From contig CAZRPA010000001.1 in NCBI GenBank assembly GCA_964601855.1, positions 23,275 to 87,274 on the forward strand: DNA of 64,000 nucleotides. Direction: 5' to 3'. A model generated the notes under the pieces. The model did no database searches. It was not told the origin of the DNA and worked only from the letters and a program-made list of their open reading frames with translations. Shown piece by piece: positions 1 to 64,000 of the stretch; the stretch's first letter is position 1; every line of letters starts with the position of its first letter. The position numbers were made by a program, and so were the translations under genes. The DNA comes from an uncultured Flavipsychrobacter sp. (GTDB taxonomy: Bacteria; Bacteroidota; Bacteroidia; Chitinophagales; Chitinophagaceae).

Positions 1-251
1 TCAGCAGCATAGGCGCTCACCTCCAGAAGATTGAGCGTTATTCAGAGCTGGCGGCACGTGCTGCGGTAGAAAATGGTAAATCTGCCACCATCCTCAAAAT
101 CATTTTCTCACCTTTCTGGCATTTTATATCAGAGTACTTCATCAAGCTCGGCTTTCTCGATGGTTTTTATGGCTTCGTTATCTGCCGTTTATCTGCCTAT
201 AGTGCATTTATCAAGTACACTAAAATCCGCCTGTACAGCCGCAACAAGTAA
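1..251 (+). CDS. glycosyltransferase family 2-like protein, C-terminal fragment (5' end outside window)
   Basis: An open frame (codon phase from nt 3) runs from the window edge to TAA at 249-251. The translation ...ILKIIFSPFWHFISEYFIKLGFLDGFYGFVICRLSAYSAFIKYTKIRLYSRNK resembles the C-terminal tail of GT2 LPS-core type glycosyltransferases. It is absent from the ORF track because it has no start codon. Confidence 0.5.
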   Translation, partial: SSIGAHLQKIERYSELAARAAVENGKSATILKIIFSPFWHFISEYFIKLGFLDGFYGFVICRLSAYSAFIKYTKIRLYSRNK

Positions 252-274
252 ACTTCGCTTATTCGTATCGTATC

Positions 275-321
275 AAAAAAACAAAGAGCATCAGCAAGGT
301 GTTTATGCCCTCACTGATGCT
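275..321 (-). terminator. rho-independent terminator-like hairpin between convergent genes
   Basis: Perfect 8-bp stem AGCATCAG (287-294) / CTGATGCT (314-321). On the minus strand it is followed by CTTTGTTTTTTT (A-run 275-281 on plus). It lies just downstream of the VOC gene stop. Confidence 0.5.
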
Positions 322-347
322 TGTACAATTATATATTTATTGTCGAA

Positions 348-731
348 TTATCCGTTTGAGTGTAGCGCCACACCATTACCTTCTGTATCTATAAAGAAAG
401 CCATATAGCCGGTTTCAGGGTCTATATGTGTTTTAGGCATGGTCACAGTGCCACCTGCAGCGGCTACTTTGCTCAGTGCTACATCTAGGTCGGGGTTTCC
501 GTTAAAGTATATTTTAGCCCCATCTAGGTTGGGTTTGTTCATCTCGCTCTGCACCAGCGCACCCGATACTTTACCATTGCTGTCTTCTCTGGGGAAGAAG
601 GCCATCTTCATTCCCATCATTTCCATTTCAGGCATTTCTATGTCGAAAATGGTTTCATAAAATTTCTTAGCTCTAGCCATATCTGTTACAGCTATCTCAA
701 ACCAGTTGATAACATTTACGTTTGCGTTCAT
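348..731 (-). CDS. VOC (glyoxalase/bleomycin-resistance/dioxygenase) family protein
   Basis: The ORF is 348-830, and the start is trimmed to the internal ATG at 731 (MNANVNVINWFEIAVTDMARAKKFYETIF...). NWFEI..D..RA..FY and the C-terminal G..FFID.EGN..ALHS are typical of small VOC proteins. Confidence 0.8.
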   Translation of the reverse strand: MNANVNVINWFEIAVTDMARAKKFYETIFDIEMPEMEMMGMKMAFFPREDSNGKVSGALVQSEMNKPNLDGAKIYFNGNPDLDVALSKVAAAGGTVTMPKTHIDPETGYMAFFIDTEGNGVALHSNG

Positions 732-953
732 AATTCGTGATTTTTTGGTGGATAAATTTGTTGTCACTAAGTTATCTGAATTTCTGTTATTCCTACTGTT
801 TTGTTTAACTTTCACCCTCAAAATAACCATGTCTTAATATATCCGTAACAGGTGCTCATTTTTATTTCCTATTAGCCCAATGCACTTACAGACAATGGTT
901 TAGCTAGTTTTTGGCATTGTTACTATAGCCGTTTTTTAATAACCTTCACATTT

Positions 954-990
954 TTTGTTTAACTTGTTTGCATTTATTTGTTTAACTTTG
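954..990 (+). promoter_or_regulatory. candidate promoter plus direct-repeat operator of the MerR/CarH-like gene
   Basis: An exact 12-bp direct repeat TTTGTTTAACTT lies at 954-965 and 977-988. A perfect Bacteroidota -7 box TAACTTTG sits at 983-990, 21 nt before ATG 1011, with a TTG at 964-966 in -33 position. On the opposite strand each repeat reads aAgtTaaACAa. Confidence 0.4.
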
Positions 991-1010
991 TCAACTATTA
1001 TTTAAACACA

Positions 1011-1895
1011 ATGGAGTCATATCAAATTAACGACCTCGAGCGGCTTACGGGTATCAAGGCACATACCATAAGGATTTGGGAAAAACGCTATAGTCTCATC
1101 CACCCAAACCGAACCGATACCAATCGCCGATACTACGACGACGCCCAGGTACGTAAATTGCTCAATGTGACAACTCTATTGTCTTATGGACACAAGATAT
1201 CCAAGATAGCAGCCCTTACTGACGAACAAATACATGAGCACATAGAGCACGACTCATCCTCCACCACTGGTCTGCATGTCAACAATGGTTATGTCAATGA
1301 CCTTCTGGCCAGTATGTTGGCCTTTGATGAAGTAGGTTTCGAGCGCATTTTCTCTGCTGCGGTGTTGCGCATGGGTATGTTCGATACTATGGTGCAGGTG
1401 GTCTACCCGTTTTTGGCAAAAACCGGTGTGCTCTGGACGGTCAATAAATCTGCCCCCGTACAAGAGCATTTTGCATCTTGCATCATCAAGCGCAAGCTTA
1501 TGGCGGCTACAGATGGTTTGCTTTCATCAACGCACAAACCCAAGAGGTTTCTGTTGTTTTTACCACCACTAGAGTGGCACGAGATAGGTTTAATGTTTGC
1601 AAATTATATAATTCGCTCTCGTGGCTATCAAACCCTTTATTTTGGTCAGGATTTGCCTACAGAAGATGTGATAAAAATTGTAGGTATGGTAGCTCCCGAA
1701 TATATACTTACTTTTTTTGTAGCTGCCAGACCCGCCGAAGAGGTAAAAGACTTCATTACAGCTTATGCATCAGCCGAACCCCAAGCACACGTTATAGTCG
1801 CTGGCAGCCTCGATCTCTTGTCTTCTTCCCAAACAAACTTACCTAATGTGTCGCACATGAAAGGTGTTCATGATTTACTCGATCTTTTGAAGTAA
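1011..1895 (+). CDS. MerR-family transcriptional regulator with B12-binding domain (CarH/LitR-like light-responsive regulator)
   Basis: N-terminal MerR HTH (YQINDLERLTGIKAHTIRIWEKRY...NRRYYDDAQV). Wx9EH motif at W142/E152/H153 (nt 1434-1469). ExHxxG cobalamin-ligand motif LEWHEIG with H190 (nt 1572-1589). It sits directly upstream of crtI. The start is taken at ATG 1011 within ORF 978-1895. Confidence 0.8.
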   Translation: MESYQINDLERLTGIKAHTIRIWEKRYSLIHPNRTDTNRRYYDDAQVRKLLNVTTLLSYGHKISKIAALTDEQIHEHIEHDSSSTTGLHVNNGYVNDLLASMLAFDEVGFERIFSAAVLRMGMFDTMVQVVYPFLAKTGVLWTVNKSAPVQEHFASCIIKRKLMAATDGLLSSTHKPKRFLLFLPPLEWHEIGLMFANYIIRSRGYQTLYFGQDLPTEDVIKIVGMVAPEYILTFFVAARPAEEVKDFITAYASAEPQAHVIVAGSLDLLSSSQTNLPNVSHMKGVHDLLDLLK

Positions 1896-1942
1896 ATTTA
1901 TAAAAGTTACGTTTAGATATATTTCTGAAAAAATAAACAAAG

Positions 1943-3412
1943 TTGAAAAATTTATCAGTCATAGGTAGTGGGTTCTCGGGCATGTCTGCGGCAGCATTTC
2001 TGGCGCAGGCTGGTCACAAAGTTTCTGTATTTGAGAAAAACAATACTACCGGCGGCAGGGCAAGAGCTTTTGAGGCACAGGGTTTTACATTCGATATGGG
2101 TCCTAGTTGGTACTGGATGCCCGATGTATTCGAAAAATTCTTTGGTAGCTTCGGCAAACACCCTTCCGATTATTACAACCTCGTTCAGCTCGACCCTGGC
2201 TTTCAAATCATCTTTGGCAAAGATGATGTACTCCCCATCCCTGCCTCGCTCGATGGTATCTATCAGGTATTCGAAAGCATAGAAAAGGGTAGTGCCGATA
2301 AACTCAAAAAGTTTATGGCAGAGGGCGAATACAAGTACAATACTGGCATGAAACAACTGGTGTACAAGCCAGCCTTTTCGTGGCTCGAGTTTATGAACCT
2401 CGACCTCATCAAGGGCGTAGCCAAGCTCGATGTGTTTCAGTCCGTAAGCAGTCACGTGCGCAGCTACTTTAAAGACGAACGCCTTGTTGCACTCATGGAG
2501 TTTCCGGTGCTCTTCCTAGGTGCCATGGCAAAGCAGATACCTGCACTTTACAGCCTCATGAACTATGCAGCCCTTTCTATGGGCACATGGTATCCGATGG
2601 GTGGTATGATGAAGATAGGCGAGGGCATGCAGTCTCTGGCTGAGTCTCTGGGTGCAGAGTTTTTTACAAGCAGCGAAATCAGCAAAATTCAGGTCAATGG
2701 CAGCACGGCCAGCGGCTTGCTTACTGCATCGGGCACAGTGCCCACTGACGGCATCATAGCCACCGGCGACTACCACCACATGGACCAGGTATTGCTCGAT
2801 GCCACTCACCGCAACTACAACGAGCAGTACTGGGAGGGCAAAACCTTTGCACCGTCTTGCCTCATATTTTATCTGGGTGTCAGCAAGAAAATCAAAAAAC
2901 TCATTCACCACAATCTGTTTTTCGATACCTCGCTCGATGTTCATGCCCGTGAGATCTACGAATCACCACAGTGGCCTTCACAGCCCCTGTTCTATGTATG
3001 TTGTCCGTCTAAGACCGACCCCTCAGTAGCGCCAGAGGGTATGGAAAACCTCTTTTTACTCGTGCCCATAGCACCGGGCTTGCAAGACACAGAAGAGCTA
3101 AGGCAGAAATACTACAACATCATCATGAAGCGCATAGAGGATCTTTGCGACGACTCTATCTTGCCATATGTAGTGTACAATAAAAGTTATTGTATCAAAG
3201 ATTTTGTAGCCGATTACCACGCCTACAAAGGCAACGCATACGGACTGGCCAACACCCTGCGCCAAACAGCAGTACTCAAGCCATCATTGCGCAACAAAAA
3301 AGTAACCAATTTATTCTATGCAGGTCAGCTCACTGTGCCAGGGCCAGGAGTACCACCCGCACTCATTTCCGGACAGGTTGCAGCAGAGCAGCTATTAAAA
3401 AGTTTGAAGTAA
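1943..3412 (+). CDS. crtI: phytoene desaturase
   Basis: 489 aa. N-terminal FAD Rossmann motif VIGSGFSGMSAAAFLAQAGHKVSVFEKN..GGRA and C-terminal FYAGQLTVPGPGVPPALISG are typical of CrtI. The start is TTG because an in-frame TAA lies at 1934-1936. Confidence 0.92.
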   Translation: MKNLSVIGSGFSGMSAAAFLAQAGHKVSVFEKNNTTGGRARAFEAQGFTFDMGPSWYWMPDVFEKFFGSFGKHPSDYYNLVQLDPGFQIIFGKDDVLPIPASLDGIYQVFESIEKGSADKLKKFMAEGEYKYNTGMKQLVYKPAFSWLEFMNLDLIKGVAKLDVFQSVSSHVRSYFKDERLVALMEFPVLFLGAMAKQIPALYSLMNYAALSMGTWYPMGGMMKIGEGMQSLAESLGAEFFTSSEISKIQVNGSTASGLLTASGTVPTDGIIATGDYHHMDQVLLDATHRNYNEQYWEGKTFAPSCLIFYLGVSKKIKKLIHHNLFFDTSLDVHAREIYESPQWPSQPLFYVCCPSKTDPSVAPEGMENLFLLVPIAPGLQDTEELRQKYYNIIMKRIEDLCDDSILPYVVYNKSYCIKDFVADYHAYKGNAYGLANTLRQTAVLKPSLRNKKVTNLFYAGQLTVPGPGVPPALISGQVAAEQLLKSLK

Positions 3413-3420
3413 TATATACC

Positions 3421-4257
3421 ATGAAACAGATATTCGACGACGTATCTGCCGCTTGCAGTAAACTGGCCACTAGGGCCTACAGCACCAGCTTCTCTCTGGG
3501 CATTCATTGCCTCGACAAAAAAATGCATGCCCCTATCTATGCCATTTATGGCTTCGTTCGCTTTGCCGATGAAATCGTTGATACCTTTCACGACTACGAT
3601 AAACTCACACTCTTCAACGAGTTCAAGGCAGAAACATGGGCTTCTATCGACCGTAAGATAAGTATGAACCCCATACTCAATAGCTTTCAGCAGGTAGTCA
3701 ACCAATACAACATCGAGCCCGAGCTTATCACTACTTTCCTCAGCAGCATGGAAACCGACCTCATGCGCAGCACCCACTCTGGCGACACTTACGACCAATA
3801 CATCGTAGGCTCAGCAGAGGTAGTAGGGCTCATGTGTCTTCGGGTCTTTACCAACAACGACGATGCACTCTACCAAAAGCTCGTACCCGCAGCCCGCAAG
3901 CTAGGTGCAGCCTTTCAGAAGGTCAACTTCCTGCGCGACCTCAAAAACGATTACGAATACCTGGGCAGAGTTTACTTCCCCGGCGTAGCATTCCAATCTT
4001 TTTCTGAGGCTGACAAAAAACAAATAGAACTCGACATCGCCCGCGATTTCGATGAGGCATTCATCGGCATTCGCCAGCTACCCAAAGACGCACGTTTTGG
4101 GGTCTATGTGGCATACAAGTACTATCGCAGCCTGTTCAACAAGATACGCGCCGTACCACCAGCACACATACTTGTGCAGCGGGTACGCATATCCAACCGT
4201 CGCAAGATAGGCCTCCTCGTTACCTCTTATTTCAGGCACAGCCTCAGTATATTTTAA
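3421..4257 (+). CDS. crtB: phytoene synthase
   Basis: ATG at 3421 inside ORF 3190-4257. YSTSFSLG, YAIYGFVRFADEIVD and AFQKVNFLRDLKNDYE..GRVYFP are squalene/phytoene synthase motifs. Confidence 0.92.
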   Translation: MKQIFDDVSAACSKLATRAYSTSFSLGIHCLDKKMHAPIYAIYGFVRFADEIVDTFHDYDKLTLFNEFKAETWASIDRKISMNPILNSFQQVVNQYNIEPELITTFLSSMETDLMRSTHSGDTYDQYIVGSAEVVGLMCLRVFTNNDDALYQKLVPAARKLGAAFQKVNFLRDLKNDYEYLGRVYFPGVAFQSFSEADKKQIELDIARDFDEAFIGIRQLPKDARFGVYVAYKYYRSLFNKIRAVPPAHILVQRVRISNRRKIGLLVTSYFRHSLSIF

Positions 4258-4281
4258 ATAAACCCTCACAGTACTATAGCA

Positions 4282-4818
4282 ATGGAACAAGTAATACTAG
4301 TAGATACGCACGACGAGCAAGTAGGTACCATGGAGAAACAAGAAGCACACATCACCGGTCTGCTACACCGTGCAGTATCAGTGTTTGTCTTCAATACGCA
4401 GGGCCAGTTACTCCTGCAGCAGCGTGCCGCAGGCAAGTACCACTCTGCCCTCCAGTGGACCAACACCTGTTGCAGCCACCCCCGCCCCGGCGAGGATGTA
4501 GCCGCAGCAGCTCACCGTCGCCTGCAAGAAGAGATGGGCTTCACCTGCCCACTCCAGAAATCCTTCACCTTTATATACAATGCCAGCCTCAGCAATGGCC
4601 TCATAGAGCACGAGTATGACCATGTATTCACCGGCATCAGCAACACCATACCCATCCCCGATGCCGCCGAAGTAGCCCAGTACACCTACATGAGCCTGCC
4701 CGACATCAAAGCCGCCATTGCCGCCACCCCTCATCAGTTCACACCCTGGTTCAGGTTGTGCATCTCCGACTGGGAGGCAGCATTACTCCAAAACTTAACA
4801 CCATCTACCGATGCTTAG
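4282..4818 (+). CDS. idi: isopentenyl-diphosphate delta-isomerase, type 1 (Nudix)
   Basis: 178 aa. LHRAVSVFVFN..G.LLLQQRA..KYHS...WTNTCCSHP and EHEYDHVF match the type-1 IDI active-site Cys/Glu context. Confidence 0.88.
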   Translation: MEQVILVDTHDEQVGTMEKQEAHITGLLHRAVSVFVFNTQGQLLLQQRAAGKYHSALQWTNTCCSHPRPGEDVAAAAHRRLQEEMGFTCPLQKSFTFIYNASLSNGLIEHEYDHVFTGISNTIPIPDAAEVAQYTYMSLPDIKAAIAATPHQFTPWFRLCISDWEAALLQNLTPSTDA

Positions 4819-4901
4819 CTACCACTTTTGCCGGTAACTTTGCAGCAGCAATACAGTAAACAACCTTACAAAATCAGTACAATCTAAATATTCATTATAC
4901 T

Positions 4902-5375
4902 ATGTGGCTCACTTATACATTAATACTCGTAGGCACCTTCTTTGGCATGGAGGCAGTAGCATGGCTCACCCACAAGTACGTCATGCATGGTCTGCTCTGG
5001 AATCTCCACGAAGACCACCACAAGAAGAACCCCACCTCATTCTTCGAGAAGAACGATTACTTCTTTCTCATCTTTGCCATACCCGGCATCCTGTGTCTGG
5101 CACTGGGGCTCTATACATCTTACACCTACCTCATGTTCATAGGGCTGGGCATCACCATCTATGGGTTTGCCTACTTTTTCGTACACGACATCTTCATACA
5201 CCAGCGGTTCAAGATCTTCCGCAACTCCGACAACTTTTACTTCCGTGCCATACGCCGTGCCCACAAAATGCACCACAAGCACCTGGGCAAAGAAGATGGC
5301 GAATGTTTCGGCATGCTATGGGTACCCATCAAGTATTTTACCGAAGCCCTAAAACGCAATCAGTCTAATGCCTGA
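4902..5375 (+). CDS. crtZ: beta-carotene 3-hydroxylase
   Basis: 157 aa membrane protein with the His boxes [13 protein letters not shown] and HKMHHKH of the fatty-acid-hydroxylase superfamily CrtZ. Confidence 0.9.
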
Positions 5376-6063
5376 TAAATACCTCTACTTACTGGTCGAT
5401 TTTTTTTGCATCGTCTTTCCGTTTCTGTTCTCCTTTCATCCACGGTTCAGATTCGTTAGTCAGTGGCGCCACTTTTTTGTGCCCTGCCTCGCCGTAGCAG
5501 CCTTTTTCCTCGTGTGGGATGGCTTCTTCACCCACATCGGCATCTGGAACTTCAACCCCCGCTATGTCTGCGGCATCTACCTGTTCAATCTCCCTATCGA
5601 GGAAGTCCTCTTTTTCATCTGCATACCCTACGCCTGTGTCTTCACCTACTATTGCGTCAGCACCTACATACCCACCGCCCGTTTTGCCCCCCATGCCCGT
5701 TGGTTTTCGCTGCTGCTCATAGCCGCCATGCTCTTGGTAGGGCTCGCTTATCTGCCCCGCCTCTACACCTCAGTCACCTTTATACTCCTCGCACTGTTTG
5801 TGTCCATTATGCTCTACCGACGGGTTACATACCTCGCTGCCTTTTACCTCACATTTATCATCATACTGCTTCCCTTTTTCATTTCCAATGGCATCCTCAC
5901 CGGAGCCCTCACCCCCGAGGCTGTAGTACGCTACAACGATGCCCACAACCTCGGCATCCGCATGATCACCATCCCCTTCGAAGACACCTTCTACGGCATG
6001 CTTATGCTCATGATGAATGTAGCAGGGTATGAGTATTTGAGGACGAAGAATGCAGGGAAATAG
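5368..6063 (+). CDS. crtY: lycopene cyclase, fused CrtYc/CrtYd-type (lycopene cyclase domain protein)
   Basis: 231 aa polytopic membrane protein with two half-domains, each carrying the hPhE(E/D) motif ([10 protein letters not shown] and [11 protein letters not shown]). Its ATG overlaps the crtZ stop (ATGCCTGA, 8-nt overlap). Confidence 0.8.
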
Positions 6064-6086
6064 CTAAAGATGTAAAATGAAAAAAG

Positions 6087-6124
6087 GCAGAAAAATGTAT
6101 TTTATGTACATGTTTCTGCTTTTT
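6087..6124 (+). terminator. rho-independent terminator of the carotenoid operon
   Basis: GCAGAAAAATGTA (6087-6099) pairs with TACATGTTTCTGC (6107-6119). The stem is 13 bp with one mismatch and a 7-nt loop, followed by TTTTT (6120-6124). Confidence 0.7.
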
Positions 6125-6228
6125 GTGCCCCACATTAGGATAATATTGCACCCAATATGAGAATTATTTTTTTTGATATTTGCCAATATTAACAAGATTT
6201 TTATTGCAATAAGTATCACACTAGAATT

Positions 6229-6882
6229 ATGACTGAATTATTTAAGCTAAAAATTGCGGATGGTTTCCCAGCCGAATATCAAGAGGCTAATTTCGGCATA
6301 CAATTAAATGCGGAAGAATATAATAAGCTTTTTGACGGCATGTACGCAGAAAATATGGAAAGCAAGTGGCATATTTTTGGTTTGGGTGATATTATTTTCT
6401 TCGCTCGAAGTTGGACTTTATTTTGTGTATATAAGGTGTTTATAAAGAAAATAGATGACAATTACATACTAGAGAAAATTCAAGTCAACAGAAACCAACA
6501 ACAGTATAGAAGTTGGGGAATCGAACAAGATATCATTTGGCTTAAAATGTTATTAAGGGCATATTTGCAAAGAGAGGATTTATATATAGATCCCGAACTA
6601 AGCATACCTGTAGTTAAGAATACTATAGAACAAGTAGATCCAAATAATGAATACAACAAAAGTGTTGGCACTTCTAATAGTATCGCCCTTACCAGAAGTA
6701 TCCATACCAGCATTGATTCTGGATGGACTGATTTGGAACGGAATCTGAGGAACAGACCAGATGAAGAGACTTTAATTTCCGTTCATCTTTGGAGGAGAGA
6801 AAACCCCAAAGATTCTTTCACAATGTATTTCGATAAAGAAGGGAAAACTTTATTGGGCAGGATACAAATAAACAGAAGATAA
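6229..6882 (+). CDS. hypothetical protein
   Basis: 217-aa ORF with an ATG start in the AT-rich island. I recognise no motif. Confidence 0.55.
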   Translation: MTELFKLKIADGFPAEYQEANFGIQLNAEEYNKLFDGMYAENMESKWHIFGLGDIIFFARSWTLFCVYKVFIKKIDDNYILEKIQVNRNQQQYRSWGIEQDIIWLKMLLRAYLQREDLYIDPELSIPVVKNTIEQVDPNNEYNKSVGTSNSIALTRSIHTSIDSGWTDLERNLRNRPDEETLISVHLWRRENPKDSFTMYFDKEGKTLLGRIQINRR

Positions 6883-6937
6883 AAAATGATATCTATATAT
6901 ATCCTTCTCCAAACTCAAATCTTAAATTGTGCTTTCT

Positions 6938-7696
6938 ATGCTAAAAGGCACTTTGTGTAGACTTTTTCTCTTTTTGCAGGTTTTATTAGGGCAATATTGT
7001 TACGGGCAACAATATACTAATGACACTCTGTTCAATAAATTCAGAAAAAATATACAAACATTACAAGAAAAGTATGATGGGATAGTTAGGTGGGATGATG
7101 AAACACGTGAAGCATACTATTTATTGCTCTCTACTCATTCAGTTGAAGCTCTTGTAAACTACACTGATGATTCTATCCCGGCTGTTCGCGCAATTATATA
7201 TGTTGGTTTGGCTCAAATAAATGCAGATCAAAAACTTCTTAAAGAAATTCTAAACAAGCATATAAATGATACAGCAAAATTTAGTGAAGGCTCTACTGAT
7301 GTAATATTATCTTGGTCAGTCCAAGGATATATGCAGTTTGTTTTGGATTGTCATAATAGCAACAAATTTAAATATGTAGATTTTAATGATAGGATTGATG
7401 AAATTAGACGCAAACGTTTTGTTTTTGTATCTGGAGCGCATCATGGATTTATTAAAAAAGACTCTTTATTGAAAGATGATAGTTTAATTTCTATACAGGC
7501 AGGTTTTAAAATAATTTCATTTACTCTATTTTTTAGAGAAGAAACATTTCAATCGAGCAATGTTCTAAGTAAGCGATTGAAAAGAAAAATCAAGAGGTTA
7601 AGATCAGGGGAAAGCATTTTTATCGAAAACATTAAGGCTGAAGGGCCTGACAAATCATGGAGAAAATTCTCCCCAATTTTTTTAATAGTTCAATAA
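6938..7696 (+). CDS. hypothetical exported protein
   Basis: ORF 6929-7696 (GTG). ATG 6938 gives the signal-peptide-like MLKGTLCRLFLFLQVLLGQYCYGQQ. No family recognised. Confidence 0.55.
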   Translation: MLKGTLCRLFLFLQVLLGQYCYGQQYTNDTLFNKFRKNIQTLQEKYDGIVRWDDETREAYYLLLSTHSVEALVNYTDDSIPAVRAIIYVGLAQINADQKLLKEILNKHINDTAKFSEGSTDVILSWSVQGYMQFVLDCHNSNKFKYVDFNDRIDEIRRKRFVFVSGAHHGFIKKDSLLKDDSLISIQAGFKIISFTLFFREETFQSSNVLSKRLKRKIKRLRSGESIFIENIKAEGPDKSWRKFSPIFLIVQ

Positions 7697-7814
7697 AACC
7701 ATCCGGTTTACATATTGGTTTGATGTTCCAGTATAGGGTACAATATCGAACCAGTTAATGACCGCATTGAAACGCATTTGTGAATTTTGTGTTCTGATAG
7801 AGGAAGAATAGGAA

Positions 7815-7852
7815 TTTTGTGCCAACATTTGACGTTAAAAATCGGCACAAAA
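7815..7852. terminator. hairpin between convergent genes (possible bidirectional terminator)
   Basis: 9-bp perfect stem TTTTGTGCC (7815-7823) / GGCACAAAA (7844-7852) with a 20-nt loop. It lies between the 3' ends of 6938-7696(+) and 7859-8521(-). Confidence 0.4.
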
Positions 7853-7858
7853 AGTCAA

Positions 7859-8521
7859 CTACCATAACTTCCACCATGGTTTAGAATCATATTGCTGAGG
7901 CTCTAGAGAAATACTTCCATATTTGTAGCCTATTAAATTCGTATCAAAAAGTGTTTTATCGGCACTATTAAGTTCTACTCCAAAATATCTCGTACAAATG
8001 GAGAATACGAAGTTCTCTCCAACCTGATCTTCACTAAAGATTTCTTCTGGAAAGTCATCCAACACGTAAATCCTTTTACCACTACTATCGAGGTTTGATT
8101 TGCTCAATAGGTCGTTTTCTTCCGCTAATGGCAACCCAACCTCAACAAAAGTCCCGTCGTCGGAGCTACCAGCCCTTGCTCTTACTTTCGTTCCGTTAAT
8201 AATTATGGAATAGCCCCAGAGATTTATTGTGCTATGTAAAACTATTGCGCAAATTTCTGAGTTAGGGAAAAGTTTTTTAAACTTATTTTCAAGATAGGTT
8301 TCAGTCTCCTCAAAGAATTGCATGGGAATATCGGGTGTACATAGTATAATGTTGTTTTCATAAGTACCTATGTAAACTTTTTTGTTCCCCGGATCTCTGG
8401 CAGTTTCAAATGGTTCGTCTTTGATCTTTGTTAGTTTATTGAAGCCCATTTTTTGAAGTAATTGTTCGTTTGCAGCCCGAGCCGGGTTGTGAATAATCAC
8501 AATTGAAGCTTTCCATCCCAT
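7859..8521 (-). CDS. hypothetical protein
   Basis: 220-aa ORF with an ATG start (MGWKASIVIIHNP...). No signal peptide and no motif recognised. Confidence 0.55.
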   Translation of the reverse strand: MGWKASIVIIHNPARAANEQLLQKMGFNKLTKIKDEPFETARDPGNKKVYIGTYENNIILCTPDIPMQFFEETETYLENKFKKLFPNSEICAIVLHSTINLWGYSIIINGTKVRARAGSSDDGTFVEVGLPLAEENDLLSKSNLDSSGKRIYVLDDFPEEIFSEDQVGENFVFSICTRYFGVELNSADKTLFDTNLIGYKYGSISLEPQQYDSKPWWKLW

Positions 8522-8600
8522 ATGCAGAATTATAGGTTGAATGTACGGAAAAGTAGAAATTCTGAACGTAGATTAAATATTCCAGTAAAGTTATAAGAGC

Positions 8601-8625
8601 AAAACCCGCTCAAAAAGCGGGTTTT
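8601..8625 (-). terminator. terminator hairpin downstream of tRNA-Leu
   Basis: AAAACCCGC (8601-8609) / GCGGGTTTT (8617-8625), a 9-bp perfect stem with A/T-run arms, located 5 nt beyond the tRNA 3' end. Confidence 0.6.
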
Positions 8626-8629
8626 AAAA

Positions 8630-8716
8630 TGGTGCCCAGGACTGGATTCGAACCAGCACATCCTTGCGAACGCTGCGACCTGAACACAGTGCGTCTACCA
8701 ATTTCGCCACCTGGGC
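8630..8716 (-). tRNA. tRNA-Leu (anticodon CAG), CCA encoded
   Basis: The reverse complement folds by hand into a cloverleaf. Acceptor GCCCAGG/CCTGGGC, D-arm GCG-AAATTGGTAGA-CGC, anticodon stem CTGTG/CGCAG with loop TTCAGGT, a 15-nt long variable arm, T-arm GCTGG-TTCGAAT-CCAGT, discriminator A plus CCA. Total 87 nt. Confidence 0.93.
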
Positions 8717-8742
8717 AGTTATGATTTGTGTTTCAGGGAGTG

Positions 8743-8750
8743 CAAAGGTA
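8743..8750 (-). promoter_or_regulatory. Bacteroidota -7 promoter box for tRNA-Leu
   Basis: The minus strand reads TACCTTTG, a perfect TAnnTTTG, 27 nt upstream of the tRNA 5' end. Confidence 0.45.
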
Positions 8751-8862
8751 AATAAGTATTTCGAATCTGCGAAGTTTTTTTGTGGATTCAGTTCCTATAT
8801 GCTTAGTTGATTTTGGACAAGATTCATAAGCAGATGTAAAATTGCATGCAGTACATGAAGTA

Positions 8863-9384
8863 TTAATTTTTACCAACAAATTTCCAATCACTCAATGCCG
8901 CACTTACAATAACATAAGGCCACATTTCGTAAGAAGCTAATTTAGCCTTTACGGGAAGCACATTTGTGGTTATCCATTTGTTGTTCTGCATTACAAGTAT
9001 ATCTGTAGTGTATGTCAAATCATTTTCAAACGGATTCTCTACTTTTAGCAGCATCATTTCATGCTTTTTACCAGCCACTTTCTGAGTCAAGCTTATTGAC
9101 AATGTTTTGTCAGGATGAATATTCTTTTTCACGCTCCTTAACCTTTCAATTTTTCCGTATTTAATATCCACTTCCAGATATACTACTTCGCCTGGGTATA
9201 TTTGCAGTATGTTGGGTCCTTTCACATAAGGCGAGGCATCTATTTTCGACTCGTAGAAGTTTTCTTCATCTACAGCCAGTTGCAGTGTAAAAGGCTTTCT
9301 TTCATCCCATTCATTATCAATCTGAGCACTCGCCACAAAGCTATTTAATATACAAATCAGCATTGCTTTCAAAAATAATTTCAT
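8863..9384 (-). CDS. hypothetical exported protein
   Basis: ORF 8863-9408. ATG 9384 gives the signal peptide MKLFLKAMLICILNSFVASAQ. No family recognised. Confidence 0.55.
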   Translation of the reverse strand: MKLFLKAMLICILNSFVASAQIDNEWDERKPFTLQLAVDEENFYESKIDASPYVKGPNILQIYPGEVVYLEVDIKYGKIERLRSVKKNIHPDKTLSISLTQKVAGKKHEMMLLKVENPFENDLTYTTDILVMQNNKWITTNVLPVKAKLASYEMWPYVIVSAALSDWKFVGKN

Positions 9385-9482
9385 ATAATTGGATTTTACA
9401 TCATGCAATGTAGTAATTGTTTTCTTCTTACTTTTACTTTTCTTCCCAGACTCCCTATATCTATAAATGTAAACTCCTTTTT

Positions 9483-10523
9483 ATGAAAGAAATAATATTA
9501 TTACTTACTTTAACTATAGTTAGTGTCGGTTTTTATTCTTGCTCGAATGTGCCACAACCAGATAGTAAAGAATTAGATGGTCTTCGATTCGATTCTATAA
9601 CATTGATGTTTGATTCTTCAAATAAGTTGAATTATTCAGTTTTACCTCTATTCGATCAAACTGTTTTCGATACTATTACCACAAGAAGATTTTACGAACT
9701 TGCCGATAAAACAGGTGGTGAACTAAAAGTTTTAGTAAACAATAAATTGCTCGTAACTACTATTAAGAGCATTATAAAAAGTCATGTCGAAGAAAACACG
9801 GACCTTTTGTTTCTTATAGACAAAACAGGAAGTATGAGTGACGACATAGACGTTATTAGGTCTGGTATGATACCATTGATGAGCCAAATAAATAATATTG
9901 GTAATGTTCGTTTGGCAATAGCATTATATGGTGATAAAAACGTGGATGGCCCAGAATGGTTCACTTTTAAAGACTTTGGAAATAATTTTGACAATGCTAT
10001 CGATTTCATGGAATCAATATATGTTACAGGCGGCGGCGATTGGCCTGAGTCTGTCTATGATGCAGTATTTAAGGTAGATGAATATAAATTCTGGAGGTCA
10101 TCGGCAAAAAAAGTGATTGTATTGATAGGGGATGCTTGTCCACTTGAGAAGCCACTTAGTGACCATTCTATCAATGAAGTTATAGATAGGTCTGTAATTG
10201 ATGAAGTAGCAATGAATTTTTACCCCATTGTTGTTACTCCACTCGAACAAGGTTCTCCTGAACTATCTGCTGCTTACACTTATATCGAAGAAAAAATACT
10301 CAAAGATTTTCGTGTAGATGATTCTGGTATTTTCTTTTCATTTAATTCAGAAGATGAATACAAAATATTCGTTTATAACCAGTCAGGAAAGCCAGTATTG
10401 TACAAGAAGACTAAAGGCACGATCTTTACTGAGAACATCAGCAAGCTACCTAGAGGTAGTTACGTTTTTAGAGTGCTTCGAAGTGATAAAGTATATGAAA
10501 CTAGAAAATTCAGTATAAATTAG
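9483..10523 (+). CDS. von Willebrand factor A domain lipoprotein with probable T9SS C-terminal sorting domain
   Basis: ATG 9483 gives a lipoprotein signal (LLTLTIVSVGFYSC). vWA MIDAS-like DLLFLIDKTGSMSDD, then VTGGGDWPES and VIVLIGDA. The last ~70 aa (...YKIFVYNQSGKPVLYKK..LPRGSYVFRVLRSDKVYETRKFSIN) resemble a Por/T9SS CTD. Confidence 0.7.
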   Translation: MKEIILLLTLTIVSVGFYSCSNVPQPDSKELDGLRFDSITLMFDSSNKLNYSVLPLFDQTVFDTITTRRFYELADKTGGELKVLVNNKLLVTTIKSIIKSHVEENTDLLFLIDKTGSMSDDIDVIRSGMIPLMSQINNIGNVRLAIALYGDKNVDGPEWFTFKDFGNNFDNAIDFMESIYVTGGGDWPESVYDAVFKVDEYKFWRSSAKKVIVLIGDACPLEKPLSDHSINEVIDRSVIDEVAMNFYPIVVTPLEQGSPELSAAYTYIEEKILKDFRVDDSGIFFSFNSEDEYKIFVYNQSGKPVLYKKTKGTIFTENISKLPRGSYVFRVLRSDKVYETRKFSIN

Positions 10524-10624
10524 AATGTTCAGCTTGGAATAGGAATCATTCTAAATCACACTTACATCTCGTCATCCAATCTGGTCCATGCCCCTTTGGT
10601 TCAAGTGTCCACAGATAAATTTGG

Positions 10625-10675
10625 CGCGAGTGTTTTCCACTCGTGTCTAACTATCGGCAAGTCTTTTCGACTTGC
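10625..10675. terminator. two tandem hairpins with identical TTTTC loops between convergent genes
   Basis: Hairpin 1 spans 10625-10645 (CGCGAGTG-TTTTC-CACTCGTG, with one G.U pair). Hairpin 2 spans 10657-10675 (GCAAGTC-TTTTC-GACTTGC). No U-tract follows either. Confidence 0.35.
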
Positions 10676-10742
10676 GTAAAATCTATATCTCAAATTGTGG
10701 ATTCAGTTAACCTTTTCAGCCCAAGTCTATTAATAAACAACG

Positions 10743-11183
10743 CTAACTACGCCGGAAAATTTTTCTAATAAACACCTCTAATAGATTCGGTTTTGCACTC
10801 AATTCTGATGGATTCGATTTCACATTGAATATTGTAGTATTGTCTATGACATATTTTATCCGATAACCATACTCTCCATGTCTACCACCAGCCCAACTTA
10901 AATAGTAAAAGCGAACAGGTCTTTTACATCCGGGACAATAAAAATCCAAAAATGAATTAGTTTCAGTCCTTACCGTATCGTTTATTATATTTTCAATTTC
11001 CAATACATCTTCTTGTCTTAGATTCGTGAAATCTGAACGACTATGTTTAGAAAAGTTTCTAAAATTGAAAAATACCGATTCACCACAACCACATGTATAT
11101 TGTGCTTCAGGATATATTTCCCAATCATCAATGCCATTAAAATCAACTTTGTCAAGAATTGATTCTGCGAGATTAACTTTCAT
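10743..11183 (-). CDS. hypothetical protein with two Cys pairs (possible zinc ribbon)
   Basis: ORF 10743-11276, with the start trimmed to ATG 11183 (MKVNLAESIL...). YTCGCGES and YCPGCKRP are separated by ~50 aa. Confidence 0.5.
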   Translation of the reverse strand: MKVNLAESILDKVDFNGIDDWEIYPEAQYTCGCGESVFFNFRNFSKHSRSDFTNLRQEDVLEIENIINDTVRTETNSFLDFYCPGCKRPVRFYYLSWAGGRHGEYGYRIKYVIDNTTIFNVKSNPSELSAKPNLLEVFIRKIFRRS

Positions 11184-11391
11184 AACTCGAATGTAGGCGT
11201 TTATATAGAAACTGGTACTAAGATTTCTTAGCACGTTCCTCCTCTGTTTCAAGCAATCCCATTTGCGAAAACACAAATCCTACAAGGGCACAACAAATGA
11301 AATAAGTTCCGCTATTTTCTAATAGTATCTTAAGAATCTATCAATCTGTACATTTGTACCAGTGACGGGTGGTTAGTGACACCTACACCTC

Positions 11392-11745
11392 TTGTTATTG
11401 TTTGCAATCTCTGTACTATTGAAATCCAAAGTAAACATAAAGTTTGGGCTGTTAGCTTTTCTTACGCTTTTGCTCACAGCAGTCTTGTCTTTCATCAATT
11501 TATCTGAATTTGTAATAGTTGGGTTATTAAAAAACACAACTGGCTATCCTTTTGGTAGTGAAGGACCCGTGCCTTGGTATTACAAATCAGCGGAAGTTTA
11601 TGCCAACTTTAATTTAGTCACTGGAATGTTTTTTCTGCTAGCTTTTCTCGCATCTCTTTGGGCAGTGTCCAAGAGAAAAGAAGTAATTACATTGATTATT
11701 TTCCTAACCACCATTTTGTCTGCTCTTATCATGATATGTGTATAG
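11392..11745 (+). CDS. hypothetical membrane protein
   Basis: 117-aa ORF with three to four hydrophobic segments. Only a TTG start is available, so the coding status is uncertain. Confidence 0.35.
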   Translation: MLLFAISVLLKSKVNIKFGLLAFLTLLLTAVLSFINLSEFVIVGLLKNTTGYPFGSEGPVPWYYKSAEVYANFNLVTGMFFLLAFLASLWAVSKRKEVITLIIFLTTILSALIMICV

Positions 11746-11977
11746 TATATAGTTACTATTAAGGTCTGAGTATCTTTACCAAGCCCCCACTCATGCCCCC
11801 CAAGAAATTGTGGATAAAATAATTACTGCCACCACCACATTGGCTCGTTATTTGTGGCATAGGGTAGGGGGGCGGTGGTGTGGCGCACTAGCAAAAGTTA
11901 AGAACTAAGCAGATGGGATATTTTAAAACTTATTTTTTGTCACATGAATTCAATAAGTACTGGATTAATTCTAAAAC

Positions 11978-12361
11978 ATGGACAGAACAACAGCTATCAA
12001 TAACATAATAGATATCCCAATTAGATGTGCAAATGGCAATAAATCATTTGTAGCATTCTTGAAGGATAGTGGTTATCTCGAATTTTCCGATATTAATGTA
12101 AGTGAATTAATAAAAGCAATAAGTGTTAATGAAGAAATAGCGAATGACTGGTTTCAATGGTCAGCTGATAAAAGAGTCGATAAAGGTTGGTTCTTCATAG
12201 AAAATGCCGGTAAATATGCTGTAGGGTATAGTCCAGCAACTGAAGGTTATAGACAATTTATTTATGACGATAAGATCGAAGCCTGTGCTAATTTTATTTT
12301 AAAGGAAATTGAAAGTTGTGGCCTGTTTACCGGAAAAATGAATACCATTGATAATCAATGA
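11978..12361 (+). CDS. hypothetical protein
   Basis: 127-aa ORF with an ATG start. Its last ~11 codons and its stop lie inside repeat copy C1. Confidence 0.5.
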   Translation: MDRTTAINNIIDIPIRCANGNKSFVAFLKDSGYLEFSDINVSELIKAISVNEEIANDWFQWSADKRVDKGWFFIENAGKYAVGYSPATEGYRQFIYDDKIEACANFILKEIESCGLFTGKMNTIDNQ

Positions 12362-12410
12362 CTTACGTACCAAAACCCATGAAAACACCGGCAACAAACC
12401 GGCAAAACCG
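12327..12410 (+). repeat. 84-nt intergenic repeat, copy C1 (most divergent)
   Basis: taccggaaaaatgaataccaTTGATAATCAAtgacttacgtaccaaaacccatgaaaacACCGGCAAcaaACCGGCAA. The palindrome is at 12347-12357. It overlaps the stop codon of ORF 11978-12361. Confidence 0.85.
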
Positions 12411-12526
12411 GAAATTAACTGTAAACCCAATATGAAACAAAAACACCAACAAAGTAACACACATCATAAGAATCATAATAATCTGGTAAATCAGTGGTTC
12501 AGACTAATTCACTACCAGCAAATCCA

Positions 12527-12610
12527 CCCAATACCAGCAAAAGTGAACACCATTGATAATCAATCACTTATCTATCAAAACATAGGAAACAACCGGCAAC
12601 AAACCGGCAA
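12527..12610 (+). repeat. 84-nt intergenic repeat, copy C2
   Basis: cccaataccagcaaaagtgaacaccaTTGATAATCAAtcacttatctatcaaaacataggaaacaACCGGCAAcaaACCGGCAA. The palindrome is at 12553-12563. It is preceded by an extra 13-nt duplicate of the 5' arm (CACTACCAGCAAA, 12510-12522). Confidence 0.9.
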
Positions 12611-12698
12611 ATCATGCAAAGCAGTCATTTATTTCAGAGCAAGCAAACCTTATTGTTTTTTTACTTGTCTAGTTACTATACACCTAACAATTTTTCTT

Positions 12699-13658
12699 AT
12701 GAAATACCCATCCAGCTCACAGCTCGTATCTTGCCTGTCTATTTTGTTACTCACAGCTGGTTGTCAGCCCAACGATCCAGTAGGCCCCTCAGCAATTACT
12801 TGCCCCGTGCCCGCCGAAATCTATGCCTACAGAGCTACACACACCGAAACTACAGCCACTTACCCCTGTGTTTTCGGCAAAATCAACACTACTACGGGCA
12901 CCAGCACCAGCATGGCATCATTTGCCGGTAACGTACAATTCCGTCAAGCTGCCTTCCACATTACCGAAAACAATTATTATACCTTCAAATTTAATGATAC
13001 CACCCGCACACTGCTCAGCATATCTATGAGCGGAACGGTTACACCCCTGTCAAACGCAGCAGTAGGCAGCCGTTTCGATGGGCTGATATACAACAGGTTC
13101 AACAGTAAGTTGTATTGTTTTCGCACCTCTGCCGGTGTCAGCCATATAGCCGAGATTACTGTTTCTGGCACTACCTACACTACCACTGATGTAGCAACAA
13201 CCCTGCACCCTCAGATGTACGATAACGCCACCGTCGATCCAGCAACTGGTGCTATCTACTACCAAACCAAACCAGCCTCAGCTACCACCTACAACATAGA
13301 GAAGTACATCCCCGGCGGCTCAGTGACCACCATTTGCACAGCCATGCCGGTAGATGTTAGTGGCCTCAGGTACAACACCAACGACAATTTGTTGTATGCT
13401 ATTCGTCCCGGTATGACAGCCTATGAATTTGTGAAGATCAATAGTTCGGGTACTATTACCACATTGTCTACTCCTGTCGGGTACGTCGATACCAAGTTCT
13501 ATTCAGCATGTATAGACCCATGCACAGATCATTATATATTTTCTTGCAAAAGCCTCAATACAGCCACAGGTCACCTATACCATATATCCACTACAGGCGC
13601 AGTTATGCAACACGATTCCGCAGCCACCATGTACCAAGGCTTAAGTGTGAAGTATTAG
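12699..13658 (+). CDS. hypothetical lipoprotein
   Basis: ATG 12699 within ORF 12348-13658 gives the lipobox MKYPSSSQLVSCLSILLLTAGC. The protein is Thr/Ser/Tyr-rich and looks beta-rich. No family recognised. Confidence 0.65.
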   Translation: MKYPSSSQLVSCLSILLLTAGCQPNDPVGPSAITCPVPAEIYAYRATHTETTATYPCVFGKINTTTGTSTSMASFAGNVQFRQAAFHITENNYYTFKFNDTTRTLLSISMSGTVTPLSNAAVGSRFDGLIYNRFNSKLYCFRTSAGVSHIAEITVSGTTYTTTDVATTLHPQMYDNATVDPATGAIYYQTKPASATTYNIEKYIPGGSVTTICTAMPVDVSGLRYNTNDNLLYAIRPGMTAYEFVKINSSGTITTLSTPVGYVDTKFYSACIDPCTDHYIFSCKSLNTATGHLYHISTTGAVMQHDSAATMYQGLSVKY

Positions 13659-13687
13659 TATCGTGTTCTATATCACAGGAAAATCCT

Positions 13688-13771
13688 CCCACTACCAGTA
13701 AAAGTGAATAGTGTTGATAATCAATGAGTTATACCACAAAACACACGAAACAACCGGCAACAAACCGGCAA
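13688..13771 (+). repeat. 84-nt intergenic repeat, copy C3
   Basis: cccactaccagtaaaagtgaatagtgTTGATAATCAAtgagttataccacaaaacacacgaaacaACCGGCAAcaaACCGGCAA. The palindrome is at 13714-13724. It starts 29 nt after the stop of 12699-13658. Confidence 0.9.
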
Positions 13772-13918
13772 TTCCTGCAATCATACTATGTATTTCTAAA
13801 AGTATATTTGTCTCTGTACGCTACAATTTATTTTTATAGCTCACCAAGGTTCTACCCCAATATATACGTCTATATCTATAGAACACCTGTATTATTTGTA
13901 ACCTTATAATTGCTGTAT

Positions 13919-15517
13919 ATGAAACACCTGTACCTAATACTAATCCTTACAAGCATCCTAGCAAGCCCTTCCGCTTCAGCTCAAAGCTGGTTATGGGCCA
14001 CAAACTTTAGTATCGATGACGAAAGTGTCATACCCTCTATGGACAAAGATCCATCAGGCAATCATATATTAAGTTGTTTGGGTTTGATAGCCAAGTACGA
14101 TGCATCTGGTAACTTGTTATGGCGCAAAGATCCATCCACAGGGTTCAGAGCTCGGGTTACAGATGTCAGTACAGATACTGCTGGCAATATCATTATAGTA
14201 GGTATTTTTTCAGACACCCTCACATTCGATACCATAAGTGTAGTAGGTCCCGGACTCACTGATATTTTTGTGGTTAAGTATAATGGTGCTGGCAATGTGT
14301 TATGGGCTAAAGTTATTAGCACAGCCAGCCTCGATAATGTAGGTGCTGTAAGCACAGATAGGTCTGGCAATATATTTGTATCAGGTTATTTCACAGACAG
14401 TAGTATCACTATCGATACCACCACGCTCACCGGCACATCAGATGCCAGTACTTTTTTGGTCAAGTATTCCCCCTCTGGCAGTGTCATTTGGGGTAGGGTT
14501 TTAAGCTGTGCAGGTCCTTCACCATCTTACTGTAGGCCCAAAGCAATGGCTGTAGACAATAATGGCGATGTTGTTGTCACCGGCGATTATACAGGTACTT
14601 CTATGACCATTGGCACCACTACCTTAACCGCTACCACAGGCACTTATCTCGGCGATGTTTTTGTAGTAAAGTATAGCAATTCAGGCAACATACTATGGGC
14701 CAATGGTATCGCCAGCGATGATTATGACGCCGCCTTCGATATGGCTACAGACGGTGTAGGCAATAGTTATGTTATCGGGCATTTTCTGGGAAACAATCTC
14801 TATGCAGGGGCTTTTCACCTCACCAATACTTCTATGACCAATAAAAGTGATGTTTTTGTTGTAGCCTACGACCCATTAGGTAATGTGCGTTGGTTGAATC
14901 GGATTGGTACTCCTGGTGATAACGAAGGAAGAGCGATAGCTACAGATATTGCTGGTAATGTGTATGTATCAGCTTATTATGTCGATACATCTATTACATT
15001 TGGCAGCACTACATTGTACAATACCACTTTTGGGGTTACAGGTGTCAATGCGATTATAGCCAAATATAACACTTCAGGTGCCGAGCAGTGGGCAATAAAT
15101 GTAGGTGGCAATGTTGGGGATATTGTATCAGCCCTCGAAACCGATAATTCAGGAAATATTTATGCCTTCGGTATGACAGCAAGCAACACGCTTACGCTAG
15201 GTGCCACCACTTTAGTTAACACAGGCTCATTTTACGGCGACTTCTTTTTTGCCAAATTGAGCCAAACCACCTCTGTAAATGATGTAGTTGAAAACAAAAA
15301 ATCAGTTTTCCTATACCCCAATCCCGTATCAGATGTATTAACCATCTTATCCGAGGAGCCTATAGAAACTTTGTCCATAGTAGATGTCTGCGGTTGGCAA
15401 ATCGTGCATAGTGGTAATTATTCAAAACAAATCCGTATCAACACCAATAGCATCGCACCTGGGCTATACCACGTAGTTGTGAATAACAGTATTGTAAAAC
15501 AATTTACTAAAAGATAG
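13919..15517 (+). CDS. SBBP (beta-propeller) repeat protein with T9SS C-terminal sorting domain
   Basis: Signal peptide MKHLYLILILTSILASPSASAQ. Repeated D..GN(I/V)(Y/F)V(S/T)G(Y/F) units (GNIIIVGIF, GNIFVSGYF, GDVVVTGDY, GNSYVIGHF, GNVYVSAYY, GNIYAFGMT). C-terminus VFLYPNPVSDVLTI....APGLYHVVVNNSIVKQFTKR is a type-A T9SS CTD. Confidence 0.85.
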   Translation: MKHLYLILILTSILASPSASAQSWLWATNFSIDDESVIPSMDKDPSGNHILSCLGLIAKYDASGNLLWRKDPSTGFRARVTDVSTDTAGNIIIVGIFSDTLTFDTISVVGPGLTDIFVVKYNGAGNVLWAKVISTASLDNVGAVSTDRSGNIFVSGYFTDSSITIDTTTLTGTSDASTFLVKYSPSGSVIWGRVLSCAGPSPSYCRPKAMAVDNNGDVVVTGDYTGTSMTIGTTTLTATTGTYLGDVFVVKYSNSGNILWANGIASDDYDAAFDMATDGVGNSYVIGHFLGNNLYAGAFHLTNTSMTNKSDVFVVAYDPLGNVRWLNRIGTPGDNEGRAIATDIAGNVYVSAYYVDTSITFGSTTLYNTTFGVTGVNAIIAKYNTSGAEQWAINVGGNVGDIVSALETDNSGNIYAFGMTASNTLTLGATTLVNTGSFYGDFFFAKLSQTTSVNDVVENKKSVFLYPNPVSDVLTILSEEPIETLSIVDVCGWQIVHSGNYSKQIRINTNSIAPGLYHVVVNNSIVKQFTKR

Positions 15518-15563
15518 GACAATTACTGTTGGGGAAATACTTTAATGTATTGGTGTCGCCTCG

Positions 15564-15647
15564 CCCACTACCAGCAAAAGTGAATAGTATTGATAATCAA
15601 CCACTTACGTACCAAAACCCATGAAACAACCGGCAACAAACCGGCAA
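15564..15647 (+). repeat. 84-nt intergenic repeat, copy C4
   Basis: cccactaccagcaaaagtgaatagtaTTGATAATCAAccacttacgtaccaaaacccatgaaacaACCGGCAAcaaACCGGCAA. The palindrome is at 15590-15600. It starts 46 nt after the stop of 13919-15517. By hand alignment, 72 of 84 positions are identical to C3. Confidence 0.9.
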
Positions 15648-15745
15648 TCTGCATAAACACCTAACAATAATGATTACCTCAAAATAATCTTATCATTTCA
15701 AGCAACAACAGACTACTTATACCACCAACAAAGAATAATTATTGA

Positions 15746-15753
15746 TATTTTTG
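15746..15753 (+). promoter_or_regulatory. Bacteroidota -7 promoter box
   Basis: TATTTTTG matches TAnnTTTG and ends 17 nt before ATG 15771. Confidence 0.4.
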
Positions 15754-15770
15754 TACAAACTACTTGCCTC

Positions 15771-16907
15771 ATGAATCGTCTATCACTCCTCGCCATTAGC
15801 TGCATGGCACTTTTGAATGCTTGTTCAGGTGGCCCATCTACGGGCACTGATCAGGTAGACGTATTCGACAAAACTACTATAGAGCGTATAGCGCAGGGCA
15901 GTCGTGAGTTGCAGCAAAAAGCCCTAAAGCAATATGAGGAAGGAACACTAAACCTCAGAAAAGGAAACAACCCATACGATGCTATTGATCTCTTATTGCA
16001 GTCACTCCGCAACTATCCCACAGCTCGCACTTATTTTGAGCTAGGCAATGCTTACGCAAAAGCCAAAAACTACGAAAAAGCTGTAAAAAGTTATGAGCTA
16101 GCAGAACAATTGGGCTTTGCACCAGTGGCCAATGTATTATACAACATGGCATGTGCCTATTCTTTGTTAGAGAAAAAGGAAGAAGCAAGAAATTACCTAG
16201 AGTATGCCATTGAGGCTGGCTATGTAGACAAAAACAACATCATAAACAATCCTGACCTGCAAAATCTGAAAGATTATGGGCTTAATCAGGCATTAGAAAC
16301 AGCTATGAGTGGTGTAGACAATCCTGAAAATGTAGTATGGGATGGTTATGTGCAAAACTTCAAACGGCTAGTACTACCCGTTACACTCGATATCAACTCA
16401 GAAAAAGAACTAAAAGAAAATGATTATATGTCATTCAGCTATGAGCGATATATCACCGAAATGAGGTACAGAGAAAGATTTTCCAGATCCACTGGCGACC
16501 TTTACTATGCATACGGATTAGTAGATGAAAACAGCAACTATATAGCTGTGATATATGCTGAGAAACCTGATTTTGAAATGTCGGCACCATTACCAGCCCG
16601 GTACATACTAGCATCCTACAACAAAAAAGGTGTGCTGATAGATAAGTTGACGGTATGTGGGCAAAAAAAGCCTGAGGACACATTTAGGGTTTGCACTATA
16701 CATCCTAACCTGACAATGCAGATAAGTATGCATATGAACAAATACAAGACCATAGCAGATGAAGATAGATACACGAAGCTAGAGCTAGAATCGTCTGAGC
16801 CGGCAGGTACCTTGTATTATCTGATCAATGAATCTGGAAAATTTGTAGAAACTGGTGCGCCACTGGGTGCTACAGATGTAAAAGGAAGTAAGGTTAGTGG
16901 GTCTTGA
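15771..16907 (+). CDS. TPR-repeat lipoprotein
   Basis: Lipobox LLAISCMALLNAC. TPR-like units (YFELGNAYAKAKNYEKAVKSYELA, YNMACAYSLLEKKEEARNYLEYAIEAG). The C-terminal ~200 aa are unassigned. The 3' end overlaps the convergent gene by 14 nt. Confidence 0.7.
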   Translation: MNRLSLLAISCMALLNACSGGPSTGTDQVDVFDKTTIERIAQGSRELQQKALKQYEEGTLNLRKGNNPYDAIDLLLQSLRNYPTARTYFELGNAYAKAKNYEKAVKSYELAEQLGFAPVANVLYNMACAYSLLEKKEEARNYLEYAIEAGYVDKNNIINNPDLQNLKDYGLNQALETAMSGVDNPENVVWDGYVQNFKRLVLPVTLDINSEKELKENDYMSFSYERYITEMRYRERFSRSTGDLYYAYGLVDENSNYIAVIYAEKPDFEMSAPLPARYILASYNKKGVLIDKLTVCGQKKPEDTFRVCTIHPNLTMQISMHMNKYKTIADEDRYTKLELESSEPAGTLYYLINESGKFVETGAPLGATDVKGSKVSGS

Positions 16908-17529
16908 AGCGGTTTAGCCAGCCTCTACGTATCAGTACTTCTGCAACGAGTAGGTTGATGGTCCAGCTTAGCCAAGCTATGAGTATGTAGGCAGTAACAG
17001 GTCGGATATCTAACCCCAAATACCCTATAAGAAAAGCATAAGCCCTAAGTGTAAGAGCCGACAGAGCTAGTGCATAACTGCGTAGCATGTACTGTGCATG
17101 TGACTGCCATTGCCGCTTATATACATGCCGCATGGCTACCGCAGTAGTGCCCAGCCACAGCAGAGATAGCAGCACAAAGCTAACCCTGGCAGGGGTGCCA
17201 CCATTAGCATAAAACGCCATTACCAGCCCCGTAGGCCCGCTCAACAGCAACACTACTATGCTGTACACATAGCCTGAAAACCGGTGCAACACCCTGTGGC
17301 GGGTAATAAACTGCAACAAGCCTGCGACTAAAACAAGCGTACTGGTGAAAACGTGTATGTAAAAGCTGATGCGCCAATGGGATATGTGGTAGATGTGGGT
17401 TTTGGTGAGCAGAAAGTCAATATTAGGAGCTATGTGTGTGTAGGGCAATGACAACCTCACCATCAGGTATACACCATACAGTATAGCAGCTACAATAAGC
17501 ATAGCCATAACGTTACCGATAGTGCGCAT
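16894..17529 (-). CDS. membrane protein, DUF2306-like
   Basis: 211 aa with ~6 TM segments. The family assignment comes from overall pattern recall only. Confidence 0.6.
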   Translation of the reverse strand: MRTIGNVMAMLIVAAILYGVYLMVRLSLPYTHIAPNIDFLLTKTHIYHISHWRISFYIHVFTSTLVLVAGLLQFITRHRVLHRFSGYVYSIVVLLLSGPTGLVMAFYANGGTPARVSFVLLSLLWLGTTAVAMRHVYKRQWQSHAQYMLRSYALALSALTLRAYAFLIGYLGLDIRPVTAYILIAWLSWTINLLVAEVLIRRGWLNRFKTH

Positions 17530-17537
17530 ATGCTCTG

Positions 17538-18281
17538 CTAATATTGATCTAGTGTTAAAATGCGGTCGTTGCAGTGTAGGGTAGGGGTGTAGTAGTCCGA
17601 TGCTGTATCATACTTTACAGAATCTCTGGCAAAGATGCTGCGGGTTGAAGAAAAGACTTCATTTTCTTCCCAGTCTATAGTGTAACTACCATCTTTTAGC
17701 ACCCAGCTACCATTTACAGTAGTTATTTGGCTCTTATCACCTTTGGCAGAGTCATTGTAAAACTCATAAACACATTGTCCGTTTTGGTCGAATGTGATGC
17801 GGTGCAGACTGTCTGAATAAGATGCATAGTTGTCATAGTAATTTTCAGATTCTGTTTTTTTAATCAATGAAAATGTGACTGGTGACTCTTGTGCATTATT
17901 TCTAGGTGTCCATGTGCCAGACAGTAACAAGGTAGCTTTATCTATTTTTATGTCTAAGTAGCCATCTGTAGGGTTGTTGCCTGGCTGCTTCAGCGATAGG
18001 TGATACACATCGTCTAGCACCTCCATGGGGCCACTTACATTACGCCTTACGCCTTTTAGCAAAGTGTAACCCACCACATTTTTACCAGTCACCTTTCGTA
18101 GGGTCAGGTATATAACATGCTCTCCAAACGCCCCTGAATATACGCCCTCTACTGAGGCATAATCATTGTCTGGCGGGAAAATACTATGTGCAGGCGGCAC
18201 TGTGTAGCGTGTAGATGTACCAGAATTGCAGGCAGAAAATATGATAACTAAAAGCCCAAATACAAGGATATTAAAACGCAT
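17538..18281 (-). CDS. hypothetical lipoprotein
   Basis: ORF 17538-18320. ATG 18281 gives MRFNILVFGLLVIIFSAC. Confidence 0.6.
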   Translation of the reverse strand: MRFNILVFGLLVIIFSACNSGTSTRYTVPPAHSIFPPDNDYASVEGVYSGAFGEHVIYLTLRKVTGKNVVGYTLLKGVRRNVSGPMEVLDDVYHLSLKQPGNNPTDGYLDIKIDKATLLLSGTWTPRNNAQESPVTFSLIKKTESENYYDNYASYSDSLHRITFDQNGQCVYEFYNDSAKGDKSQITTVNGSWVLKDGSYTIDWEENEVFSSTRSIFARDSVKYDTASDYYTPTLHCNDRILTLDQY

Positions 18282-18393
18282 AAGGCATGAGTATAATAAA
18301 GTAAAATAGGTTGTAACCAATGAAAAACAGCTATCAGTGGTGTACCAAAGATAGCTGTTGTAAATATAATGAGATGAAATTATGAGATAAAAA

Positions 18394-19503
18394 CTACTGA
18401 GCTATATCCGCAGGATAGTCTTTATAGCTCCACTTGTTTTGCACCACACCATCTCTCAGTAGCATCAGCCCAGGGTTGGTACGCATTACTGTTTTGCTCA
18501 CAGTACCATCTATTATCAAGAATGGAATATCCTTCATATTCCACGCTTCCTGATAGGTTTCGCAGATGTCTCTACCAGCCGAGCAAGCTACGTAGAAAGG
18601 TATTTTGCGCTCAGCAGCAGTTTTGGCAAGTGCCTTTATTTTGTCTAAATTATCTATATGTGCCTTAGCAGGTTCGCGCAAAAACCATATATATACATAG
18701 CCCTTGGCTGTCATTACATCTTCAGTTATGTCTTCACCATCTTCATCAGTTAGCGAAAAGTCATGTATCTCAGACTGTCCGGTAGCTGGTTTTACCTCCA
18801 CTGATTCTCTCGAAACAAACTTCCAGCTAGGGTCTTTCCAGGGGTAGTTTTCGGCAGTAAACTCTTGTTTTACACCATTTTTTTCATAAACAAATGTGGT
18901 GACAAATTCTGCTTCAGTAGCCCATGGTTCGGGTTTCATTTTCTCCCATATATTGTTGCCCACTTTGTAGGGCAGGCAGTCGTGGTAGGGTAAGTGATGT
19001 AATACCCACCACTGCGACCCTATGGCAAGAAAAGCACCTAATAATACGATAGAGAAGTTGATGGCAGATTTGTTGAATATCGGGAATACTCGGTATCTGA
19101 AAATCCACATAAAGAGCACTGCAGCAGTAAGAGCTATGTCTTTGTAAAAAGTAGCAGTGTTAGATATTTTGATGCAATCACCAAAACAACCACATTCTTT
19201 TATTTTGCCTGAGTACAGCGCATAACCTGTAAGGAAGGTGAAAAAGATGTTGAGCAATAACATTAGGGTCACATATAGTCTGAAGTAGTTGCCTACTATC
19301 ATGGCAAAACCAGCTATTATCTCAAAGGCTATCATGCAAACAGAAAGACCCAGAGAATAGTTGAGCATAAAATTCATGCCCCATACCTCAAAAAATTCAT
19401 TCATTTTGTAGGTAAGACCTAGCGGGTCGTTTGCCTTTACCAACCCGGAAAAGATAAATAACAAACCCACGGCAATCCTGAGAATCCATAAAATTACTTT
19501 CAT
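18394..19503 (-). CDS. DoxX/MauE-family membrane protein fused to a thioredoxin-like domain
   Basis: N-terminal four to five TM segments with the KECGCFGDC motif typical of MauE/DoxX. The C-terminal soluble ~170 aa have a thioredoxin-fold-like pattern (IPFYVACSAG...). Confidence 0.7.
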   Translation of the reverse strand: MKVILWILRIAVGLLFIFSGLVKANDPLGLTYKMNEFFEVWGMNFMLNYSLGLSVCMIAFEIIAGFAMIVGNYFRLYVTLMLLLNIFFTFLTGYALYSGKIKECGCFGDCIKISNTATFYKDIALTAAVLFMWIFRYRVFPIFNKSAINFSIVLLGAFLAIGSQWWVLHHLPYHDCLPYKVGNNIWEKMKPEPWATEAEFVTTFVYEKNGVKQEFTAENYPWKDPSWKFVSRESVEVKPATGQSEIHDFSLTDEDGEDITEDVMTAKGYVYIWFLREPAKAHIDNLDKIKALAKTAAERKIPFYVACSAGRDICETYQEAWNMKDIPFLIIDGTVSKTVMRTNPGLMLLRDGVVQNKWSYKDYPADIAQ

Positions 19504-19698
19504 AACAACTATTGAATATTGAACTAAAAAAAAGAATAATGGGAATCAATTGCAAATATAATCAACCTCAAACTCCATGTATCTACTTCTATCACTAAAA
19601 TTTTAGAAAGCAAATACTTAGGTTTGTCAAACTTACTGCAAGCAGCACAAATTGCAAAGAGAAATAATGGTAGATACAATTAAATAAAACATAAAAGT

Positions 19699-20523
19699 TT
19701 GTTAGAACTATATAGTAGAGAAAAGCAACTAACCATCACTCAGCCCATAGTGATGGGTATACTCAATGCCACTCCCAATAGTTTTTACAACAAAGGCCGA
19801 GGAAATGATGTAGATAGTTTACTCCGTGCCGCTGATACCATGCTGCAAGATGGTGCCACTATACTAGATGTGGGTGGTGCCAGTAGTAAGCCCGGCGAGC
19901 CTATTATTGAACCCGAGGAAGAGCTAAGAAGAGTAATACCCATCATTGCCGCCTTATTGCAAAGACACCCTCATGTATGGATAAGTATAGATACGTACAA
20001 TGCTGTTGTAGCCAAAGCAGCTGTTGACGCTGGTGCAGCTATAGTAAATGACATAAGTGCGGGAGCCATAGACCCCAATATGTTGCCTACCGTAGCAGCG
20101 CTAAAAGTGCCCTATATAGCCATGCACATGCAGGGTACACCAGCCACCATGCAGCTACAGCCACATTACACCCATGTAGTAGCAGAGGTGAAACACCACC
20201 TGAGGCAGGTATGCGACCGCTGTGCTGATGCAGGGATAAATCAGGTAATATTGGACCCTGGTTTTGGGTTTGGTAAGACGGTGGAGCATAATTATGAGTT
20301 GCTCTCTAATTTGGGGGTATTAGCTACACTGGGTAAGCCGATACTGGCTGGTCTGTCGCGTAAGTCTATGGTGTGTAAGCCACTGAAAATAAGCCCTGAG
20401 AATGCCCTCAATGGTACTACAGCCCTCAATATGGTGGCACTGATGAATGGTGCCACCATACTGCGGGTACATGATGTAAAAGAAGCTATGCAAGCAGTAA
20501 CGCTATTTGGTTATATGCAATAG
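19699..20523 (+). CDS. folP: dihydropteroate synthase
   Basis: IVMGILNATPNSFY, ILDVGGASSKPG, ISIDTY, NDISAG and DPGFGFGK are DHPS motifs. The start is TTG, with no in-frame ATG upstream of the conserved MGILN. Confidence 0.9.
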   Translation: MLELYSREKQLTITQPIVMGILNATPNSFYNKGRGNDVDSLLRAADTMLQDGATILDVGGASSKPGEPIIEPEEELRRVIPIIAALLQRHPHVWISIDTYNAVVAKAAVDAGAAIVNDISAGAIDPNMLPTVAALKVPYIAMHMQGTPATMQLQPHYTHVVAEVKHHLRQVCDRCADAGINQVILDPGFGFGKTVEHNYELLSNLGVLATLGKPILAGLSRKSMVCKPLKISPENALNGTTALNMVALMNGATILRVHDVKEAMQAVTLFGYMQ

Positions 20524-20531
20524 CTATTGGT

Positions 20532-21782
20532 TTAGGCTCTCTCTTCCCATATTTGAGATAGATGCACCAATGCTTCTACCGCTTTTTGCATGTCTTGCAC
20601 ACTTACATATTCTTGACGCGAATGGATGCCCATTTCGCCAGTAAACAGATTGGGGCAGGGAAGACCCATAAACGATAATCTGCTGCCATCTGTGCCGCCA
20701 CGTATGCTCATGCGCACTGGCTCTATGCCGGCACGCTGGTATGCTTCACCTGCATAGTCTACCACATGTGGGCAGGTGTCGAGTATTTCTTTCATGTTGC
20801 GGTACTGCTCCTTTACTGCAAATGTCATGCTAGCACCCGGAAACTGTGCCACGGCTGCCTCTGCTATGGCTTTGAGCCTGGCTTCATGCACAGCTAGTTG
20901 TGCAGTATCGAAATCGCGAACTATGAACTGTATTGTGGCTTTTTCTAGTCCACCCTCTATAGCTACCGGATGCACAAAACCCTGCATACCTTCGGTGGTT
21001 TCGGGGCACCACTCCTCTTTGGGCAGCATATCTACAAAGGCAGCGGCTACTTTTATGGCATGCACCATTTTGCCCTTGGCATAGCCTGGGTGGGCACTTA
21101 TACCGTTAAAAGTTACAGTAGCAGCATTGGCAGAGAAGGTTTCGCCCTCTAGGTGGCCACGTTCGCCGCCATCTAGTGTGTAGCCGTAGTGAGCACCCAA
21201 TTGTTCCATATTCACCGCAGCTACACCACGCCCTATTTCTTCATCGGGTGTGAATAATATACGGATTTTGCCATGCTTCACCTCTGGGTGTTGCATCAGG
21301 TAGTTAGCCAGATCCATTATGATAGCCACTCCTGCCTTGTCGTCGGCACCCAGCAGGGTATGACCAGAAGCAGTAATGATGTCGTCGCCTATGCGCTCAG
21401 CAAGGTATGGGTGCTCACGAGTACTTATTACCACACTGTTGTCGTGAGGCAGCACTATGTCTGAGCCGTCCCATGCCTTGTGTAGTATAGGTACTACATT
21501 GGTGCCACTACAGTCTGGTGCAGTATCTACATGCGAGCAGTAACAAAGCACCGGTACATCCTTGGTAGTGGTAGCGGGTATGGTAGCGTATACATACCCA
21601 TGCTCGTCTAGCAGGGCATCGGTGATGCCTATAGCCTGTAGCTCGGTTACCAGTATTCGGCTAAGGTCTTTTTGTTTGGGGGTAGATGGCTGTGAGGGCG
21701 AGTTTGGGTCGCTCTGAGTATCTACCTGTACGTAGCGCATAAACCGCTCTGCTGCTGTATGTGTGTATCCTGAAATGCTCAT
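20532..21782 (-). CDS. pepT: peptidase T (tripeptide aminopeptidase, M20B)
   Basis: 416 aa. FMRYVQVDTQSD, HVDTAPD, GADDKAG and TPDEEIGRG are M20 metal-ligand motifs in the PepT arrangement. Confidence 0.88.
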   Translation of the reverse strand: MSISGYTHTAAERFMRYVQVDTQSDPNSPSQPSTPKQKDLSRILVTELQAIGITDALLDEHGYVYATIPATTTKDVPVLCYCSHVDTAPDCSGTNVVPILHKAWDGSDIVLPHDNSVVISTREHPYLAERIGDDIITASGHTLLGADDKAGVAIIMDLANYLMQHPEVKHGKIRILFTPDEEIGRGVAAVNMEQLGAHYGYTLDGGERGHLEGETFSANAATVTFNGISAHPGYAKGKMVHAIKVAAAFVDMLPKEEWCPETTEGMQGFVHPVAIEGGLEKATIQFIVRDFDTAQLAVHEARLKAIAEAAVAQFPGASMTFAVKEQYRNMKEILDTCPHVVDYAGEAYQRAGIEPVRMSIRGGTDGSRLSFMGLPCPNLFTGEMGIHSRQEYVSVQDMQKAVEALVHLSQIWEERA

Positions 21783-21824
21783 TGTAGTAAATTGTGCCGT
21801 AAATGTAAGTATCTTGGCGGTTGT

Positions 21825-22418
21825 ATGGAAACCTTAGGACTCAGCAAAGTAGATATTTCCCAGATAGTGACGGTGGGTTTTACCTTGTTTGCCGTAATAG
21901 ACATATTGGGGTCGCTGCCTGTAATTATAGGTATAAAGAAAAAAACTGGCGATATCAATGCCTTGCTGGCTACACTGGTATCGGGCGGGTTAATGCTATT
22001 GTTCTTTCTTATCGGCGAAAGGATGTTGCAGTTTATGGGAGTAGATATAAAGTCCTTTGCTATAGCGGGGTCTATAGTGATATTTATTTTAGGTCTGGAA
22101 ATGGTGCTGGGTCTGGAAATTTTCAAACACGACCCCGACGCTAAAACAAGCACTCTTGTGCCTGTTGCTTTTCCGCTTATAGCGGGGTCGGGCACGCTCA
22201 CTACTGTCATGTCGCTAAAGGCGGCTTATGAGTCGTACAATATACTGATAGCTATACTTATCAATCTTATTATCATCTACATCACCCTACGGTCAGTAAA
22301 CCTGCTAGAGCGGCTATTAGGGCCATCAGGTATATTAGTGATACGCAAGTTTTTTGGGGTGATACTGCTGGCAATAGCAGTGAAGATATTTATGAGTAAT
22401 ACAGGCCTCAGAACTTAG
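21825..22418 (+). CDS. MarC family membrane protein
   Basis: ATG 21825 in ORF 21792-22418. FAVIDILGSLPV and AFPLIAGSGT are MarC/UPF0056 signatures. Confidence 0.8.
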   Translation: METLGLSKVDISQIVTVGFTLFAVIDILGSLPVIIGIKKKTGDINALLATLVSGGLMLLFFLIGERMLQFMGVDIKSFAIAGSIVIFILGLEMVLGLEIFKHDPDAKTSTLVPVAFPLIAGSGTLTTVMSLKAAYESYNILIAILINLIIIYITLRSVNLLERLLGPSGILVIRKFFGVILLAIAVKIFMSNTGLRT

Positions 22419-22455
22419 ATTGCGAATTCCTTATTAGCTACTTTATTGTAAGGTA

Positions 22456-22884
22456 CTACTGTGTGTCTGGTTGTTGAGGCACACGCTCTCCTGCTTTCAT
22501 ACGAGATAATGGGTAATATTCATCAGTATACAAGGTAGCTTTGGTGCCACTAAGCCTGTAGTTGTAGTAAGTAGTTTTACTCGTGCAACGGAGGTGTAGC
22601 CGCTCAGCCCTGTACAGTGTTGCGCCTACATAAATATCTACCAAATAACTGCCCTCTGGGAGCAATGGAGAATAGTACATGCCGTCTTCGCCTATACGTA
22701 CCTCTGTAGACTCTTTTTTGTGGGTAAACTTGAGGGTAGCAGCAGGTATTATTTTATTGGTTTCGGTTAGCACTATACCGCTTACCATACATGTTTGTGC
22801 TGGTGCCTTATAGGATATTGCGGTAAGCAGTAGTGCTATAGCCCATTTGCTTGATAGCTTGCCACAGAGACAGATTTTACCCAT
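22456..22884 (-). CDS. carboxypeptidase-regulatory-like domain protein
   Basis: ATG 22884 gives a signal-like N-terminus. VSGIVLTETNKIIPAATLKF....EDGMYYSPLLPEGSYLVDI matches the CarboxypepD_reg fold pattern. Its start overlaps the upstream gene's stop (ATGGGTAA). Confidence 0.6.
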   Translation of the reverse strand: MGKICLCGKLSSKWAIALLLTAISYKAPAQTCMVSGIVLTETNKIIPAATLKFTHKKESTEVRIGEDGMYYSPLLPEGSYLVDIYVGATLYRAERLHLRCTSKTTYYNYRLSGTKATLYTDEYYPLSRMKAGERVPQQPDTQ

Positions 22885-23242
22885 TGAAACGTTTATAAAA
22901 CAAGAGCAGATAAAAACTAAACATACCATCTAATAAAAACAAGCTACTCATGTATGCCTCGCGCTCGTAAACAGTATGTAATAAAAGATAAAGAGAGGTA
23001 TTGGCTAGTGTGAGCAAAATATAAGTGAGTGCTCCCCAGCGTCGCAGATCGCAGGCTGCCACCCAGCAAGTGGTGTAAGCCAGCAGCCACAATACTTGCA
23101 ACCACTCTATACTGCCTACAGATATGTAGCGAAGCCCCCAGATAGTATAGATAAGCCACAATACATGTGCTACAGCCACAAACGGCATGATTTGTGGTGG
23201 CTTGCGAGCTACATCTGTAACAAAGGTTTTGAAATTGCGCAT
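22877..23242 (-). CDS. hypothetical membrane protein
   Basis: 121 aa with ~4 TM segments, translationally coupled to the downstream ORF. Confidence 0.5.
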   Translation of the reverse strand: MRNFKTFVTDVARKPPQIMPFVAVAHVLWLIYTIWGLRYISVGSIEWLQVLWLLAYTTCWVAACDLRRWGALTYILLTLANTSLYLLLHTVYEREAYMSSLFLLDGMFSFYLLLFYKRFNG

Positions 23243-23358
23243 CTAGTACTGGAAAAGGAGAATCTGTTGTAGGTAAAGAATTGGATTAAACTAAAGTGGT
23301 GACAACTGCTGTTATGGTAGTTGTCACCACTAGTATCTGCTATCAATAATGCTATTTA

Positions 23359-24726
23359 CTAACCTTTACTGAATGCATTGAGAATGTCATATTTGGTAAG
23401 GATAGAGTACTGTCCACTTTCATCTTTAGTGAGTACAGCACCATTGTCTTTGTTGATGTAGTGCGTGAGTCGCTCCAATGGAGTTTCTCTGTCTACCAGT
23501 GGTAGAGGGGCATCCATTACCTCAGATACCAACTGTTGTTTTACATCGGTTTCTTCTATCAGCTTACGGAAAAGGCTGCCCTGCGATACTGTACCTACCA
23601 GCTCCAGACCGTTGAGTACCGGTATGTGTTCGATGTCATATTTTTTCATCATTTCCAGTGCAGTTATCACTTGGCTATCGTGTGGAATAGTTACCAGTCT
23701 TCTACGACCCAAGCCATTAATAAGGTCGCCTACAGTATCTACTTCTAGGAAGCCTCTGTCCAGCATCCACTCATCATTATATACCTTGCCCACATAGCGG
23801 GTGCCATGGTCGTGAAATATGAGTACTACTACATCGTCTTTTTTCAACTTGTCTTTAAGCTGACGCAGACCAGCCACTACAGAACCTGCTGAGTAACCTA
23901 CAAAAATACCTTCCTCGCGGGTGATGCGGCGAGCCATTACTGCACCGTCTTTATCTGTTACCTTTTCAAAATGGTCTATTGCGTTGCGGTCGTAGTTTTC
24001 TGGCAAGAAGTCTTCACCAAAACCTTCTGATATATAAGGATGTACCTCGCCCATATCTAGCTCTCCTGTATCGAACCATTTTTTGAGTAAGCTCCCATAA
24101 GAGTCTATAGCCCAAACTTGTACATTGGGGTTTTTCTCTTTTAGGTAAGAACCAGTACCCACTATAGTGCCACCAGTACCCGATGCTACTACCAGATGTG
24201 TTACTTTACCTTCGGTTTGCTCCCATATTTCAGGGCCTGTTTGCTCATAGTGCGCTAGTCTATTAGCCAGATTGTCATATTGGTTTACGTACCAGCTATT
24301 AGGTATTTCATTTTGCAGGCGGCGTGCTACTTGGTAGTAACTGCGAGGGTCTTCTGGTTCTACATTGGTAGGACACACTATTACTTCGGCACCATGTGCC
24401 TTTAGTATATCAACTTTTTCCTTGCTCTGTTTGTCGGTAGTGGCAAAAATACATTTGTAGCCTTTTACAATGGCTGCCAGTGCAAGTCCCATACCGGTAT
24501 TTCCGCTGGTGCCCTCTATAATAGTGCCACCAGGTTTTATTTTTCCTTCGCGCTCTGCTACTTCCAGCATTTTTAGCGCCATGCGGTCTTTGATGCTATT
24601 GCCGGGGTTGAAGGTTTCTACCTTTGCATAAACTTTGCAGGGCAGATCTGCTACGACCTTGTGTAGGCGAACTAGCGGAGTGTTGCCTATTGTCTGGAGG
24701 ATGTTGTCATATACCTTTGCTGGCAT
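23359..24726 (-). CDS. cystathionine beta-synthase (PLP-dependent, with C-terminal CBS pair)
   Basis: GNTPLV, NPGNSIKDR (PLP lysine), GTSGNTGMGLA and GTGGT. The C-terminal ~130 aa form a tandem CBS domain pattern. Confidence 0.85.
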   Translation of the reverse strand: MPAKVYDNILQTIGNTPLVRLHKVVADLPCKVYAKVETFNPGNSIKDRMALKMLEVAEREGKIKPGGTIIEGTSGNTGMGLALAAIVKGYKCIFATTDKQSKEKVDILKAHGAEVIVCPTNVEPEDPRSYYQVARRLQNEIPNSWYVNQYDNLANRLAHYEQTGPEIWEQTEGKVTHLVVASGTGGTIVGTGSYLKEKNPNVQVWAIDSYGSLLKKWFDTGELDMGEVHPYISEGFGEDFLPENYDRNAIDHFEKVTDKDGAVMARRITREEGIFVGYSAGSVVAGLRQLKDKLKKDDVVVLIFHDHGTRYVGKVYNDEWMLDRGFLEVDTVGDLINGLGRRRLVTIPHDSQVITALEMMKKYDIEHIPVLNGLELVGTVSQGSLFRKLIEETDVKQQLVSEVMDAPLPLVDRETPLERLTHYINKDNGAVLTKDESGQYSILTKYDILNAFSKG

Positions 24727-24878
24727 AGTTGTGTAGTTTTGGTTGCTGGTGGCGAAGGTAAGAATTTAGGGTGGGAAAGAGCAACCCTATAATTGTAATA
24801 CAACACACCACTTAACTACTTTTCAAACTGTGATTGCCTTAGTAGCACACAGATAGCTATACTTATCAGCTAAGGTGC

Positions 24879-25847
24879 TTAAATTTTTACTGAAGCTCTT
24901 CTCAATCTGTCGTTCATTGCCCTGCCTATACCTACATCCGGAAAGCGGCGCACTAATATGATTTTGAATCCAGCAGTGTCCATTTCATGCATCGCAGCAT
25001 ATAGATTGTGGGCTGCTTCGTCAAGGTCAGCATTGGGGCTTAGTATGAGCTGTTGCCCACCTGGAATATTTTTTTCGAATTGGCTGAAACATATTATCCC
25101 AATTTCGGTGGTTTTGAATTGCTGCGTATATGCCGAAATATCATCTACCAAATACAAAGGAGTATGAGGTGAATAATGTTGCCCCAGCATGCCGGGTGCG
25201 GCAGGGGCGCTTACATTAGTGCTGTTGTGTATGCGCACCTCTCCTATGGTTTGGTGTAGTTGCTCTATAGATATTCCGCCCAGTCGATATACTACAGGCA
25301 AATCTTCGTCAAAACCTACGATAGTTGATTCGATGCCTGATATACAATCGCCACCATTTAGGATATAGGGTATCAATCCATTAAGTTGCCTTTGTACATG
25401 ATAAGGAGATGTAGGACTGATGTAGCCAAAGATATTGGCGCTAGGAGCAGCCAAAGGGAAACTGAGTGAGGAAAGTAAGTTTAAAGTTAAAGGATGTGCG
25501 GGTATTCTGATAGCAACATTAGGAAGACCGGCAGTAACAATGTCTGGAATACGTGAGTTGCGGGGCAGCAATAATGTAATGGGGCCTGGAGAAAAAGCGT
25601 TTAATAACGTTTGAGCTGCCGGTGGTATGCTGGTAACAATAGACGAAACTGCCTCAATTGAAGCAACATGTACTATGAGTGGATTGTGATGGGGGCGATT
25701 TTTGGTTTTGAAAATCTTACGTACGGCTATTTCGCTCAATGCATTTGCGGCGAGGCCGTAAACTGTTTCGGTAGGAATGGCAACCAAATCATCATTCTCC
25801 AGCAATTTTTTTACCTGCACTAGATCTGTTCCTACTTTAGTATGCAT
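24879..25847 (-). CDS. tsaC: L-threonylcarbamoyladenylate synthase (Sua5/YwlC type)
   Basis: VAIPTETVYGLAANA, KNRP..NPLIVH and APSAN motifs plus a Sua5 C-terminal domain. 322 aa. Confidence 0.85.
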   Translation of the reverse strand: MHTKVGTDLVQVKKLLENDDLVAIPTETVYGLAANALSEIAVRKIFKTKNRPHHNPLIVHVASIEAVSSIVTSIPPAAQTLLNAFSPGPITLLLPRNSRIPDIVTAGLPNVAIRIPAHPLTLNLLSSLSFPLAAPSANIFGYISPTSPYHVQRQLNGLIPYILNGGDCISGIESTIVGFDEDLPVVYRLGGISIEQLHQTIGEVRIHNSTNVSAPAAPGMLGQHYSPHTPLYLVDDISAYTQQFKTTEIGIICFSQFEKNIPGGQQLILSPNADLDEAAHNLYAAMHEMDTAGFKIILVRRFPDVGIGRAMNDRLRRASVKI

Positions 25848-25930
25848 GACGGTAATTACTATAAATTAATTGAACTCCTGCAAGTGATACGGCAGTAAGT
25901 AGAAGGTGTATTTGTTATCTTGAAATATAA

Positions 25931-25979
25931 TCTGTCCGGTCATCTACTATCTCGTATCTTACTACACTGACCGGACAGA
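25931..25979 (-). terminator. 12-bp perfect inverted repeat downstream of icd
   Basis: TCTGTCCGGTCA (25931-25942) / TGACCGGACAGA (25968-25979) with a 25-nt loop, 41 nt beyond the icd stop. Confidence 0.4.
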
Positions 25980-26019
25980 CAAATACCATATGGTGTATAC
26001 TAAATTGTAGCAATACCAA

Positions 26020-27471
26020 TTATTGGCCTTGTGCTAATGAATATGCTCGTACACCATTGTACATCATTAGCCACTCTATAGAGCATAATTTGATGGTGGG
26101 TGCAATGCGCATGCAGAACTGTAATATTTCATCTGCAGTGAGTGATGGATAGCCGGGAACACGTTCTACTCTCACTCTATATTGATTGACGCACTCAGTA
26201 AGGTATGAGCCTTCAGGGTATACCTGAGTGCCTCTGTTACTTATCATTATCAATTCCATGCTATCTGCCAGTTTATCTTTGATACGATGAGCTATACCAG
26301 CAGGTTGTTCTGTACTCTCTATAAAAAGGTCAACTCCATTTACAAAAGTGTCTCCATTGTATGGAGTAACCATTGTTTTGAACTCGTTTGGTAAAGCTGG
26401 AGTTTCTATTGACGTGTCTTCAAGTATAGCTACAGTAGGTAATGAGGGTAGATTACTTATTAGCATTTCGGCAAACTGAGTTGTATTCAATTCTTGTTCT
26501 TTGCCAGCTCCAAAATCTTTAGTGTGGTAGCCCTGATTGAGGGTGGTGTGTAGTGCTTGTTCTATAGCATTAGCTGCCTGCTGAAAGCCCAGATGTCTGA
26601 GCATCATGCAGCTGCTGATAAGTAAGGCGGTGGGGTTGGCAATGTTTTTGCCAGCAATATCTGGAGCTGAGCCATGTACTGCCTCGAATATGCTGACATT
26701 ATCACCAATATTGGCAGATGGTGCGAAGCCTAATCCACCTACCAGCCCAGCACAAAGATCTGATAGGATATCGCCTTGCAGATTTGGCAATACTATTACA
26801 TCAAAGTCATTGGGTCTGGAAACCAGTTTCATTGCCAGATCGTCAACTATAATATCATTTGCTTGAATTTCGGGGTAGTCTTTAGCCACTTCATAAAACG
26901 CTTCGAGAAATAGACCATCAGTCAATTTCATAATGTTGGCCTTGTGTCCACAAGTTACTTTTTTAGCACCTTGTTTGCGAGCCATGTCGAAGGTGTATTT
27001 GTGTACTTGTAACGACCCTGGTCTGGTAATGAACCTGCGACATAGAGCAACATCATGCGTAAGCATGTGCTCAATGCCACCGTAGGTGTCTTCTATGTTT
27101 TCGCGAACCATGGTAATGTCGATAGGTATACCCGCTTTCGAAAAAACAGTATCCACACCATTCAATGATTTGAAAACTCTTTTATTGGCATAAGTACTCC
27201 ACATTTTACGTGCTGTTACGTTAATGCTTTTCATGCCTTTTCCCTTAGGTGTCTCCATAGGGCCCTTTAACAATATGCCCAGTTTTTCTATAGTTGCTTT
27301 CGCATCTGGTGTCATACCTGAAGAAAACCCTTTTTCGTACCAAGATTTTCCCATGTCTACGAAGTGATAAGATAATGGTACTCCTGTAGCATTGATGACA
27401 GAGAGTACAGCATCCATGATTTCAGGTCCTATTCCATCGCCTTTAGCTACAGCAATATTGATTTTGTTCAT
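26020..27471 (-). CDS. icd: isocitrate dehydrogenase (isocitrate/isopropylmalate dehydrogenase family, long form)
   Basis: ATG 27471 within ORF 26020-27621 (MNKINIAVAKGDGIGPEIM). KSINVTARK resembles the IDH substrate/phospho-Ser motif. NLQGDILSDL and GSAPDIAGKNIANP are also present. A ~130-aa C-terminal extension follows. Confidence 0.8.
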   Translation of the reverse strand: MNKINIAVAKGDGIGPEIMDAVLSVINATGVPLSYHFVDMGKSWYEKGFSSGMTPDAKATIEKLGILLKGPMETPKGKGMKSINVTARKMWSTYANKRVFKSLNGVDTVFSKAGIPIDITMVRENIEDTYGGIEHMLTHDVALCRRFITRPGSLQVHKYTFDMARKQGAKKVTCGHKANIMKLTDGLFLEAFYEVAKDYPEIQANDIIVDDLAMKLVSRPNDFDVIVLPNLQGDILSDLCAGLVGGLGFAPSANIGDNVSIFEAVHGSAPDIAGKNIANPTALLISSCMMLRHLGFQQAANAIEQALHTTLNQGYHTKDFGAGKEQELNTTQFAEMLISNLPSLPTVAILEDTSIETPALPNEFKTMVTPYNGDTFVNGVDLFIESTEQPAGIAHRIKDKLADSMELIMISNRGTQVYPEGSYLTECVNQYRVRVERVPGYPSLTADEILQFCMRIAPTIKLCSIEWLMMYNGVRAYSLAQGQ

Positions 27472-27650
27472 AAATGAGCCGTTTAGTTTTATATAAGTAT
27501 AACTACTTCGTAAAAGTACAAAGCTTCTTTGTTTGATAGTAAAGCTATTGTTTATGGTGTTATAGTTGTTGTCTATAATTGTATTATTAACAAGTGGGCT
27601 ACCGAAAATAAAGCGAATCAATTTGTATTGTGTAAATAAGCTGTAGTTTT

Positions 27651-28298
27651 ATGATGGATGCTATTTTGTACGAAGAGATGAAAAATAAGAAATACATTAT
27701 ACCGGCTTTATTGGGACTGATGGGAGGCATAGTTATATACAAGCTTATTGTAAAGTCGGCAATAAACCCTAACCCGAAATACTATATAGGTGAGCCAATA
27801 GATAGTTTTAATAATGTGATAGTGTATTATAACGGAATGGTGGGGCATAGTGGCGAGAGAAATGTAGCAGCAGATGGTTATAATATAGGTATGAAATATC
27901 AGTGTGTGGAGTTTGTGAAGAGATATTACTTTGAGAAACTACACCACAAGATGCCGGATAGTTATGGTAACGCGAAGGATTTTTTTGATAGGACGCTGCC
28001 TGATAGTGGGCAAAATGCAAAGAGAAATCTGATACAATATAAGAATGGTACTAATTATGCACCACAGCCTGAAGACTTGCTGATACTAGATGGGCATGCT
28101 GGAAATAAATACGGACATGTAGCCATAATAACCCATGTAACAGATACCAGCATAGCCATTATACAACAAAATCCTGGTCCGTTTGGGAAGAGCAGAGACA
28201 CATTAAAACTAATACAGACTCAAAGTAAGTGGTGTGTAAAACCCGATAGAGTGCTAGGGTGGCTAAGAAAAGATACTACCAATGTTGTGGCGCACTAG
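27651..28298 (+). CDS. CHAP-domain protein with N-terminal membrane anchor
   Basis: TM segment YIIPALLGLMGGIVIYKLIV. Catalytic-type Cys context YQCVEFVKRYY and His context YGHVAIITHV. Confidence 0.7.
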   Translation: MMDAILYEEMKNKKYIIPALLGLMGGIVIYKLIVKSAINPNPKYYIGEPIDSFNNVIVYYNGMVGHSGERNVAADGYNIGMKYQCVEFVKRYYFEKLHHKMPDSYGNAKDFFDRTLPDSGQNAKRNLIQYKNGTNYAPQPEDLLILDGHAGNKYGHVAIITHVTDTSIAIIQQNPGPFGKSRDTLKLIQTQSKWCVKPDRVLGWLRKDTTNVVAH

Positions 28299-28310
28299 AG
28301 TAAGTACTAG

Positions 28311-28904
28311 TTAATTTAATGGGATGTAATCAGCAACAAATGCAGCATACCTACTGCCACTTATAACCCACGTAGCTTCATAGCGGTTTGAATCTGAGCC
28401 ACCTTGTAGGTAGATATAATACCTTAATTTGTCTTTGCTTTCAAATGCTTTGTAGTGGGGAGAATAGATTTTTTCGTGCTTATTTTCTGGTATTGCTGGG
28501 CAAGGATACAGATGGTCAATACCCATAAGCGTATGTTCGGGTATTCTTACCCAAAGGTGGCTTTTGATAACGAGAAAAATAGAATCCAGTATTTTATTTT
28601 GAGAATTAAGTTTGAAATGTAGGTTGATTTCAGAACTACCTTTACCCCAATATTTATAAAAAGATACGCCTGATTCAGAGCAATTGCCGATAGGGATTTC
28701 TGTTAGTTGTGCACCATTGAGCGAATTCTGTAAGATATATTTACCTGTTGTAGTAAAGGTGGCTAACTCTTGTTGTATAACAGTGTCCTCGATTTGAGAG
28801 AAGGATATTTTGCTACTAGTGAAGCCATGTGACTGCTGTGCAATAACATAGGTTGTATTGCTTTGAAACAGAATAGTGAATATGAGATACAGCATAGCAC
28901 GCAT
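28311..28904 (-). CDS. hypothetical exported protein
   Basis: 197 aa with the signal peptide MRAMLYLIFTILFQSNTTYVIAQ. Confidence 0.5.
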   Translation of the reverse strand: MRAMLYLIFTILFQSNTTYVIAQQSHGFTSSKISFSQIEDTVIQQELATFTTTGKYILQNSLNGAQLTEIPIGNCSESGVSFYKYWGKGSSEINLHFKLNSQNKILDSIFLVIKSHLWVRIPEHTLMGIDHLYPCPAIPENKHEKIYSPHYKAFESKDKLRYYIYLQGGSDSNRYEATWVISGSRYAAFVADYIPLN

Positions 28905-29004
28905 TATGTAAATATAGGAGAATTTAATGTATTATGCTGTGTTAATGGGTAGTATGCATCAGATACTGGTGTAGGGGATGAGTATGCGAGCTGATGTATA
29001 TCTG

Positions 29005-29046
29005 TAAAAAATGCCACAACCTACCTCTGTAGGCAGTTGTGGCATT
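29005..29046 (-). terminator. rho-independent terminator downstream of the DUF4288 gene
   Basis: 11-bp perfect stem AATGCCACAAC (29010-29020) / GTTGTGGCATT (29036-29046) with an inner CTAC/GTAG pairing. On the minus strand it is followed by a T-run (A-run 29006-29010 on plus). Confidence 0.7.
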
Positions 29047-29119
29047 ATGGAGATAATGGTAAATGGTAATGTGGTGGGGCCTCTGGGGGCTGTGTAGTGA
29101 TTAGGGTGCTTCTGGTGTG

Positions 29120-29416
29120 TTAGGCTGCCCATATGGGGGCAGGTACCAGTTCTGCTTCGCGAACCATAGAGAATAATAATCCTCCATTTACAAGTTCTAC
29201 GGGTTGCAGGTCTTTAACTGCCAGCATGCGCCAATATATGGTACGCCCGTGGCGGTCTATAAATGTTGTTTCTTCGGTTTGTCCGGCTTTGCGAGCTTCG
29301 GAGAGTGCATGTTGCTCATCGTTTCCAAATACAAGCCTCCATTGTTCTTCATATTGGTCAGTATGTTGGCCGTCGCACTCTATTCTATATATTATTTGAG
29401 CTGTGTACGATTTCAT
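29120..29416 (-). CDS. DUF4288 domain protein
   Basis: 98 aa. YTAQIIYRIECDG....QYEEQWRLV...DEQHALSEARKAG matches my recollection of the DUF4288 pattern. Confidence 0.65.
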   Translation of the reverse strand: MKSYTAQIIYRIECDGQHTDQYEEQWRLVFGNDEQHALSEARKAGQTEETTFIDRHGRTIYWRMLAVKDLQPVELVNGGLLFSMVREAELVPAPIWAA

Positions 29417-29460
29417 ATATTGTCGTTGATAGTTGTGTGAGTATGAATATTGTTTTGTGA

Positions 29461-30210
29461 TTAGTAAGATTTTATTTCGATGCCACCGAAAGTGCAGTTT
29501 CCCTGTAGTATCAGTTTTTTGCGTATTTCGCCACTTTGCGATACATGTATTACTCGTTCATCTTCTACAGCTCCCATTACTGGTTTGATGTCATTTTGTA
29601 CATCCCAGTGCGAAGGAACTATTAGCTCTACGCCTCCAAAAACAACATTACAGTCGAGGGTTATGGTTTCATCCAGAAAGTCGGCTTGGGTGAGGTTGAT
29701 GTCGCATCCACCAAATGTTACAGAAATCGTGCCACCTTTGAAATCTTTAGCTGTTATTATTTCTTTTCTTCCGCCGAAAATGACTTCCAGATTCATGCGG
29801 CTATCTTGGGTGAAGTGGGAATTGATGACTGTTTTACCGTAGCAGGGTTTGCGATTTCGGCGAGGGCGAAAGGCAATCATTATGCCTATGATGATCACTA
29901 ATGCAGGCCACACAAACTGTTTAGATGATTTGCCCATTATCTGAAACTGTGGTATCAGGTAAACTGCACCTATAGTGATAAGTATCCACCAAGAGTTGTT
30001 GCGAAAGCCATTCTTGAGACCAGATAAGACTCCGATTATGATGAGTATTATGGGCCACGATAAGTGAAAGCTGAAGGTAATGAGGCCTAGAGTTTTGAGC
30101 ATTAATCCTATACCTAAAATAACTACACCTATACCAAACAATACTCTGTTTGTGGCATTAGGTCCTCGGGGATTGTCGCCATTATACTGATTTAAACTAT
30201 TGTTACTCAT
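29461..30210 (-). CDS. LiaF-like / cell wall-active antibiotics response protein (DUF2154-type)
   Basis: Four N-terminal TM segments. The C-terminal beta-rich repeats FGG..EI, FGGCDINL and FGGVELIVP are typical of the LiaF C-terminal domain. Confidence 0.65.
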   Translation of the reverse strand: MSNNSLNQYNGDNPRGPNATNRVLFGIGVVILGIGLMLKTLGLITFSFHLSWPIILIIIGVLSGLKNGFRNNSWWILITIGAVYLIPQFQIMGKSSKQFVWPALVIIIGIMIAFRPRRNRKPCYGKTVINSHFTQDSRMNLEVIFGGRKEIITAKDFKGGTISVTFGGCDINLTQADFLDETITLDCNVVFGGVELIVPSHWDVQNDIKPVMGAVEDERVIHVSQSGEIRKKLILQGNCTFGGIEIKSY

Positions 30211-30336
30211 TTATTTGGGGTATTATGAGTACAAATGTAGTTCTATGCGCTACTGTGCAGAAGTGCTAATAGGCGAAAAAATGTATAGTAGCGGTAAATG
30301 TGGGGTAATAGTCGGTGAATGAGTGAAGGGTAGGGA

Positions 30337-30867
30337 TTATAAATCTAGCAGTTTGTTGACGGTAGCCCAATTTCTGGTTGTGGCTTGCATTCCTAGTTTC
30401 TTTTCTATAAATGTATTGGAGAAACAAGTTTTACCGTAGTTGGGGCTATATACGTATACTTCTTTGTGTACAATACGTGCATATTCAGCATCGTTGGAGT
30501 ACACACCCATTATTCCTTGAGCATCCATAGCGGGTACTTCTGCGAGGAAGGTAACGTAAAGTCTGTTTTTTTCTTCTGTTTTTATGGTGTCGAAAGGCAT
30601 ATTGCGCACTACATTTTGTAGTTCGCGTATCATACGTATAATAGCTACTACTTTATATCCCAGTTTCTGCTCCAGTTGTTTTTCTATACGTTTTCGCAGT
30701 ATGTCTTCGTCTACCTCGTCTGATGTGAATAGTACATTCCCGCTTTGTATATAGGTGGCTACGTCTGTAATGCCTGGCATTTCCATGTAAGAGCGGAGGT
30801 CTTCCATCTTAATGAGTTTTTGCCCACTAACATTGATGCCTCTGAGAAATGCTACGTACCTGGTCAT
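30337..30867 (-). CDS. DUF1697 domain protein
   Basis: MTRYVAFLRGINVSGQKLIKMEDLR and TTRNWATV are DUF1697 hallmarks. Confidence 0.8.
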   Translation of the reverse strand: MTRYVAFLRGINVSGQKLIKMEDLRSYMEMPGITDVATYIQSGNVLFTSDEVDEDILRKRIEKQLEQKLGYKVVAIIRMIRELQNVVRNMPFDTIKTEEKNRLYVTFLAEVPAMDAQGIMGVYSNDAEYARIVHKEVYVYSPNYGKTCFSNTFIEKKLGMQATTRNWATVNKLLDL

Positions 30868-30995
30868 GATTGCTGCCTGTATTTGTGAAAGTTATGATTG
30901 ATTCAAAAGTAGCAAAATTACCCGAATGGGGTAGTGGATTTTTACTGTATCATTTGTTACTTATATGTTGTAGTGTAGGTTTATTAGAAAAATAA

Positions 30996-31904
30996 TTATT
31001 GCACTGGTTTTACTGTATATCCTTGTGCCTGCAATAGGGCAATAACACCATTTGGGCCAGGGAGGTGACCGGCACCTACTGCAAAAAACACTGATGAGCG
31101 ATGCATCATTGCTGGCATTTTGCGTATCCATATTTTGTTGCGGTCATCGAGCAGTGGGGCTGTGGCATCGCCTAGTTCTGGCGAATTGGTTATCATGTTG
31201 TGTAGTGCTGATAAATCTTGGTTTTTATAGGCATCTACCATTTTTGCATATTCCTTGCGAGTGTTGGTTTTGTTGTGTATCATATCCATTACCTCTTTTA
31301 CCACACTATCGGTAGGTAGGTTTTCAAGAACGCTTAGCTGTTCTTCGGCTGTTTCCAGACCTATTATTTCTTTTCTGCTGGCTTTTACAGCTTCCATCAT
31401 TTTTTCTTCGTAAGATATTGGTTTGTCGCATATAGTAGCTCCACGGGTTGACATTAGTGTTTGGAGGGCTATAGGTTTCATTAATTCCAGATATTGTATG
31501 TCCATGTCCATACTATCTTTCATGTATTTTTTCAATTGGGCATACTGCGACGGGGTGAAGTAGCTGGATAATTTTTTGCCAGTTCTGTCCATTAGCCCAG
31601 CCGATGCTGTCATTAATAGATTGGCATCGTCCATGTCCATTTCCAAACACAGCTTATCAGTAGCTTCTAGCGAGCTTCTCATGGCGGGTGTCCAGAGATA
31701 GTCGGATGGGCAAATGAGGTGTATGGTGCCGAAGAGGTAAGAAGGACGGTCGAGATCCTTGCCACTTATCTGCCAGAGTAGCGAGTTTTGGGCATTGGCT
31801 GCTTTAGGGAAAAAAGTAAATCCTGAAATGAATACCACAAAACCCATGAGAATGCGGGCAATGGACTTGAAAGGCGATAGGAGGGTACTGCTTATATTGT
31901 TCAT
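30996..31904 (-). CDS. TraB/GumN family protein
   Basis: Signal/TM segment, then LLWQISGKDLDRPSYLFGTIHL and FFAVGAGHLPG, which are GumN motifs. Confidence 0.8.
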   Translation of the reverse strand: MNNISSTLLSPFKSIARILMGFVVFISGFTFFPKAANAQNSLLWQISGKDLDRPSYLFGTIHLICPSDYLWTPAMRSSLEATDKLCLEMDMDDANLLMTASAGLMDRTGKKLSSYFTPSQYAQLKKYMKDSMDMDIQYLELMKPIALQTLMSTRGATICDKPISYEEKMMEAVKASRKEIIGLETAEEQLSVLENLPTDSVVKEVMDMIHNKTNTRKEYAKMVDAYKNQDLSALHNMITNSPELGDATAPLLDDRNKIWIRKMPAMMHRSSVFFAVGAGHLPGPNGVIALLQAQGYTVKPVQ

Positions 31905-31955
31905 TGTATAGTTATGTTTGGTTATAGAGCGTCAAATGTTGTGCCTTGAGTATGT

Positions 31956-31996
31956 GCGTCTATAATACCTGCCTTGCTGGCAGGTATTATAGACGC
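31956..31996 (-). terminator. 18-bp perfect hairpin downstream of the transglutaminase gene
   Basis: GCGTCTATAATACCTGCC (31956-31973), loop TTGCT, GGCAGGTATTATAGACGC (31979-31996). It lies 15 nt beyond the stop at 32011. No U-tract on either strand. Confidence 0.5.
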
Positions 31997-32010
31997 TGGA
32001 GGTCTTTATG

Positions 32011-34632
32011 TCATTGATCGGTACTTTCTTGCTCGGGCATTACAAAAAATGACGCACAACGAACGGGATTAATAAATCCTATAAAACGAGTGCTAAACTT
32101 GATGCGGCTACGCACAGCTTTAATAAACGGAAAAAGGAATGTATTTACTTTTTCTTGTTCTGAGGCTGTGAGTGGCTGGTTGGCGTATTTTTTCTTCAGG
32201 TATATATTCATAAATCCTGAGAGTGAAGTGCCCAGTTGAGGGTCTACCAATGTGCGGGCATACTGCATGGGGGTGAGTGTGCCCCGCCATATACCACACA
32301 TATGCAGGTAATATGTAGCTGCCCTGAACGCCCAATAGGGTTTGCTACCAGCGGCAGGAGCATTGCGGAAGCGCAGCAGGTAATAGCGCAGCACAATACC
32401 AGGTAGTAATGCCAGTAGCAGCAATATACCTGCTATGGTGATAGCAGTGGTCCATAGCATGGTGCTGAGTGGTATAGGTTTGTCTATATCAGGTACTGGT
32501 GGTTTCTCTTTAGGAGCAGCTAGGTCTTTACGTTTCAGGTACAGTTCATCGGCAGGTATGGCAGCAGGAAATCTTTTGGTGAGTGCCTCAGCAGATTCGC
32601 CAGGTGCCGCAACTAGTTTTTTCATTGTTTCGGAGTAGGATACCACAGTGCCATCATCGCCCTTTTGCACAGAGGAGAGGGGGATGGCTATACTGTCGCG
32701 ATAGATAACCGCTACTTTCATGTCCATGGTAAGGGTTATGGGTTGGGCAGGTTTGTAGTCTTTGTCTTGGAATACGAATTGTTTTACAGCCATTTGCATA
32801 GCTTTTTTAAGGGTGTCTACATCTACTATCACCCCTTCTGCAGCCAGCCATGCTTTGGGTGGTTGCATAGGCGGTGTGCCATCGGGTTGAGGGGTTGATC
32901 TGTTTTCTTCGTCGTTGCCTACGGTGGTGTCGAAATCAAGCCAGCCATAACCTGGGAAGTATACTTGTACCCAAGCATGTGCTTGATTGGCATAATACCA
33001 ATACCAACCTTTGTTTTTATCGCTACGCTCCTCGGTGAGGAAGCCTACAGCTATGCGCGATGGTATGCCTAGCGAGCGCAACATAAACAGGGTGGCACCG
33101 GCATAATAGGCGCAGTAACCCTTATGCGACTCGTTGAGGAAGTACATGAGTTTAGATGCATTGGGCAGGTCGGGGATGCCGGGGTTGTCGGTATATTGAT
33201 ATAGTCGCTTGCCGTGTTCATCTTTAGACAGGAAGTAATTTCTTATAGCTAGTACTTTGTCTACTGGGGTGTTAGCTGTGTCGGTAATACTATGAGCGAG
33301 GTCGCTGATGTTGCCAAATTTAGAATTGGCAGGCATGTAGGTGTAGTATTTCATGAACTTTTGATCCATGCCTTCATAACTGTTGACCTCTCGTAATACC
33401 TCAAAGCGCATTTCCTGAAACTTGCGTACCTCAGGGTTGGTAGTGTTGTATATGAAGTATGCACTGTTGAGTGCAGATACATAACTTTTTGCTCTGAAAG
33501 CAGATTTGAACTGATCTCTGAAGTCTTTTTCTATAGTTATGGGTTGTACAAAGTAGCCCACATTAGGGGCAAGGTAGGTAGATGCTGATAGCGATTTGCA
33601 GTATATTTCTACCTCTACAGTTTGTCTCAGTTTTTCGCCCAGACTATTTTTTATCACTGACGAGTCTGACCGGGTATTGAATAGGGGTATTTTAGATGGG
33701 TCGGGTTCGAAGAGGTCGTTGAATGGAATAGTGGAATCTCGCTCAAAGGTTTCGGTGAGTGTATCGAACTTAGTGAAGTAGAAGGCGGTAAGGTAAAGTG
33801 GGTTAGGTATGTCGGTATTAGGGAAGAAGTTGTCTATATGTGCACAAAAAAGCAGTTCATTGCTTCTGCCCAATGCACCACTCAGTTTGGAGTAGTCTTT
33901 GAGGTCGAAGGAGTTATCCTTGTTTTTGTTGAGCATACTGTTTTTTCCTTCTTTTCCTTTGCCACCATAGTTGTCGATGGTGGCTTTTATATCTGCTCTG
34001 CGCCAGTATATGATAGACCCTAATAGTAGTATGGCTAGTATAAGAAATAGCGATAACCGGCGTATGAGAAACCACCAAAACTTGGCCGATTTGTCTTTGT
34101 AATTGTATATCTGTTCGGCAGTAAATATGAGGTATATGCTATAAAGCAATGCTGGTGAAAAGGAAAGGAGTAAACCGCGCACTGTATCTACATTGCCCTT
34201 GGCTATAACCAGTACACAGCCGCTAAGTGTAGCCGCCGATATAAATACCGACCAATACCTCATGCGCAAAAAGCCCCAACCAGCTAACCAGCCACTACCT
34301 ATAAGTATGGCAGCTACCTGAAACTGCCGTGCAATAAAAAAAGCATCAAACTCACCACTTTCATACTGGTCTAGCCCCTGATACAGACCATACATGCCAG
34401 CTAGGAGCAGTAGAAAAGTAGGTAAAAATCTGAACCTAAATGAATAAAAAAGCATGGATACTCCCATGCCAGCAGCGAAACATAGGGATTGCAGCAGTGC
34501 CTGATTGCGTAATATTGAGTAATACTCATTGACCCTAAGCAGCAAGAAGAAACTAAGTATTGCTGTGGGCAATGCAAGAAAAATAAGTTTTGCCAAAAAC
34601 TCATTGACAGGTGCTGCACGCTCTATTCTCAT
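32011..34632 (-). CDS. transglutaminase-domain membrane protein (TgpA-like)
   Basis: 873 aa. ~6 N-terminal TM segments, a Cys-His-Asp core (GYCAYYAGATLFMLRSLGIPSRIAVGF...HAWVQVYFPGYGWLDFDTT) and a C-terminal TM segment. Confidence 0.85.
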   Translation of the reverse strand: MRIERAAPVNEFLAKLIFLALPTAILSFFLLLRVNEYYSILRNQALLQSLCFAAGMGVSMLFYSFRFRFLPTFLLLLAGMYGLYQGLDQYESGEFDAFFIARQFQVAAILIGSGWLAGWGFLRMRYWSVFISAATLSGCVLVIAKGNVDTVRGLLLSFSPALLYSIYLIFTAEQIYNYKDKSAKFWWFLIRRLSLFLILAILLLGSIIYWRRADIKATIDNYGGKGKEGKNSMLNKNKDNSFDLKDYSKLSGALGRSNELLFCAHIDNFFPNTDIPNPLYLTAFYFTKFDTLTETFERDSTIPFNDLFEPDPSKIPLFNTRSDSSVIKNSLGEKLRQTVEVEIYCKSLSASTYLAPNVGYFVQPITIEKDFRDQFKSAFRAKSYVSALNSAYFIYNTTNPEVRKFQEMRFEVLREVNSYEGMDQKFMKYYTYMPANSKFGNISDLAHSITDTANTPVDKVLAIRNYFLSKDEHGKRLYQYTDNPGIPDLPNASKLMYFLNESHKGYCAYYAGATLFMLRSLGIPSRIAVGFLTEERSDKNKGWYWYYANQAHAWVQVYFPGYGWLDFDTTVGNDEENRSTPQPDGTPPMQPPKAWLAAEGVIVDVDTLKKAMQMAVKQFVFQDKDYKPAQPITLTMDMKVAVIYRDSIAIPLSSVQKGDDGTVVSYSETMKKLVAAPGESAEALTKRFPAAIPADELYLKRKDLAAPKEKPPVPDIDKPIPLSTMLWTTAITIAGILLLLALLPGIVLRYYLLRFRNAPAAGSKPYWAFRAATYYLHMCGIWRGTLTPMQYARTLVDPQLGTSLSGFMNIYLKKKYANQPLTASEQEKVNTFLFPFIKAVRSRIKFSTRFIGFINPVRCASFFVMPEQESTDQ

Positions 34633-34874
34633 AATTCATTTTCTGACATAAATGTAGCGCAAAAATTGTGAGGCGTATTGTTAAAATACATTTTGTTACA
34701 TGGCTATTGCGTATGTAGGTTGGCGATTTTTGGACATCAGTTTAAGTGATATTGTGTATAATGTTTGTGTTTTATAACATACAGTTTGAAGGTGCACAAA
34801 AGAAATGGTTTATATTTTATGTTAGAGTCGTGTTGTATTGAGTTCATAGCACTACTTTTATACTACATATTCCT

Positions 34875-37800
34875 ATGTTGTGTAGATTGTTTCTATCCTT
34901 ATTTTTTTTAGGCTTGTTTTTTGCGAAAAGCAGTTTTTCGCAAAGTGCGCTGCGTTTACAGCACCTTAGTGTAAATGAAGGATTGTCGCAAAGCTCAGTG
35001 TATAGCATATTTCAAGATAGTTATGGTTTCATTTGGATGGCAACAGGCGATGGGCTAAACCGGTATGACGGCAGAGAGTTTATAGTATACAAAAGCTCTC
35101 TGAAGACTAATCAAAATGGAAGTTTGAAAGATAGGAACATCAACTCTATGTTGTTTGAAGACTGCTACAATAACTTGTGGTTTTCTGCCGATCAGGGTGT
35201 GTATTGTATGAACCGCAAAACACGAAGTTTCACCCTTAGGCTAAATAAGTATGACGCACGATATGCCTCAATAATAGCAGGCTCTGATACTGAAAACATG
35301 TGGGTAATGGTACATGGCAGTGGCATGCATGCAATAAGTATTAAAGATACTACTAGAGTATTATACTCTTTCAGTAAAGAAAATAGCATTAGGGGAACTG
35401 ATGTGGCTATTGTGAAAAATGCAGTTTTTGGTAGCGGGGGTATTTGGTTTGCAACTACTGATGGTTTACTTTTTTTTAGTAAAAGTAGTTTTAAAGAGAA
35501 AAAAGTGTTGCAAAGGGTAGGTATCAACAAGGTGCAAATGCTGAGTAATGGTCAATTACTGTTATCGTTAACAGATACTGTGATGTTGTATAACCCTACT
35601 ACTAATCAGTACCTGTACTATCTGGCGAATGTAACTGATAAAAAGGGAGTTATTTGGAATTCTATAGTAGAGGATACTATTGGTGGGTTTGTATATTGCT
35701 CAGAGATGAATGGTGGTAGAATACTGAAACTGAACATTAAAACCATGGCCTATGAGGTGTTGTTTTTTCAAGACAATACTATCAATAATTTGTACATAGA
35801 CCGGTCGAGGAATATGTGGGTAGGCACAGAAGGTGCCGGTGCGTTTAAACTAGATCTAAAGTTGCCTAAGTTTAGTAGTTATGCACCTGTAGCTGGTAAA
35901 GATGCAGGGTATATGGTGAAGTCGGTATATAAAGACAATACTGGCGATATATGGATGGGGGTGTTTGGTAAAGGGCTAATACGTTATAATGCCACCACTC
36001 GACAAGAACAAACAGTGGAGTTGCCGGTAAATAAAGATGGGGTGCAGTTTTCTAATATATTAAGAGATTCATGCGGTAGTATAGTAGTAGCAGCTAACAA
36101 TAGATTGTATTGGTTGGATGCGCAAAACAATAAGGTTATTTCGGCTCTGGAGGTGAATTCTTATCAATACGCTACCGATAAAAAACCTGTAATAAATGTG
36201 GTGACAGAGTGGCGCAAGAATCAGTATTTACTGGGCACCAACATGGGTATTTACATGGTAAACAAAACTGCGGCAACGGCAAGGTATTATGTACAGATAC
36301 CTATGTTTTATGATAGTACAGTGAATGGGTGGATTTATAATTTTCATAAAGTACCTGATGGTAGCATATACATTGGTAAGCGAAATGGATTTGCTAAAAT
36401 TACTTTCGGTAACGACACAGTACATAAAGTTTTAGAGCATGGTTTAAGTAATCTGCCAATTCGCCATTTTTATAAAAGTAGCACAACATCCATATTGTGG
36501 TTGGCAACAGAGCAAGGGCTGGTGGCCTATGAGGAAGGAAAGGGCGAGTACAAAGTATTTGATGAAGAGTCGGGTATTGCCAACAGTTATATTTATGCTA
36601 TACTACCCCAAAATGATAGTGTGCTATGGCTAAGTACTAATAAAGGCATAGTGAAAACGGATGTTACTTATGGTGGTTTGCAGAATATGACAGTGAGGTT
36701 CACCAATTATACTTCTGAAGATGGGTTACAGTCAAACGAATTTAACACTGGAGCTTATTACAAACACCAAGATGGGACTATGATTTTTGGAGGTATTTCT
36801 GGTATCAATTGGTTTAGACCTAATGAAATCACCACCAATCCTTACAAAGCAATACCATCCATAACGGGTATATATATCAATGACACCCTGATGACATGCG
36901 ACTCTGCAATGTATGTAGACAAGCTGGTGTTGCCCTACAACAGAAATACGGTGAGTTTTACGATGAGAGCCTTAGAGTATACTACGCCACAGAATAACAA
37001 GTTTGCATACATGCTGCAGGGGTTAGATAAAGACTGGGTGTACACTACTAATGACAAAGTAAGATACTCTAATCTGGAACCGGGAGTGTATATTTTTTTG
37101 CTAAAGGTGAGTAATAATGAAGGCAAATGGAACGATGTGCCATTACAAATAGCGCTCATTGTGGAGCCTCCCTTTTGGCGCACTTGGTGGTTTCGGTTGG
37201 CGTTAATTGCCATTGGAGTGTCGCTAGTAGTATTGATTGTGCACTACTACACCTACCTAAAAGTGAAGGCTAAAACGATGGAGCTGGAAAGACAGCACGC
37301 ACTCAATACTGAGCGTATGCGCATATCAAAAGATGTGCATGATGACATAGGATCAGGTTTGTCTAAAATTGCTTTGTTGTCGGCACTTGCCAACAGAAAA
37401 CTAAAAAAAAATGAGCTGCCATCGAAAGATATTGATAATATATCGGCCATCTCAAAGCAGCTAGTAGATAATATGCACGATTTGGTGTGGGTGCTCAATC
37501 CTGAAAACACTACGCTGGATAATCTGGTGTCGAGAATCAGGGAGTATTGTGCCGACTATCTGGATGTGTCTGATGTTACGTGCACACTTAGTTTTCCAGA
37601 CAATGTGCCACCTGTTTCCATTCATGGCGAGGTGCAACGCAATGTTTTTTCTACTGTAAAAGAAGCATTGAATAACTGCATGAAACATTCTAAGGCTACC
37701 CATGTTGCAGTTACACTTACTATGCAGCGTGAAATGCTGGAGATAACAATAGTGGACAACGGAATAGGTTTTTCTGGTAATGAGTCTACTGGTAACGGAC

Positions 37801-37943
37801 TGAGGAATATGAAAAACAGAATAGAACAAATACACGGCAGCTTTCATGTATCTTCGGCTGTGAACGCAGGAAGCACTATAATTATATCAATACCTTTTAG
37901 TCAACTGAGCACTGAAGAAATAGCAATAGGTGCTCAGCGGTAG
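34875..37943 (+). CDS. sensor histidine kinase with periplasmic two-component-regulator propeller/Y_Y_Y domain (HisKA_3 + HATPase)
   Basis: 1022 aa. Signal peptide, repeated propeller units (IWMATGDGLNRYDG, MWVGTEGAG, LWLATEQGL, LWLSTNKGI) and Y_Y_Y region (FAYMLQGLDKDW). TM segment WWFRLALIAIGVSLVVLIV. H-box ISKDVHDDIGSGL. N/G boxes NCMKHS and DNGIGF. Confidence 0.9.
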   Translation: MLCRLFLSLFFLGLFFAKSSFSQSALRLQHLSVNEGLSQSSVYSIFQDSYGFIWMATGDGLNRYDGREFIVYKSSLKTNQNGSLKDRNINSMLFEDCYNNLWFSADQGVYCMNRKTRSFTLRLNKYDARYASIIAGSDTENMWVMVHGSGMHAISIKDTTRVLYSFSKENSIRGTDVAIVKNAVFGSGGIWFATTDGLLFFSKSSFKEKKVLQRVGINKVQMLSNGQLLLSLTDTVMLYNPTTNQYLYYLANVTDKKGVIWNSIVEDTIGGFVYCSEMNGGRILKLNIKTMAYEVLFFQDNTINNLYIDRSRNMWVGTEGAGAFKLDLKLPKFSSYAPVAGKDAGYMVKSVYKDNTGDIWMGVFGKGLIRYNATTRQEQTVELPVNKDGVQFSNILRDSCGSIVVAANNRLYWLDAQNNKVISALEVNSYQYATDKKPVINVVTEWRKNQYLLGTNMGIYMVNKTAATARYYVQIPMFYDSTVNGWIYNFHKVPDGSIYIGKRNGFAKITFGNDTVHKVLEHGLSNLPIRHFYKSSTTSILWLATEQGLVAYEEGKGEYKVFDEESGIANSYIYAILPQNDSVLWLSTNKGIVKTDVTYGGLQNMTVRFTNYTSEDGLQSNEFNTGAYYKHQDGTMIFGGISGINWFRPNEITTNPYKAIPSITGIYINDTLMTCDSAMYVDKLVLPYNRNTVSFTMRALEYTTPQNNKFAYMLQGLDKDWVYTTNDKVRYSNLEPGVYIFLLKVSNNEGKWNDVPLQIALIVEPPFWRTWWFRLALIAIGVSLVVLIVHYYTYLKVKAKTMELERQHALNTERMRISKDVHDDIGSGLSKIALLSALANRKLKKNELPSKDIDNISAISKQLVDNMHDLVWVLNPENTTLDNLVSRIREYCADYLDVSDVTCTLSFPDNVPPVSIHGEVQRNVFSTVKEALNNCMKHSKATHVAVTLTMQREMLEITIVDNGIGFSGNESTGNGLRNMKNRIEQIHGSFHVSSAVNAGSTIIISIPFSQLSTEEIAIGAQR

Positions 37944-38056
37944 TAATCAGTATTGGTAGCTAAGTATTCCATTCTAATTTACGTTGAAATACTACTTAAG
38001 TGTAATTGCTTTTAGTATGTCATAGGTGTAATTTTACTATCAATATAGAATAACAA

Positions 38057-38698
38057 ATGAAGATAACCAGAGTAGCAATTGTAGAAGATCAGTTGCAGAC
38101 TCGCAATATGCTGGCTGCACTGATAGAAGGTAGTACTCATTTTGAGTGTGTGGCTGCTTATGGGCACAGTGCAGATGCCATAGCGCAGATACCGCTTTTG
38201 GATGTAGATGTGGTGCTAATGGACATACATATGCCTGGCGAGCTAAGTGGCATAGACTGTGTGCAAGCCATAAAAAAGATATGTCCAGATCTGCCGTTTG
38301 TGATGTGTACCTCGCTAGAGGATACTGATAATATCTTCAAAGCACTACAGGCGGGTGCTGTAGGATACATAACGAAGTCTACACCTGCCGATAAAATACT
38401 GGAAGCAATAACCGATGCCAGCAACGGTGGCGCACCTATGAATAGCCAAATAGCGCGCAAAGTGATAAACCACTTTTTTGCAGTGCAAAATGTGTCTGTG
38501 AACAATGAGCTGGATAAGCTATCTGTAAGAGAGCAGGAAATACTGAATTATTTATCAAAAGGATACAGGTATAAGGAAATAGCCGCAAAGCTGTTTGTAA
38601 GCATAGAAACTGTGCGCAAACACATTCATAATATTTACGAAAAGCTGCAAGTGAGCTCCAGAACCGATGCTATTAACAAAGTGTACCCAACAAAGTAA
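38057..38698 (+). CDS. LuxR/NarL-family response regulator
   Basis: REC domain (VAIVEDQ, VVLMDIHMPG, MCTS) plus a C-terminal LuxR HTH (LSVREQEILNYLSKGYRYKEIAAKLFVSIETVRKHIHNIYEKL). Confidence 0.9.
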   Translation: MKITRVAIVEDQLQTRNMLAALIEGSTHFECVAAYGHSADAIAQIPLLDVDVVLMDIHMPGELSGIDCVQAIKKICPDLPFVMCTSLEDTDNIFKALQAGAVGYITKSTPADKILEAITDASNGGAPMNSQIARKVINHFFAVQNVSVNNELDKLSVREQEILNYLSKGYRYKEIAAKLFVSIETVRKHIHNIYEKLQVSSRTDAINKVYPTK

Positions 38699-38734
38699 TT
38701 GGTGTTCAAAACCGAAGCCAATAAATAGTGCTGT

Positions 38735-39928
38735 CTAAAACAAGCTTACTATCCAGTAGCACAAAGCAGCTAGTGCACCGCTTACGGGTATGGTAAGTAC
38801 CCAAGCCCAAAGCAGATTGATAGTAACCCCCCAGCGCACAGCGGAAAGACGTTTGGTAGCACCTACACCTATTATTGAGCCAGTGATGGTGTGGGTGGTA
38901 CTTACTGGTATTTTCAGGTTTTCTGTAAGGAATAAGGTTACGGCACCAGCAGTTTCGGCAGCTACACCTTCAAAAGGAGTAACTTTTGTGATGCGAGTTC
39001 CCATTGTTTTAATAATTTTCCATCCACCACTCATCGTACCCACAGATATAGCTGTGTAACATGCTAATGGTACCCAATAAGGCATTGGATCACCAGCAGA
39101 AATTCTATGGTCGCATATTAGCGCTGCCATGATGATACCCATTACTTTCTGAGCATCATTACCACCATGGCCTATGCTGAATATAGCAGATGATACCAAC
39201 TGAAACCGCTTGAGGTATAGAGTAGCACGGGCAGTATTGAGCGAGCCTAGTACCATAGTGAAGGTACTCATGGCTAGTAATATCACCCCCATAAGCAGCC
39301 ACTTGAGGTTTTTGCTTTCCAGCAATACATTGGCTATGTACGATTCGTGGTAGTTTTTAAGTTTAGCAGGGTCTAGCTCTATATACTGCATCAGACAAAA
39401 GCCAACAACCAGCATCACAATAAGCGAAACAATCTTGGGTAACCAGCCTTTGCGGAAAGAGTATATAAACCATAGAGAGATAATAAATGCCATTATCATA
39501 CCGATAAGTGGTGCCAGAACTATAAAACTAACTGTTTTGAGGATGGGCTCAGAATTTATAGCCCCAAAACCATTGTGCGCAATGGCTGCGCCAGCGAATC
39601 CACCAATTAATGTATGAGATGAACTAGAGGGAATACCAAACCACCATGTAAGCAAATTCCAAGCGATAGCAGCTATTAATCCTGAAAATATAACGACCAA
39701 TGTAACTGAGTCAGAGTGTACAGTTTTTGCTACTGTATCGGCAACGCCGTGATCTTTGAATATAAAAAATGCTACAAAGTTGAAAAATGCAGCCCATACC
39801 ACAGCCTGAAATGGGCTAAGCACCTTGGTGGAAACTACGGTAGCTATAGAATTCGCTGCATCATGAAAACCATTGATATAGTCGAAAAGTAAGGCAAGAA
39901 ATAAAACTACAATTAGCATTAAAGACAT
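38735..39928 (-). CDS. inorganic phosphate transporter, PiT family
   Basis: GFHDAANSIATVV and GHGGNDAQK, the duplicated PiT signature. 397 aa and polytopic. Confidence 0.9.
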   Translation of the reverse strand: MSLMLIVVLFLALLFDYINGFHDAANSIATVVSTKVLSPFQAVVWAAFFNFVAFFIFKDHGVADTVAKTVHSDSVTLVVIFSGLIAAIAWNLLTWWFGIPSSSSHTLIGGFAGAAIAHNGFGAINSEPILKTVSFIVLAPLIGMIMAFIISLWFIYSFRKGWLPKIVSLIVMLVVGFCLMQYIELDPAKLKNYHESYIANVLLESKNLKWLLMGVILLAMSTFTMVLGSLNTARATLYLKRFQLVSSAIFSIGHGGNDAQKVMGIIMAALICDHRISAGDPMPYWVPLACYTAISVGTMSGGWKIIKTMGTRITKVTPFEGVAAETAGAVTLFLTENLKIPVSTTHTITGSIIGVGATKRLSAVRWGVTINLLWAWVLTIPVSGALAALCYWIVSLF

Positions 39929-39941
39929 AAAAAGCTATTGG

Positions 39942-40589
39942 TTAAGCGTACTTAATGATGATAGACTCAACAACATTTGCTGCATCTTCGCACTTGTCTG
40001 TAACGACTTCCAGCATTTGAAATATGTCTTTCTGCTTAATAAGCTCTACCGCACTTATATTTGATGAAAATAGGTTGAGCATTGCACTATCCAGTAAATT
40101 GTCGGCATCATTTTCCAGACTATTTACTATCACACAAGATGCGGTGATGTCTCGTAGGTTTTTCATGCCTCTGAGACCATATATGCTGGTGTTGATTGCC
40201 TTGATAGACTTACAAATAATCTCCGCAAATTCCTGAATGGTATTGTTTTTGTCGTCTATCTGGTAGTTGACAATTCTTTTGGCTGCTCCCCAAATATAGT
40301 CAGCTATATCATCGAGCGAAGTGGCTAAGTAGTGAATATCTTCACGATCGAGCGGGGTAATGAAGTTGCTACCCAATTCTATAAATATCTGATGGGTAGT
40401 TTCGTCATTTTTATGCTCCATTTCCTCGAGCTTCCTCAGCATTTCATCTCTTTTATTCAAGTCTTTTTCATTCATTGCAGTCTTGAATATTTCACCCATT
40501 TGTACGAGGGTAGTAGCTACCTCTTCAAACAATGTATAAAATACTCGATCTTTAGGCAAAAAAAACTTCAATATAGAATCGAATGACAT
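39942..40589 (-). CDS. DUF47 (PhoU-like) phosphate-transport regulator
   Basis: 215 aa, helical. E.E.D and LATSLDDIAD patterns. It sits upstream of and 13 nt from the PiT gene, the canonical DUF47-PiT pair. Confidence 0.8.
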   Translation of the reverse strand: MSFDSILKFFLPKDRVFYTLFEEVATTLVQMGEIFKTAMNEKDLNKRDEMLRKLEEMEHKNDETTHQIFIELGSNFITPLDREDIHYLATSLDDIADYIWGAAKRIVNYQIDDKNNTIQEFAEIICKSIKAINTSIYGLRGMKNLRDITASCVIVNSLENDADNLLDSAMLNLFSSNISAVELIKQKDIFQMLEVVTDKCEDAANVVESIIIKYA

Positions 40590-40612
40590 GTATGGCGTTT
40601 TTTAAATCAGTG

Positions 40613-40620
40613 CAAAGCTA
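40613..40620 (-). promoter_or_regulatory. Bacteroidota -7 promoter box of the DUF47-PiT operon
   Basis: The minus strand reads TAGCTTTG, a perfect TAnnTTTG, ending 23 nt upstream of ATG 40589. Confidence 0.45.
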
Positions 40621-40622
40621 TC

Positions 40623-40673
40623 TGCTTAATATGGACATTAATAATAGACCCGAGATACTTAATAATTACTTAA
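40623..40673 (-). promoter_or_regulatory. array of four TTAAnnn heptamers (Pho-box-like) upstream of DUF47-PiT
   Basis: The minus strand reads TTAAGTA-atta-TTAAGTA (40673-40656), then 14 nt, then TTAATGT-ccata-TTAAGCA (40641-40623), immediately upstream of the -7 box. Confidence 0.3.
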
Positions 40674-40800
40674 CATTGACTCAAAAGCCATTAGAATGAA
40701 TTATCAAGTAGTTGGTTTTCTTTGCTTTGTGAATTATATAATTAATTAATGTGGTTATTGACTGTACATTTGACACCCAAAATTATAAAAATCATCGGCA

Positions 40801-41205
40801 ATGTTATCATTCAAGAGATTGAAATTGATAGATATTTCTGTCCAACTTGGAGCATTATTGCTGCCATTGTGCTATATTTTGTTAAACAGACATACATCTT
40901 GTGGCCTGGCAATGCGTCACATAATGATCATTTACTTTTGTTTAGGTGTCGTTCAGGTTTTTAGCACATTGATACATAGGTTGAAGTATGGCAATAAAAG
41001 CCGCATTGGTGGCAGACGGTGGTATGAAGTTATCATCTTGCTTTTGGTAGGTATTGGTTTGTTTTCTGCGTTTATTGATTTTTATTTTTTCATGTTTTAC
41101 CTATTGTTATATACCGCTCCGTTTTTGGGTGTATGGTATATGGGCATTACCTTGTGCGAGTATGTTCTTGCTCACCGTTTAGTAGCTACGCACTATAGCA
41201 ACTAA
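40801..41205 (+). CDS. hypothetical membrane protein
   Basis: 134 aa with four hydrophobic segments. No family recognised. Confidence 0.45.
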   Translation: MLSFKRLKLIDISVQLGALLLPLCYILLNRHTSCGLAMRHIMIIYFCLGVVQVFSTLIHRLKYGNKSRIGGRRWYEVIILLLVGIGLFSAFIDFYFFMFYLLLYTAPFLGVWYMGITLCEYVLAHRLVATHYSN

Positions 41206-41220
41206 GTGATATTATAATTC

Positions 41221-41754
41221 ATGAAACAGATAGTTTTTAAGAAAAGCAACAAACTTATATTCCTGATAGGTATGCCTGGGGTGGGCAAAAGTTATTGGGG
41301 TGGCAATTTGGCACATCACATCAAAGTGCCTTTTGCTGACCTAGATGCAGTAATAAAAACAGAACAGCGCAAAACGATAGGGGAGATTTTTAAAGAATTA
41401 GGAGAGGAAGGATTCAGGAAAATAGAACATGCTACACTGCTGAGTACAATAGACTCTATGCCCAATGGCGGTATCATATCATGTGGTGGGGGTACTCCTT
41501 GTTTCTTTAACAATATGCAGATAATGAAAGCTGCCGGGGTAGTGATATACATTGCAGCCGATGCGCAGTACCTGAGCCGAAATCTAGAGCGTAGCACTGA
41601 CTACCGTCCGTTGTTGTACAAAGACAATGCACTGCAACAACAATTGGGAGATTTGCTCTCAGTTAGAGAGTCGTTCTACCAACAAGCACATCATATTTTA
41701 CTCGCTAAAGACATTTCGCTTGCTACCTTTGATGAAATTCTAAGTCATGAATAA
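41221..41754 (+). CDS. aroK: shikimate kinase
   Basis: P-loop FLIGMPGVGKS, DLD, GEEGFR and SCGGG motifs. 177 aa. Confidence 0.88.
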   Translation: MKQIVFKKSNKLIFLIGMPGVGKSYWGGNLAHHIKVPFADLDAVIKTEQRKTIGEIFKELGEEGFRKIEHATLLSTIDSMPNGGIISCGGGTPCFFNNMQIMKAAGVVIYIAADAQYLSRNLERSTDYRPLLYKDNALQQQLGDLLSVRESFYQQAHHILLAKDISLATFDEILSHE

Positions 41755-42145
41755 GCAAGCTATTGTTTTCGGGGCATCTTTTGCTGCAATTGCAGTTATG
41801 TTAGGGGCATTTGGGGCTCATGCGCTCAAAGCAGTAATGGCTCCTGATAAATTGCTGGTTTTCGAAACAGGAGTGCGGTATCATTTTTATCACAGTTTTG
41901 CACTGCTGTTTGTGGGTGTTTTGTATCATAGTTTTCCTACCAAACAATTAAGGCTGGCAACTAGCTTTTTTGTTACTGGTATACTTTTGTTTAGTGGGTC
42001 GCTTTATGCTATTTCTTTGCTCAGTATCAATGGGGGGACTATTGGACCGTTGGGTATACTCACACCTATAGGTGGTGTTTTCTTTATACTGGGTTGGGCT
42101 ATGATAGTGGCAGGTATAGCTACTCATAAGCCAACGAAGGGTTAA
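41747..42145 (+). CDS. DUF423 membrane protein
   Basis: 132 aa. GAFGAHAL and YHFYH motifs. Its start overlaps the aroK stop by 8 nt. Confidence 0.8.
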   Translation: MNKQAIVFGASFAAIAVMLGAFGAHALKAVMAPDKLLVFETGVRYHFYHSFALLFVGVLYHSFPTKQLRLATSFFVTGILLFSGSLYAISLLSINGGTIGPLGILTPIGGVFFILGWAMIVAGIATHKPTKG

Positions 42146-42217
42146 ATCTTGTTTTTATCACTTTTGCGAATGTAGCTATATAGCTGCTTCATAATTTTTG
42201 TCGTTATTTGCACCACT

Positions 42218-43342
42218 ATGGAGCAAGGCAACTTCCTGTATTATGTATTTTCCGTTGTCCGTTTGCTGCTCTATCCATTTGCTCTGATTTATGGAGCACT
42301 GGTATGGTGGCGAAACCGGATGTATGACGTAGGCTTTTTTTCGTCTATACGGTTTAGTGTGCCTGTTATTTCCATTGGCAATTTGTCTACTGGTGGTACG
42401 GGCAAAACACCCCATGTAGAGTATCTCATTCGCTTACTGCAATATCAGTATCAGGTAGCCACGATGAGCAGGGGATACAAACGCCGTACTCAGGGATTCA
42501 TACTGGCAGATGAGCAAACAAATGCGCTGCGCATAGGTGACGAGCCGATGCAATATTTCCTAAAGTTTCCGGAACTGGCTGTAAGTGTAGCAGAAGAGCG
42601 TATAACAGGCATACCAGCACTGCTGCAACGACGCCCCGATGTAGATGTGATATTGCTAGACGATGCCTATCAACACCGGTCTGTGAAGGCAGGGCTAAAT
42701 GTGCTGATCACTGACTATTCCAAACCCTACTACAAAGACTACATACTCCCCTTTGGTAGCCTGCGCGAAAGCAGAAGTGCCAGTAAGCGGGCAGATGTGA
42801 TTATAGTTTCTAAGTGCCCCGACAACCTCACCGAAGCACAAGCAAAGGAGATGGTGGTGGCACTAGCGCCTATAAAAGGGCAGCATGTGTTTTTTACAGG
42901 CTTGCAATATGATGTGCCTTTCAACTTTGTAACTGGCGAACCAGTAGATATATCGGGTAAAAATGTATTGCTGGTGTGTGGTATAGCCCGCCCCGAACCA
43001 CTGGTGGGCTTTGTGAAACAGCATGCAGCAGATGTGCATACGCTTACCTACAAAGATCACCACTATTTTGTATCAGCAGATCTGGAGGAAATAAAGTCTA
43101 CCTTCGAAAAGTGGGATGTGGCAGAAAAAATAATACTTACCACCGAAAAAGATGCAGCTCGCCTGCGCTTGCACAACGATAAGTTGGCACAGTGGGGTAT
43201 TACCATAGCAGTATTGCCTGTAGCCGTAAAGGTATTTTTCGGTCAGGGACCTACTCTGCACCATATAGTGCTGCAGTATGTAGACAAAACCATAGCAGAA
43301 AATAATGAGTTTATGAATGGTGGTGAGTATGAGTACCCATAG
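42218..43342 (+). CDS. lpxK: tetraacyldisaccharide 4'-kinase
   Basis: N-terminal TM segment, P-loop SIGNLSTGGTGKTP, SRGYKR and LLDDAYQH. Confidence 0.88.
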   Translation: MEQGNFLYYVFSVVRLLLYPFALIYGALVWWRNRMYDVGFFSSIRFSVPVISIGNLSTGGTGKTPHVEYLIRLLQYQYQVATMSRGYKRRTQGFILADEQTNALRIGDEPMQYFLKFPELAVSVAEERITGIPALLQRRPDVDVILLDDAYQHRSVKAGLNVLITDYSKPYYKDYILPFGSLRESRSASKRADVIIVSKCPDNLTEAQAKEMVVALAPIKGQHVFFTGLQYDVPFNFVTGEPVDISGKNVLLVCGIARPEPLVGFVKQHAADVHTLTYKDHHYFVSADLEEIKSTFEKWDVAEKIILTTEKDAARLRLHNDKLAQWGITIAVLPVAVKVFFGQGPTLHHIVLQYVDKTIAENNEFMNGGEYEYP

Positions 43343-43375
43343 AGTGACATGTAAGCCACACAAACTAAAAGTGGG

Positions 43376-43951
43376 ATGAAAAAGAGCGTAAGAAGTGCAG
43401 TATTGATTTTTGGTTTAATAATAATAGCTATGATGTCGTTTTTGGGAGGGTTGTTTGGAAGTGATAAGAAAGTGCCAGCTAGTATCTATGACTACAAAGT
43501 AAAGGCGATAGACGGTGGCGAAATTGACTTTGCCCAGTACAAAGGCAAAAAGATACTCATTGTTAACACAGCATCATTATGCGGCTTGACTCCACAGTTT
43601 GACGAACTGGAACAACTGTATCGGGCGCACAAAGACAAGCTAGTGATAGTGGGTTTTCCGGCCAACAGTTTTATGTTTCAAGAGCCTGGTTCTGATGAGA
43701 AAATTGCTACTATGTGTCGCACTAAGTACGATGTCACTTTTCCTATGGCATCGAAAGTATCAGTGAAAGGAAAAGGTAAAGCACCCATATATGTTTGGCT
43801 TACTCACAAGGAGTACAACGGACTAGAAGATAACTCGGTAAAATGGAACTTCCAGAAATATCTGATAGATGAGACTGGTAAATTGGTAGCTATATTTTCG
43901 CCTAAGACTACTCCTATGGACCCTGAAATAATAGCTGCTATCAATAAGTAA
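43376..43951 (+). CDS. glutathione peroxidase family protein
   Basis: Signal/TM segment, then ILIVNTASLCGLTPQF (peroxidatic Cys), FPANSFMFQEPG and WNFQKYLI. Confidence 0.88.
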   Translation: MKKSVRSAVLIFGLIIIAMMSFLGGLFGSDKKVPASIYDYKVKAIDGGEIDFAQYKGKKILIVNTASLCGLTPQFDELEQLYRAHKDKLVIVGFPANSFMFQEPGSDEKIATMCRTKYDVTFPMASKVSVKGKGKAPIYVWLTHKEYNGLEDNSVKWNFQKYLIDETGKLVAIFSPKTTPMDPEIIAAINK

Positions 43952-43960
43952 GATAGCAGT

Positions 43961-45208
43961 TTATACAAAGTCCAATACTGTGATTTCGGGAAGCACACCC
44001 AGCCTGCCGGGATAACCAAGAAAACCAAATCCTCTGTTTACATAGAGTGATTGGTTGTTTTCTGTGTATATACCTGCCCACTCATTATACATGTATTGTA
44101 CAGGACTCCATTTAAACCACTTACTATCTACCCCAAACTGCATGCCGTGGGTATGACCGCTCAGTGTAAGCTGTATGTCTTTAAACTTGCTTACTACCTC
44201 TTCGCGCCAATGTGATGGGTCGTGTGAGAGCAGTATTTTGAAGGGTATATTTTTCTCCTCTAGTCCTTCGTATGCCTTATTCATATCGCCATACTTGGGG
44301 AAGTTAGCTTTGGCACTCCAGTTTTCTATACCTACCAGTGCAATTTTGTCATTGCCGCGTTCTAGCACTATGTGCTCGTTCATCAGTAGTCTCCAGCCTG
44401 CTTTGGCATGTATAGCTTTCAGTTTTTCCAGATTGTCTTTTTTTGCCTCATGGCTGGGCCACTGCACATAGTCGCCATAGTCATGATTGCCTAGTGTAGA
44501 GTAAACACCCATGGGAGCTTTAAGCCTGGAGAATATTTCCAGATATTTATCGTCTACCTCATCGGCAATGTTGTTTACTAGGTCTCCAGTAAACAATATA
44601 ATATCAGCTTTTTGGTGCATTACCCGGGCTATGCCCTCTGCTACGGCAGCATGGTTATCAAAGCTGCCTGTGTGTATATCTGATATTTGTACTATTCTTA
44701 GTCCTTTAAAGGCATCGGGTAGGGTGTTGAAGCTCAGTTTACTACGGCGCACACGATACTTGTAGCGGTTGGTAATGCCAGCAGTGAAGCCCACTACCGA
44801 CAAACCACCCAGCACGAGGGCTGCCTGCTTCATAAAGGTAGAGCGGTCTACAGTTACACCAGCATTGGCAGATGGTGAATTACGGTAGGCAAATGAGGTG
44901 ACGGTCCAGGTAAGTAATCTGCGTAGATCATCTAGGAGCATTACCAGCAGTATGAGTATCTTGCCCACAGCAAAGCCCAGCACAAAGGCAATATAAATAT
45001 TGCGAAGAAGATGAGGGAAATTTGCCCAGTTCATCATTCTGAAGAAAATAAGCCCAAACCAACTCAGTGCTGTCAGCGACACATAGAGTGTCATGATAGT
45101 AGTGCGCCAAGTGGGAGCTATATTACGAATCATAGACCTTACCAGCGTGAAGCTGTAATACTCTGCAAGGCCAATAACTGTGAGGATAATGAGGAAACGA
45201 AATTTCAT
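43961..45208 (-). CDS. membrane-anchored metallophosphoesterase
   Basis: N-terminal TM segments, then the motifs ISDIHTG, TGDLVN, GNHD, SHDPSHW and SGHTHG. Confidence 0.88.
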   Translation of the reverse strand: MKFRFLIILTVIGLAEYYSFTLVRSMIRNIAPTWRTTIMTLYVSLTALSWFGLIFFRMMNWANFPHLLRNIYIAFVLGFAVGKILILLVMLLDDLRRLLTWTVTSFAYRNSPSANAGVTVDRSTFMKQAALVLGGLSVVGFTAGITNRYKYRVRRSKLSFNTLPDAFKGLRIVQISDIHTGSFDNHAAVAEGIARVMHQKADIILFTGDLVNNIADEVDDKYLEIFSRLKAPMGVYSTLGNHDYGDYVQWPSHEAKKDNLEKLKAIHAKAGWRLLMNEHIVLERGNDKIALVGIENWSAKANFPKYGDMNKAYEGLEEKNIPFKILLSHDPSHWREEVVSKFKDIQLTLSGHTHGMQFGVDSKWFKWSPVQYMYNEWAGIYTENNQSLYVNRGFGFLGYPGRLGVLPEITVLDFV

Positions 45209-45328
45209 ATAGACATCAAATGTAGAATGCCGTAGGGTAATTATGCTCCCTCACGTGTAAAAATGAGCAATATTGGGATTTATTTAAGTAAATCGTCCTC
45301 AATACAATGCAGCTGTGATGTTATTTCA

Positions 45329-45829
45329 TCAGAATTTCAGCAATTCTTCTACTTGAATATTTATAAGGTGCTGTGTTTCAGGCTTTATAATTTCGCTATT
45401 CAGGTTTATTTCTTCTTTTATTTTAGATAGCAGTATTTTGTTATAAAGTACATTTACCTTCATATAGTTCATAATAGCAGTCATATGTTCTGTGCCACGT
45501 AGGTTACCTGCTCTGCCATCAGATATGCCTACGAGTGCTGCTTTTTTGTACCACCAGCATTTTTTTATGTCGCTGTTGTCAATCATCATTTTCAGCACTC
45601 CAGGAAAGCTGGCATTGTATTCGGGCATTATAAACAAAAACTTAGTAGCAGGTATCAGGTATTTGCTTTCCAGCTCTTTCATTTCAGTACCTCGTTCCCA
45701 TACTTGTTTGTTCTCTAAAGACAGAATTTGAACATCTGTAGTATGTGTAGCTATTATATCGTAATATGCCCTAGCTGTGCGTAGGGTCATGCTGTCTTGT
45801 CTGTTAGTGCCTGCTATTATGGTTATCAT
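45329..45829 (-). CDS. NAD(P)H-dependent FMN reductase-like oxidoreductase
   Basis: ATG 45829 within ORF 45329-45940. MITIIAGTNRQDSMT and MPEYNASFPGVLK are typical of the FMN_red family. Confidence 0.8.
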   Translation of the reverse strand: MITIIAGTNRQDSMTLRTARAYYDIIATHTTDVQILSLENKQVWERGTEMKELESKYLIPATKFLFIMPEYNASFPGVLKMMIDNSDIKKCWWYKKAALVGISDGRAGNLRGTEHMTAIMNYMKVNVLYNKILLSKIKEEINLNSEIIKPETQHLINIQVEELLKF

Positions 45830-45980
45830 TTTCCTCTTTTCGTTGTCGTCTGTTGCGTGACAAAGGTGGCAACAATTTGTGGTTAATGAAAATGTATGTG
45901 CGTGAAGCAGGTCAATTTTGTAGCTATCACTGCATAGCAAAATGTTATAAACTAGTGTTAGTCAGTACTATCATAAACAC

Positions 45981-46007
45981 ATACAGCCACCTTAGGGGTG
46001 GCTGTAT
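45981..46007 (-). terminator. terminator hairpin downstream of ftsB-like gene
   Basis: 11-bp perfect stem ATACAGCCACC (45981-45991) / GGTGGCTGTAT (45997-46007) with a 5-nt loop, 20 nt beyond the stop at 46027. Confidence 0.6.
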
Positions 46008-46026
46008 ATACCGTAGTTTTATCGTT

Positions 46027-46338
46027 TTATTTTTCTATTACATACACATCTTCGCCTTCTTGTTTCATCCTGAAGTGCTCGCGGGCATATTGTTCCACCA
46101 TTTGCGGATTGTTAAGGTTGCCGTTGTTGTCACCAATTAGTGCAGTTTTCTCCGCATTCATTTTGCTTATTTCTTGCCTTAGGTAGCTAATGTTGTCTTT
46201 CACTCCGTTCAGTTCTTCCTGGCGTTGTTTCAGACTCATCCAGTCATTTTGGTCGAAGTACATAACCCAAGCCACAAAACAGATACCTACTATGAAGTAT
46301 TTGTTCATGAGTACTTTGGTTACTTTTTTAGTGTGCAT
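46027..46338 (-). CDS. septum formation initiator (FtsB/DivIC family)
   Basis: 103 aa. A single TM segment followed by a coiled coil (LKQRQEELNGVKDNISYLRQEISKMN). It lies directly downstream of eno, a commonly conserved arrangement. Confidence 0.75.
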   Translation of the reverse strand: MHTKKVTKVLMNKYFIVGICFVAWVMYFDQNDWMSLKQRQEELNGVKDNISYLRQEISKMNAEKTALIGDNNGNLNNPQMVEQYAREHFRMKQEGEDVYVIEK

Positions 46339-46351
46339 AAAGAGGTGCTAT

Positions 46352-47647
<1,296 letters not shown>

Positions 47648-47664
47648 TTATTTTGGTTGTGCTG

Positions 47665-47672
47665 CAAAAATA
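47665..47672 (-). promoter_or_regulatory. Bacteroidota -7 promoter box of eno
   Basis: The minus strand reads TATTTTTG, ending 23 nt upstream of ATG 47641. Confidence 0.45.
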
Positions 47673-47824
47673 TGTCTAATTGTATTAAGTAGTGAATAGA
47701 TAGTTGATTTTGAGGCGTATGTGTCTTACATCACATCAGCCATCGTTTTTGTTTGGGAATTATCACTTTGAATTTTGTGGTTAATGACGAATCATTCTTG
47801 ATTGTACACTTACCGCATCAAACA

Positions 47825-47854
47825 ATAAAGCCCCGACATACGTCAAGGCTTTAT
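47825..47854 (-). terminator. hairpin downstream of the T9SS cargo gene
   Basis: 8-bp perfect stem ATAAAGCC (47825-47832) / GGCTTTAT (47847-47854) with a 14-nt loop, followed on the minus strand by TGTTTG. Confidence 0.4.
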
Positions 47855-47873
47855 TATAAAATCAGTACCAGTT

Positions 47874-49292
47874 TTATTGTTTCATCCACCGTATTACTGC
47901 TACGGTATGGTCGTTGCTTATTCTTACTATGTACATACCTGCTGGGGTAGTAATGCCGTTTATCTGTACCGTAGATTGTCCTTTAGTCCAGCTATCGGTG
48001 GTTATAAGTTTGCCTGTAGCGTCTAGTATTGTCACATTCAAATTGCTGGTTACTGGTACATTAGCTACTAGTGTCAGCGAGCTATTGTTGGTTTGTGCTA
48101 TTTTGTATTCGCTGGCTGTGCCGTTTATGTTGGTTACGCTCAGTGGGTTGTAGATACTCACGCCTCTGCATCCTGCCGAATCTACAATGATGCCAAAAGC
48201 CCCCATAGTAGTATAGGTGTATGACGAACTGGTAGCGCCTGCTATGGGTGTAAGACCATTATACCACTGGTAGGCGGTGTATAGTGCTGGTACAGAAAGT
48301 GTAGTGCCTGTGAGGGTGATAGTAGGGCGGGGAGATGGGGTGATGCTTACGGCAGTACTAGCCGAATCTACTATTACTCCACCGCTATATAGGTATATTT
48401 TTACTGTTTGGTTGCCAGCATTGGGGAAACATACACTTGCTGGGCTGGTAGTAGCGGTAGCTATGGCAGCACCTGGACAGCTAAATTTGAAGCTATCAAC
48501 TGTACCTGTACTGGTATTGGTGAATGTGATGCAGCTATCCTCGCAGGCAGTAGTGGCACTGGCTGTCATAGATGCATCTATAACGGTGGTGGCTGGTGTG
48601 CGCAGCGACACACTATCTACAGCGAAAGAAGGGTCTGTACCCACGCCATCGTCATTGTTCACCCACCTGAACCCAATTTTTACATTGGCGTTATTGTTGG
48701 CAGATGATGGTAAGTTAATACCTGTTGAGTCCCATCTGCCCTGTCCGCTAGTGCAGGTTGTTGTTTTTGCTGGGGTCATTAGTAGGCTCCATGTGGTGCC
48801 ATTATCTGGTGAGTAATATACACTACCATCGTCTGTAGTGCCTTGACCGTTGAGTATGTAATAGAATTTCAGTCTGATGTTGTATTTGCCAGTACAGTTG
48901 ATAGTGGGCGACTGTGCTCTGCGGTCGGTTTGTGGACATGCTATTAAGCCACATAGCCCACCAGCATCATAAGATGCACCATTATCACCTATCAAACCAG
49001 GGTCTGAGCCTATGTGCAATGTAGCACCCAGCCCAAACGAAGAAGTGCAGGTACTGCCACACACACCTGCCAGTTGCCCTGCTTCTTGGCAGCTTACATA
49101 CCAGCGGTTGGGTTCGCTGCCTTCTGAGCCAGTTACGCTCAGTGTCCACGCACCATTAGGGCCCGAATAACTGGATACTTCTAGACCAGTAGTCGCACCA
49201 GTTTCAAAACTCTCTGTCCAGAAAACCTGAGCACTACCATTTAGTGCACTCAGTAGCAGCAATGAAGGAATAAGTGTTAATAGTTTTTTCAT
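47874..49292 (-). CDS. secreted protein with PKD-like domain and T9SS C-terminal sorting domain
   Basis: Signal peptide MKKLLTLIPSLLLLSALNGSAQ. Cys-rich N-terminal domain. PKD-like CEDSCITFTNTSTG. C-terminus ...VTILDATGKLI....GITTPAGMYIVRISNDHTVAVIRWMKQ is a T9SS CTD. Confidence 0.8.
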   Translation of the reverse strand: MKKLLTLIPSLLLLSALNGSAQVFWTESFETGATTGLEVSSYSGPNGAWTLSVTGSEGSEPNRWYVSCQEAGQLAGVCGSTCTSSFGLGATLHIGSDPGLIGDNGASYDAGGLCGLIACPQTDRRAQSPTINCTGKYNIRLKFYYILNGQGTTDDGSVYYSPDNGTTWSLLMTPAKTTTCTSGQGRWDSTGINLPSSANNNANVKIGFRWVNNDDGVGTDPSFAVDSVSLRTPATTVIDASMTASATTACEDSCITFTNTSTGTVDSFKFSCPGAAIATATTSPASVCFPNAGNQTVKIYLYSGGVIVDSASTAVSITPSPRPTITLTGTTLSVPALYTAYQWYNGLTPIAGATSSSYTYTTMGAFGIIVDSAGCRGVSIYNPLSVTNINGTASEYKIAQTNNSSLTLVANVPVTSNLNVTILDATGKLITTDSWTKGQSTVQINGITTPAGMYIVRISNDHTVAVIRWMKQ

Positions 49293-49379
49293 AATCTGGT
49301 ATTTTTATTTTAATAAATATACCAAACATTTTCAACTATACAACAGAAAATTGTCTATTTGTTAAATTTCTTTCACAAA

Positions 49380-50225
49380 TTACTTGCAATATTCATTGGA
49401 GAAGCTCTCGGCTTGCGGGTTTTTTAGCTTTGTTGCTACACGAAAATCTCCGCATCCACTATCTTTTTTGTTCATCTTGTTGTAATAAATACCTCTATAT
49501 ATAAACGATTGAGACCACATAGGGTCTAGTTGTATAGCTACTGAAAGGTCATCTACTGCAGCGCGGTAGTTTTTTAGTTCGCCATAGGCTACAGCACGGT
49601 TCACATAACCCATTATATGATTGGGCATTAGTTCTATTTCTTTCTCAAAATCACCTACCGCACCTGCAAAATCACCCATTTTAAACTTGCATGAGCCACG
49701 CATACTGTAAGCAAGATAAAAATCTGGTCGCAAACTTATAGCCTCATCAAAGTCGGCAATAGCAGCTTTGTAGTTTCCGGTACTTGATTCTTTACGTGCC
49801 TTAGAAAGGATAGCCATAAAGAAATCTTTTTTCAATGATATGGTTCTTTTTAGGTCTGCCATACTGCTCTTTTCGTCTCCTATCATCTCCTCTAGGTTCG
49901 ATTTGTTGAAGAAGCCCAGCGTAAATTCGGGTTTCAGTTCCACAGATTTGTTGAAGCAGTTCAGAGAGTTGGCAAAATCGCCTTGTAATTGATATATACC
50001 TCCTAGCTGGTAGTATGCACGCCAGTTGGTAGAGTCGGCTTTTATACACATCATATACTCCGCTATGGCACTATCTGGTTTGTCATTCAGCACATATTCA
50101 TTGCCACGGTAGTAGTGGTCCAGCGTGTCTGATGTAGCTAGTCTTGGTGGTTTGTCGGTGCCACAGCCTATTGCAATGAGCGAAGCAAGAGCCAGAGAAA
50201 GTATAGATTGTTGTAAGCGTGCCAT
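49380..50225 (-). CDS. TPR-repeat lipoprotein
   Basis: ORF 49380-50261. ATG 50225 gives the lipobox MARLQQSILSLALASLIAIGC (an alternative start is at 50261). Multiple TPR units (AYYQLGGIYQLQGDFANSLNCFNKSVEL, etc.). Confidence 0.75.
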   Translation of the reverse strand: MARLQQSILSLALASLIAIGCGTDKPPRLATSDTLDHYYRGNEYVLNDKPDSAIAEYMMCIKADSTNWRAYYQLGGIYQLQGDFANSLNCFNKSVELKPEFTLGFFNKSNLEEMIGDEKSSMADLKRTISLKKDFFMAILSKARKESSTGNYKAAIADFDEAISLRPDFYLAYSMRGSCKFKMGDFAGAVGDFEKEIELMPNHIMGYVNRAVAYGELKNYRAAVDDLSVAIQLDPMWSQSFIYRGIYYNKMNKKDSGCGDFRVATKLKNPQAESFSNEYCK

Positions 50226-50451
50226 TGATGATATTTTGCTGAAAAATAAACTCTTTTGCACAATAATTCAATAATCAATTTGAAGGACAGTCTGCGTTTT
50301 ACTTTTAGTTAATATTTTGCAATGGATTATTGCCCACTTCAAATTTTGCTGACATCAAGGTTTGTTAATGTTGCTATCTGCTGTTTTTAGTAATAGGTAG
50401 GTTTATATCTTTATAGCGCGAATAGTAAATAATCAACTAATTGGCACCGAT

Positions 50452-51618
50452 ATGATAGTAAAAAGACTTTTATGGGTAATGCTGTGTTTAGCTTTTGCAG
50501 TAAATGTATATGCTGGAGAAGTGGCATATTTCAACAAACCCTGGAAAGAAGTATTGGCTAAAGCCAAGGCTGAAAATAAATATATAGTAGTAGACTGCTA
50601 CACTGACTGGTGTGGCTGGTGCAAGGTGATGGATAAAGAAACCATGACCAATGATGAAGTAGTAGCAATGGTACAGCAAAACTACATAGCCGTAAAAATG
50701 GATATGGAACATGGCGAGGGTGTGAAAATGGCTATGAAATATCACGTTTCAGGTTTTCCTTCGTTTTTATACTTCAATCCTGAGGGGCGATATGTGTATC
50801 AGTCTGCTGGATACCAGAAGAAGGATGCTTTTTTGGCAGAACTAAAAAAGGTACTACAGCCATCAGAGCAGATATATGCTCCTGGTTTTACGGAAACGCT
50901 GGATATTGATTTTCCAGATTTTTACAAAAATGTGTTTGCAGAAAATGGCAAACGCACATTTCCTACCACTGATGAAGTGCAATCTTTTATGCGCATGCAG
51001 CGCGACCCACACTCTGAAGTGAGCTGGGCTGTAATATCTAAGTTTGATGTGGGTGATAAATACACGTACTATTTTCTGGCAAATGTGGAGCGGTATCGCA
51101 AAATCTTTGGCAAGGTGAGTGTAAACGATAAGCTCAATAACTTGATAGGTAAACAACTCTCTGAGGCTACTAAGGCAAAAAGCGATAGTGCATTTGAGGT
51201 AGTGTTGCAGATGGTGGGTGCCTACATGGGCGAAGAAGCAACAATGTCTAAAATATATTGCAGGTTATCTTATTTCAAAGAACTAAAAAGCTGGGAGCAA
51301 TACGCAAATGCAGCTAGTGACTACATTGACAAACAAGGTTTCAATAATACAGATTATGTAAATACAATAAGTTGGGATCTTTATGAGCATTGCGATAACC
51401 AGTCTTTACTGAAAAAGAGTGTGGGTTGGATGAAACAAGTTACCGATAAAGAGCCCACCTATGCCTATCTGGATACTTATGCAGCTCTTCTTTATAAGAC
51501 AGGCAATAGGAAAAAAGCTGAGAAGATAGCTATTGAAGCTATAGCTGCAGGTATAGTAGCCAAAGCGGATGTAACTGAAACAGAAGCGATGTTACATAAA
51601 ATTAGAAATTCCAAGTAA
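50452..51618 (+). CDS. thioredoxin-fold protein (WCGWC active site) with helical C-terminal domain
   Basis: Signal peptide. VDCYTDWCGWCKVMDKET matches the thioredoxin_7/DUF255-like CxxC motif. The C-terminal ~200 aa are TPR-like. Confidence 0.75.
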   Translation: MIVKRLLWVMLCLAFAVNVYAGEVAYFNKPWKEVLAKAKAENKYIVVDCYTDWCGWCKVMDKETMTNDEVVAMVQQNYIAVKMDMEHGEGVKMAMKYHVSGFPSFLYFNPEGRYVYQSAGYQKKDAFLAELKKVLQPSEQIYAPGFTETLDIDFPDFYKNVFAENGKRTFPTTDEVQSFMRMQRDPHSEVSWAVISKFDVGDKYTYYFLANVERYRKIFGKVSVNDKLNNLIGKQLSEATKAKSDSAFEVVLQMVGAYMGEEATMSKIYCRLSYFKELKSWEQYANAASDYIDKQGFNNTDYVNTISWDLYEHCDNQSLLKKSVGWMKQVTDKEPTYAYLDTYAALLYKTGNRKKAEKIAIEAIAAGIVAKADVTETEAMLHKIRNSK

Positions 51619-51649
51619 TAGCTCTTCCGTTTGAACTGAATTGACAAGA

Positions 51650-52300
51650 TCAAAATAGTAGGTGTAGCCCAAACTCAGTCATACTATTTAGCTTATCATC
51701 TGCCAGCGAAAACCTGACATCGTGGTAGTGATTTTGGTCCGGTACTACTATTACCTTCATGCGGGCAGCTTTGCCTGCTATCATACCATTCACTGAGTCT
51801 TCCAGCACCAAGCACTTGCCTGGGTGTGAGCCAAGGGTATTGGCACAATGCAGAAACACAGCAGGGTGAGGTTTGCCCAGATCTACTACGTCGGCAGATG
51901 TAACTACATCAAAGTAGTGTAGAATATCAAAATGTTGAATGAGTTCGTCTATCATTCTCTGAGGAGACGAGGACGCCAAACCTATTTTGTAATTATTGTC
52001 ACGTAGCAATTGTAGGGTGTTTTCTACTCCAGGCAATACGGTAGCATGTAGTTTTGATGCCGCAATAATTTCGTCTAGTATTTCATCGGCTACTGCTTTG
52101 GCAGATTTGCCACTCCATGGGTAATGTATAGCCCAGTGGTCTGTAACCTCATATATACGCAGACCTGTAGTTTCTTTAAATTGGGCAGGAGTTATATTGA
52201 TATTGTTGTTGTTGGCTACACGTAGCATACACTCACCCCAAAGAGGTTCAGTATCCAGTAACAACCCATCCATATCAAATATTACGGTATCTATTTTCAT
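51650..52300 (-). CDS. HAD-IA family hydrolase (sugar-phosphatase/beta-phosphoglucomutase-like)
   Basis: VIFDMDGLLLDTE, LASSS and LVLEDSVNG motifs. Confidence 0.85.
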   Translation of the reverse strand: MKIDTVIFDMDGLLLDTEPLWGECMLRVANNNNINITPAQFKETTGLRIYEVTDHWAIHYPWSGKSAKAVADEILDEIIAASKLHATVLPGVENTLQLLRDNNYKIGLASSSPQRMIDELIQHFDILHYFDVVTSADVVDLGKPHPAVFLHCANTLGSHPGKCLVLEDSVNGMIAGKAARMKVIVVPDQNHYHDVRFSLADDKLNSMTEFGLHLLF

Positions 52301-52321
52301 TCTATTTTGCAGTGTTTTCTA

Positions 52322-52822
52322 TCAAAAGTAGCCAAGATAGTGCTGTGCATGCGTGGTGTACTCAATGCTTACTTCGTCGCCCTCTTTAAGGCTGTAGTAA
52401 TACTCTTCAGATACTTCCATACTTATCTTCACTCTGGATGTGGTGTAAAAGTAATAAGCATTGTTGGATGCGTTGATTACTTTTTTGGTAATACAGCTAG
52501 TTTCTACTGTTTTAGTTTTGTCTGCTATGTCTTGTTGAATTTTGCGATGGTATAGCTTGTAACTGCTGTAGGTAGCAAAGGAGATAATACCCAGCAGCAC
52601 CGCTGTAGTGAAGAAGTAACGGATATAAGAAAAAGCATTGGGGGCGCCCTCGTAAGCTCTGTACCAAGATGTAATGTAGGGTAAAACAAAACTGATGAGC
52701 ATCAGTATTCTATATACAGCAAAGTATTGTTTTCTTTCCCTATGTTCTTTGTTAGTCAGCAACAACAGTTCAGCCTCAGTGAGGGGCTCTACATAGGTTC
52801 TGTTGGTGCTAAGATCGGTCAA
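52322..52822 (-). CDS. hypothetical membrane protein
   Basis: 166 aa with a TTG start and two TM segments. No family recognised. Confidence 0.45.
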   Translation of the reverse strand: MTDLSTNRTYVEPLTEAELLLLTNKEHRERKQYFAVYRILMLISFVLPYITSWYRAYEGAPNAFSYIRYFFTTAVLLGIISFATYSSYKLYHRKIQQDIADKTKTVETSCITKKVINASNNAYYFYTTSRVKISMEVSEEYYYSLKEGDEVSIEYTTHAQHYLGYF

Positions 52823-52993
52823 TATGCAGGTAATAGAAGTGTGTAGAACTTGTGTTTAATGTATCAAAAATACGCATTTAGTATCGTACAATTTTTCCAA
52901 ATCTATAGTAAACTGTTATTACTATTATTACATCAATTACTTTGCTTTTTCTCCGTTATATTTGTTCCAAAACACCGGTCAACAAGAATAGGA

Positions 52994-53782
52994 ATGAAGA
53001 TTAAAATGTATCAGGTAGATGCCTTTACACAAGAGCTTTTTGGTGGTAATCCTGCTGCTATTTGCCTGTTAGAGAAATGGCTTCCAGAGCGTAAAATGCA
53101 GGCTATAGCTGCCGAAAATAATCAGGCAGAAACAGCATTTATAGTAGCTGTAGAAGATGTGTATGACATCAGGTGGTTTACACCTGTTATAGAGGTGGAG
53201 CTATGTGGACATGCTACCTTGGCAGCAGCTCACGTTATTTTTAATCACCTTGACAGGACCGACAACGAAATTGAGTTTCGTTCTATACACAGCGGAGTGC
53301 TAAAGGTGACTAGAAATGGCAACATGCTAACGTTGGATTTTCCTACAGACACTTTTGTAAAAGTACCTACTCCCGCTAAACTCTCTAAAGCACTGGGTAT
53401 AGAACCCATGGAGACCTACAAAGGCAAAACAGATTTTATGGCGGTGTTGCCATCAGAGCAGCATGTACTCAACCTTCGTCCCGATTTTGATATTCTTTCT
53501 TCGCTCGATGTGAGGGGCGTTATAGTTACTGCCACTGGGTCTGCTACAGATTTTGTATCTCGGTTTTTTTCGCCAGTTTCTGGTATCAATGAAGATCCGG
53601 TAACTGGGTCGGCACACACAACGCTTACACCGTACTGGAGCAAAGAACTAGGCAAAACAGAAATGGTGGCTACACAGCTCTCGGCACGCAAAGGGAAACT
53701 ATGGTGTAAACAAAACGGCAACAGAGTAGCCATAAGTGGTCATGCTGTCACCTATCTCGAAGGTGAGATTCAAATGTCTTAA
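52994..53782 (+). CDS. PhzF family isomerase
   Basis: ATG 52994 in ORF 52850-53782. YQVDAFT...FGGNPAA, ETAF, CGHATLAAA and EDPVTGSAH. Confidence 0.88.
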   Translation: MKIKMYQVDAFTQELFGGNPAAICLLEKWLPERKMQAIAAENNQAETAFIVAVEDVYDIRWFTPVIEVELCGHATLAAAHVIFNHLDRTDNEIEFRSIHSGVLKVTRNGNMLTLDFPTDTFVKVPTPAKLSKALGIEPMETYKGKTDFMAVLPSEQHVLNLRPDFDILSSLDVRGVIVTATGSATDFVSRFFSPVSGINEDPVTGSAHTTLTPYWSKELGKTEMVATQLSARKGKLWCKQNGNRVAISGHAVTYLEGEIQMS

Positions 53783-53823
53783 TCTGCTAATTTGGCGTGA
53801 GTAAGTAGGGTAGTAAGCGGTAG

Positions 53824-54654
53824 CTATGCTTTGCCCATCACGTAGATGTTCTGCATAGTGGGTACTGGACTTCCACCTTCTTTTTCCAGTGATATAGCAA
53901 ATGCTTCGCCGCTGGTTACTTTCATATTTATCTTGCGTATGCTGGGTGTATTAGCCATATTATTGGGCAGCACGCCCATATCTACAGGTTTGCCGTTTTG
54001 TATGGCCCATACCTGGTATTGCATGCCAGGTGGGGGTGCTGGTAGCCCGTCTACAGATACGTAGGCTACTTGTTTTTCCTGACTCCAGTATAGTGTAGCT
54101 GCCATGGGATGCCCTTTTTGCATGGTGTGCATTACTATGGTTTTCATAGCAGTGTCTGCCATCATGTTTTTGGCTTTCTGGTATCCGTCTATCAGGCTTG
54201 TTAGTTGTAGCTGTTGTGTTTGTAGTGTATCTAGCTTTTGCAGCATTGCTACATTTTGCACTTCAGTTTTTTTATTGTTGTTCCACAGCATCATGTTTAT
54301 GGCTATGCTACCAGAAAGTGCAACCCATGTAGCTGCATACTTCCATGAAAATGGTTGTTTGTAATGTCTGGGCTGGAAAGGAATAGTTTTTTCAGCACTG
54401 CCAGCATTTGGGGTGGCTACTTGTTCTATTTTACCACCTGTTTCATGCCATATTTTGTCAGCAAAGTTGGCAGGTAAAGCAGGTGCCAATGATGCAGCGA
54501 ACACCAACATAGTTTTTTCTATCAGGGCAAGTTCATTTCTTAGGTCGGCATTAGCACTCAGCATCTCTGCCACATTCCCGGCTTCGTCGGGAGGTAGAGA
54601 ACCGAGGGCGTAAGCCTCTAAGTTGCCTGATTCTATGTATTCTTGTGTGTTCAC
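53824..54654 (-). CDS. anti-sigma factor (RskA-like)
   Basis: GTG start. N-terminal LEAYALGSLPPDE, a central TM segment and a C-terminal RskA pattern YQVWAIQNGKPVDMGVL. Confidence 0.8.
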   Translation of the reverse strand: MNTQEYIESGNLEAYALGSLPPDEAGNVAEMLSANADLRNELALIEKTMLVFAASLAPALPANFADKIWHETGGKIEQVATPNAGSAEKTIPFQPRHYKQPFSWKYAATWVALSGSIAINMMLWNNNKKTEVQNVAMLQKLDTLQTQQLQLTSLIDGYQKAKNMMADTAMKTIVMHTMQKGHPMAATLYWSQEKQVAYVSVDGLPAPPPGMQYQVWAIQNGKPVDMGVLPNNMANTPSIRKINMKVTSGEAFAISLEKEGGSPVPTMQNIYVMGKA

Positions 54655-54671
54655 TTTCTTTCTTAAATAAT

Positions 54672-55223
54672 TTATTTTACTGCATATATTTCTCGCAATT
54701 GTCCCATCGCACTTCTCATGCGCGTTTTTACTGTCCCAGATGGTATATTGAGTGTTTTTGATATTTCCTCTATCGTGTATCCGTTGAAGTAGGCAAGGTC
54801 TATAATGCTGGCATACTCTGGTTTCAGTTGGTTTACCATTTTACGAAGACCTATAGTGTCGGTAGGTACTTCAGTTTTACTGGTCTGCTCCAAATTATGT
54901 ACGACGTTTTCACCCGTTTGGATTTTACTTTTCATTATTTCCCCTTTCGACCTCGTTTTATCGATAGCGGAATTGCGAGCTATGTTGAGTAACCATGTGT
55001 ACAGGCGACCTTTATCAGGATTGTATTGTGCAATATTGTTCCATATTTTCACAAACACATCTTGCAGGACATCTTGGCTGGTTTGTTCGTCTTCTAGTAC
55101 CTTATAGATAACACCATACAATGCAGGTGCATAGTTGGTGTACAGATAATTGAATGCCTGTCTACTTTGCCCTTTCAGCAACTGTATCAGTTCTTCTTCG
55201 GTATATGTAGCTATGGCATTCAA
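54672..55223 (-). CDS. ECF-type RNA polymerase sigma-70 factor
   Basis: Region 2 (LQDVFVKIW...YNPDKGRLYTWLLNIARNSAIDKTR) and region 4 (IIDLAYFNGYTIEEISKTLNIPSGTVKTRMRSAM). Apparent TTG start. Confidence 0.88.
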   Translation of the reverse strand: MNAIATYTEEELIQLLKGQSRQAFNYLYTNYAPALYGVIYKVLEDEQTSQDVLQDVFVKIWNNIAQYNPDKGRLYTWLLNIARNSAIDKTRSKGEIMKSKIQTGENVVHNLEQTSKTEVPTDTIGLRKMVNQLKPEYASIIDLAYFNGYTIEEISKTLNIPSGTVKTRMRSAMGQLREIYAVK

Positions 55224-55298
55224 TGAGTAGCGTGACCTATTATTTTAAGTAGTGTTTTGGTCAAATGTAGGCAAGTTTCCTTTCTCTAGGTACATATG

Positions 55299-57857
55299 CT
55301 ACATTAATTTTCTTTTGATAAATTTCTCTAATTCTACCGCATGAAACACTACTGCAGAAAGAAGAATACATATAAATAGCTCGTTTATTGTAAGTGGTTG
55401 TGTCTTAAATATTTTGTTGGCAAAGGGGAGGTATATAATAGCCAACTGTAGCATAAAAGTAGCAACTACAGCGCCTAGTAATAAAGGATTGGAGAAAAAT
55501 CCTTTTTCGAAAATGAAGTATTTATCGCTCCTTATGGCCAACACATGCCCTAGCTGTGACACCAGCAAAACCGTAAAAACCATAGTTTGCCAGTGGGTAC
55601 CACTATCAGCAAGCGCATATTTCTGTACAGCTAGCGTGATGCCTGCCATCAATATACCCACCCATATTATGTGCATACCTATGCCATCTGCAAACATACT
55701 TTCACCAGGTGGTCGGGGTTTTCGTTTCATAATGTCTAGTTCTGCTTTTTCATTGGCTAGTGCCAGTCCGGGCAGGCCATCTGTTACCAGATTTATCCAT
55801 AATATATGTATAGGTAGCAGCGGAATGGTCATACCCAGAAAAGGAGCCAAAACAATAAGAAGTATTTCTGCACTATTGCATGCCATAATATACTTTACAA
55901 ACCGCCGAATATTATCAAATATCCTACGGCCTTCTTTTACAGCTTTAATGATAGTAGCAAAGTTGTCGTCTAGTAATATGAGGTGGGCTGCTTCTTTGCT
56001 CACATCTGTACCCGTTATGCCCATGGCTATGCCTATATTAGCTGTCTTGAGCGATGGAGCATCATTGGCACCATCACCAGTCATGGCTACAAAGTGGTTG
56101 CGTTTTTGTAGTGCCTTTACTATATCCAGCTTTTGTTGAGGCGTCACTCGCGCGTACACGCTTATATGTTCTATTTTGTCTTCCAGTTCTAGTGCCGATA
56201 GTGCGGCTAGCTCAGTACCTGATACCGCAATTTTTCCAGAGGTTAATATGCCTATTTGCTTGGCTATACTAGATGCGGTAGCCAGGTGGTCGCCCGTTAT
56301 CATTACAGGTGTTATACCTGCTGACTTAGCTTCTTCTATTGCCTTTTTTACTTCATCTCTAGGAGGGTCTATCATGCCCGCCATACCAGCGTAGGAGAGG
56401 TTTGTTTCTATATTGTCTATGGTAGGTGTGGTAGGTACAGTATCTATGATTTTATACCCGAAGCATAATACCCTTAGTCCGTTTGCAGCCATATCGGCAG
56501 CCTTGTTTTCGGGTGCTGATTGGTCGGTGTCTATTGCAGAGAGTACCGATTCGATAGCTCCTTTAGTTATCACAAGGTACTTATCCTCAAAGCTATGAAT
56601 GGTTGTCATTCTTTTCCTGTCAGCATCAAATGGTAGCTCGGCTATTCGGGGGTATTTTTTCTGTATTACTTTTACTGTAGTTATGTCAAATTTGGTAGTT
56701 ATATAATCTGCCAGTGCTATCTCGGTAGGGTCACCTATCCATTTATTATCTTCATTTTGTATCAGGTCATGATTGAGCGCCATGCCTATTTCCAGCATTG
56801 TGTAAGGGCGTGTTTGGATATCACCTAAGTCTGCCTCTACTGTCTCTGTTACCTTCATCTCGTTTCTGGTCAGTGTGCCAGTTTTATCAGAGCATATATA
56901 GGTCACAGAACCCAGTGTTTCTACCGCAGGTAGCTTGCGCACCACTACGTTTTTTGTAGCCAGTCTTTTTGCACCTCTTGCCAGTGCTATGGTTATCAGT
57001 GCTGGTAGAGCCTCAGGAATAGCAGCTACCGCCAGTGTAATGGCTACCAGTAGCATGGGTAGTGGTGCCTCGCCCCGCATTATGCCCAGAACAAACATTA
57101 ATACACAAATGCCCAAAATAATCCAGGATAGTTTTTTGCTGAAGTCGGCCATTCGTAGTTGCAGTGGCGTTTTCATTTCCTTGGTTTGCAGCATACCTGC
57201 TATTTTCCCTATTTCAGTAAGCATACCCGTAGCCACTGCCACCCCGTAGCCTCTTCCATTTATTATTTTGGTAGTCTTGTAGGCCATGTTATTTCGGTCG
57301 CCTAGCGGCAGGTCTGTAGTGGTATTTAGGTTGCTGGTTTTGCTGGCAGGTACAGACTCGCCGGTTAGGGTTGCTTCTTCTATTTGTAGCGAGTGTGCTT
57401 CCAGTATCCGTAAATCGGCAGGTACTAGTTGACCCGCCTCCAGCAGCACTATATCACCCGGCACAATTTCGGTAGAGGATAATTCTATGGTTTTTCCGTC
57501 TCTTTTTACTTTCGATATCGGCGTTGCCATACTGCGCAGCGCTTCCATTGTCTTCTCAGCGCGGTATTCCTGCACGAATCCCAATATGGCATTGAGCAGC
57601 ACTATCACCAATATTATAACCGTATCTACCATGTCGCCTGCTAAACCAGATATAACAGCAGCTACCATCAAGATGATAATCATAAAGTCGGTGAACTGAT
57701 GTAGCAGTATGGTGAATGCTCCTACCTTTTTTACGTTGGTAAGTTCATTTTTGCCATGGGTTTGCCTCGATGCGCTTACAGCACTTTCAGATAGTCCACG
57801 TTCAGAAGAATTGAGTTCATTCAGAACGGTTTTGGTATCCAGTGTGTGCCAGATCAT
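55299..57857 (-). CDS. cation-translocating P-type ATPase (P2/Ca2+- or Mg2+-type)
   Basis: 852 aa. TGES, ICSDKTGTLT, MITGD and MTGDGANDAPSLK motifs with ~10 TM segments. Confidence 0.92.
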   Translation of the reverse strand: MIWHTLDTKTVLNELNSSERGLSESAVSASRQTHGKNELTNVKKVGAFTILLHQFTDFMIIILMVAAVISGLAGDMVDTVIILVIVLLNAILGFVQEYRAEKTMEALRSMATPISKVKRDGKTIELSSTEIVPGDIVLLEAGQLVPADLRILEAHSLQIEEATLTGESVPASKTSNLNTTTDLPLGDRNNMAYKTTKIINGRGYGVAVATGMLTEIGKIAGMLQTKEMKTPLQLRMADFSKKLSWIILGICVLMFVLGIMRGEAPLPMLLVAITLAVAAIPEALPALITIALARGAKRLATKNVVVRKLPAVETLGSVTYICSDKTGTLTRNEMKVTETVEADLGDIQTRPYTMLEIGMALNHDLIQNEDNKWIGDPTEIALADYITTKFDITTVKVIQKKYPRIAELPFDADRKRMTTIHSFEDKYLVITKGAIESVLSAIDTDQSAPENKAADMAANGLRVLCFGYKIIDTVPTTPTIDNIETNLSYAGMAGMIDPPRDEVKKAIEEAKSAGITPVMITGDHLATASSIAKQIGILTSGKIAVSGTELAALSALELEDKIEHISVYARVTPQQKLDIVKALQKRNHFVAMTGDGANDAPSLKTANIGIAMGITGTDVSKEAAHLILLDDNFATIIKAVKEGRRIFDNIRRFVKYIMACNSAEILLIVLAPFLGMTIPLLPIHILWINLVTDGLPGLALANEKAELDIMKRKPRPPGESMFADGIGMHIIWVGILMAGITLAVQKYALADSGTHWQTMVFTVLLVSQLGHVLAIRSDKYFIFEKGFFSNPLLLGAVVATFMLQLAIIYLPFANKIFKTQPLTINELFICILLSAVVFHAVELEKFIKRKLM

Positions 57858-58080
57858 AGTGCAGATTTAATTGTGGTATAGCATGTAGGCGGTAGTAGTG
57901 CCAGATAAAGATACTATATCGAGCACTACAGTAGTGGAGTAACAATAACTTAATGACCAGTGTAGTAACTTACTAGATTTATGATTTAATTACTGGTGTG
58001 AAGTGAATATGGCACCTGTTCCGAATAGAAATGTATCAATGAATAATGGAATAGTAGGGAATAAAGATGCCAAACCAATA

Positions 58081-59229
58081 CTAATGACTAGTCTGTGCAA
58101 ATGCAGCGGCAGACTTACTTGCTATCATATCTTTTTTTGCAAGGTATGCATCCAATTTATCTTTGGGTATTCGCAGATTGTAAAATGGGGTAGGGTAAGT
58201 TTTGTAGATAAATGATTCGTAGTCGGTATTCCATTTAGTCAATAACTTTTTATCAATACCCAATTCTTGCTGCATAATATCGAAATGCACAGGGGTTTTG
58301 ATGCGAACTATAGACATGTTTTGCAGCTCCTCGGCAGTAAACTGTGGTTTCTTCTCAGCAGTGGCGGCAGCGGTAGCCTCGCCAGCGGGTGGAGTGATGA
58401 GTGGTTTGCCAGTGAGTGGGTCTCTTTTGGCAGTTAGCAGTTCATCTTCCTTACCGAATTTAAAATCTACTGGTACACTGCCCAGATTGATAAATTTGCT
58501 AAGATTTTCAAATATACTGGCGGTAGCTATAAATGCCAATACATGCCCCTGCGTTTCTTTGGGAAGATATTCTTTTATATCCCAAAAGTTGCGGCTGCCT
58601 GTACGGTCTATTGCCCGCTGCACAGGGGTAGGCCCGCTATTGTAGGCTGCTATCACTAACAGCCAGTCATTTAGCTGACCATACAACAGTTCCAGATATT
58701 TAGTAGCTGCTGTTGTCGACTTGTACCAATCTGTGCGGTCATCTTGTTTTCTATTCACAGATAACCCCATCATTTTTGCAGTCGACTCCATGAGTTGCCA
58801 CGGACCTACTGCTCCAGCTCTCGACACTGCTTTGTGATTAAGTGCTGATTCTATTACAGCCAAATATTTAAGCTCTTTGGGTAGTTGTTTTTTTTCCAGC
58901 ACATTATCTATAACCGAAAATGGCTTAGAACTGGAATTTTGTACACTATTCAGCGTTTTGTTATGTACTTCCAGATACTTCCGTACATACTCATTTACAT
59001 AATCGTTTTTTTCGCCGAAGTATGATTTAGTGCCCGCTAGCGGCACTTCGCCGTATTTGGCTAGATCTTTAGGGTTGATGTTTTCTGTAAGTAATGCCTG
59101 ATTTTTGGTAGTATCTTTCAACTGTGCAGCAGCTGGTTTTCTGGATATGATCACCTCTTTCTGCGCACTGGCATTGACTGCCATTACGAGCAAACAGGCA
59201 AAAATTAGCAAAAAAGATCTGTATTGCAT
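58081..59229 (-). CDS. lytic transglycosylase domain protein (SLT/MltD-like)
   Basis: Signal peptide. SLT catalytic context LAVIESALNHKAVSRAGAVGPWQLM and AAYNSGP. Confidence 0.85.
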   Translation of the reverse strand: MQYRSFLLIFACLLVMAVNASAQKEVIISRKPAAAQLKDTTKNQALLTENINPKDLAKYGEVPLAGTKSYFGEKNDYVNEYVRKYLEVHNKTLNSVQNSSSKPFSVIDNVLEKKQLPKELKYLAVIESALNHKAVSRAGAVGPWQLMESTAKMMGLSVNRKQDDRTDWYKSTTAATKYLELLYGQLNDWLLVIAAYNSGPTPVQRAIDRTGSRNFWDIKEYLPKETQGHVLAFIATASIFENLSKFINLGSVPVDFKFGKEDELLTAKRDPLTGKPLITPPAGEATAAATAEKKPQFTAEELQNMSIVRIKTPVHFDIMQQELGIDKKLLTKWNTDYESFIYKTYPTPFYNLRIPKDKLDAYLAKKDMIASKSAAAFAQTSH

Positions 59230-59316
59230 GTTTTATCGTTTTTAAGGCGGTGAAGCATGCAACCCTTTTATAAAGGGAAGCTGATGAAAAATAAGATGAA
59301 AGGCTGTAGCCCTATA

Positions 59317-59553
59317 TTAAGCGTTGTTATTAGTAGACGTTGTTTTGTCTTTTTCTTTCAAACCGCTTTCTATTTCGTTTTTGATACCGTCTTTGGCATC
59401 ATTAAACTCGCGTATACCTTTGCCAAGACCCTTAGCAAGTTCTGGTATTTTTTTACCGCCAAACAACACAACAATGATGATTAAAAGAATCATCAGTTCC
59501 CCTGAATTTGGCATGCCCATGAGCATTTGCGAATTGATACTTAACAGTGACAT
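59317..59553 (-). CDS. tatA: twin-arginine translocase subunit TatA/E
   Basis: [36 protein letters not shown] is the canonical TatA TM segment plus amphipathic helix. The true start is probably one of the ATGs at 59526, 59520 or 59514. Confidence 0.85.
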
Positions 59554-59874
59554 TGAAGAAATATTTAAAAAGTAGTGCTGAATTGTAATATAACTGGCTG
59601 CGAAGATACGGGCAAAAGTGCAAAAAAGACACTTTTATTTAGATGATTGCTTTTTTAACAAGGCTGTTACTACCCCGTATTCATTGATTAAATCCCTTTC
59701 CTTGGGTCAATATTATTGTATACTCTAGGTGCCAAGTAGTATCTTTTGCTGCAATTAAGTCATAGATAATGATTGCCTAATGTTATTTGAGAGTATTCAT
59801 TAATGGTAGAATTGCACTGCTTTTTCGCACAGAAATCAATCTGTAAAATGCACACTAAATATTATCTTCGTGCT

Positions 59875-62112
59875 ATGCAGGTAGCAATAAAGAACATGTT
59901 GTGTGTGGCAGCAATGCTGTTGTTGGCGGGTAATATACAAGGGCAACAGCTCATAAAATATATTGATCCCATCATTGGTACTGGTGGGCATGGTCATACC
60001 TTCCCCGGTGTAAGTGTGCCCTTTGGTATGGTGCAGCTAAGTCCCGACAATGGTTCGGAAGGATGGGACTGGTGTAGCGGATATAATTATTCCGACACAA
60101 CAATAGCTGGTTTCAGTCACATGCATCTAAGTGGCACTGGTTGTGGCGACTGGACAGATATTTCTGTTATGCCGCATACCTCCCATATTGATGAAGTGTC
60201 AAAATACTTTAAGGTAGGTTTCGATCATAAAAATGAACATGCCAAAGCCGGATACTATGAAGTGAAACTAAACAGTGGTGTTGAAGTAGCGCTGACCGCT
60301 ACTGAGCGTTGCGGAATGCACAAATACACATTTCCTAAGGGAAGTAAAGCGCATGTGAGATTTCAGCTTACTTACATGATAAACTATGACAGTGCTACGA
60401 GTACGTCTATAAAATTACTTAATGATACTACTATAGTAGGTTACAGATACTCCGCTGGTTGGGCCAAAACACAGCGGGTATATTTTGCTGCCAAGCTATC
60501 TATACCTGTAAAAAAAATAACCTTTTTTGACAACAATACACACAAAGAAGTGTCGCTTCCGGCATTAGGCAATAATAGGTACAATGCAGAGCTAGAGTTA
60601 GGTGACCTGAAAGGAATTCCATTGATGATGAAAGTAGGTCTATCTAGTGTTAGTACAGACAAAGCACTATTAGCACTTAACGAAATACCTCATTGGGACT
60701 TTGATGAGGTGAGACATGAGGCTGAGGAAAAGTGGGAGGCTGAAATGCAGAAGATAACCGTAAAAACCAATGACGAAAAACTGAAGAGGATTTTTTACAC
60801 TGCATTGTACCATACATGCATAGCACCAGTACTCTACTCTGACAGAGATGGTGAGTATAAAAACGCTGAGGGAAATACACTCAATATGGGCGACGGACAG
60901 CGATACACAGTATTCTCGCTATGGGATACATTTAGGGGTTTACATCCCTTGTTTACACTTACTCAGCCCGAGCGCAACAAAGATATACTCAATAGCATGC
61001 TGGCTTTCTGCGATGAAACAGGGCTATTGCCAGTATGGGACCTTAGCACTTACGAAACCAACTGTATGAGTGGCTATCATGCCGTGCCAGTGTTGGCCGA
61101 TGCGGTACTTAAAAATACACTGGGTGTAGACCCAGAACGTGTGCTGGAGGCAATGAAAAAAAGTGCCTTTCAGGATGTAAGAGGAACTAAAGATTATCGT
61201 ACTTATGGCTACGTACCGCAAGATAAAGCGTGGCACACTGTTACTAAAACATTAGAGTACGCATTTGACGACTGGTGTATAGCTCAGGTGGCTTACAAGC
61301 TTGGTAAAATAGAAGACTATGAACTATTCATGAAAAGAGCTGCTGCTTACAAAATCTTGTTTGACAAAGAAACCGGATTTATAAGAGCCAAAAACAGTGA
61401 TGGTACATGGACACAGCCATTTGATCCCTATTATACTTCTACCGATGGCAGTAAGTCGTTTTATGAAGAGGGTAATGCATGGCAGTACACATTTTTTGTA
61501 CCTCACGATATTAGAGGTTTAGCAAAGGGATTTGGTAGCTATGATGCATTTACCCGCAAACTCGATGCTCTGTTCAGTGCACCATCGGGTGTTAAGGGAG
61601 AGAGCGCACCGCCAGATGTGAGTGGGCTTATAGGGCAGTATGCACATGGCAATGAGCCAAGTCACCATATAGCATACATGTATAGTTATGTAGGTGAGTC
61701 GTGGAAGACCCAACAGTGGGTGCGACTGATTATGGACTCTATGTATCACGACCAGCCAGAAGGCTACTCGGGCAATGAAGATTGTGGGCAAATGAGTGCT
61801 TGGGCGGTATGGAGCATGACTGGTTTTTATCCTGCCAATCCTGGTAAGGGTGAGTATGTGTTTGGTAGTCCCATGTTTGACGAGGTAACAATGAAGCTGC
61901 CTTCAGGCAATACAATGCAGATCAAAGCAAAAAACGCTGGCAAAAACAATCCTTACATTCAGAGTGTACTGCTCAATGGCGCACCATACACAAAGGTGTA
62001 CATAGACCATGAGACCCTACTGGCAGGTGGCGTGCTGGAAATGGAAATGGGTAGCAAACCCAATAAAGACTACGGTAAGAATTCTGCTGATTGGCCTTCA
62101 TCAACAAACTAA
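59875..62112 (+). CDS. GH92 family alpha-mannosidase
   Basis: ATG 59875 within ORF 59803-62112 gives the signal peptide MQVAIKNMLCVAAMLLLAGNIQGQQ. GTGGHGHTFPG..PFGMVQLSPD, FSHMHLSGTG, GNEPSHH and NEDCGQMS are GH92 motifs. Confidence 0.9.
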   Translation: MQVAIKNMLCVAAMLLLAGNIQGQQLIKYIDPIIGTGGHGHTFPGVSVPFGMVQLSPDNGSEGWDWCSGYNYSDTTIAGFSHMHLSGTGCGDWTDISVMPHTSHIDEVSKYFKVGFDHKNEHAKAGYYEVKLNSGVEVALTATERCGMHKYTFPKGSKAHVRFQLTYMINYDSATSTSIKLLNDTTIVGYRYSAGWAKTQRVYFAAKLSIPVKKITFFDNNTHKEVSLPALGNNRYNAELELGDLKGIPLMMKVGLSSVSTDKALLALNEIPHWDFDEVRHEAEEKWEAEMQKITVKTNDEKLKRIFYTALYHTCIAPVLYSDRDGEYKNAEGNTLNMGDGQRYTVFSLWDTFRGLHPLFTLTQPERNKDILNSMLAFCDETGLLPVWDLSTYETNCMSGYHAVPVLADAVLKNTLGVDPERVLEAMKKSAFQDVRGTKDYRTYGYVPQDKAWHTVTKTLEYAFDDWCIAQVAYKLGKIEDYELFMKRAAAYKILFDKETGFIRAKNSDGTWTQPFDPYYTSTDGSKSFYEEGNAWQYTFFVPHDIRGLAKGFGSYDAFTRKLDALFSAPSGVKGESAPPDVSGLIGQYAHGNEPSHHIAYMYSYVGESWKTQQWVRLIMDSMYHDQPEGYSGNEDCGQMSAWAVWSMTGFYPANPGKGEYVFGSPMFDEVTMKLPSGNTMQIKAKNAGKNNPYIQSVLLNGAPYTKVYIDHETLLAGGVLEMEMGSKPNKDYGKNSADWPSSTN

Positions 62113-62120
62113 CTACTAAT

Positions 62121-62303
62121 ATGGGCTGGAGATATCGCAAAACATTCAGAAACGGACCAGTGACAAGCACGGTCACCAAAAACGGTGTGGGGCATAGTAT
62201 AGGTTTTCTGGGTTTCAGAATTGGGGTTACTGCTGCCGGCAAGAAGTTTTGGAGTTTTGGTTTAAAGGGCACTGGGCTGTACTATATTAAGTATTACAGC
62301 TAA
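62121..62303 (+). CDS. DUF4236-like small protein
   Basis: ATG 62121 within ORF 62091-62303. MGWRYRKTF..GP...TVTKNG......G..G.R matches my recollection of the DUF4236 N-terminal pattern. Confidence 0.55.
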   Translation: MGWRYRKTFRNGPVTSTVTKNGVGHSIGFLGFRIGVTAAGKKFWSFGLKGTGLYYIKYYS

Positions 62304-62324
62304 CAGCTTACTTGTATCCCCCGC

Positions 62325-62810
62325 ATGGAAGATATAGTTATAAAATCGATTAATATAGCCGACCATTACGCTACGGTAAGCGAAATGATGCATGGGCTGC
62401 ACACCAACGAAAAAAGATTGCATAGCAAAACTGCACTGTGGCATACTATACAATCTGCCTACATGAGCCATGTAATAGCTATGCAAGAGGAGTGTGAGGG
62501 TATTTGCCTGATGGCGTATGTGGGCGGCCAACCCGCTGGTTTCATTTTTGGCTATGCCGAAGAGCCTGATGATAGTCGTATAGAAGAGTATGTAGGTAAG
62601 GAATTGTACGTATCGGACGGATATGTGCTGCCCGAATACAGACTACAGGGAATCTACAAAATGCTGAATACGAGGCTGGAGGAAGAATACACAAAAAGAG
62701 GCGTAGGGCGCATAAGTAGGCACACATTAGTAGTCAATGAAGGTATGCGGGCGCTGTTGGAGCATCAGGGGTATGTAGCTACCCGTATATTATATGAAAA
62801 GTGGTTGTAA
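62325..62810 (+). CDS. GNAT family N-acetyltransferase
   Basis: 161 aa. Motif A-like context YVLPEYRLQGIYKMLNTRLEEEYTKRG (R/Q-x-x-G-x-G/A region). Confidence 0.75.
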   Translation: MEDIVIKSINIADHYATVSEMMHGLHTNEKRLHSKTALWHTIQSAYMSHVIAMQEECEGICLMAYVGGQPAGFIFGYAEEPDDSRIEEYVGKELYVSDGYVLPEYRLQGIYKMLNTRLEEEYTKRGVGRISRHTLVVNEGMRALLEHQGYVATRILYEKWL

Positions 62811-62851
62811 TTATCGTTTCCAAATCCGACAAACGGTAGTAGTTTTGCCAC

Positions 62852-63328
62852 ATGCGGGTATTGATGGTTTGTTTGGGTAATATCTGCCGTTCGCCAATAG
62901 CGGAGGGTGTGCTACAGCATAAGGCTAAGCAAAACGGATTGAATTGGGTGGTAGATTCTGCGGGTACAGAGTCATACCATATAGGCGAGCCGCCACACCC
63001 ACACTCCCAAAAAGTATGCAGAGCGCACGGCATAGATATCAGCAACCAGCGAGCCAGAAGATTTACCAAAGCAGACTTTCAGGAGTACGATATCATTTAT
63101 GCTATGGCTGCCGATGTGTATGACAATATACAACTGATAGGTGGTGGAGCAGCTATAATGAGTAAGGTAATATACTTTCTTAATGAGGCTATGCCGGGTA
63201 GCAATGCATCGGTGCCAGACCCATGGTATGGCAAAGAAGATGGCTACCTAGAAGTGTATAAACTTATAAACAACACCTGCGATGTAATAATAGATAAGTA
63301 CGGAAATAAAGAGAATAACAATAAGTAA
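62852..63328 (+). CDS. low-molecular-weight protein-tyrosine phosphatase
   Basis: The P-loop VCLGNICRSPIAEG (CX5R-S) and the DPWY Asp loop. Confidence 0.9.
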   Translation: MRVLMVCLGNICRSPIAEGVLQHKAKQNGLNWVVDSAGTESYHIGEPPHPHSQKVCRAHGIDISNQRARRFTKADFQEYDIIYAMAADVYDNIQLIGGGAAIMSKVIYFLNEAMPGSNASVPDPWYGKEDGYLEVYKLINNTCDVIIDKYGNKENNNK

Positions 63329-63358
63329 GGTAACAAGTAAATTTCAGCATAAAAAGCA

Positions 63359-64000
63359 ATGTCAAAACCAGCTATACCACAAGGAACAAGAGATTTTTCG
63401 CCCGATGTAGTGCGCAAACGTAGATATATACTCGATACCCTGAAGGGTATTTTCGAACTATATGGTTTTCAGCCATTAGAAACTCCTGCCATGGAAAACC
63501 TGACCACACTTACAGGAAAATATGGAGAGGAGGGGGATAGGTTAATTTTTAAGATATTGAATAACGGCCTTCATGAAATAAAAAAAGAGGTAGATAAAGC
63601 TAAACTAAGTTCGGAGTGGGAAAAAGTACTTAGCAAATCTTACTCATCTCCTGTGGTTACTGAGCGTGCATTGAGGTATGACCTCACTATACCCTTTGCT
63701 AGGTATGTGGCCATGAACCAGAACGATATAGCATTCCCATTCCGTCGTTACCAGATGCAGCCAGTATGGCGCGCCGACCGCCCACAAAAAGGTAGATATA
63801 GAGAGTTTTGGCAGTGCGATGCAGATGTAGTGGGCAGCACATCGCTTATCAACGAGGCTGAGTTATTGTGTATCTACAGTCAGGCTTTTACACAGTTAGG
63901 CTTGCCGGTGGCTATAAAAATTAACAGCAGAAAACTATTGCAGGGATTATCGGAGATATGCGGTCATCCCGAAAAAATGATGGATATAACCATCGCAATG
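63359..64000 (+). CDS. hisS: histidine--tRNA ligase, N-terminal part (3' end outside window)
   Basis: [46 protein letters not shown] and [32 protein letters not shown] are class II HisRS motifs 1 and 2. The frame is still open at the window end. Confidence 0.92.

Follow-up and report, generated by a model that had tools for sequence, protein, structure and literature searches.

An array-forming intergenic repeat of Flavipsychrobacter-like Bacteroidota shares sequence with the gene for a TerS-like protein

Four unit cores in a hypervariable locus

The window (the whole 64,000-nt stretch of Flavipsychrobacter sp. DNA analysed here) contains four copies, C1 to C4, of an 84-nt element that a previous, sequence-only reading had described between genes for exported proteins. 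The features of the locus, in window coordinates, are:

8630–8716, minus strand: tRNA-Leu(CAG), called by ARAGORN and the Rfam tRNA model
11777–11887, plus strand: array leader, short variant (AAATTGTGGATAAAATAATTACTGCCACCACCACATTGGCTCGTTATTTGTGGCATAGGGTAGGGG); leader profile match, E=1e-21
11978–12361, plus strand: 127-aa ORF between leader and first unit; no Pfam match
12322–12405, plus strand: C1 unit core, in register; profile match at 12312–12436, E=3e-32
12406–12526, plus strand: A/C-rich C1–C2 linker, the remainder of a ~205-bp unit
12527–12610, plus strand: C2 unit core, found by repeat search and profile; unique DNA directly 3′
12699–13658, plus strand: lipoprotein gene (319 aa), a cassette-like insert between units; no Pfam match
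13688–13771, plus strand: C3 solo unit core; profile match at 13673–13787, E=8e-28
13919–15517, plus strand: gene for a T9SS-secreted beta-propeller protein (SBBP repeat and Por_Secre_tail), between units
15564–15647, plus strand: C4 unit core, orthologous to unit 3 of locus L002 (75% identity)
15771–16907, plus strand: TPR lipoprotein gene, downstream of the array

The four same-direction copies are real: a repeat search of the 64 kb returned a family at 12315–12414, 12520–12619, 13681–13780 and 15557–15656 (71–100% identity over 100 nt), and a profile of ~40 copies matched exactly C1–C4 and nothing else, in agreement with the earlier statement that the window holds no further copy. The 20-mer AACCGGCAACAAACCGGCAA occurred four times on the plus strand of the window at no more than one mismatch (0.01 expected), and the 5′ module of the element three times (0 expected). 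Re-counting upheld the 72 of 84 positions shared by C3 and C4, the final 25 nt common to C2, C3 and C4, and the spacing to flanking ORFs, with C3 and C4 starting 29 and 46 nt past the preceding stops, and C2, C3 and C4 ending 88, 147 and 123 nt ahead of the next start codons. C1 had been placed at 12327–12410, which is 5 nt out of register and gives an ungapped match to the other copies of only 16–21 of 84 positions; in register, it occupies 12322–12405. Re-examination of the element also bore out the reported absence of terminal inverted repeats (TIRs), flanking duplications and long self-complementarity, and an Rfam search gave zero matches to it.

The tRNA-Leu(CAG) gene anchors a hypervariable, array-bearing locus: it adjoins the leader in L025 and lies 2.7 kb from the leader in L002, the orthologous loci of two further genomes. 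Three-way synteny of the window, L002 and L025 revealed genes between units to be present or absent, a variation that had escaped the sequence-only reading. The 127-aa ORF (whose final codons and stop lie inside C1), the 319-aa lipoprotein gene and the beta-propeller gene are missing from both L002 and L025, and the TPR lipoprotein gene is kept in L002 and gone from L025 along with the next two genes. Among the units themselves, C1, a long-form unit running on into the linker AAACCGGAAATTAACTGTAAACCCAATATGA..., is orthologous to L002 unit 1 (88% identity), and C2 to L002 unit 2 (81.5%) and the last L025 unit. The boundaries of this turnover coincide with the edges of units: on one side they follow CCGGCAA directly, on the other they immediately precede ACCrGmAAAAGTGAAT.

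Repeat arrays and the TerS-like gene family

What had been described as an 84-nt element is only the conserved core of a longer repeat unit, of ~200 bp. Units build co-oriented tandem arrays of one to seven units with a period of ~150–250 nt, and we obtained ~95 profile matches at 31 loci in four related genomes, on a single strand per locus, from loci collected by an exact 19-mer of the element and thus skewed to well-conserved copies. The family is confined to one lineage, a few Flavipsychrobacter-like Bacteroidota; a search of viral contigs gave zero copies, and other metagenome contigs yielded only one extra carrier. Stand-alone arrays come after a conserved leader of ~180 nt and close with ...CCGGCAA, the leader profile matching 21 such arrays and each time being co-oriented with the array. 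The earlier description had therefore captured the core itself and missed both the ~200-bp tandem unit and the array leader. A CRISPR repeat identity was rejected for the ~200-bp unit.

Likewise missed was the homology to a coding repeat. Intergenic units align base for base with genic ones, whose product is the repeat LPENETSLIINDLxxKTHExTGNKPA in the linker of a multi-copy TerS-like protein, a linker that is disordered in an AF2 model. Translated homology of the arrays covers residues ~235–430 of this protein, and the C1–C2 linker of the window is homologous, in translation, to the repeat region of the same family. One terminal intergenic unit follows each of seven TerS-like genes. The gene is chromosomal, with at least five copies per genome, and its long disordered repeat and small beta-domain are fused to an N-terminal domain that matches phrog_4151 (E=2e-20) as well as a Hankyphage gene annotated as terminase small subunit (BK010646.1), which lies immediately 5′ of terL, portal and Mu-F. 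Judged from these matches, the domain has its relatives in the small terminase of Mu-like Bacteroides phages and is of predicted helix-turn-helix (HTH) DNA-binding type. Neither terL, portal nor other phage genes were found near the TerS-like gene, and the gene itself was not found in the 64-kb window; sequence homology, and the fact that gene and arrays are found in the same genomes, suggest that the TerS-like protein is tied to the arrays.

Genes downstream of arrays are heterogeneous across loci (pheS, aat, murB-like, ECF sigma factor, histidine kinase, DinB), and in ~8 cases the gene that follows the array is convergent, with its 3′ end towards the array. Independent tandem contexts are co-oriented in ~8 cases vs. 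one anti-oriented. Seven sets of arrays are orthologous in position between species, lying beside uvrB, pheS, aat, an ECF sigma factor, PorP and others; these arrays are thus old and vertically inherited, which speaks against the suggestion of a small mobile element aimed at gene boundaries. An ordinary MITE was rejected, as TIRs, target-site duplications (TSDs) and a recurrent transposase are all missing.

Sequence constraint, DNA motifs and RNA tests

Between the window and L002, cores are 75–88% and both linker and leader 92% identical, compared with 59–64% at four-fold degenerate sites and 64% in neighbouring intergenic DNA outside the element; orthologous arrays at 75–92% identity vs. 59–64% neutral are thus under constraint, as estimated from one orthologous locus in three genomes. 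The leader holds the sole perfect DnaA-box 9-mer of the window (TGTGGATAA, 11809–11817) and shows no significant fold (z=−0.09). Conservation of the unit is blocky, with invariant ATTGATAATCAA, TTA, AAAAC and two ACCGG at fixed spacing. The core contains a 13-bp palindrome (ATTGATAATCAAy) overlapping a match to an IHF/HU-type bend site (AATCAAnnAnTTA), which was picked post hoc after several motif comparisons and refers to the consensus of Proteobacteria. Bacteroidota do possess an IHF-like host factor, for which E. coli IHF substitutes in vitro (PMC2034462). The motif WATCAANNNNTTR occurs in all four window copies (~0.006 expected per 84 nt) and in at least 95% of 78 intergenic copies. Four or five co-oriented ACCGG(A/C)AA boxes flank the palindrome on both sides, those on the 3′ side lying 11 bp, or one helical turn, apart. 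The C-to-A variant is about equally common in both ACCGG(C/A)AA boxes despite their different codon positions. In frame B of the intergenic cores, third codon positions are ~2-fold as variable as first and second ones (permutation p=0.04), and some of the apparent conservation could stem from the coding copies, either by descent or through renewal by conversion. A sigma-54-like reading of CGGCAA-N5-CGGCAA was rejected, the "−12" C being A in ~18% of copies.

The unit is not a structured RNA. Rfam and tRNA searches of element and arrays gave no match to the repeat unit, its consensus folds at only −3 to −5 kcal/mol with covariation absent, fold z-scores of −0.4, −0.3 and −0.1 revealed no structure, and the perfect 5+1+5 palindrome is unable to fold into a useful RNA hairpin. 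Nor do intergenic units code for protein: of 77 intergenic copies, 68 have a TGA at codon −3, stop codons occur within the core in 19 of 64, and the linkers shift the reading frame.

Candidate roles of the arrays

As they change much more slowly than neutral DNA, the units most likely serve as DNA to which proteins bind, rather than as leaders for genes of exported proteins. More specifically, we tentatively propose, with somewhat less than even confidence, that the arrays are a platform in plastic intergenic regions for a protein that binds double-stranded DNA, probably the TerS-like protein. Palindrome, IHF/HU-type bend site and ACCGG(A/C)AA boxes would be the candidate protein sites, and tandem units would nucleate an oligomeric protein–DNA complex, so that protein binding would underlie the constraint. 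The TerS-like protein would be the likeliest binder, its own gene having such sites too, with an IHF-like protein as a second putative one; phage terS genes, too, carry or adjoin their own pac sites. As a by-product, the ~85-bp cores may offer portable homology, and recombination between units would drive the gain, loss and replacement of accessory genes between genomes.

Unlikely, in our judgement, is interspersed repeat DNA of a selfish or neutral kind, a satellite or mosaic element comparable to BIME, NIME or BrickBuilt, which would have spread as a non-autonomous derivative of the TerS-like block and been amplified by unequal crossing-over, with no host function and any binding sites serving only its own propagation. 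This would fit its dispersed, multi-copy and assembly-breaking nature (both ends of the Logan contig L079 are element fragments, and many TerS-like genes sit on 1–4 kb contigs), the near-identical units within single arrays (e.g. L060, L034), and the mosaic make-up of arrays that also contain short repeats of other kinds and nested hairpins headed by GTAG (GTAGCC...GGCTAC, 32–34 nt). It would also fit an IS200-like Y1 transposase near the L028 array, the homology of TerS-like paralogues stopping exactly at the unit's CCGGCAA, and a 530-nt internal array segment common to L026 and L012 (same genome, different flanks). However, old immobile junk ought to decay, whereas the arrays exceed neutral identity (~60%); the seven orthologous sets, the absence of copies from viral contigs and the single extra metagenome contig with the family, the lack of TIRs and TSDs, and a survey of 80 flanking ORFs without a recurrent transposase, integrase or other recombinase likewise argue against it. 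Distinctly unlikely is a role as transcripts, in which an RNA rich in A and C and lacking structure, arising at the leader or by read-through from the upstream gene, would serve as protein or RNA sponge, mRNA stabiliser, translation enhancer or processing signal for neighbours. The orientation bias would suit a transcript function too, and so would the ~70% A+C of the top strand, the Bacteroidota-like start context AATAAACCCAATATGA in which the long-form unit ends, and the location of arrays always downstream of a "head" (leader or 5′ half of a TerS-like gene) with promoter-like motifs (TTTG-N20-CACCTTTG for the gene half, a similar CACTTTTTG in the leader). Yet RNA structure and covariation are absent, small ORFs from the unit ATG or leader ATG vary in frame and length, the ~8 arrays at convergent gene ends do not fit, and the leader lacks a canonical TAnnTTTG box or correctly spaced −33 element. 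Moreover, conservation is highest in a block that forms a perfect palindrome, as would be expected for a dimeric binder of double-stranded DNA.

The gene turnover raises the idea, very unlikely in our view, that cores are integron-like cassette recombination sites, or silent conversion donors for TerS-like genes, with a recombinase in trans mobilising the genes or protein tails between units. Co-oriented repeats do punctuate variable genes with presence/absence boundaries at unit edges, a YhcG nuclease gene lies between L034 units 6 and 7 and is missing in L027, toxin-antitoxin genes are among the neighbours as in chromosomal integrons, the TerS-like protein has two alternative C-terminal tails, cassette-like between units, and a hypervariable 6-nt block sits within the conserved core. 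But the flanks of this block are not inverted, unlike tyrosine-recombinase core sites; the tail type is stable per orthologous locus; there are many separate arrays instead of a single platform; no integrase or recombinase recurs near them; the spacer between L002 units 2 and 3 is unique sequence, not expected after simple excision; and homologues of the lipoprotein (62–65% identity) stand in an unrelated conserved context in element-free genomes. Identity with attC sites was rejected, neither an attC-type imperfect inverted repeat nor a single-strand fold being present. As for the main idea of the sequence-only reading, a cis-regulatory leader or operator of an exported-protein regulon, it is largely refuted already and extremely improbable. 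Among the four downstream genes of the window, three have as products a lipoprotein, a T9SS cargo protein and a TPR lipoprotein, no Pfam family is more frequent in the neighbours of arrays than Por_Secre_tail (5/80), and palindrome plus direct repeats resemble an operator with response-regulator boxes. Across loci, however, downstream genes have no common theme, arrays of up to seven units have no genes inside, ~8 are followed by a convergent gene, and L002 and L025 retain units without the exported-protein genes. After C3 and after C4, outside the element, there are canonical −7 boxes of the TAnnTTTG type (TATATTTG at 13803, the beta-propeller gene's own, and TATTTTTG at 15746 for the gene after C4), and with RNA structure and covariation absent a processing site fares no better. 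What is supported of the postulated shared cis-acting module is an orientation-constrained sequence module that evolves under constraint; a part played only at exported-protein genes, as their regulatory leader or as a processing site, is not supported.

Several known systems resemble the arrays in part. Among phage packaging sites, lambda cosB consists of R sites and the IHF site I1, P1 pac of hexamer repeats flanking an IHF site, and the pac sites of P22 and SPP1 lie inside their terS genes. The likeness lies in the TerS-type N-domain, in candidate sites inside and just after its own gene, and in short repeated boxes around an IHF-consensus site (Proteobacteria consensus); the differences are a chromosomal, multi-copy fusion gene with no terL or portal nearby, and binding and cleavage that are putative here. 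Chromosomal integrons (Vibrio VCR/attC) have co-oriented ~100-nt repeats punctuating variable, often unannotatable or toxin-antitoxin genes; repeats here are also highly similar within a genome and co-oriented between variable genes, but lack attC secondary structure, IntI and attI, and form many arrays per genome. Rickettsia palindromic elements (RPEs) occur both intergenically and in frame within genes, where they encode tolerated peptide segments, much as the units and a 33-nt hairpin are in frame in the TerS-like disordered linker. RPEs, however, are palindromic and inserted in many unrelated genes, and are not known to build leader-headed tandem arrays. Neisserial NIME/dRS3 and minimal mobile elements are 50–150-bp intergenic units near surface-protein genes, thought to supply homology for recombination and gene replacement and bounded by 20-bp inverted dRS3 repeats that are phage integration targets; they share intergenic repeat-unit arrays with our family, in which nothing comparable to dRS3 was seen. 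Some RIP (RIB) elements include an IHF site and are bound by DNA proteins of the host.

The BIME, REP and RIP (RIB) elements of enterobacteria and REP-RAYT systems likewise form intergenic mosaic arrays of short repeated modules (PMC2817692, PMC3733652), and the GTAG-headed hairpins nested in our arrays and the IS200-like Y1 transposase recall this group. In contrast to it, the unit described here is no palindromic hairpin, is co-oriented instead of alternating, measures ~200 bp, and comes with a leader and coding-repeat homology. BrickBuilt of Porphyromonas gingivalis, a strictly intergenic leader–tandem repeat–tail element with ~19 copies per genome and proposed promoter activity, is similar in being a species-restricted Bacteroidota intergenic element with leader and tandem repeat; it differs in its 23-nt repeats without spacers and its small inverted-repeat ends, and qualifies as a MITE (PMC4596501), whereas the units here are ~200 bp long, have no TIRs, and are derived from, or common to, a protein-coding region.

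Anatomy and distribution of the arrays

A repeat search recovered the four co-oriented copies (C1 to C4) of an ~84-nt element that had been spotted in the window by a sequence-only reading, with identities of 71–100%. A leader, i.e. a conserved stretch heading stand-alone arrays, precedes them at the tRNA-Leu locus.

11777-11887, leader, co-oriented with the copies
11809-11817, TGTGGATAA within the leader, the sole perfect DnaA box in 64 kb
12315-12414, copy C1
12520-12619, copy C2
13681-13780, copy C3
15557-15656, copy C4

The 3′ 20-mer of the element occurs four times in the window vs. 0.01 expected, and its 5′ module three times vs. 0 expected. A profile HMM matched only C1–C4 in the 64 kb, in line with the earlier remark that no further copy was seen there. 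Likewise, the previously reported copy-to-ORF distances, the 72 of 84 identical positions between C3 and C4, and the 25-nt 3′ end common to C2–C4 held on re-measurement, and the repeat search found no terminal inverted repeats (TIRs) or target-site duplications (TSDs) around the copies, as had been stated. C1 proved real, its assigned position being 5 nt out of register (12322-12405 when in register).

The 84 nt form the core of a ~200-bp unit, approximated by (A)ACCGGAAAAtgcatgcaaACCGGAAAAGTGAATagyATTGATAATCAAy-nAsTTA-NNNNNN-AAAACnCATGAAAnnACCGGCAAcaaACCGGCAA. Internal units continue with AAACCrGAAATnAACAATAAACCCAATATGA into an A/C-rich linker, while the last unit of an array always ends at CCGGCAA; because terminal units stop there, C2, C3 and C4 diverge after this sequence. 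Tandem clusters comprise one to seven units (e.g. six in loci L034 and L015, five in L060) with a period of ~150–250 nt, and all copies within a locus occupy one strand only. The conserved part measures ~95–130 nt, the intervening 'spacers' are themselves conserved linkers, and the top strand is ~70% A+C. Leaders (~110–180 nt, co-oriented) head 21 stand-alone arrays including that of the window, and the leaders of 21 loci harbor an inverted pair of DnaA-box-like 9-mers, AAATCCACA-N8-TGTGGATAT. Part of the leader profile also matches weakly (E=6e-4) at window position 10662-10702 (+), ~1.1 kb upstream of the real leader and near the 3′ end of ORF 10743-11276.

An exact scan with the invariant 19-mer over one genome per species returned 60 loci, 31 of which contain the full element (~40 copies). 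These 31 derive from four related assemblies, namely two Flavipsychrobacter MAGs, a 'Sphingobacteriales' MAG (JAIXSZ) and one 'Bacteroidetes' bin; the remaining 19-mer matches were chance occurrences in unrelated phyla. A profile search of the element loci yielded ~95 copies, and syntenic loci of Flavipsychrobacter-named MAGs were 85–97% identical in nucleotides to the window, which suggests that its source is a Flavipsychrobacter-like member of the Chitinophagaceae. Scanning metagenomes with the 5′ module added a single true contig (L065) besides 17 chance coding matches. The family is narrow, i.e. four assemblies plus one extra metagenome contig. Neither core nor leader matched any viral contig searched, and a phage origin of the element was rejected on these grounds.

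With the array taken as the + strand, ~11 gene contexts were tandem and co-oriented (~8 independent loci), nine divergent and eight convergent, the sole anti-oriented tandem context being L025. Several arrays occupy orthologous positions in different genomes: the 3′ flank of uvrB, upstream of pheS, aat, an ECF sigma factor or PorP, and the tRNA-Leu locus of the window. Around the latter, the window is syntenic with L002 and L025. L025 comprises leader–U1–U2 (U, unit) followed by a direct junction to window position 18323, and L002 comprises leader–U1–U2–spacer–U3 followed by the three genes found at 15771-18320 in the window. The window, compared with both, holds an extra ORF before C1 and the series lipoprotein–C3–T9SS protein between C2 and C4. 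Breaks in this homology coincide with unit edges. Similarly, a YhcG nuclease gene lies between units 6 and 7 of L034 and is absent from the orthologous locus L027.

A TerS-like protein and its coding repeat

At six loci, a protein of 430–473 aa is encoded directly upstream of the arrays, and the element profile matches within the 3′ half of its gene. Read in one frame, the core (TTG ATA ATC AAC GAC TTA nnn nnn AAA ACn CAT GAA AAC ACC GGC AAC AAA CCG GCA) translates as L-I-I-N-D-L-x-x-K-T-H-E-N-T-G-N-K-P-A, and the protein, which resembles phage small terminases (TerS-like), carries two to three copies of LPENETSLIINDLxxKTHExTGNKPA. Genic and intergenic units align base for base save for a short shift that makes the intergenic TGA. 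Translated homology to residues ~235–430 spans entire arrays, cores as well as linkers, with frame hopping, and linker modules match the genic repeat of the L084 homologue (48% protein identity). The TerS-like ORF is real: the repeats run on in frame into a conserved C-terminal domain that is not A/C-rich, and 33-nt hairpin insertions within them keep the frame. JAIXSZ encodes at least five copies of the gene, each followed by one terminal intergenic unit, with homology between paralogues ending at CCGGCAA. The gene has a promoter of its own (TTTG-N20-CACCTTTG). The leader profile gave no match upstream of any TerS-like gene, ruling out the leader as the 5′ end of the TerS-like gene block, and no copy of the gene was found in the window.

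The family comprises 46 relatives, which share a very conserved N-terminal ~190 aa, variable repeats and one of two alternative C-terminal tails. The N-domain has a match in the phage family phrog_4151 (E=2e-20) and weak ones in helix-turn-helix (HTH) regions of small terminases and IS3 OrfA. A Hankyphage homologue (27% identity over 140 aa) is annotated as terminase small subunit and encoded directly upstream of terL, portal and Mu-F. In the AF2 model the N-domain is helical and confidently predicted, the repeats are disordered (pLDDT ~30) and the C-terminus forms a small beta-domain; neither Foldseek nor a sequence search against the PDB returned a significant match. The sole gene related to the element encodes a TerS-like HTH protein devoid of a catalytic domain. 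In distant members (P0041, P0045, P0048 at L084 8342-9628, P0057 and P0060), other low-complexity repeats (ATTGNKSAIPATQ...; PGEAPSLTAKTGSNPA) stand in for the LIINDL..KTHE repeats, or the protein terminates in a SEC-C zinc motif; the DNA of the L084 member has kept ACAACCGGCAACAAAyCGGCAA.

Constraint, DNA motifs and competing readings

Compared with L002, the window is 59–64% identical at four-fold degenerate sites of neighboring orthologous genes and 64% identical in the element-free intergenic DNA between C4 and the following ATG, vs. 88, 81.5 and 75% for the cores and 92% for both the C1–C2 linker and the leader. Concerted evolution inside a genome cannot make species diverge more slowly; we therefore infer from these comparisons that purifying selection acts on the arrays between species and extends over the full unit and the leader. 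In intergenic cores, third positions of the protein frame are ~2× as variable as first and second positions (p=0.04); therefore, some of this conservation may be inherited from coding ancestry.

Judged from the aligned copies, the conserved columns fit DNA motifs. The core contains the perfect palindrome TTGAT-A-ATCAA, and ACCGG(A/C)AA boxes recur 11 bp apart, the C/A variant being about equally frequent in both, whatever the codon position. AATCAA-nnAn-TTA fits the IHF consensus WATCAANNNNTTR, which is proteobacterial and was compared post hoc after several other motifs, in at least 95% of copies; the window contains 12 matches to this consensus vs. 4.7 expected, four of them being the elements. 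In Bacteroides, an IHF-like host factor replaceable by E. coli IHF in vitro is documented (PMC2034462). Among the motif look-alikes, the IHF consensus alone fits the conserved columns: by our own inspection, only 11–12 of 19 positions match a Fur box, FNR spacing is wrong, and the core lacks Bacteroidota –33/–7 promoter elements on either strand. The spacing of CGGCAA-N5-CGGCAA suits a sigma-54 promoter, but the TT of the –12 element is missing, 14 of 76 copies have A in place of its C, and the genes downstream have no common theme.

Tentatively, we favor the arrays being a double-stranded DNA protein-binding repeat, evolutionarily tied to the TerS-like protein; this protein and a bender of the IHF/HU type are the probable binders, and the turnover of genes between units would then be a by-product of repeated homology. 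A functional, unstructured transcript seems distinctly unlikely. Fold z-scores of the single unit and leader were –0.4, –0.3 and –0.1, and a structured RNA was dismissed, the alifold consensus reaching –3 to –5 kcal/mol with only invariant palindromes pairing and no covariation on either strand. A minus-strand terminator-like hairpin (GCCGGTttgttGCCGGT plus T-run) merely reflects the CCGG direct repeat, again lacking covariation. The window copies matched no Rfam family, a search the sequence-only reading had proposed (Rfam 15 cmscan of the window at gathering thresholds and E≤10, and of units and leader in seven loci at E≤1, with nothing relevant), and ARAGORN on 18 loci found the leader not tRNA-like. 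As to translation, the element has no overall 3-nt periodicity, nor do frame A (TGKVNSIDNQ) or minus-strand hydrophobic ORFs; small ORFs from the unit ATG or the conserved leader ATG/GTG keep neither frame nor length. Coding of intergenic copies in frame B, that of the real protein repeat, is contradicted by stop codons: 68 of 77 copies have a TGA just 5′ of the palindrome, and 19 of 64 are interrupted internally. The L026 and L012 arrays contain no ORF ≥50 aa.

That the arrays are a selfish mosaic repeat is unlikely. No inverted repeat bounds any copy, array or paralogous gene block, the flanks of 40 inspected copies show no duplication, and the 80 flanking ORFs include no recurrent transposase family, all of which speaks against a MITE. 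REP/BIME hairpins (20–40-nt imperfect palindromes with GTAG/CGTC head) are absent from the main unit and occur only as a nested insert, and units are one-stranded at every locus instead of alternating; the Y1 transposase found in L028, a candidate RAYT, bears on the nested hairpin, not the unit. A site-specific cassette or silent-donor system is improbable: in its favor, co-oriented repeats separate variable genes (window vs. L002/L025; L034 vs. L027), but no recombinase recurs among the 80 ORFs flanking arrays. Homologues of the window's lipoprotein reside in element-free genomes, in an unrelated but conserved gene context. Neither the flanking ORFs nor the window's array region contain an intI integrase or attI, and neither strand offers the R''-L''...L'-R' single-stranded fold or the long-range complementarity of attC. 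CRISPR was discarded, as the conserved part (~95–130 nt) does not fit 24–48-nt repeats, the 'spacers' are conserved and cas genes are lacking nearby. The initial proposal of a regulatory leader or operator for exported-protein genes fared worst: downstream genes are heterogeneous, ~8 arrays face convergent genes, many units are without any gene, and the canonical TAnnTTTG boxes of the genes 3′ of C3 and C4 fall outside the element, leaving an exported-gene operator scarcely credible.

We class the family with interspersed bacterial repeats; it does not qualify as a MITE, REP, attC, CRISPR or Rfam family. Closest in architecture is BrickBuilt of P. gingivalis (leader, tandem repeats, tail; PMC4596501), as the present repeats, too, are species-restricted and intergenic with a leader, tandem units and tens of copies; the likeness is one of architecture only, the two being unrelated in sequence, and the present repeats lack BrickBuilt's TIR ends. 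BIME/RIP and NIME are also similar in architecture, Rickettsia RPEs in being both genic and intergenic, and integron VCRs in punctuating variable genes. Intergenic interspersed repeats are common in bacteria and their function is rarely clear. Three unusual properties make the function of this family testable: the inferred purifying selection between species; a leader, co-oriented ~200-bp units and a fixed end boundary; and base-for-base shared ancestry with the translated repeat of the TerS-like protein, an obvious candidate partner. Should the protein bind the arrays, they would represent a host nucleoprotein system of a new kind, with its origin in a phage packaging module, and such binding may also explain accessory-gene turnover at array sites.

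More speculatively, and quite improbably, the arrays could be chromosomal pac/cos-like platforms, an address system for the host-encoded, multi-copy TerS-like protein. The protein does match TerS-family DNA-binding proteins (phrog_4151; Hankyphage homologue), but the partner large terminase and packaging genes are absent within 10 kb of seven TerS-like gene copies. On this pac-like reading, the protein would assemble on the many leader-headed arrays and play one of two roles. It could bring in the large terminase of a phage or GTA, packaging then starting beside hypervariable accessory-gene loci, which would amount to lateral transduction built into the genome. Alternatively, it could defend against phages as a decoy, by sequestering or misdirecting their terminase. 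In both cases, repeats born from the TerS-like coding repeats would serve as the protein's genomic address system.

Nested hairpins and array surroundings

The tRNA-Leu neighborhood as a whole is a hypervariable island. Low-GC blocks (0.32–0.36) on either side of tRNA-Leu, at window positions 6094-8631 and 8789-11790, are absent from the syntenic L025, and L002 holds different content at these sites, including a 631-aa gene. Elsewhere, in L012 (2000-5000, –), a whole module of lipoprotein gene, leader and array is duplicated, 645 nt ahead of the two leaders being 90% identical, and a 530-nt internal array segment is 84% identical between L012 and L026, which belong to the same assembly and have different flanks.

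In practice, such arrays break short-read assemblies and yield spurious long ORFs in A/C-rich DNA. For instance, the first 117 codons of the 436-aa ORF at window position 12348-13658 (+) are spurious, because the A/C-rich array has few stops and is in frame with the lipoprotein gene, which truly starts at 12699; artefactual ORF extensions likewise cross arrays at other loci.

Toxin-antitoxin genes are frequent among array neighbors. Next to arrays and TerS-like genes we noticed HigB/HigA, PIN/VapC, ParE, DUF5615 and an Mrr restriction gene, with toxin-antitoxin/Mrr clusters at the following sites:

L026 1940-2710
L034 863-1267
L052 2330-2632
L013 1076-1420
L088 7924-9555

Nested in arrays are 19 occurrences of a GTAG-headed hairpin of 32–34 nt, T[TA]TyAGTAGCCATAGCttttnaGCGAmGGCTAC (GTAGCC...GGCTAC), at L034 (2415-2447 and 3059-3091), L012, L020, L021, L025, L027, L029, L030, L032, L041, L050, L052, L058, L060 and L088; the window's array has none. 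The hairpin always shares the orientation of its array, is inserted after ACC in 15 of the 19 cases and typically splits the unit's CC^GG or CC^AG site. Within TerS-like genes it keeps the frame, its 33 nt supplying 11 codons (e.g. FSSHSSVAKAT or NLSVAVAFSEGYG). Its appearance is that of a REP-type element moved by a Y1 (RAYT) transposase, for which a candidate is the 176-aa IS200-like Y1 transposase at L028 3887-4417 (PF01797 Y1_Tnp, E=1e-8), ~230 nt upstream of a leader and array.

A further two-hairpin module, GGCGTAGATTATATCTACGGCAGGCAyGGCAGCCGGTTTCCGACCGGCG, is common to three loci:

L028 ~4735-4810
L033, 3′ of the unit at 6091
L032, upstream of the TerS-like gene

Upstream of the leaders lie mosaics of further short repeats common to several loci.
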